From the NCBI GenBank assembly GCA_964010765.1, contig CAXGMD010000063.1, positions 1 through 20,897 on the forward strand: a stretch of DNA of 20,897 bases, given 5' to 3'. Origin of the DNA: an uncultured bacterium (GTDB taxonomy: Bacteria > SAR324 > NAC60-12). This document shows, piece by piece, positions 1 to 20,897 of this stretch. The notes under the pieces are model-generated. The model searched no databases. It was not told where the DNA came from and saw only the letters and a program-made list of their open reading frames with translations. The position numbers were made by a program, and so were the translations under genes. Each line of letters starts with the position of its first letter. Within the stretch, counting starts at the first letter, position 1.

Positions 1-61
1 CTGCGGTGTTGGTCAAGTGGCGCAGGGCGGTCATGGATGCAATGTTGTGATTCACTCGCAT
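1..61 (-). CDS. fliC: Flagellin, N-terminal fragment (continues beyond left edge)
   Basis: Reverse strand from ATG at 61 reads MRVNHNIASMTALRHLTNTA, a typical flagellin N-terminus (M-R-I/V-N-H/T-N-I-A-S/A). SD AGGAG at 68-72 (minus). Not in the ORF track. Confidence 0.88.
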   Translation of the reverse strand, partial: MRVNHNIASMTALRHLTNTA

Positions 62-505
62 GGCTAACTCCTAAAGCTCATGATTGATTCGGCTGGACCG
101 AATATGGCAGTCAATTGCCAGATTTAAAAAAATCGTTGTTATTCAAATTATTTAAATAGATTATAATTAATCAGATTTTCTCTGATAAATTATATTTTTC
201 AGAGAAAAATGCTTTTGATCGTTTCGCTTCAGGCTGCTCTCGTCAACCGATTCTGCAAAACAGGTCGAAGCAGACAGTTAGCAATGATCTGTAGGAAGCT
301 ATGCTTGAAAATTTATTTGCCAAAGCAAACAAATATCTGAGCCAGGCTGAGACTCTGTTCAGCAGAATAATTCCTACACAGATTTGCGTAGGCTTCACAA
401 ATCCTATTGTCTAGCAAACACAACAGCGTGTTGTCTGCAATTAGATAGGGCTAAGTCTCAGGTAACTTCCTTTGCTCTATTTAAATAATCGAAGAACCCT
501 CAAAC

Positions 506-523
506 TACTCTGGAATGGATCGC
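506..523 (+). repeat. Left arm of perfect 18-bp inverted repeat TACTCTGGAATGGATCGC
   Basis: Exact reverse complement of 1400-1417; extends to 22 bp with one mismatch (502-523/1400-1421). Confidence 0.95.
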
Positions 524-1399
524 AAGAGGTACTGCCTTCGATCAAGCACAAACAAATTGATTTCTGTTCACCAAGAAGAGATTCAGATCAATTGGCAATT
601 TCCCGGATTGCTAATTAGGTATCTACAGTTCTTCAAAACGAACAGAACGAGCTGCTTTATTCTTCCAAGAAAACAGAAGAATTCTGCTCAAAGCGAGACT
701 GAAGTATATTATAAACAGTCTCCCATTCAGCAGGCAGGATTATCGTGTGCGAGATAGCCCTGCAAACTTATATCGTGATTTTATGCCTACCAGGATGAAA
801 CTTGGCAAAGTGTTTCTGAGCGGCTTCACTTCTTTGACAAGATCTGCTTCTACAGAAGCTGTATGTACTTCACAAATGCAGATCACCTAGCCAGAGTTGG
901 GCAACTTTGCTTTATAAAAATGTTTCAGGACAGAATTTAGTGTGCCAATGCTTTCAGCTATACAGGCGAAAGCCACTGTCATAACCTTGTTGCTGCGAAC
1001 TGATCAAAGCTGCTTGTGCCAAGGCCCTTTGGCGTTCAGCACAGAAAAATTAGCTATTGATCTTCAAAGCAAAGTAGCTGCGAATGTCCGTGCCAGAGCC
1101 ATTCGGCTAGCAGGACGCGGTGAACCGATCTAGTTCAGCATTGCAGAGACGGGTAGCGTTTGCCATTGGCCAAACAAGCTTCAAGAAGCGATGTTGGTTC
1201 CGTCAGGAAGCGGGTTCATCCCGGGTGCTAGCAGGAAACTCTGTTAGCACGTTTCGGCAGCTGAGATCTTTGCTCAAGCTTGCCTTGGCATTTTAGTTCA
1301 AAGAACGAAGACAGTTTTTGGTAGTTTCAAACTACCTGTTTGCTAGAGATCATCCCTAATACTGATGGGAATTCAGTTTTTTCGGGGCATCTCAAGCAG

Positions 1400-1417
1400 G
1401 CGATCCATTCCAGAGTA
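1400..1417 (-). repeat. Right arm of perfect 18-bp inverted repeat (GCGATCCATTCCAGAGTA on +)
   Basis: Exact reverse complement of 506-523. Confidence 0.95.
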
Positions 1418-1432
1418 CTTTCTTAAATAACA

Positions 1433-1459
1433 ATATCGGCAGAAGGCCGAATTTCTTTA
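1433..1459 (-). promoter_or_regulatory. Sigma-28 (FliA) promoter, proximal
   Basis: Minus strand reads TAAA-N15-GCCGATAT (consensus TAAA-N15-GCCGATAA), oriented toward flagellin. Confidence 0.8.
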
Positions 1460-1502
1460 GTCTTTTCTCACCTAAACATAGATGGGGAGAGACTTGATAA
1501 AG

Positions 1503-1529
1503 TTATCGGCAGAGAGGGCAGAGACTTTA
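1503..1529 (-). promoter_or_regulatory. Sigma-28 (FliA) promoter, distal
   Basis: Minus strand reads TAAAGTCT...GCCGATAA with exact 15-nt spacing after TAAA, a perfect consensus, 70 bp from the proximal copy. Confidence 0.85.
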
Positions 1530-1548
1530 GCGATAATTGAGAGGAATT

Positions 1549-2100
1549 TCAGAGGAAATGTGGATGGCGGATTTGGACGAGTTCCCCTGGCCACTGCAGG
1601 TACTGTTGCCAGCGGGGGTCAGGGACTGTGATCTGCATTTGCTTGACAGCATGCACCATCTCCCAGTAGTCAAGTTCTCGCGGCTCACGTAGCGGTCGAA
1701 TATCAGTTCGTTGTCCCTTACGGCGATTGCATCCCCGGCAGCAAGTGACGATGTTCTCCCAGGAATTCCGCCCCCCATGGCTCCGAGGCAGCACATGGTC
1801 ACAGGTCAGTTCAATCACAGGAAAACTCTTCCCACAATACTGACAACGATGCAGATCCCGAATAAAAATATTGCGCTTGGTGAAATTAACGCGGAGCCGG
1901 GCCCGATGGTATTCATGGAGAATCACCACGCTGGGAATCTTGATGCGTGTTGAAGGAGAACGGCATTCGTGAGCATACCATTCCAGCACATCAATCTTGC
2001 CAAGATAGTAAGATTTGATACCCCACTTCCAGCTCACCACGCTGAGTGGATTCCAGCGATAGGGCTGGACATCAGCGTTTAGAACCAGAACTTCTCCCAT
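1549..2100 (-). CDS. HNH endonuclease (McrA-like/HNH_5 family, zinc-binding)
   Basis: N-terminal VLVLNA...PL, IPSVV, RD.HRCQYCG, TCDHVLPRSHGG..SWENIVTCC..CN.RKG; SD GGAG upstream. Confidence 0.92.
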   Translation of the reverse strand: MGEVLVLNADVQPYRWNPLSVVSWKWGIKSYYLGKIDVLEWYAHECRSPSTRIKIPSVVILHEYHRARLRVNFTKRNIFIRDLHRCQYCGKSFPVIELTCDHVLPRSHGGRNSWENIVTCCRGCNRRKGQRTDIRPLREPRELDYWEMVHAVKQMQITVPDPRWQQYLQWPGELVQIRHPHFL

Positions 2101-2145
2101 GGCATGTTCTCCGCTGGGGTTTCAGTCCGGCTGGAAAGGGACCGG

Positions 2146-3891
2146 CTAGGCTGGGATGGATGGTGATTCAGGAAGTAGGTTTTCGATGGCTTGGTCTTCT
2201 ACCGTGATACTTAGAACTTCTTCCAGCGTAGTCAACCCTGCGCGAATTTTCTGGATTCCATCCATTCGCAGTGTGATCAAACCGTGGCGCAATGCAACTC
2301 GCTTGATCTCGTTGGCATCACTGCTCTTAAGAATCACATCCTTGATGGAATCGCCCATGATCAACAATTCGTGTAGGCCCAATCGCCCTCGATAACCTGT
2401 TTCGCGACAAGCTGGACAACCTCGACCTCGGTAAAATGTTGTATTGACTTGGCTTGTACCAAGACCTAACTCACGTAACTGCTCTGGATGAGGTTCATAG
2501 GGTTCTTTGCAGGAAGAGCAGATTTGACGCACCAAGCGCTGAGCCAAGACTCCAATGATGGTTGAAGAGACCAAGAAGGGCTCTACGCCCATATCAATCA
2601 AACGAGTGATTGTTGCAGGGGCGCTGTTGGTGTGGACAGTGCTGAAAACCAAATGTCCCGTCAGAGCAGCCTGGATGGCAATCTGAGCAGTTTCTGCATC
2701 TCTCATCTCACCTACCATCACTACATCAGGATCCTGGCGCAATACTGAGCGAAGAGCACGTGCGAAGGTAAGACCCAAACGTGAGTTGACCTCAATCTGG
2801 CTGTAACTCGGAATCTTGTATTCAACTGGATCTTCAATAGTAATTACGTTGCGCGCCTGGCTATCAATTTCTCCAAGCGATGCATAGAGTGTGGTTGTCT
2901 TTCCGCTTCCGGTTGGCCCTGTCACTAGCACGATTCCACCAGACTTTTGAATCATCGAACGGAACGGTTTGAGGATATTCTCACTCAATCCCAACTCATT
3001 CAGACGCATCAGCTTGCTGCTCTGGTAGAGCAAACGCATCACGATTTTTTCACCATGTACTGTAGGGATGGTAGAGACCCGGATATCGATCTTCTTACCC
3101 GCGATCAGGACCATTGTTCTACCATCCTGTGGTAGACCTTTCTGGGCGATATCGAGCCGCGACATTACTTTGACGCGGTTCACGACCGTCACATGAACCT
3201 GTCGCGGCAGGGTGGTCACCTGATGCAAAACACCGTCAATTCGGTAGCGAACGACTGTTGACTTTGGAGAGGGATCAATGTGCACATCACTCGCTTCATC
3301 TTTTGCGGCTTGCCAGAGCAGGCTATTGACCAGTCTTTTGATTGGCTCCTCATCGTTGGCTTCCAACAAGTCTTCTGGTTCTTCCACACCCAGAATACTC
3401 TCAAAATTCTCTTGGTCATCTAGATTATCCACAGCTTCTTCAGTAGCAGCTGAAGTACCGTCATAAACCTGATTGATTAGATCGATGATTGCCTGGTGGT
3501 GGGAGATCACCGGTTGGTAACGCAGTCCCCAAGTACGGCATAGATCATCCAGCAGATCTGTACGTGCAGGGTTTTCAACGGCTACTTGCCAGATTCCATC
3601 GGCATAGGCGAAAGGGCAAAAAACAAAATTTTTGAGATGTCGGATAGAGACTTTATCTGAAAAGCCTTCTGGTAACTGAGGAACATCAAAATTGTCGCGA
3701 TATTCTAACTCATAATACCGTGCCAGTGCCTGTTGCAACACCGTCTCGGTCGTGAGCTTCTGCTTGATGGCAGCATTCTTCCAATCTTCCCAACGGATAC
3801 TCGCAGGCATCTCTGCCTGTAGTTGCTCTAGCTTCTCAGAAACAACCCCAAAGTCAGTCGTCAGAATTTGGGCAACGTGCGTGAAGGGCAT
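2146..3891 (-). CDS. gspE: Type II secretion / type IV pilus assembly ATPase (GspE/PilB family)
   Basis: ASDVHIDP, RYRIDGVL, PQDGR, Walker A GPTGSGKTT, TIEDPVEY, LRQDPDVVMVGEMRD, GHLVFSTVHTN, and two CxxC zinc motifs. Confidence 0.92.
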   Translation of the reverse strand: MPFTHVAQILTTDFGVVSEKLEQLQAEMPASIRWEDWKNAAIKQKLTTETVLQQALARYYELEYRDNFDVPQLPEGFSDKVSIRHLKNFVFCPFAYADGIWQVAVENPARTDLLDDLCRTWGLRYQPVISHHQAIIDLINQVYDGTSAATEEAVDNLDDQENFESILGVEEPEDLLEANDEEPIKRLVNSLLWQAAKDEASDVHIDPSPKSTVVRYRIDGVLHQVTTLPRQVHVTVVNRVKVMSRLDIAQKGLPQDGRTMVLIAGKKIDIRVSTIPTVHGEKIVMRLLYQSSKLMRLNELGLSENILKPFRSMIQKSGGIVLVTGPTGSGKTTTLYASLGEIDSQARNVITIEDPVEYKIPSYSQIEVNSRLGLTFARALRSVLRQDPDVVMVGEMRDAETAQIAIQAALTGHLVFSTVHTNSAPATITRLIDMGVEPFLVSSTIIGVLAQRLVRQICSSCKEPYEPHPEQLRELGLGTSQVNTTFYRGRGCPACRETGYRGRLGLHELLIMGDSIKDVILKSSDANEIKRVALRHGLITLRMDGIQKIRAGLTTLEEVLSITVEDQAIENLLPESPSIPA

Positions 3892-3978
3892 GATAAAAAA
3901 ACCTTAGGCAGGTACTTAGTTTTTCTTGCGAAAACAAACGCTTGACGGTCTTGTAGAACAGCTGTGAGCAAGCGAAGC

Positions 3979-4006
3979 TTGACGCTACAAAGTCTTTTGT
4001 TAGGAT
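3979..4006 (+). promoter_or_regulatory. Putative sigma-70 promoter for the polyprenyl synthase
   Basis: TTGACG-N16-TAGGAT with an extended -10 TG at 3998-3999. Confidence 0.4.
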
Positions 4007-4156
4007 TCAAAAACAATTTATCTATTGAGAATCATTTGCTTTTTTAAATCATTTTCAATCGATAAAACACTGCTAGATTAAAGCAGATTTCGTTAGATTT
4101 TGCCAGAGCGCTTCGGTCAACTCGCACTAGAGCGTCTGCCTCCATTGATTTCATTT

Positions 4157-5164
4157 ATGGCTTACGCACAACTTTCCAGTCCAATTGCGCCGGCAAAAAA
4201 TCTGAGTGAACTACTCACCGAGTGGAAGCCTCAGCTCCAGCAACTGGAAACTCAGATTCTCTCGGGGATGCGCAGCGATATTCCCTTGCTAACCTCAGTT
4301 GCAGAACACATTCTCAGTTCTGGTGGTAAGCGACTTCGCCCAGCGCTGGTATTTCTCAGTGGAGCTCTGGGCTCTGCACATTCTGAGGATTTGCTGGTCG
4401 CTGCTCAAGTTGTTGAATATCTACACACCGCCACATTGCTCCATGACGATGTAGTGGATCAAGCAGATCTGCGTCGTCAACAGGCAGCTGCCCGCACCAT
4501 TTGGGGTAATGAGGCAAGTGTTTTGACAGGCGACTATCTGCTCTCCATGGCTTTCCACCAGCTGACCGGCCTAGGGAATCTGGAATTACTCAAGCTGATG
4601 TCAGACACCACCACTAGGATGGCTCGCGGTGAACTCCTACAGTTGACACGCTCATTCAACAGTGCCAATGAGCAGGAATACTTGGAGATCATCACCAACA
4701 AGACAGCTTGCCTCTTTGCAGCTGCTACACAGATGGGAGGAATCTTGGCTGGACTGCCAGTCAATCAGACCAAAGCCCTCTATGATTATGGAATGCAGAT
4801 CGGACTTGCCTTCCAGATCGTTGATGATGTTCTAGACTACAGCGACAGTAATCGCACTGGCAAACCAGTTGGAACAGACCTGCAGGAACGAAAAATCACT
4901 TTACCTCTCAGCCATCTGCTTGACAAAGCTTCACCCCGTGATCACCAGCGAATCAAGCAAATCCTCACAGCAACCACTATCACAATGGATGATGTGGTTC
5001 ATGTCATTCGTTTGATGGAACGCTATCAATCATTGCACTATGCGCTTGAGAGTGGTCGCCAATTTGTAGCCCAAGCTCAGAGAAATCTTCAGTCGCTTCC
5101 CAACAATCAAATTCGCAACACCTTAGAACAAATCGCAGGCTTCATTGTGCAGCGAGATCTCTGA
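4157..5164 (+). CDS. ispB: Long-chain polyprenyl diphosphate synthase (IspB-like)
   Basis: GGKRLRP, first aspartate-rich motif LLHDDVVD..LRR, KTA, second motif FQIVDDVLD, GKPVGTDL. ATG 4157 preferred over TTG 4100. Confidence 0.88.
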   Translation: MAYAQLSSPIAPAKNLSELLTEWKPQLQQLETQILSGMRSDIPLLTSVAEHILSSGGKRLRPALVFLSGALGSAHSEDLLVAAQVVEYLHTATLLHDDVVDQADLRRQQAAARTIWGNEASVLTGDYLLSMAFHQLTGLGNLELLKLMSDTTTRMARGELLQLTRSFNSANEQEYLEIITNKTACLFAAATQMGGILAGLPVNQTKALYDYGMQIGLAFQIVDDVLDYSDSNRTGKPVGTDLQERKITLPLSHLLDKASPRDHQRIKQILTATTITMDDVVHVIRLMERYQSLHYALESGRQFVAQAQRNLQSLPNNQIRNTLEQIAGFIVQRDL

Positions 5165-5617
5165 TTAGCCTTTTCCAGATGCAGCAACAGGTGGCCGGGA
5201 GTGTCGATTGTAAAGTTCGCTCCAACGAGCTACCCGACGTGCAGCCTCATTGACCGTAGCGTTGATGTCTTCGATCTGCAGCGGCTTCTCAAAGTAATCG
5301 TGAGCTCCCCCCTTCATCGCCTGAATCACATGAGAGAGATTACTATGGGCAGTCATAATATAGATCTGCATTAGCGAGTTGATCTCCTTGATCTGCTGCA
5401 TCAATTCCAAACCATTCATCTCTCCCATCATGATGTCTGTAATCACAACGTGGAAAAAGCTCCGCTGCAACATGTTCAGCGCTTCTTCTGCGTTCCGTGC
5501 TGTAGAGACGTGGTAACCTTGTTTGATAATCGTCTTTTGAAGGACTAACCGGATATTCTCGTCATCGTCCACCACGAGGACGTTTAACTCTGATTTGTTG
5601 GAGGAAGCTTTGGCCAT
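5165..5617 (-). CDS. Single-domain response regulator (receiver domain with short C-terminal tail)
   Basis: VLVVDDD, phospho-acceptor TDIMM..MNG, MTA, DYFEKP; no output domain. Confidence 0.9.
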   Translation of the reverse strand: MAKASSNKSELNVLVVDDDENIRLVLQKTIIKQGYHVSTARNAEEALNMLQRSFFHVVITDIMMGEMNGLELMQQIKEINSLMQIYIMTAHSNLSHVIQAMKGGAHDYFEKPLQIEDINATVNEAARRVARWSELYNRHSRPPVAASGKG

Positions 5618-5639
5618 GGGTTCCCGTGGGCTAACAGAA

Positions 5640-6473
5640 TTAGGATTGAAGTTGACGTAGAAATTCCACTCGGTTGGGAGCTTTCATCACGGCATTACCA
5701 ATCAGTAGTGCATCCAGTGGAACCGAGCTGAGGTGTTCAACATCCGCTCTGGAATCGATGCAACTTGCACTAATCAAGCACTTGTCAGCTTGTTGTTTCC
5801 AACGGCGCAACTCAGATTCTTCTCGCCACCATTGCAGGGTTGTTTCGATCGTCCCCTGCAAGTAACCACGCTGCGGTTCTGCAGGTAGAGCGGCTATGGG
5901 ACGATTATTCAATAGCAACACATCCGGATTAATCGCCAAAGCTCTTGGTAATTCTTCTCGTAGAGAGCATTCAACCACTGCGGTCACTCCAATTTCAACA
6001 CAACAATTCACAATTTCACGAAGCTCTTTTTCAGAGAAGTAGTATACCAGAATCAGAGCTGCAGAAGCCCCTCGCAAACGCCCTTCACGTAACTGGTATT
6101 CTCCCAGAATGAATTCCTTGTGCAATCTAGGGAGCATAGTCCGCTGTGAAACTTGCTCTAATAAGTCCAAGCTTCCACCAAAATAACTCTCATCTGTAAG
6201 TACGGACACTGCTGCAGCGCCTCCGGCTTCATATTCCTTTACAATCCCGGGCCAGTCTGGATTCGCCACATTTTGCTGGGCTGGTGACCGCGCTTTGAGT
6301 TCCGCAATCAACGCTGGGCGCTGTCTGGAGCTCAGTGCCTCTCGCCAATCCAGTACTTCTGGAGCTTCTGCCTGCCGCTCTCGCAAGGCAGCAAGAGGAT
6401 GAACACGTTGGCGTTTCTCAATCTCCTGAAGCTTCTGCTGACGCATCCGATCCAGAAAAGTACTTATCGTCAT
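5640..6473 (-). CDS. trpC: Indole-3-glycerol-phosphate synthase family protein (divergent TrpC)
   Basis: LIAELKARSP, GAAAVSVLTDESYFGGS, KEFI, VVE, NNR, DALLIG; several canonical motifs are altered. Confidence 0.75.
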   Translation of the reverse strand: MTISTFLDRMRQQKLQEIEKRQRVHPLAALRERQAEAPEVLDWREALSSRQRPALIAELKARSPAQQNVANPDWPGIVKEYEAGGAAAVSVLTDESYFGGSLDLLEQVSQRTMLPRLHKEFILGEYQLREGRLRGASAALILVYYFSEKELREIVNCCVEIGVTAVVECSLREELPRALAINPDVLLLNNRPIAALPAEPQRGYLQGTIETTLQWWREESELRRWKQQADKCLISASCIDSRADVEHLSSVPLDALLIGNAVMKAPNRVEFLRQLQS

Positions 6474-6509
6474 TTACTGTATCTCTGTGTTAACAAATTT
6501 ATTACCTTA

Positions 6510-6535
6510 CAAGATGCAGAGGGCATGCCCTCTCC
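6510..6535 (+). repeat. Left imperfect inverted repeat flanking the ParA cassette
   Basis: CAAGATGCAGA (6510-6520) plus CCTCTCC (6529-6535) is the reverse complement of 7648-7665, with an 8-nt insertion. It contains the palindrome AGAGGGCATGCCCTCT (6518-6533). Confidence 0.6.
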
Positions 6536-6744
6536 AGAGGCAGACTTTAGGCCGCTAACCGCCTGTAGGACAAGATTTTTTTTAAATAAAATAAAGTGTG
6601 CCCGGAGCTTGCATCGAGTTAATTCTGGAAACTTTAATTTATTCATATAATTTTAATAGTCTTCTGTAATCCTTATTGTCTGCAACGCTTGTTCCGCTCT
6701 GGTCATGGACGTCTGGCGCTGACAGGGAATTAAGAAGAGGTGGC

Positions 6745-7320
6745 TTGATTACAATTTACAATTTCAAGGGAGGAGCCGGTAAGACGAGCTGTGCGATGAA
6801 CATTGCGCTCACCATGGATTATGGTGTGGTGACCAATGATATCTACTCGCCAATTGAAGAAGTCTTTGACAACGTGCTCAAGGTCAGCCCATCAGAAGAA
6901 TTTCCTGATTTTCCAACCGATGCAGAGGTTATCTTTGATCTGGGGGGCTACATCGAAGCACGCAGCATCACGGTGCTACGCAACTCAAAAGTCGTACTTG
7001 TTCCTACTATCAACGAGTATTCAATTTTGCAGACTACAATAAACTCAGTCGCAGAAATTGAAGAATATAATACGAATATCTGCTTGATCGCCAATCGAAC
7101 CAAGCGTGGGGATTATGAAGAGATCCGTCAAATCTTATCCCGATTTTACAAATATCCGATTTTCGAGGTGAAGGAGAGCCAGTCGATTCCTGCCATTTTC
7201 AAGAAGAAGAAGAGCATCAAGGCCATGGTCGAGGAAGGAGGTCTGCAAAAATACCACTTTCAGTACCTGGACCGGCAATTCGACAAGATCATCGAATTCA
7301 TCCGGAGACACTATGAGTAA
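6745..7320 (+). CDS. parA: ParA family ATPase, short plasmid-type (type Ib, no N-terminal HTH)
   Basis: Deviant Walker A ITIYNFKGGAGKTS, VIFDLGG, VLVPT, IANR. Likely start is TTG at 6745 after SD GAGGTG. Confidence 0.85.
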   Translation: MITIYNFKGGAGKTSCAMNIALTMDYGVVTNDIYSPIEEVFDNVLKVSPSEEFPDFPTDAEVIFDLGGYIEARSITVLRNSKVVLVPTINEYSILQTTINSVAEIEEYNTNICLIANRTKRGDYEEIRQILSRFYKYPIFEVKESQSIPAIFKKKKSIKAMVEEGGLQKYHFQYLDRQFDKIIEFIRRHYE

Positions 7321-7555
7321 GGTCAACCTCAAAGATTATAAAAAAGAAAACCGGGGACTATTGCGCAAATCCGTAGAGGAACGCGTGACCTATAAGAAGT
7401 CCGGCCCCAAACCCAAACCCGAGGACGAAAAAAACTCTGCCAAAATTCTCGTTTCTATGAAGCCTGCCGAACGTGAGAGTCTTGAAGAAGCTGCGAATGG
7501 CCGCCCGCTCTCTCAATACATCAAGCACATCCTACGCGAACGTGGTGTCATCTGA
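7313..7555 (+). CDS. Small putative ribbon-helix-helix DNA-binding protein (ParG-like partner)
   Basis: Overlaps the parA stop by 8 nt. Basic, likely flexible N-terminus with GPKPKPEDEK, then a beta-alpha-alpha-like pattern KILVSM-KPAERESLEEAA-PLSQYIKHIL. Confidence 0.7.
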   Translation: MSKVNLKDYKKENRGLLRKSVEERVTYKKSGPKPKPEDEKNSAKILVSMKPAERESLEEAANGRPLSQYIKHILRERGVI

Positions 7556-7647
7556 GCGAACAGGTTTTATCGTAAAGCCTAGCGAAGATGGCAGCACCGT
7601 GCCCTGAGAAAATTTGAATTTAAAACCAGTGTAGAATTATTTTTTGG

Positions 7648-7665
7648 GGAGAGGTCTGCATCTTG
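7648..7665 (-). repeat. Right inverted repeat flanking the ParA cassette
   Basis: GGAGAGGTCTGCATCTTG, complementary to 6510-6520 plus 6529-6535. Confidence 0.6.
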
Positions 7666-7830
7666 CAGCAAGACATAAGATGGGGGTGAGCCCAGGTCTC
7701 ATGAGGCGCTTCCATTCGCCTGAAATAATGGGGGGCATTATTTCACGAAGATTGAATCACCAAAAGTGAGAGCACCCAGGTGATTCATCCATTTCTCACC
7801 TAGGCCCACATTCGACATCATGCAAGAACG
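7659..7830 (-). ncRNA. Candidate ~170-nt structured RNA element
   Basis: Stems at 7721-7730/7736-7745 (10 bp perfect), 7753-7761/7779-7787 (9 bp), 7687-7697/7798-7808 (11 bp with two G-U on the minus strand) and 7661-7667/7821-7827. Confidence 0.4.
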
Positions 7831-8077
7831 TTCCCTTTTTTTGAAAGTTCTTTAATTTTTGTTCTTAAACACTGTTTCGATTAGTTTTATTCGTTTTCAT
7901 AGAAATCTCCCAAGTCCCAATCTAGCCTTCTTTCGCTTGCCCATCCGTCACTCTTTGCCGAACAATTGACCACATCTAGAATTTCACGTTTCGGTTTTTT
8001 CACAAATTCCCTAGAATTCATTAGTCAGATTTCTTTCGCTCCTGTTCGTATTCCATTCCCGCAGATTGAATAGAGTT

Positions 8078-9895
8078 ATGAACCCAGACAGTCCTTTCAG
8101 TATTGGCATTGATCTAGGCACAACCAACAGCGCCCTGGCTTTCATTCATCATGAAGAAGCTGAAGGAAGCCAGATTCTCTCCATTCCTCAATTGATCGAT
8201 CGGAATTTGCTTGATGAGCTTCCGACGCTCCCTTCTTTCCTGTACTGCCCTTTGGAAGAGGAGTTCTCGAGTTTGCTAGGCCATTTACACTGGGAAACAG
8301 CCAACGAACATTTGGTTGGAACGGGAGCTCGAGTGCTGGGAGAGAAAACCCCCCAACGTCTGGTCAGTTCTGCCAAGTCTTGGCTTTGTCACCCAGAAGG
8401 TCAAAAACAAGCCATTCTACCGCTCTATGCACCAGAAGATCTGACAAAAATTTCTGCAGTTGATGCAGCGACAGCCTATCTACAGCACCTGCGAGAGGCC
8501 TGGGATGAAAGTCACCTACAGGAATTGATATCTGATCAACAGGTTACAATCACCGTTCCAGCTTCTTTCGATGCAGTTGCCAGGGAACTAACACTTCAAG
8601 CTGCCACAGCTGCAGGATTTTCAACGATCACCCTGCTGGAAGAACCCATTTCGGCTTTTTATGCCTGGCTTGCAGAGAACGGAGAAAATTGGCGGGAGCA
8701 AGTCAGCATTGGTGACTTGATTCTTGTTTGCGATATCGGAGGAGGTACCACTGATTTTAGCCTGATCCTTGTCCGCCAAGAAGAAGGCTCCCTCCAGCTT
8801 GATCGTATTGCAGTCGGAGATCATATCCTGTTGGGCGGCGACAATATGGATTTGACCCTAGCGCGGACTCTGCAACTAAAAATGCAGGAGGAAGGACGTC
8901 AATTGCAGCAATGGCAGTTTTTTGGTTTGGCACATTCATGTCGTAAGGCAAAAGAGCAACTGCTGCAGGATGCTGAATTGGACAGCGTTAGTGTTGTGGT
9001 ACCAGGTCGTGGAAGCCGTCTTGTGGGGGGAACCATTTCTTGTGAACTCACTCGCCAGGAACTGGAAGAAGCTTTGTTGGAAGGATTTTTTTCAACATGT
9101 GGTGTGGAAGACCGGCCAACTCAGCATACTCAACGCACAGGATTACGCACACTTGGTTTAAACTACGCCCAAGATTCTCGAATCCTCAGGCACCTAGCCC
9201 AGTTTCTTCATGAAAGCAGAAAGAGAATCGGTGATGAAGAGTTACCTGAAAACATCCTGAAGCAAGAGTTTCTTGCACCCTCTGCAATCCTGTTCAATGG
9301 GGGCGCTACGAAGGCTCCTCTGTTTAGAGATCGAATCGTTGAAACACTCAATGGTTGGCTAGAGACCATTGAACAACCCAGCCTAAAACTACTAGAGTTG
9401 AGCGACCCAGATCTTGCCGTGGCTCAAGGGGCTGCCTACTACGGTAGTGTACAGAGAGGCCTTGGCCTTCGTATTCGTAGCGCCAACACTTTCTCTTACT
9501 ACATTGGTGTTGAATCCACGATGCCAGCCATCCCAGGAATGCCTCCATTTATGAATGGGCTCTGCGTCGCACCATCTGGAATGGAAGAAGGCAGTGAGGT
9601 TCATTTACCAGGAATGGAATTCGGTTTGTTGGTTGGCGAAACTGCTCAGTTCCGCTTCTTCATCAGTCGGGAACGCAAAGACGAAGTTGGAGATCTTGTA
9701 GAAAATGCTGAAGAAGAGCTAGAAGAATTAGCCAGTTTGGAAGTCTGTCTAGAAATGGAAGATGCTACCGGATCACAGGTTGTTCCCGTACAGTTGCGAA
9801 CACTACTGACAGAAGTGGGTGCTCTGGAACTGTGGTGTGAGAAGACCGATGGATCACAGCAATGGAAACTAGAATTCAATCTACGCAATGAATAA
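8078..9895 (+). CDS. Hsp70/DnaK-related protein (atypical, not canonical DnaK)
   Basis: IGIDLGTTNS, TITVPASFD..R, LLEEP..A, CDIGGGTTDFS, LLGGDNMD, LFNGG; C-terminus is not a canonical substrate-binding domain. ATG 8078 preferred. Confidence 0.9.
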   Translation: MNPDSPFSIGIDLGTTNSALAFIHHEEAEGSQILSIPQLIDRNLLDELPTLPSFLYCPLEEEFSSLLGHLHWETANEHLVGTGARVLGEKTPQRLVSSAKSWLCHPEGQKQAILPLYAPEDLTKISAVDAATAYLQHLREAWDESHLQELISDQQVTITVPASFDAVARELTLQAATAAGFSTITLLEEPISAFYAWLAENGENWREQVSIGDLILVCDIGGGTTDFSLILVRQEEGSLQLDRIAVGDHILLGGDNMDLTLARTLQLKMQEEGRQLQQWQFFGLAHSCRKAKEQLLQDAELDSVSVVVPGRGSRLVGGTISCELTRQELEEALLEGFFSTCGVEDRPTQHTQRTGLRTLGLNYAQDSRILRHLAQFLHESRKRIGDEELPENILKQEFLAPSAILFNGGATKAPLFRDRIVETLNGWLETIEQPSLKLLELSDPDLAVAQGAAYYGSVQRGLGLRIRSANTFSYYIGVESTMPAIPGMPPFMNGLCVAPSGMEEGSEVHLPGMEFGLLVGETAQFRFFISRERKDEVGDLVENAEEELEELASLEVCLEMEDATGSQVVPVQLRTLLTEVGALELWCEKTDGSQQWKLEFNLRNE

Positions 9896-9897
9896 TG

Positions 9898-10782
9898 TCA
9901 GGTTAGTGTGAGAGAATCCTCCAATGGATTTGCTAGATCCAATGGTTGGATCTCAACAAAATGAAGCAAATCCGTACGGAGTTTGACCAAGGCAAATTGC
10001 TGAAACAGATCGCCAGCAAAATGCTTACGCAGGAACTGACGCAGAATTGTGTGCTCAGGTTGAAGCAAAACACGATCACAGAGACTTAGGTATTCTACCT
10101 GACGAATATCAATAAACTGCTCAACCTGATCCATATTCGTCTCACCAGGCTCCGAAGACAATCCAGCGAAATGCAGGCTTACTCGATGGCATAGGTCTTC
10201 AAGTAAATTACCATAGAGGACAAGGCTCTCCAGGAAAGAAAAATCCCGCAGCATCAGTTCGTGTATTGCCTCACACTTGGTGTAGAACAGACTCGCCTGA
10301 ATCTGTCCATGATCGTTGAACAGCTTGCGCTGATTGACATTGTACTCTCTCAAATTGCTGAGGTGCAGCAATAGCAATTGACTGGTATGATCCCAACATG
10401 CTTTGCGCTCCTCCAGAATCTGCCCCACCTGTACGGCGCGTTTTAACAAACTCTGGATCAATTCCAATGGCAAATCCAGAGCAACACAATGAGCCAAAGT
10501 GAACGGTCGCTTGGTCCCTCGAATACCCGGCATCGCTGGTCGCCAAGCCCAAAATGGGGTCCGGGCCATCTCCAACAATCCCCCAAAGGGCATCTCCTTT
10601 TGTTGCTTCCAATGTTCACAAAGACGCTCGCGCAGTCGCTCATCCTGAACCAGGTTGATCCGGCGACGACCTTTGCGATCACGGAGTCCATCTAAAGAAA
10701 AAACATGTGGCAATAAGTCCGCAAGAGGTGCTTCGCCAGCAAAATTCCGGTTTGCAGGATGGTGCTGCAAGTTTTCCGTCAT
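9898..10782 (-). CDS. Hypothetical protein (294 aa)
   Basis: Long ORF that exactly fills the gap between neighbours; no motif recognised. Confidence 0.7.
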   Translation of the reverse strand: MTENLQHHPANRNFAGEAPLADLLPHVFSLDGLRDRKGRRRINLVQDERLRERLCEHWKQQKEMPFGGLLEMARTPFWAWRPAMPGIRGTKRPFTLAHCVALDLPLELIQSLLKRAVQVGQILEERKACWDHTSQLLLLHLSNLREYNVNQRKLFNDHGQIQASLFYTKCEAIHELMLRDFSFLESLVLYGNLLEDLCHRVSLHFAGLSSEPGETNMDQVEQFIDIRQVEYLSLCDRVLLQPEHTILRQFLRKHFAGDLFQQFALVKLRTDLLHFVEIQPLDLANPLEDSLTLT

Positions 10783-10925
10783 AGTTCCGTATATTTCTGG
10801 TTTGTGTTAGTTTTTGGTTTATAATGTTCTTTACAAAGATGAACTTGCTTCAATTTGGTCAAGTCAGGTTGGTTTCCGGGAATTTATCACATCCACATTC
10901 TGTCCCGTTTACATCCAAAAGTGCT

Positions 10926-11954
10926 ATGCCTACAAATTCAACCCCCCCACTCGTCACAGCCTTACGGAAAAAAGATGCCTACCTCGATTTTGTCAGTAAG
11001 ATCCGATTTCAAGAGACGGTCTCTTCCTATCTATTCAAAGCTGGTGATCACTTTTACAAGATCAAGAAGGCTGATAGTGAACACACAAGTTTAGCGGTTA
11101 AACAGGCTTTTTGCCAAGAGGAAGCCAAATTACTACATCGGCTCAATGGAGAAGAATTACAGGCCGAAGTACTTCCTGTTTATCAGAATGGGAAAAGTTT
11201 CAGCTACAAGAATGAAGCCGGAGCCACAGCTGTAGACTACGCTCTCAAAACAACTGCGCTGAGCGAACGCAACCTGGTGAGTCATCTGCTGGATCAGAAA
11301 AAACTCTCACTGATTGCTGTTGGACGAATCGCCCGCAAACTCGCTCAAGCACACTCAGATTTCCCCGTAAACGACAAGACCGCACACGAACGAGGACGGG
11401 CGGGTGTACTGCGTTCGCTGTGCGAAGACATGCTTTATCAGATGAAACGTCACTTGGACGAGTCATTCACCCAACCTATTCGGGATATGATTCGTCATCC
11501 ACTTGATAAATTTTTCGATGAGCAAAATCGGCTTTTTCAGCGCCGAATTCGTAAACATCGAATCGTTGAGGGACATGGTGCACTGCTGCCTGAGCACATC
11601 CATGTTAAGGGCCAGACTGTAATATTTCTAAGCCCTCAGGAAGCCCAGAAAAAGTATGCAATACTAGATGCTGCCAACGATGTGGCAACCTTCTCTGTAG
11701 AGTTGTTACGCCAACAAGAAGAAGAGTTGAATAGTAGTTTTCTGGATCGGTACCTACGTAGTTCTCGGGATCGTACCGACATGAAGCCCTTGCTCCCTGT
11801 CTATCAAATGTACGCCGCGCTCAGATTGGGGGTCACCAATTGTGAGATGCGCACAGCAATGGCTTGGTCAGAAGAAGAACGCGAAGCGTTTCAACAGAAG
11901 GCCGTACAGTACTTCAATATTGCTGTCCGTTTTGCTCGGCAACTACCTCACTAA
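10926..11954 (+). CDS. Aminoglycoside-phosphotransferase-like protein (COG2187 N-terminal type), probably catalytically degenerate
   Basis: ET.SS..F.AGDHFYKIKK, FCQEE..L..RL, DYALK, IVEGHG, D...DVA.F match the family layout, but HGD is HGA. Start is ATG 10926 or 10824. Confidence 0.72.
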   Translation: MPTNSTPPLVTALRKKDAYLDFVSKIRFQETVSSYLFKAGDHFYKIKKADSEHTSLAVKQAFCQEEAKLLHRLNGEELQAEVLPVYQNGKSFSYKNEAGATAVDYALKTTALSERNLVSHLLDQKKLSLIAVGRIARKLAQAHSDFPVNDKTAHERGRAGVLRSLCEDMLYQMKRHLDESFTQPIRDMIRHPLDKFFDEQNRLFQRRIRKHRIVEGHGALLPEHIHVKGQTVIFLSPQEAQKKYAILDAANDVATFSVELLRQQEEELNSSFLDRYLRSSRDRTDMKPLLPVYQMYAALRLGVTNCEMRTAMAWSEEEREAFQQKAVQYFNIAVRFARQLPH

Positions 11955-12011
11955 TCATCGTCAATCCCAACAAACCATCGTTCCCTCTATTTTCGACTAA
12001 AATCCAGTGTA

Positions 12012-13430
12012 ATGAGCCATTTCGTCCAAAAATTTGGTGGCACCAGCCTTGGCACAGCCGAGCGCATGAAAGGGGTCGCTCAAATCATAGTAGACCATCT
12101 AAAACAATACCACCGAGTCACTGCTGTCGTTTCGGCGATGAGCAGCTATAACAAGGCAGAAGGAACCACTAGTAGGCTATTGGAAGCTGGAAATTTAGCG
12201 CTCAGTGGGGGGCCCTTCTATCGAATGATTGACCTGGTAGAGGAAAGCCACAACGAGGCTTTCAGCAAGGCTGTTCGCAATCCAGAAATTCAGGAACAAC
12301 TACGAGAATTTGTTCATCGAGAATTGCGTTCGCTGAAGTCCTTTCTGGAAGCAATCCACGTAATTCGAGAGATTTCACCACGTAGCCAAGACCTGATTGT
12401 TGGTACTGGAGAGCGTCTTTCTGCGCGATTGTTAAGTGGAGTGCTTCAAGACTTGGGAATTGACGCTGAATACGTTGATTTATCTGAAGCCCTTCCAGAA
12501 GGCGAGCCCACCCCCGAAGGACGCGCACTTTTTCCTTACCTACAGCATCAATTTAAGCAGTACTTGCCTCAGGAGACAGGGCGGACTGCGGTGATCACAG
12601 GATTTTTTGGCTTTGTTCCTGGAGGAATCATTGATCGTGTCGGTAGAGGGTACACTGACCTAACCGCTGCCCTGATCGCTGCAGAGACCAAAGCCGATGA
12701 ATTACAGGTCTGGAAAGAAGTTGATGGAATTTATTCCGCAGATCCTCGCAAGGTACCTACAGCCTCTGTACTACCAGAAATTTCACCAGCTGAAGCTGCC
12801 GAACTGACGTATTTTGGCTCTGAAGTACTACATCCCTTTACCATGGAGTGTGCCATCAAGGCCAACGTACCAATTCGAATCAAAAACACCTTTCACCCAG
12901 AGAAACCCGGCACCATCATCGTCCCTGGCAAGTTGACCGAACAGAGAAGACAGCGGAATCAAACAGCTGTGGCGGTCACAACCAAACACCATGTCAGCAT
13001 CCTCAATATTCACTCAAACCGCATGCTGAATTCGACCGGCTTCATGGCGCAGGTATTTGAGCTATTCAAGAAGCATCGAGTCGTGATTGACTTAATTTCA
13101 ACATCAGAAGTCAACATCTCCTGTACGGTTGACCGCTTGGATAATATTCAGTCACTGATTCACGACATGGAGGAATTCGCCGATGTAACCCTGATTCGTG
13201 ACCGAGCAATACTGAGTTTGGTGGGAGAGGGGATGCACTACGCTAAGGGTACTGCAGGACGGATGTTTATGGCGCTGGCCCAGCAACAAATAAACCTGGA
13301 GATGATCACTCAGGGCGCTTCTGAGATCAACATCTCCTGCGTAATCCGGCAAGAGGACGCCCCAGAAGCATTACGCGTCATTCACCAGACCTTCTTGGAG
13401 TCAAATACGGGGACCAATGCGAGCAGTTGA
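12012..13430 (+). CDS. lysC: Aspartate kinase with two ACT domains
   Basis: VQKFGGTS, GERLSA, GRGYTD, DGIYSADPR, EAAELTYFGSEVLHP; ACT motifs DLISTSE and QGASEINISCVI. Confidence 0.95.
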   Translation: MSHFVQKFGGTSLGTAERMKGVAQIIVDHLKQYHRVTAVVSAMSSYNKAEGTTSRLLEAGNLALSGGPFYRMIDLVEESHNEAFSKAVRNPEIQEQLREFVHRELRSLKSFLEAIHVIREISPRSQDLIVGTGERLSARLLSGVLQDLGIDAEYVDLSEALPEGEPTPEGRALFPYLQHQFKQYLPQETGRTAVITGFFGFVPGGIIDRVGRGYTDLTAALIAAETKADELQVWKEVDGIYSADPRKVPTASVLPEISPAEAAELTYFGSEVLHPFTMECAIKANVPIRIKNTFHPEKPGTIIVPGKLTEQRRQRNQTAVAVTTKHHVSILNIHSNRMLNSTGFMAQVFELFKKHRVVIDLISTSEVNISCTVDRLDNIQSLIHDMEEFADVTLIRDRAILSLVGEGMHYAKGTAGRMFMALAQQQINLEMITQGASEINISCVIRQEDAPEALRVIHQTFLESNTGTNASS

Positions 13431-14061
13431 GCGTGAGCAGTTTTTTCAGAATCTCAGCAAAGCGATTCCAGAACCTATCACAGAATTACAACATGCAAAC
13501 ACCTTCGAACTTCTGATCGCTATCATCCTCAGTGCACAAACGACAGATGCAGCGGTCAACAAGGTCACTCCCTCTCTCTTTGGCAGTTATCCTACTCCAC
13601 AAAAACTTGCTCAGGCTGCACCAGAAGACGTATTGGCCCATATCAAGACTATCGGTCTTGCTCCCACTAAAGCCAAAAACATTGTTAAAACTGCCCGACA
13701 GCTTTGCGAGCAGCATCAAGGAGGAATTCCCGAAAACTCTGAAGCTCTGCAAGCCTTGCCCGGTGTGGGACGCAAAACTGCAAATGTCCTTTTGAACACT
13801 GCCTTCGGGCATCCTGTGATTGCCGTCGACACTCACGTCTTTCGAGTTTCTAACCGCACAGGATTGGCGCGTGGAAAAACGGTGGAAGAAGTCGAGCGCA
13901 AACTAGCTCGTAATGTTCCTCCAAATTGGCGCAAGGATGCACATCACTACCTGATTTTGCAGGGCCGCTACACATGCAAAGCACGAAAGCCTCTTTGTGG
14001 ACAGTGTCCAGTGCTTAATGAATGTTCTTTTCCAGGCAAGGAAATTGAGAGGGTGAGCTGA
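13417..14061 (+). CDS. nth: Endonuclease III
   Basis: FELLIA.ILSAQTTD, HhH motif LPGVGRKTANV, AVDTHV.RV, and 4Fe-4S motif C-x6-C-x2-C-x5-C. Confidence 0.97.
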   Translation: MRAVEREQFFQNLSKAIPEPITELQHANTFELLIAIILSAQTTDAAVNKVTPSLFGSYPTPQKLAQAAPEDVLAHIKTIGLAPTKAKNIVKTARQLCEQHQGGIPENSEALQALPGVGRKTANVLLNTAFGHPVIAVDTHVFRVSNRTGLARGKTVEEVERKLARNVPPNWRKDAHHYLILQGRYTCKARKPLCGQCPVLNECSFPGKEIERVS

Positions 14062-14075
14062 CTTGAGCCAAGATC

Positions 14076-14130
14076 TGTTCTGAAATCTGACTGCGATCTG
14101 CAGTCTTGTTCAGTCAGAACATCATTGTTT
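14076..14130. terminator. Hairpin between convergent genes (possible terminator)
   Basis: TGTTCTGA (14076-14083)/TCAGAACA (14114-14121) encloses GACTGC/GCAGTC; weak T-tract downstream. Confidence 0.4.
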
Positions 14131-14169
14131 CAAACTTCAGGGACTAACTCAGGAGGCAGAAGTTATTAC

Positions 14170-15219
14170 TCAGGGCTGAGCAATAAAAGGATAGGCAATT
14201 CCACTGTAGAAGAAATAGGGACTTAGGGCCAGATTGTCAGCAAGTTCCAGAAGATAATCATCTGTTGGTTCTTGATAGTCCTGCCTGCGAATCGTCCAGT
14301 TACGATTCTCTTCTTGGAAGCGTAGGTCATACACTCCAAAATCCAGTAGCGCCCGCTGATCCTCCAGATTCCAATACAAGATATCCGCAGCAAATTCCCG
14401 TCGTTGATCCGTACTGCGCACTGCGATTCGGTCTCCTTGCAGCAGGAGTTCATACTGAACCAATCGAGGTGGGTTCCATTCCTGCGGGTTTTGTTGACGC
14501 AACAGCATTCGAGAACGATCAGAAATCAAGTATCTTGATGGCACCATGGTTGTTGGAAAATCAAGCTGTCCTTGGACGCGCAATGGTTGAATTTCTCGAA
14601 AATCAATGAACTTTTGATATTCTCGACGAGAGAGACCAGAAGGCTCACTTCGTACCAGTTGTAGTCCAATGGATTGCACTGAATATTGAGCAAAGATTTG
14701 AGGATTTTGACGATAGGTCAAATCTTCTACAAAAAAGATCCCACTCTCGCTTGAAATCGGCGCTGAGATTGTTTTGCCAGCAGGGGTGTTAAAACGTATT
14801 TGCAACTGCATTTCATCCGCGAGCCTCACATTTGTTTGAAGCTGTTCAAACTCGAACTGCACCCGACCGCTGAGCAAGGCATGTGACCATAGCTTTTCTT
14901 CTTCGGCAGCCTCTGCCAAGTCAGGATCCTGCTGACGAACAGCTTGCAACCGAGCAAAGGCTTTCACTCCTTCCCCAGCAGCTAGGTACTCCCGATAGCG
15001 CTGGAGGTTTTCCTGAGCAACCTGACGGTTCGCTCGTTGGAGAGCTTCATGATAGACCGAATTGTCCGGATTGGCGACAACGGCTTCCCTGTAGGAGATC
15101 GAAGCTTCTTCCCAACGTTCTTCCGCTTCCAACCGTACTCCCTGATCGTAAGCAAACGAGCATCCCAACAGGGGTAGGCTCAATAACAAAAGTAATGGGC
15201 GTTTCCAGAATCGTCGCAC
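14170..15219 (-). CDS. Putative lipoprotein with TPR-like N-terminal region
   Basis: GTG at 15219 after SD GGAG, right behind the guaB stop. Signal peptide RRFWKRPLLLLLSLPLLGC with lipobox LLGC; AYDQG...WEEA...YREAV..NPDN is TPR-like. Confidence 0.75.
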   Translation of the reverse strand: MRRFWKRPLLLLLSLPLLGCSFAYDQGVRLEAEERWEEASISYREAVVANPDNSVYHEALQRANRQVAQENLQRYREYLAAGEGVKAFARLQAVRQQDPDLAEAAEEEKLWSHALLSGRVQFEFEQLQTNVRLADEMQLQIRFNTPAGKTISAPISSESGIFFVEDLTYRQNPQIFAQYSVQSIGLQLVRSEPSGLSRREYQKFIDFREIQPLRVQGQLDFPTTMVPSRYLISDRSRMLLRQQNPQEWNPPRLVQYELLLQGDRIAVRSTDQRREFAADILYWNLEDQRALLDFGVYDLRFQEENRNWTIRRQDYQEPTDDYLLELADNLALSPYFFYSGIAYPFIAQP

Positions 15220-15220
15220 G

Positions 15221-16696
15221 TCACTCCACCTGAGAAATTGGATAATTTGGAGCCTCTTCCGTGATGAGGACATCATGAACATGGCTCTCCCGTAGTCCAG
15301 CCGAAGTGATTCGGACGAATTGTGCCTGTTCTTGCAACTCTGTAATATTTCGACAGCCAGTGTATCCCATTCCAGAACGCAATCCTCCTACAAACTGATA
15401 GACCATTTCTGCCAGTGATCCTTTGAACGGCACTCGGCCTTCAATCCCTTCTGGTACTAGTTTTGATTCTTCAATATTGTTCTGGAAATAGCGGTCTTTA
15501 CTGCCTTCCTTCATCGCACCCATTGATCCCATTCCACGATACAGCTTGTATCGACGACCCTGATAAAGAATCACTTGACCTGGGGTTTCTGCGGTTCCAG
15601 CAAATAAGCTACCGATCATTACGGAGTCTGCACCGGCCGCCAGAGCTTTCACAATATCACCAGAGTACTTAATTCCTCCATCGGCAATTACAGGAATCCC
15701 GTAACGTCTCGCCACGCTTGCTGACTCACTGATTGCTGTAATTTGGGGCACACCAATACCAGCAACTACTCTCGTTGTACAAATTGAGCCTGGCCCAATT
15801 CCGATTTTGACAGCATCAACTCCTGCCTTGATCAGTGCCTCACAACCAGAGGCAGTAGCAATATTTCCTGCAACAATTTCTAGTTCCGGAAAAGTTTCAC
15901 GAAGTTCTCGGATGCTTTGCAGGACCTTACTAGAATGACCATGTGCTGTATCCAGCACAACCAGATCAACCCCTTTGCTGATCAATGCCGCCGTGCGTTC
16001 CATCAAATCTCGACTTGTACTCACAGCAGCACCAACCCTTAGACGTCCTCGATCATCTTTGTTGGCATTTGGATATTTGCGGGATTTTTCAATGTCCTTG
16101 ATCGTGATCAAACCAAGCAGATCATAGCCTTCTGAAACAACAAGTAACTTCTCGATGCGATGAGCATGCAACAGAGTTTTTGCTTCCTCGAGATCAATTC
16201 CTGGAGAGACCGTGACTAGTCGATCCCGCCCACTAGTCATCACAGAGCCCACTTTTTGATCCAAATTGGTCTCAAAACGTAGATCTCGATTCGTCAGAAT
16301 ACCAACCAACTCCGTGCCACGGGTTACAGGAACTCCAGAGATGCGATAGCGCTCCATCAACTGTAGGGCATCTTTCAATGGCTGTTCGGGCTCGACTGTG
16401 ATCGGATCAGAGATCATCCCACTCTCTGATCGTTTGACTCGGTCAACCTGAGCGGCTTGCTCCTCCACACTCATGTTCTTATGAATCACTCCAAGACCAC
16501 CCTCCTGAGCCATACTGATAGCCACTTGGTGTTCTGTAACCGTGTCCATTGCCGCACTCAGCAGAGGAATGTTACAATCCAAGTGTCGGGTCAGCCGAGT
16601 TTGAACAGAGACTTCGTGAGGCAGGATGTCTGAGTAGGCGGGTACAAGAAGAACGTCATCGAAGGTCAAACCTTCCGTAATGCGATTCTGCAGCAT
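15221..16696 (-). CDS. guaB: IMP dehydrogenase
   Basis: [21 protein letters not shown] pair, catalytic [32 protein letters not shown] 16696 follows SD AAGGA. Confidence 0.98.
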
Positions 16697-16912
16697 AAGC
16701 TTCCTTTTTACAGCACAGCCAGAGGTGCCGGCCAGCATCCATGGGGCAAGAAAATTCTCCTAATTTCGCACAACAAACTACAGAACTCAATCAAATTCCC
16801 AGTTTACTGCACAATCTCACCTAACCAAGAGTAGGAAAAAAACTTGTCAAAAAACCATGAACTCGATATTAATTTCTGTTTTACATTCTTCTACCCCTAA
16901 TGAGTTGCGCAG

Positions 16913-17047
16913 ATGAAGCGAACCTACCAACCCAACAATCGTCGGCGTAAAATGAAGCACGGCTTCCGTGCACGGATGGCGACAAAAAATGGTCAAGCCA
17001 TCATCAAGCGACGACGAGCCAAGGGACGCAAGCGACTGTCCGCTTAG
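16913..17047 (+). CDS. rpmH: 50S ribosomal protein L34
   Basis: Manual translation [44 protein letters not shown] (44 aa); below the ORF-track cutoff. Confidence 0.98.
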
Positions 17048-17409
17048 TGGATTCAAGGCGTTATCCAAAGCGGGTACGCCTTTGCGGTCGGAGTGAGGTG
17101 GCCCGAATTTTTCAGCATGGGAACTACCGAGGATTAGGACTAATCAGCATCAAGTACCTTACTAGTTCTAGTTCGGAGAGCCGCTTTCTGGTAACGGTGA
17201 GTAAGCGCGTAGGACATGCACCTTTGCGGAATCGACTGAAACGTTTGCTTCGAGAAGCAATTCGCCATCACCGACACCAAATCTGCCAGCCTGTTAATGT
17301 CTGCTTCATGATCACTAAAAAACCACAACGCCCCGTGGAGCAGGCTTACATTGAGAGTTCGGTTCACCAAGCTTTCCGATTTCTTAACGCCCAGACTGCT
17401 GAAGATTAA
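17047..17409 (+). CDS. rnpA: Ribonuclease P protein component
   Basis: [29 protein letters not shown] (RNR motif); located between rpmH and yidD. Confidence 0.95.
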
Positions 17410-17414
17410 CCAGC

Positions 17415-17708
17415 ATGGACGTCCCCTCTGCATCCTATCCCGAGCTATCACCCTCAAGATTACTGTCCCGAGGATTGATCGCCTGTATCAAGCTTTACCA
17501 GTATTGTCTATCTCCGCTTTTACCTAGATCATGCCGCTTCTACCCAAGCTGTTCCAACTATGCACTGGAAGCTCTTCAACAGCATGGTTTTGGCAAAGGT
17601 GGCTGGCTGGCGCTTCGAAGAATTCTTTGCTGTCATCCTCTTCATCCTGGAGGATACGACCCTGTTCCTGATAAGCAAACCGAATCCACTAAATCTTTAA
17701 ACCTCTGA
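17415..17708 (+). CDS. yidD: Membrane protein insertion efficiency factor
   Basis: [23 protein letters not shown]...[15 protein letters not shown]. Confidence 0.96.
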
Positions 17709-17725
17709 TCCGGCCTGAAATCACT

Positions 17726-19447
17726 ATGGAGAAACAAACCCTTCTAGCAATCGCTCTGTCGGCTGCTGTGCTGATTGGCTGGCAGTTCCTCTTTCCGCCG
17801 CCGCCGCCGCCAACTTCGACGACCGTACCCGCAGCCACTAACTCATCTCCCACTATAGTGAGAGATGAGAATGAATCAGCTGTTTCTGAAAACTCTGTCT
17901 CTCCACTGAGTGCTAGCCTACCAAGTGTGGATGAAAGCCAACCCGCCAAACAAGTTGTTGTCGAAACTCCGCATTACCGATTGACCTTTAATACTAGTGG
18001 TGCAGTTGCTGAGAGCCTGTTGCTTCAAGAGTACCAGCACAACAAGGGACGACTGACTCTCAGCACATGGTTTCCCTATCTCACATCATTTTTAGGGGCT
18101 AGTAACGAAGAAATTGTCACAGAGGACAACAAGGTGAACATGTTCGCCAACGACCTCGATAATGTGCATCAATTTGCTGTCGAATTGGAGGACGATCCCC
18201 AGCTTTCTGCCCGACTCCAACGTACTGTTTTCTCTGAATCACAAGGAGATCTACTTCTTGAAGAAGGAACAGCCTCCCTACAATTCGTTTCTCCTGTTGT
18301 CGACGGACTGCAGTTGATCAAGACTTTCGAGTTTTTCGCTGATTCCTTCCAGATAGGCTATCAGGTACAGGTGATCAACCGCTCTCAGGAAGCAAAGTCT
18401 TTGCGGATTCGCCACGTCTTTGGAGAAGGCCGCGTTCAGAACGATGACTATCAACAACAAGGGGCTCACACAGGGCCAGTATACTTTGTTGAAGAAAGCG
18501 TGGAGACTGAAACAAACAGCGATGTCCAACAAGAATTTCAAGTGGCAAACGCTGAGTGGTTCGGGGTGGAAGATCAGTTCTTCCTAAATGCAGTTCGAGC
18601 TGAATCACCAATCCGCTTCGCCTACTTCCGTTCTGCTGCCGCTCTGGTGGATCAACGAACTATGCTGCGCCCGTACTTTGGGGCACGCCTGCCATTGGTC
18701 AGCCTACAACCAGATCGACAGATTGAATCAAATTTTCGCGCCTACTTTGGGCCAAAGTTAGAAGACGAAATGCTGAAATTTGGTCACAATCTGCGTGAAT
18801 CAAATGCAATGTTCTTGGAAACGCTGGCGGCACCACTACTGACGCTACTGCACTGGATTTTTGGCTATGTTGGCAACTATGGCATCGCCATTATTATCCT
18901 GACCATCATCGTCCGGTTGCTGCTGTTCCCTTTAACCTACAAGGGAATGAAGGGGATGAAACGCATGCAGCAGCTGGCGCCACGAATGAAAAAAATTCAG
19001 GAGAAGTACAAGGATAACCGAGAAAAGTTAAACCAAGAGATGATGGAATTGTACCGCAAGAACAAAGTCAACCCACTGGGAGGCTGCTTGCCGCTACTTC
19101 TACAAATTCCTGTCTTCATCGCTCTCTACAGCGCTCTCTCTGGTGCTGTTGAACTGCGCCATGCGCCCTTCATGCTTTGGCTCTCGGACATGTCTGCTCC
19201 CGATGGCCTTGGAATCACGCCAATTCTGATGGGGGTGAGTCTCTACTTCCAACAAAAACTAACTCCCACAGCTGCTACGATGGATCCCATGCAGCAGAAG
19301 ATCATGCAGTATCTCCCGCTGGTATTCACCATTTTTACTTTCACTTTCCCTGCTGGACTGACACTCTACTGGTTGACCAGTAACTTGCTTTCCATTGCGC
19401 AACAGCAATTTCTCAACCGAATCAAGACCCCAGAACTTCAGGACTAG
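17726..19447 (+). CDS. yidC: Membrane protein insertase YidC
   Basis: N-terminal TM, periplasmic domain, GNYGIAIIILTIIVR, NPLGGCLP.L.QIPVF, PAGLTLYW..SN. Confidence 0.97.
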   Translation: MEKQTLLAIALSAAVLIGWQFLFPPPPPPTSTTVPAATNSSPTIVRDENESAVSENSVSPLSASLPSVDESQPAKQVVVETPHYRLTFNTSGAVAESLLLQEYQHNKGRLTLSTWFPYLTSFLGASNEEIVTEDNKVNMFANDLDNVHQFAVELEDDPQLSARLQRTVFSESQGDLLLEEGTASLQFVSPVVDGLQLIKTFEFFADSFQIGYQVQVINRSQEAKSLRIRHVFGEGRVQNDDYQQQGAHTGPVYFVEESVETETNSDVQQEFQVANAEWFGVEDQFFLNAVRAESPIRFAYFRSAAALVDQRTMLRPYFGARLPLVSLQPDRQIESNFRAYFGPKLEDEMLKFGHNLRESNAMFLETLAAPLLTLLHWIFGYVGNYGIAIIILTIIVRLLLFPLTYKGMKGMKRMQQLAPRMKKIQEKYKDNREKLNQEMMELYRKNKVNPLGGCLPLLLQIPVFIALYSALSGAVELRHAPFMLWLSDMSAPDGLGITPILMGVSLYFQQKLTPTAATMDPMQQKIMQYLPLVFTIFTFTFPAGLTLYWLTSNLLSIAQQQFLNRIKTPELQD

Positions 19448-19459
19448 CAGGCCTTCGGC

Positions 19460-20897
19460 ATGCTTCAATTCCTCACTCCATTATGGCTGCTGGCTCTCCC
19501 AACAGTCATTCTACCTTGGCTTTGGCCGCTGCTAAAGCCACGGACTCGCCAACCCCAGCCTTTCTCTGCTTTTTTCCTGCTGCCGCCAGAAACACTAAGA
19601 CAGCAGCTTAGATTTTCTCGTGAAGATTTTTGGATCAAACTTCTGCGCAGTCTCTTGGTACTACTCGCTGTACTTTTGCTAGCTCGCCCTTACTGGCTGG
19701 AGGAACCTCCTCCATTGGAACTATGGGTCGTTGATGACAGTGCTAGCCTGACGACCCAGCCTTCACTACAGTCGAATATACCGACAGGAGCACAACCACT
19801 TCTGCTCTCAGAATTATTTCCTCCTCCAGCAGAAGCCCCGGTACAAACCAAGTTTCAGGGAAGTTTTTTTGCTGGCACACCCAATCTAGGAGAGATCGGA
19901 CAGGCCATCATGCAATCGCGACCAGAAACAGAACGCAATCGTCGACTGATTGTTAACTTGGTGTCCGATTTTCAGCGTTCCCAATACTGGCCTTATGCTC
20001 CCGTTGTACTACCCATTGAATGGCGTTTTGAAAGACCACAAGGGCTACAATCCGCACCTAATTTGGGATTACGGCAGCTTCGTGTAAAAACAGAAGGAAA
20101 ACTAAGCGCAGTTCTTGAGGTAGAGCTCTTTGGGGAACAACCGAAGTCTACAGAAGTACGCATTACTGTGGAGCAAGAGTCTCAAAAACTGCACGAGTCC
20201 GTCATCAGTTGGAAAGGCACACCAGAGCGTCAGCGACTAGCACTAAGTCCTGAATATGAGCATCACGCACCTTTACAAATATTGATTGAACCTCAGCTGC
20301 CAGATCCTGACTATGACAATCACTACTACTTTCAATCTTCGCGAGGAGATGATCTGCGGGTGGGGTTGCTAAGTACTGAGGGAGTTTCTGCACTTTATCG
20401 GTACGGACTGCACCCTTTGAAATCAGCACTGAATGCCAACGACTTCTTCTCTTTCCTATTCAGCAATCCAGAGACTCTGAAGGCAGCAAACCCTGATCTC
20501 GTGATTCTGTTGGCTGATGATCCAAGAAGATTTACAGACTTCTACCCCGAAACCCCAATCCGTCTGTTCATACCAACTCGTCCAGCAGACTGGAGCAACT
20601 TGGCAACAGACAATCACAGCATCTTACCCAAAGAACAACTCGCTCTTGACTGGAGCAAAGCCGCCCTCGGACCTGAATGGTTGATTGAACAATCCATACC
20701 GGGCCTGCATCAAGCGACCGCTCAACAACTTTGGCTATTGGACACTGGCGTCTCAAATGCTTGGGGGCCTCTCTACCAGCAGCAAAGCTTCGTAGACCAG
20801 CTTCGTGACTGGCTGAGTTATCTCTGGCAAGAACACCCGAATCGTCAGCTGGGGAGCTTGAAGGTAGGGCAACAAGTTTCAGGGATCACACCCGGAT
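19460..20897 (+). CDS. BatA-domain (N-terminal double-TM) / vWA-like membrane protein, truncated by window edge
   Basis: Manual translation MLQFLTPLWLLALP..LPWLW...FSAFFLL...LLRSLLVLLAVLLLARPY, then a MIDAS-like VVDDSAS and LVSDFQ. No stop in the part translated; its absence from the ORF track is consistent with running off the end. Confidence 0.82.
   Translation, partial: MLQFLTPLWLLALPTVILPWLWPLLKPRTRQPQPFSAFFLLPPETLRQQLRFSREDFWIKLLRSLLVLLAVLLLARPYWLEEPPPLELWVVDDSASLTTQPSLQSNIPTGAQPLLLSELFPPPAEAPVQTKFQGSFFAGTPNLGEIGQAIMQSRPETERNRRLIVNLVSDFQRSQYWPYAPVVLPIEWRFERPQGLQSAPNLGLRQLRVKTEGKLSAVLEVELFGEQPKSTEVRITVEQESQKLHESVISWKGTPERQRLALSPEYEHHAPLQILIEPQLPDPDYDNHYYFQSSRGDDLRVGLLSTEGVSALYRYGLHPLKSALNANDFFSFLFSNPETLKAANPDLVILLADDPRRFTDFYPETPIRLFIPTRPADWSNLATDNHSILPKEQLALDWSKAALGPEWLIEQSIPGLHQATAQQLWLLDTGVSNAWGPLYQQQSFVDQLRDWLSYLWQEHPNRQLGSLKVGQQVSGITPG

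Follow-up and report, generated by a model that had tools for sequence, protein, structure and literature searches.

This locus raises the question of why two sigma-28-type promoters stand more than a kilobase upstream of the flagellin gene toward which they point, and what the DNA between them does. We analysed the whole of contig CAXGMD010000063.1 (positions 1-20,897; hereafter the window, 20,897 nt) from a 3.86-Mb genome of SAR324 (NAC60-12), a globally abundant, uncultured deep-ocean lineage. We consider it probable that the 1.37-kb gap is transcribed from the sigma-28 promoters as a structured 5' leader on the flagellin mRNA, a leader whose function we infer. To our knowledge bacterial 5' leaders of at least 1 kb are rare; the flagellin leaders described so far are short, and we know of none described at the 0.8-1.8 kb found here.

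Distant sigma-28 promoters in the SAR324 family

The flagellin gene is cut by the contig end, with the remainder of its 531-aa frame on contig C261. The elements that define the unit are:

1503..1529, minus strand: distal promoter P1, sigma-28-type, TAAAG-N14-GCCGATAA, exact match; start predicted from the box, near 1496
1433..1459, minus strand: proximal promoter P2, sigma-28-type, TAAAG-N14-GCCGATAT, exact match; start predicted near 1424-1426
1..61, minus strand: first 20 codons of the flagellin, ATG at 61-59, start sequence MRVNHNIASMTALRHLTNTA
1549..2100, minus strand: HNH endonuclease gene (Pfam HNH_5/HNH), the upstream neighbour, outside the unit

The first-pass annotation had reported two tandem minus-strand motifs 70 bp apart, and both are present exactly at 1503-1529 (TAAAGTCTCTGCCCTCTCTGCCGATAA) and 1433-1459 (TAAAGAAATTCGGCCTTCTGCCGATAT). 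Searching with TAAA-N15-GCCGATA[AT] and allowing at most one mismatch gave three matches in the window against 0.04 expected, a number reached in 0/100 shuffles; with the spacer set to N14-16 for the genome-wide count, the 3.86-Mb genome contains five exact sites, including this pair. No comparably good motif had been seen near the flagellin ATG, and indeed 1-1432 holds no further sigma-28-like site on either strand at up to three mismatches. The FliA consensus consists of a -35 TAAA, a 15-nt spacer and a -10 GCCGATAA, which P1 matches exactly and P2 matches exactly save for its last base, T; FliA-dependent transcription begins 6-9 nt past the -10. The -35 and -10 of P1 are unchanged in all 13 relatives that cover it (15 were aligned), and P2 was found in 15/15, its -10 reading GCCGATAT in 13, ACCGATAT in G008 and GCCGATAA in G005. 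The genome encodes both FliA (TIGR02479; 253 and 198 bits, both above the cut-off) and the anti-sigma factor FlgM (49 bits). Its other TAAAG-type boxes lie 41-138 nt from their ORFs, and two other flagellins, on C141 (a tandem pair) and on C257, have a box of this type.

The arrangement extends across the family. A clear ortholog of the long-leader flagellin is present in 43 of 45 family genomes, and inspection of the upstream 3.1 kb in 20 family genomes from nine genera revealed sigma-28-type boxes, often in tandem, 809-1836 nt 5' of the orthologous ATG in every one. The low-GC family genomes have no stop-free frame of at least 90 codons between boxes and flagellin, and the gene upstream of the promoter-leader-flagellin unit varies by genus. 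For a control paralog, boxes were found in 6/12 genomes, all about 60-330 nt from the gene; among paralogous flagellins the distance is 53-330 nt. The first-pass annotation had proposed checking the order of promoter, element and flagellin in relatives. The order of promoter, long ORF-free gap and flagellin is the same in all 20 genomes, and we conclude that this layout is no local accident. What varies is the inside of the leader: its length ranges over 0.8-1.8 kb, and its internal sequence and structure are not shared between genera. A leader of that length in every genome examined would imply an additional layer of control on motility, and filters on promoter-to-gene distance would miss true members of the sigma-28 regulon. 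Family genomes carry 7-14 flagellin genes each, with at least two promoter classes.

RNA-library contigs and the module at the flagellin start

Between 42 and 52% of the words of the stretch are present in six metatranscriptome runs. One RNA-library contig matches window 1-557 with 0 differences and continues for 93 nt more of flagellin, a second joins window 1-255 to about 925 nt of flagellin, and contigs from three salt-marsh runs also span the promoters and upstream genes; such contigs carry no strand or end information, and such libraries can contain DNA. The flagellin-leader reading is supported because the layout recurs in 20/20 genomes, the pairing asymmetry described below favours the minus strand, and RNA-library contigs bridge the flagellin start and the leader; the same three observations support the ~1.36-kb leader initially offered as one option for this locus. 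The contigs of run X15 leave 1349-2400 and 617-719 uncovered; uncovered parts were not counted as start-site evidence. Summed contig depth in the three salt-marsh runs is greater over 800-1340 than over the upstream genes, depth being no measure of expression.

Close to the start codon the leader contains a compact series of elements, followed in the 5' direction by a poorly conserved linker:

68..72, minus strand: Shine-Dalgarno AGGAG, read from the sequence
88..102, minus strand: small hairpin UUCGG-N5-CCGAA, just 5' of the ribosome-binding site
105..120, minus strand: palindrome TGGCAATTGACTGCCA, read from the sequence, mostly kept within the genus
176..208, minus strand: AT-rich hairpin or palindrome (UUCUCUGA...UCAGAGAA) with a AAAATAWTATTT-like core, from an inverted-repeat search
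225..400, minus strand: linker, the least conserved leader stretch in the congener alignment

The other genera keep AAGGAGG at the flagellin ribosome-binding site, and genus g11 has a hairpin with other stems (GGTCA..TGACC, GTCGA..TCGAC) at the position equivalent to 88..102. The arms of the AT-rich hairpin covary (CCTCTGA/TCAGAGG in G002), over its 33 nt it shares 91% identity with another genus, and the core of the element lies 59-198 nt 5' of the ATG in 14/21 leaders. We rejected a sigma-54 reading of TGGCAATTGACTGCC, in which GG and GC are spaced by 9, against 10 in sigma-54 promoters. Three congeners have contig breaks inside the linker.

Judged from motifs, a proximal promoter of non-sigma-28 type near the AT-rich element is conceivable, and the sigma-28 promoters might then drive an independent non-coding RNA, about 1.0-1.3 kb long and ended or processed before flagellin, with flagellin expressed mainly from its own promoter at about 140-210. 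We regard this as rather unlikely. In its favour, the last ~150-200 nt (AT-rich element, hairpin and Shine-Dalgarno) form a module kept across genera and parted from the structured portion by the least conserved 225-400, and it draws on a sigma-70-like TTATCA-17-TATAAT at 188-160 and on weak terminator-like hairpins on the minus strand at 392-373 and 355-339. These hairpins, however, sit in the least conserved stretch and are lost in relatives, the sigma-70-like site is not kept in G002 and its -10 is not conserved, the flagellin has no alternative sigma-28 box, and the RNA-library contigs extend out of the flagellin coding sequence, through the AT-rich element, as far as 255 and 557.

Conservation, predicted pairing and strand of the proposed leader

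No conserved reading frame of at least 45 codons is present in the leader, and no Rfam family matches window 1-2200 (4227 families, Rfam 15, E up to 1); among 20 other leaders the single match at E up to 1, to mir-331, is spurious. The leader is single copy in the genome, and tblastx, blastn and tblastn detected no similarity to its own genome, to flagellin or across genera; a pseudogene or mobile-element relic left no trace in these searches, and we rejected it. Mean leader identity to congeners is 0.81-0.93, not above that of third codon positions (78-90% identical in the neighbouring genes), so that constraint may be weak over much of the leader. Within the genus it nevertheless contains near-invariant blocks of 50-145 nt, and several long-range complementary segments:

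1196..1345, minus strand: near-invariant core block, 96% mean column identity over 12 sequences
1320-1336, 1256-1284 and 1225-1250, minus strand: three local hairpins of the core block
1400..1421, minus strand: 5' arm of helix C, 22 nt, 95% complementary, beginning 2-5 nt past the predicted P2 start
502..523, minus strand: 3' arm of helix C, closing an 876-nt domain
476..489, minus strand: 5' arm of predicted helix B, a perfect 14-nt inverted repeat with 147-160
147..160, minus strand: 3' arm of predicted helix B, pairing with 476..489
136..146, minus strand: 3' arm of predicted helix A, partner 1423-1433, 11 nt, 91%

A covariance model of the invariant core, run against 20 leaders of other lineages, returned nothing significant (best E 0.084, outside a leader).

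Helix C corresponds to the inverted-repeat arm noted at first pass, here placed together with its partner. Across 15 sequences 20 of its 21 pairs are invariant and one changes from G-C to G-U, leaving it 100% paired, and congener G001 shows a compensatory change of one pair from G-C to A-U. The arm had also been described as opening an 11-codon uORF, MDRLLEMPRKN. That ORF is present here, but relatives do not support it as a gene: the ATG is ATA in G001, a change compensated in the helix partner, and the stop is lost in G002, G006 and M145. The change T152C in relatives turns a pair of helix B into G-U on the minus strand only, and the partner of helix A, 1423-1433, occurs only in P1 transcripts. 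Helices A, B and C are predicted to make a three-way junction. In the 1225-1250 hairpin two pairs have changed on both sides and four by G-U only, with 100% pairing retained. Over the whole consensus, 284 pairs are 98% paired, and changes on both sides affect 18 pairs against 9.6 +/- 2.0 in shuffles (0/500) and 0-10 in slid controls, counts obtained from close relatives (81-99% identity) with the structure predicted on the same alignment. The sense-strand folding z-score is -10.3. Outside the genus, looking for the long 5' helix gave only pairings of 9-14 bp that include several G-U and are indistinguishable from chance.

Could the gap instead be a functionless spacer left by an old insertion, with the promoters and the final ~150 nt the sole parts that matter? 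Identity about equal to third codon positions, a length that ranges from 0.8 to 1.8 kb, and the turnover of both internal sequence and structure between genera would fit such a spacer. We nevertheless think it very unlikely, as the long gap is kept in 20/20 genomes of nine genera despite this sequence turnover, a gene or mobile-element relic is not detectable, and the near-invariant blocks, the folding z-score, the covariation excess and the conserved 21-bp helix with its compensatory change count against it.

The strand of the RNA had been left in conflict by the first-pass annotation, which took promoter direction to indicate the minus strand and wobble pairs to indicate the plus strand, and suggested that sigma-28 might fire antisense across a plus-strand structured non-coding RNA, as interference or a toggle. 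The wobble argument comes down to one G-U in the 1225-1250 hairpin of this genome, which suits the plus strand only, and in this genome the plus strand is equally stable (-309.4 antisense, z -6.9, against -309 sense). In relatives this hairpin, like the shared helices as a whole, accepts substitutions that preserve pairing solely on the minus strand. Of 115 pairs that both strands are predicted to form, 14 tolerate G-U sense-only and 3 antisense-only, and a count of single-sided changes in six genomes gives 32 for the minus strand against 15 for the plus. The consensus fold has an energy of -256.6 on the sense strand and -213.6 on the antisense, 43 kcal/mol in favour of the minus strand. In a second genus the corresponding values are 12 against 6 single-sided changes and -42.1 against -25.9 (sense against antisense). 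In 19/21 leaders the flagellin-sense strand has as many G as C or more, and no promoter-like site was found on the plus strand in 62-1530. Because this asymmetry of G-U against A-C favours the minus strand, we take the conflict as probably settled, and consider the plus-strand RNA highly improbable.

Least credible of all is an invertible DNA segment (a phase-variation switch) or a non-autonomous mobile element delimited by the 22-bp inverted repeats: 22-nt inverted repeats do surround 876 bp between promoter and flagellar gene, both arms are altered together in G001, and the arrangement resembles the C. difficile flgB leader switch (PMC7446863), but a single orientation occurs in 16/16 sequences spanning both arms (7 genomes and 9 metagenome contigs) and the RNA-library contigs contain no joints, together a weak test since contigs drop rare variants. 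Moreover, there is no neighbouring recombinase gene, the genome has one copy of the element, the arms show no target-site duplication, and genera without the repeat also have long leaders.

Possible roles and relation to known flagellar RNAs

The structured flagellin leader that we prefer would work as follows. Two tandem FliA promoters would start a minus-strand transcript that continues into flagellin, its first part, ~1.37 kb long when started at P2 and ~1.44 kb when started at P1, being untranslated and partly structured; promoters, leader and one particular flagellin appear to have been inherited together across the SAR324 family. In this genus the 5' end of the leader would form a 21-bp helix with a segment ~900 nt downstream, and two more long-range helices would gather its 5', central and 3' portions ~75 nt ahead of the start codon. 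The leader would then act in cis on the mRNA of a late flagellin, perhaps by protecting the 5' end, by shielding the long untranslated RNA from early termination or decay, and by gating expression through the 3' module of AT-rich hairpin, small hairpin and ribosome-binding site. An earlier suggestion, that the structured RNA is itself the sigma-28 product, is compatible with this model because the two would be the same transcript. Far more tentatively, the leader may belong to a new class of kilobase-scale, sigma-28-dependent structured RNA, fused to one flagellin, fast-evolving and lineage-specific, whose closed multi-helix body would be a checkpoint or hub of late flagellar assembly. Such a hub could, for instance, gate ribosome access and transcript survival in cis, and could bind or titrate a flagellar regulator, or localise mRNA, in trans. 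The locus also provides a concrete example, open to experiment, of how a bacterial RNA can be long and untranslated and still avoid termination and decay.

Our search of the literature on SAR324 flagellin, long FliA-dependent flagellin leaders, and SAR324 noncoding RNA or metatranscriptomes found no relevant paper, and we compared the leader with better-known systems. Like OLE, GOLLD, ROOL, HEARO and IMES, at 0.5-1 kb and more, it has strong predicted structure and is found in marine metatranscriptomes; unlike them, it is joined to an mRNA and its structure is not kept between genera. E. coli MotR, FliX and others are FliA-controlled, UTR-derived small RNAs of about 100 nt, reminiscent of this non-coding RNA from a flagellar-gene UTR under FliA, although the SAR324 leader is far longer (0.8-1.8 kb). 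At about 0.5 kb, the leader of C. difficile flgB likewise places a long untranslated RNA with inverted repeats between promoter and flagellar gene. That operon is early, sigma-A dependent and subject to DNA inversion by RecV, in contrast to a SAR324 leader that is 0.8-1.8 kb long, sigma-28 dependent, attached to a late flagellin and inverted in 0/16 sequences. Once transcription has initiated, Rho mediates control at the long flgB leader with its inverted repeats (PMC7446863).

The leader also resembles those of the CsrA-FliW system (Bacillus subtilis hag and Campylobacter jejuni flaA), in which a sigma-28-dependent flagellin likewise has a 5' leader. CsrA-FliW flagellin leaders are tens of nt long, and those regulated by CsrA carry GGA twice, in a hairpin loop and again where it overlaps the Shine-Dalgarno. 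Here, by contrast, GGA within about 60 nt of the ATG occurs only in the Shine-Dalgarno AGGAG, and the hairpin loop is UCCAG. Control of hag and flaA is post-transcriptional and operates through the flagellin 5' leader, and in C. jejuni the flaA leader has a further role in trans, the titration of CsrA (PMC4894983, PMC6529632). The SAR324 genome has both csrA and fliW. GGA over 21 leaders numbers 508 sense against 287 antisense, with 399 in shuffles. In the leader of this genome there are 13 sense and 13 antisense, with 17.9 expected; lacking enrichment, the idea of a CsrA sponge was dropped for this locus. Other flagellin paralogs of the same genome carry GGA-loop hairpins.

Layout of the flagellin locus

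The window is a complete contig (20.9 kb) from a metagenome-assembled genome of 3.86 Mb and 46% GC, and carries the start of a flagellin gene whose product is 95-96% identical in SAR324 cluster bacterium relatives.

Features of the locus
3891-2146, minus: PilB/GspE-type ATPase gene
2100-1549, minus: HNH endonuclease gene
1529-1503, minus: sigma-28 box P1 (distal), exact motif match
1459-1433, minus: sigma-28 box P2 (proximal), exact motif match
1.37 kb between P2 and flagellin, minus: gap without a long reading frame
61-1, minus: flagellin gene, first 20 codons; the rest lies on contig C261, in a 531-aa frame

Both boxes lie exactly where the first-pass annotation had placed them. The window holds three matches to the sigma-28 motif at ≤1 mismatch, against 0.04 expected, and the whole 3.86-Mb genome only five exact sites. 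The genome encodes FliA and FlgM by profile matches; two FliA/WhiG-type sigma genes exceed the family cut-off (contigs C75 and C166), and flgM, an FlgL-like gene, csrA and fliW are grouped at C13:13677-18246. The genome's remaining TAAAG-type boxes stand 41-138 nt ahead of their ORFs, including those of other flagellins (53 and 126 nt for a tandem pair on C141; 56 nt on C257), and the 1372-nt distance in the window is therefore exceptional for this organism. The C141 pair (1977-2076, minus strand), spaced by 73 nt, also precedes a flagellin ATG, so tandem boxes are the local norm and the distance alone is unusual.

The promoter-gap-flagellin layout is conserved. Positions 62-1600 are present in 5 of 8 congeners (81-94% identity) and in 11 metagenome contigs (86-99.6%); among 15 aligned sequences P1 is identical in all 13 that cover it, and P2 is found in every one. 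The flagellin ortholog, taken as the best match per genome, occurs in 43/45 genomes and 11/12 genera of the family (53-72% identity); in the sister family only 1/19 genomes have it at E ≤ 1e-120. We surveyed 3.1 kb upstream of this ortholog in 20 genomes from 9 genera, and in all 20 a TAAAG-N14-NNCGATA box, on the same strand as the gene, stands 809-1836 nt ahead of the ATG. The box is tandem in six by the strict motif, and near-matches 70-85 nt beyond it were read by eye in several more; stop-free frames between box and flagellin stay below 90 codons in the low-GC genomes. As a control, a second flagellin paralog from 12 genomes had a box in six, each about 60-330 nt from the gene, and none by the strict motif in the other six. 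Genera differ in the gene that lies upstream of the box (HNH in this one, a CAAX protease in g11, an AI-2E transporter in g2), so box, gap and flagellin travel together.

The HNH endonuclease (183 aa, 1549-2100) is 97-99.5% identical among congeners at codon positions 1 and 2; only 20 nt, with no evident terminator, lie between its stop and the -35 of P1. In P1 transcripts the -10 of P2 would form half of a 5-bp hairpin (UCGGC..GCCGA, 1436-1450) followed by a U-rich tail. A terminator scan flags this hairpin as terminator-like, and P1 transcripts may thus pause or end at P2.

RNA-library coverage

This stretch is present in 19 public runs, six of them metatranscriptome libraries holding 42-52% of its words. 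One marine RNA library yielded a 650-nt contig that matches window positions 1-557 without a difference and continues through a further 93 nt of flagellin, and a 629-nt contig over 720-1348; in a salt-marsh library, one contig joins 1-255 to about 925 nt of flagellin. Contigs from salt-marsh libraries also span the promoters and upstream genes. As the contigs carry neither strand nor ends, and such libraries may contain DNA, they show bridging of leader and flagellin start only.

We consider it probable that two FliA promoters, with predicted starts near 1496 and 1424-1426, make a flagellin mRNA whose structured leader is 1.37-1.44 kb long; the start sites, co-transcription as a single molecule and the leader's function are inferred. 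The earlier observation that no comparable motif lies near the flagellin ATG was borne out, with no sigma-28-like site in 1-1432 even at ≤3 mismatches. A separate sigma-28 non-coding RNA, with flagellin made from a proximal promoter, would accommodate an end to sigma-28 transcription ahead of the gene, and is an unlikely reading beside the bridging contigs.

Constraint, predicted structure and strand

The gap is non-coding. An Rfam scan gave no hit with E of 1 or below, and its longest stop-free frames are not retained: those of 55, 48 and 45 codons on the sense (minus) strand are intact in 1/9, 7/14 and 4/9 relatives, and those of 91, 90 and 71 codons on the plus strand in 4/14, 0/14 and 1/14. 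Short frames that are retained lie in blocks with almost no variation and are uninformative either way. The 11-codon uORF proposed in the first-pass annotation is not supported as a gene: its stop is missing in three relatives and its ATG in congener G001. Translated comparison found nothing resembling the leader elsewhere in its genome, in flagellin or among the leaders of other genera.

Averaged over 62-1430, identity to congeners (0.925, 0.925, 0.865, 0.807 and 0.809) is about equal to that of third codon positions in two neighbouring genes (0.78-0.90), an average that would suit a functionless spacer. Constraint is very uneven along the leader: the invariant fraction reaches 0.94 at 501-550, 0.96 at 1251-1300 and 0.90 at 1401-1450, 1196-1340 is 96% identical across 12 sequences, and the lowest fractions fall in 251-400, a stretch with missing alignment rows. 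We regard a functionless spacer as very unlikely. In three congeners (L011/L017, L012/L018, L014/L019) the assembly breaks within window 220-400 with overlapping contig ends; breaks in this least conserved stretch suggest strain-level heterogeneity in the source communities.

An inverted-repeat search found three nested long-range pairings, which as RNA would form a three-way junction closing the leader ~75 nt before the ATG.

Predicted helices of the leader
Helix C: 1400-1421 with 502-523; 22 nt, 95%
Helix B: 476-489 with 147-160; 14 nt, 100%
Helix A: 1423-1433 with 136-146; 11 nt, 91%

Helix C stays fully paired (100%) across 15 sequences, with a single G-C to G-U change. With a flagellin only 72% identical and a leader of ~1.75 kb, G001 retains the helix 6 nt past the predicted start, with one two-sided change (G-C to A-U) and 1230 nt between the arms compared with 876 here. 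The 926-nt domain has a folding energy of -309 kcal/mol (z = -10.3, 20 shuffles). The consensus structure of the 15-sequence alignment has 284 pairs, 98% paired; 18 show two-sided changes, against 9.6 ± 2.0 in shuffled alignments (0/500) and 0-10 with partners slid, an excess that gives moderate support because the alignment consists of close sequences and also served to predict the structure.

Within this genome alone both strands fold equally well. The first-pass annotation had set promoter direction (minus) against wobble evidence (plus), a conflict that does not persist across relatives, where energies and G-U counts favour minus.

Strand comparisons
Consensus energy, 15 sequences: sense -256.6, antisense -213.6 kcal/mol
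Pairs tolerating G-U on a single strand, among 115 shared pairs: sense 14, antisense 3
One-strand G-U tolerance count, 6 genomes: sense 32, antisense 15
One-strand G-U tolerance count, genus g11, 7 sequences: sense 12, antisense 6
Consensus energy, genus g11: sense -42.1, antisense -25.9 kcal/mol

The g11 analysis, which leaves out one row containing an N run, includes a conserved 17-bp hairpin with G-U pairs compatible with the sense strand only, and G equals or exceeds C on the sense strand in 19/21 leaders. These comparisons indicate that the structure reads in the promoters' direction, and a plus-strand RNA is highly improbable. The leader is single copy in the genome; an invertible or mobile segment is hardly credible.

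Internal leader sequence is not common to different genera, and when the invariant core was built into a covariance model, it found nothing significant in other lineages' leaders. What the genera have in common is one or more sigma-28 boxes, a GAAAGACAA-like, purine-rich start, great leader length and a 3' module that combines an AT-rich hairpin with a small hairpin, whose stem is lineage-specific, and AAGGAGG-ATG. The arms of the AT-rich hairpin vary by lineage around a AAAATAWTATTT-like core; in 14/21 leaders this core is 59-198 nt ahead of the ATG. A leader from another genus (L015, G020:C24) has two copies of the AT-rich palindrome, CTGAAAAATATTATTT(T/A)TCAG, at 1192-1211 and 1506-1533, about 90 and about 400 nt ahead of the ATG. 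In the window a perfect palindrome, TGGCAATTGACTGCCA (105-120, ~45-60 nt ahead of the ATG), is mostly kept within the genus and may bind a protein or form a hairpin; it resembles a sigma-54 -24/-12 element, which we rejected as the GG to GC spacing is short by one base.

We suggest that the long flagellin leader would serve cis control of a late flagellin: its 5'-terminal long-range helix may protect the transcript end, extensive pairing may prevent so long an untranslated RNA from being terminated early or degraded, and the conserved 3' module may set translation.

Known leaders and the other flagellins

Among the nearest cases are the sigma-28-dependent small RNAs of E. coli, which derive from UTRs. 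Others are the flgB leader of C. difficile, which has an invertible switch and is controlled through Rho (PMC7446863), and flagellin leaders under CsrA-FliW control (PMC6529632, PMC4894983). None of these is known to have a kilobase-scale sigma-28 leader on a flagellin. Our literature search found no paper on such a leader, nor on flagellin control in SAR324. We file it as a new form of a known kind, the long cis-acting leader; that it belongs to a large structured RNA class of its own seems to us doubtful.

Flagellin_N has 12 matches in this genome. Several of these paralogs (C187, C123, C6, C233; L001, L003, L005-L008) lack sigma-28 boxes and have ~170-250-nt upstream regions with AAGGAGG and a GACACAGGGAAGUGUC-like hairpin whose loop bears GGA. 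CsrA-controlled leaders would be expected to carry this signature, so the flagellins fall into two or more regulatory classes. Both csrA and fliW are present; unlike these paralogs, the window's leader lacks the two-GGA signature, and so may answer to something other than csrA/fliW.

Follow-up and report, generated by a model that had tools for sequence, protein, structure and literature searches.

We propose, with moderate confidence, that a folded block at positions 506–1417 of a SAR324 contig is the main domain of a structured leader of about 1.37 kb, driven by sigma-28 on the minus strand and belonging to a flagellin gene. SAR324 is an abundant uncultured deep-ocean lineage. The window, by which we mean the whole 20,897-nt stretch of DNA analysed, is contig C63 of its own genome (G000), a 3.86-Mb assembly of 266 contigs that is 92% complete. 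A first-pass annotation had described the block as a candidate large ncRNA read on the plus strand; the feature is larger than the coordinates given then, its promoter matches reaching out to 1529 and its folded leader down to 62. The parts referred to below, all on the minus strand, are:

1–61, minus strand: start of the flagellin gene, first 20 codons (ATG at 61–59; the gene runs off the window), read from the sequence.
62–501, minus strand: distal leader, a folded stretch (z −4.78) linking the closed domain to the flagellin start.
502–523, minus strand: closing helix, 3′ arm (inverted repeat).
524–1399, minus strand: interior of the closed domain, 876 nt with many hairpins (z-scores, covariation, no codon periodicity).
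1221–1339, minus strand: core of four hairpins with the highest conservation (mean column identity 97% over 15 sequences), the basis of covariance model R1.
1400–1421, minus strand: closing helix, 5′ arm in the minus-strand RNA (inverted repeat).
1433–1459, minus strand: predicted sigma-28-type promoter P2, TAAA-N15-GCCGATAT (exact consensus match).
1503–1529, minus strand: predicted sigma-28 (FliA)-type promoter P1, TAAA-N15-GCCGATAA (exact consensus match).
1549–2100, minus strand: HNH endonuclease gene, a conserved upstream neighbour outside the RNA (Pfam HNH_5, 1.6e-17).
3891–2146, minus strand: PilB/GspE-type ATPase gene, upstream of the HNH gene.

Gene order on the minus strand runs from the PilB/GspE-type ATPase through the HNH endonuclease and the spacer to flagellin, and the spacer (1548–62, 1.49 kb, between the HNH gene and flagellin) is without a credible ORF. 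Within it the parts follow one another as P1, 70 nt, P2, 5′ arm, interior, 3′ arm, 440 nt and flagellin. The distal leader, those last 440 nt, ends in two conserved hairpins, an AGGAG Shine-Dalgarno sequence (72–68) and the ATG. The HNH gene also adjoins the corresponding spacer in a further genome, G001. The remainder of the window's flagellin gene was found on contig C261 of G000, and a full orthologue of this 533-aa flagellin in genome G002 carries both Flagellin_N and Flagellin_C (Pfam); on its longer contig, G002 has two further flagellin-like genes downstream of it. Flagellin paralogs are abundant in the G000 genome.

The block is closed by an end-to-end helix that is perfect over 18 bp (506–523/1400–1417), as the first-pass annotation had it, and extends to 22 nt at 95% (502–523/1400–1421), with 876 nt separating the arms. 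The helix comprises 21 pairs, 20 of which never vary in 14 distinct sequences while the remaining one goes from G-C to G-U on the minus strand. Both arms were found in seven of the nine genomes of the genus; the other two assemblies have completeness values of 67% and 80%. When the 50 nt nearest the promoters were paired with all remaining leader sequence, the best duplex reached an energy of −46.9 in the window and −50.2 in G001, far better than shuffles (−33.6±3.4 and −28.0±2.8, respectively). An invariant stalk beside a fast-evolving interior also fits a DNA repeat recognised by a protein or a recombinase, a point to which we return. A 14-nt perfect repeat at 873–886/1628–1641 was set aside, being present only in G000 and without compensation in relatives.

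Folding of the enclosed sequence exceeds that of shuffled sequence on both strands, as the z-scores proposed in the first-pass annotation bear out. The minimum free energy (MFE) of the 914-nt unit is −305.5 on the minus strand against −254.9±6.4 for dinucleotide shuffles (z −7.89, 0 of 20 shuffles as good), and −309.2 on the plus strand against −258.1±12.0 (z −4.25, again 0 of 20). Five coding stretches of 914 nt from the same window gave z-scores of −0.88 to +0.96, so the richness in structure is real and not a property of genome composition. The 13 interior and closing helices listed earlier all proved complementary, 12 of them without mismatch; 1078–1086/1139–1146 pairs with two mismatches. 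Six of the 13 recur in the consensus structure of 15 sequences.

The block is non-coding. It had been described as poor in ORFs, and indeed its longest ORF from a start codon is 80 aa, its longest stop-free stretch 91 codons and its frames hold 7–20 stops each. Variable columns fall evenly over the three phases (93/94/87, p=0.85), that is, without codon periodicity, where the adjoining HNH gene shows strong periodicity (substitutions 56/5/8 by codon phase, p=3e-16). None of five internal ORFs gave a Pfam match, and a hidden small protein was rejected on these two grounds. A decayed flagellin gene was likewise rejected, since tblastn with three flagellins, a test suggested at the outset, gave only chance-level matches: the best was E=1.7 in this spacer and E=0.055 over seven spacers (this one and six orthologous ones). 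Nor does the block belong to a repeat family, a MITE or a non-autonomous transposon, as it occurs once in G000 (collapsed repeats being possible with 266 contigs) and no direct repeats abut the arms in the sequence, leaving no target-site duplication next to the terminal repeats.

No known RNA family accounts for the block. Rfam 15, a comparison that the first-pass annotation had called for, gave 0 matches at the gathering threshold across the whole window; the six matches with E<=10 in 100–1600 scored 16–23 bits against thresholds of 40–80, all to eukaryotic or viral families and at chance level, and 20 orthologous upstream loci gave no Rfam match. A CsrA-binding leader or CsrB-like sponge was rejected because GGA motifs are not enriched on either strand (minus, 9 observed against 10.5±3.1 expected; plus, 10 against 11.3±3.3). 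In full-text literature searches no paper combined SAR324 with terms for non-coding RNA. As far as Rfam 15 and those searches reach, the element is undescribed.

The block is conserved among close relatives. BLASTN found full-length homologs in five of the eight other genomes of the genus and in none of 52 genomes outside it. Covariance model R1 (1221–1339, 119 nt) recovered the window's own genome and the same five genomes (133–155 bits) and, with Infernal's stricter filters, none of 36 genomes from the rest of the family. Scanning metagenome contigs for exact 21-mers returned 11 loci, of which ten are homologs; the eleventh, L018, was a chance 21-mer match and was left out of all alignments. 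Identity to the window over 495–1430 is 81.4–99.9%, and homologs detectable by these sequence searches are restricted to one genus. Conservation is uneven: the interior evolves fast in 549–1100 and is conserved in 1190–1340. Per 100 columns, 13–15 are variable in 1191–1340, 15–17 at both ends and 35–55 across 549–700 and 844–1090, compared with 5–19 in the neighbouring genes, and the core at 1190–1340 is as conserved as coding DNA.

A minus-strand alignment of 15 sequences (14 distinct) gave an RNAalifold consensus of 244 pairs, with 97.8% of cells paired. Both partners have changed in 17 of these pairs, where column shuffles give 9.1±2.1 (a count as high in 1 of 500) and slid partners 0–9; counted by cells, the figure is 34 against 12.1±2.9 (0 of 500 as high). 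The six genomes give 20 such pairs against 11.8±2.3 (0 of 500 as high; slid controls 0–5). Counts of ‘further standard pair types’ were not above shuffles (442 of 500 as high in the six genomes, 93 of 500 in the 15 sequences). The best-covarying helices lie at about 582–610, 1225–1250 and 653–677. Covariation in homologs, looked for as evidence of structure, thus stands above both kinds of control, but because the sequences are close (81–99.9% identity) it offers modest support for the structure, not proof.

Could the block be a functionless relic, a decayed gene or MITE-like remnant whose folding is incidental? Its terminal inverted repeats, an interior with up to 55 variable columns per 100 beside genes with 5–19, and a length near that of a flagellin gene, with flagellin paralogs so numerous in this genome, would all suit such an origin. 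The block is single-copy, though, and carries no flagellin or Pfam signal, its 1190–1340 core matches coding DNA in conservation, its pairing has been maintained through change, and z-scores of −4 to −8 recur in the non-homologous spacers of other genera described below. On this balance we consider a relic highly improbable.

Two exact matches to the sigma-28 pattern TAAA-N15-GCCGATAW occur in the window (0 in 100 shuffles). These are P1 and P2, both directed into the block and onward to the flagellin start at 61, with some 12 nt separating the end of the P2 −10 element from the closing helix. Across six genomes P1 differs at a single spacer base and nowhere else; P2 is conserved across the genus, with a G-to-A change in the −10 element of G008 and an improvement to GCCGATAA in G005. 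FliA is encoded in the genome, FliA_WhiG being found twice over its cut-off. The whole 3.86-Mb genome holds five matches to the pattern, and the other three lie upstream of non-flagellar genes. By our own estimate about three such sites would be expected genome-wide by chance, so that the motif alone is weak elsewhere and the weight falls on this locus and on its conservation. The sequence thus probably holds two promoters of FliA-dependent type upstream of flagellin. For 11 flagellin paralog starts, the available upstream sequence contained no strict sigma-28 site, which leaves the distal pair as the only candidate flagellar promoter seen among them.

The minus strand is probably the transcribed one, opposite to the first proposal, as indicated by the sigma-28 sites, by a one-sided substitution asymmetry and by consensus folding energy. 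When only one partner of a Watson-Crick pair undergoes a transition, the result is G-U as read on one strand but A-C as read on its complement. Counting only pairs that are predicted for both strands, such one-sided changes produce G-U on the minus strand in 25 columns and on the plus strand in 10 in the six genomes (p=0.017), and in 12 and 2 columns, respectively, in the 15 sequences (p=0.013). RNAalifold energies for 15 sequences are −237.05 for the minus strand and −192.1 for the mirrored plus strand; for six sequences they are −263.1 for minus and −252.3 or −250.0 for plus.

A large ncRNA on the plus strand, as originally proposed, can draw on the single-sequence MFE, which is slightly lower on plus (−309.2 against −305.5, with z −4.25) and to that extent counts against the minus strand, and on the stems listed earlier, which hold four G-U pairs on plus and none on minus, having been picked from the plus-strand sequence. 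The G-U tally given for plus is not upheld: scored by itself over the pairs that both strands share, G000 has five G-U on minus and two on plus. On the plus strand we found no promoter-like site directed into the block, the sigma-28 sites lying on minus, and both consensus folding and the substitution asymmetry favour minus. A plus-strand RNA is accordingly very improbable in our assessment. What survives of the original idea of a large ncRNA linked to flagellin is a conserved, non-coding, structured element of about 0.9 kb with some covariation; the plus strand is not supported, and a free-standing class is doubtful.

The element is present in RNA libraries. Twenty-four runs are listed for 62–1560, of which 23 hold part of it, and marine or salt-marsh metatranscriptomes on record make up 17 runs, with 33–69% of sampled words. 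The four runs examined consist of assembled contigs and so carry information on neither strand nor RNA ends. Run X1 has contigs (0–2 differences) over 1–557, 528–616 and 720–1348. The first of these is unbroken, continues past the window's left end and joins the flagellin start to the 3′ arm. Positions 1349–2756 have no RNA contigs in X1 and were left out of the evidence. One contig in X4 (1016–2439) and one in X7 (1187–1686) run past the promoters and enter the HNH gene, which leaves room for DNA carry-over or read-through. The check for a transcript envisaged earlier therefore established presence in RNA libraries, but through contigs that carry no strand or ends and do not prove a defined transcript.

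These contigs bear on whether the block belongs to the flagellin message or is a trans-acting minus-strand ncRNA of its own, a late flagellar-class RNA that would start at the sigma-28 promoters and have its 3′ end, by termination or trimming, near 500, with flagellin transcribed separately. A free-standing RNA would agree with a domain that forms a closed unit bounded by a 21-bp helix, and with X1 contig depths on the element (39–104) that equal or exceed those of neighbouring genes, a weak measure. It could also make use of two minus-strand sites between domain and gene, a weak terminator-like hairpin at 392–373 and a sigma-70-like site at 188–160 (10/12 matches). In a 7-sequence alignment, however, conservation of these two sites is poor or absent, RNAalifold finds no conserved hairpin with a U-run in the distal leader (7 sequences), and no conserved terminator or proximal promoter was found between the domain and the flagellin gene. 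The X1 contig that spans from the flagellin start to 557, and the standing of the distal pair as the sole candidate flagellar promoter among the 11 paralog starts, likewise tell against separate transcription. We regard an independent trans-acting RNA as unlikely; a free-standing ncRNA class is doubtful because the anatomy and the X1 contig fit a giant mRNA leader at least as well.

The corresponding locus of G001, a diverged member of the genus, is informative about which parts of the leader are constrained. Its flagellin orthologue has 72% identity, and the unit was missed by both BLASTN and the covariance model. Two sigma-28 matches lie 1862 and 1777 nt before the flagellin ATG, and an 18-bp arm follows the second promoter by about 13 nt, with a perfect partner 1.23 kb downstream. 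The helix is that of the window with one compensatory change, G-C to A-U. The G001 interior has no detectable similarity to the window's interior on either strand and no ORF longer than 108 aa, and the unit folds with z −4.81. G001 thus keeps the promoters and the helix and swaps the interior, which indicates that promoters and stalk are constrained while the interior is replaceable yet highly folded. An nhmmer profile of the 15 sequences, run against 20 orthologous upstream regions, matched only the two helix arms of G001.

Kept arms around a replaced interior are also what a DNA switch might leave behind, and perfect, invariant inverted repeats between the promoter and the ORF of a flagellar gene invite that comparison. 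In such a scheme of flagellar phase variation a recombinase would act at the 21–22-bp repeats, and flagellin expression would be toggled by inverting the 0.9 kb between promoter and gene. A flagellar switch of this kind is described in Clostridioides difficile, where the invertible element measures 154 bp and its 21-bp inverted repeats lie in the flgB 5′ UTR (PMC5386303). The likeness lies in inverted repeats of 21–22 bp in a flagellar leader downstream of a promoter; the differences are a segment of 876 bp rather than 154 bp, about six times longer, the absence of an inverted copy and of a nearby recombinase, and the RNA-type substitution patterns of the block. Of 14 other sequences reaching from one arm to the other, every one is collinear with the window, without inversion; four runs contain no strand-changing joints (contigs drop rare variants); and a domain scan of 16 ORFs in the window yielded no recombinase, the scope being the window. 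The minus-strand G-U bias and the internal compensatory changes would, moreover, go unexplained. An invertible switch consequently appears quite improbable.

Beyond the genus, orthologous flagellins have 53–60% identity. Strict sigma-28 matches stand 971–1566 nt before the orthologous flagellin ATG at eight of 19 loci, in genera g2, g4, g9 and g12, and the g2 loci have tandem sigma-28 pairs about 77 nt apart; loci of g7, g8, g10 and g11 gave no strict match. When the spacers of different genera were compared by all-against-all BLASTN, only the upstream coding genes aligned, along with one 33-nt piece common to G020 and to the window near 175–207. The closing helix was not recovered in other genera, where no perfect long-range repeat of at least 13 nt was found and the best promoter-proximal duplex was no better than shuffles in all eight loci. 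A search of 88 genomes of the phylum for the helix-arm pattern gave, outside the genus and in G004, single one-mismatch matches, that of G004 being unrelated. The spacers of other genera are strongly folded on the flagellin strand, with z-scores of −5.48 (g12), −6.42 (g9), −6.45 (g11) and −2.54 (g2). In four within-genus alignments the consensus energy was lower for sense than for antisense every time, at −233/−219, −291/−221, −99/−69 and −114/−74 (sense/antisense), from poor alignments with 31–74% invariant columns. A strongly folded spacer of 1–1.6 kb before this flagellin is thus a family trait, and the stalk-closed domain is the form that the folded spacer takes in this genus.

A minus-strand flagellin leader suggests the following course of events, in which we infer the start sites, co-transcription with flagellin, processing and function. 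Transcription would run on the minus strand from the tandem FliA promoters P1 and P2 into the 533-aa flagellin gene. The RNA a few nucleotides past the P2 start would pair with sequence about 0.9 kb downstream, and the invariant 21-bp stalk so formed would close a multi-hairpin domain and bury the 5′ end. Going by the anatomy, the stalk may shield the 5′ end of a late flagellar mRNA from 5′-end-dependent decay. The flagellin message is described as a very highly expressed late mRNA. A second, purely conjectural option is that RNase III might cut the stalk as it does in rRNA precursors. Such a cut would free the folded domain, roughly 0.9 kb of RNA, and the flagellin mRNA would retain a leader of 440 nt with a new 5′ end; the life-time or the translation of that mRNA would be set in this way. 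The genome encodes RNase III (RNaseIII TIGR02191, 248 bits, over cut-off), and the stalk has 21 pairs where an uninterrupted duplex of about 20 bp or more was looked for. A more far-reaching version strikes us as rather unlikely. In it, SAR324 sigma-28 flagellin transcripts would be headed by a new giant RNA module, in this genus a domain of 0.9–1.3 kb held by the 21-bp stalk; RNase III would free from it a stable ncRNA, present in abundance and active in late flagellar assembly, and by the same cut would decide what becomes of the flagellin mRNA. The equally folded spacers of other genera, 1–1.6 kb long, would be fast-evolving versions of the same module.

In rRNA precursors, RNase III cleaves stalks, long duplexes formed by the sequences on either side of a large folded RNA. 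The SAR324 stalk resembles them as a long perfect duplex conserved more strictly than its contents, in a genome with an RNase III gene; it differs in that its cargo is not rRNA and that cleavage here would be read from the anatomy. Flagellin leaders under CsrA/FliW control, such as those of Bacillus subtilis hag and Campylobacter jejuni flaA, are reportedly short, with GGA hairpins and a sigma-28/SigD-type promoter. The SAR324 leader shares with them a promoter of that type and a structured leader before flagellin, but is about 1.4 kb long and not enriched in GGA. The first-pass annotation had likened the block to large ‘ornate’ bacterial ncRNAs. These include GOLLD, ROOL, OLE, HEARO and raiA, and like them the block extends over hundreds of nucleotides, folds into many hairpins with a long-range closing helix, is non-coding and is found in environmental RNA libraries. 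Unlike them it has no covariance-model match (the comparison being made through Rfam only), lies between sigma-28 promoters and a flagellin gene and so is likely part of an mRNA, and is conserved in sequence genus-wide only, with an interior that can be replaced, as in G001.

Large, highly structured bacterial RNAs are rare; most come from environmental data and are still without a function. The significance of the present one is limited by a narrow sequence family, modest covariation and contig-level RNA data without strand. Its clear regulatory address, with two FliA-type promoters on one side and flagellin on the other, makes hypotheses about it testable, and numerous RNA libraries from marine and salt-marsh samples contain it. 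Should the leader prove real, the control of flagellin in SAR324 differs from that exerted elsewhere through short CsrA, riboswitch or inverton leaders. The long spacers of the family, not alignable between genera yet all strongly folded, would exemplify selection on RNA architecture rather than on sequence.

The promoters P1 (1503-1529) and P2 (1433-1459), both minus-strand matches to the sigma-28 (FliA) type, are adjoined upstream by a gene for a stand-alone HNH endonuclease of 183 aa (1549-2100), and this neighbour is kept across the genus, including its diverged member (G001), while the genes in this position differ in other genera. In one of these (G009), a 234-aa ORF that by eye may resemble a transcription regulator lies upstream of the spacer, the stretch preceding the orthologous flagellin. 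Within P2 itself, the spacer and -10 region (1436-1450, minus strand) are predicted to be able to pair as a G+C-rich hairpin of 5 bp with a U-rich run after it; in P1-initiated transcripts this would resemble a small attenuator or terminator placed immediately upstream of the stalk that closes the element.

A 14-nt inverted repeat (873-886/1628-1641) has one arm within the element's interior and the other at the HNH gene's 3' end. The repeat is perfect in the window's own genome (G000) alone and relatives show no compensating changes, so it has probably arisen by chance. In the proximal leader, a 33-nt piece (175-207) carrying the palindrome TCTCTGA...TCAGAGA shows 91% identity to a piece in a genome of another genus (G020, locus L061); it lies 114-146 nt upstream of the ATG in the window and 383-415 nt upstream of the orthologous flagellin ATG in G020. 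Apart from this piece, no similarity between spacers of different genera was found.

In a relative with a longer contig (G002), the leader's flagellin is the first gene of a tandem flagellin-like array (locus L028, G002:C484:5500-9300), in the order:

Flagellin, 533 aa
Divergent flagellin-like protein, 477 aa
Third flagellin-like gene

Searches of whole genomes gave up to 33 flagellin matches per SAR324 family genome, and it is probably because flagellin genes are both tandem and numerous that contigs are interrupted at the left edge of the window. Elsewhere in the window, 17047-19447 holds the gene pair rnpA (RNase P protein) and yidC, which lies close to the replication origin in many bacteria.

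For 11 starts of flagellin paralogs in G000 (contigs C123, C141, C187, C233, C257 and C6), the available upstream sequence (147-2000 nt) contained no strict sigma-28 site, and these paralogs may use a different class of promoter.
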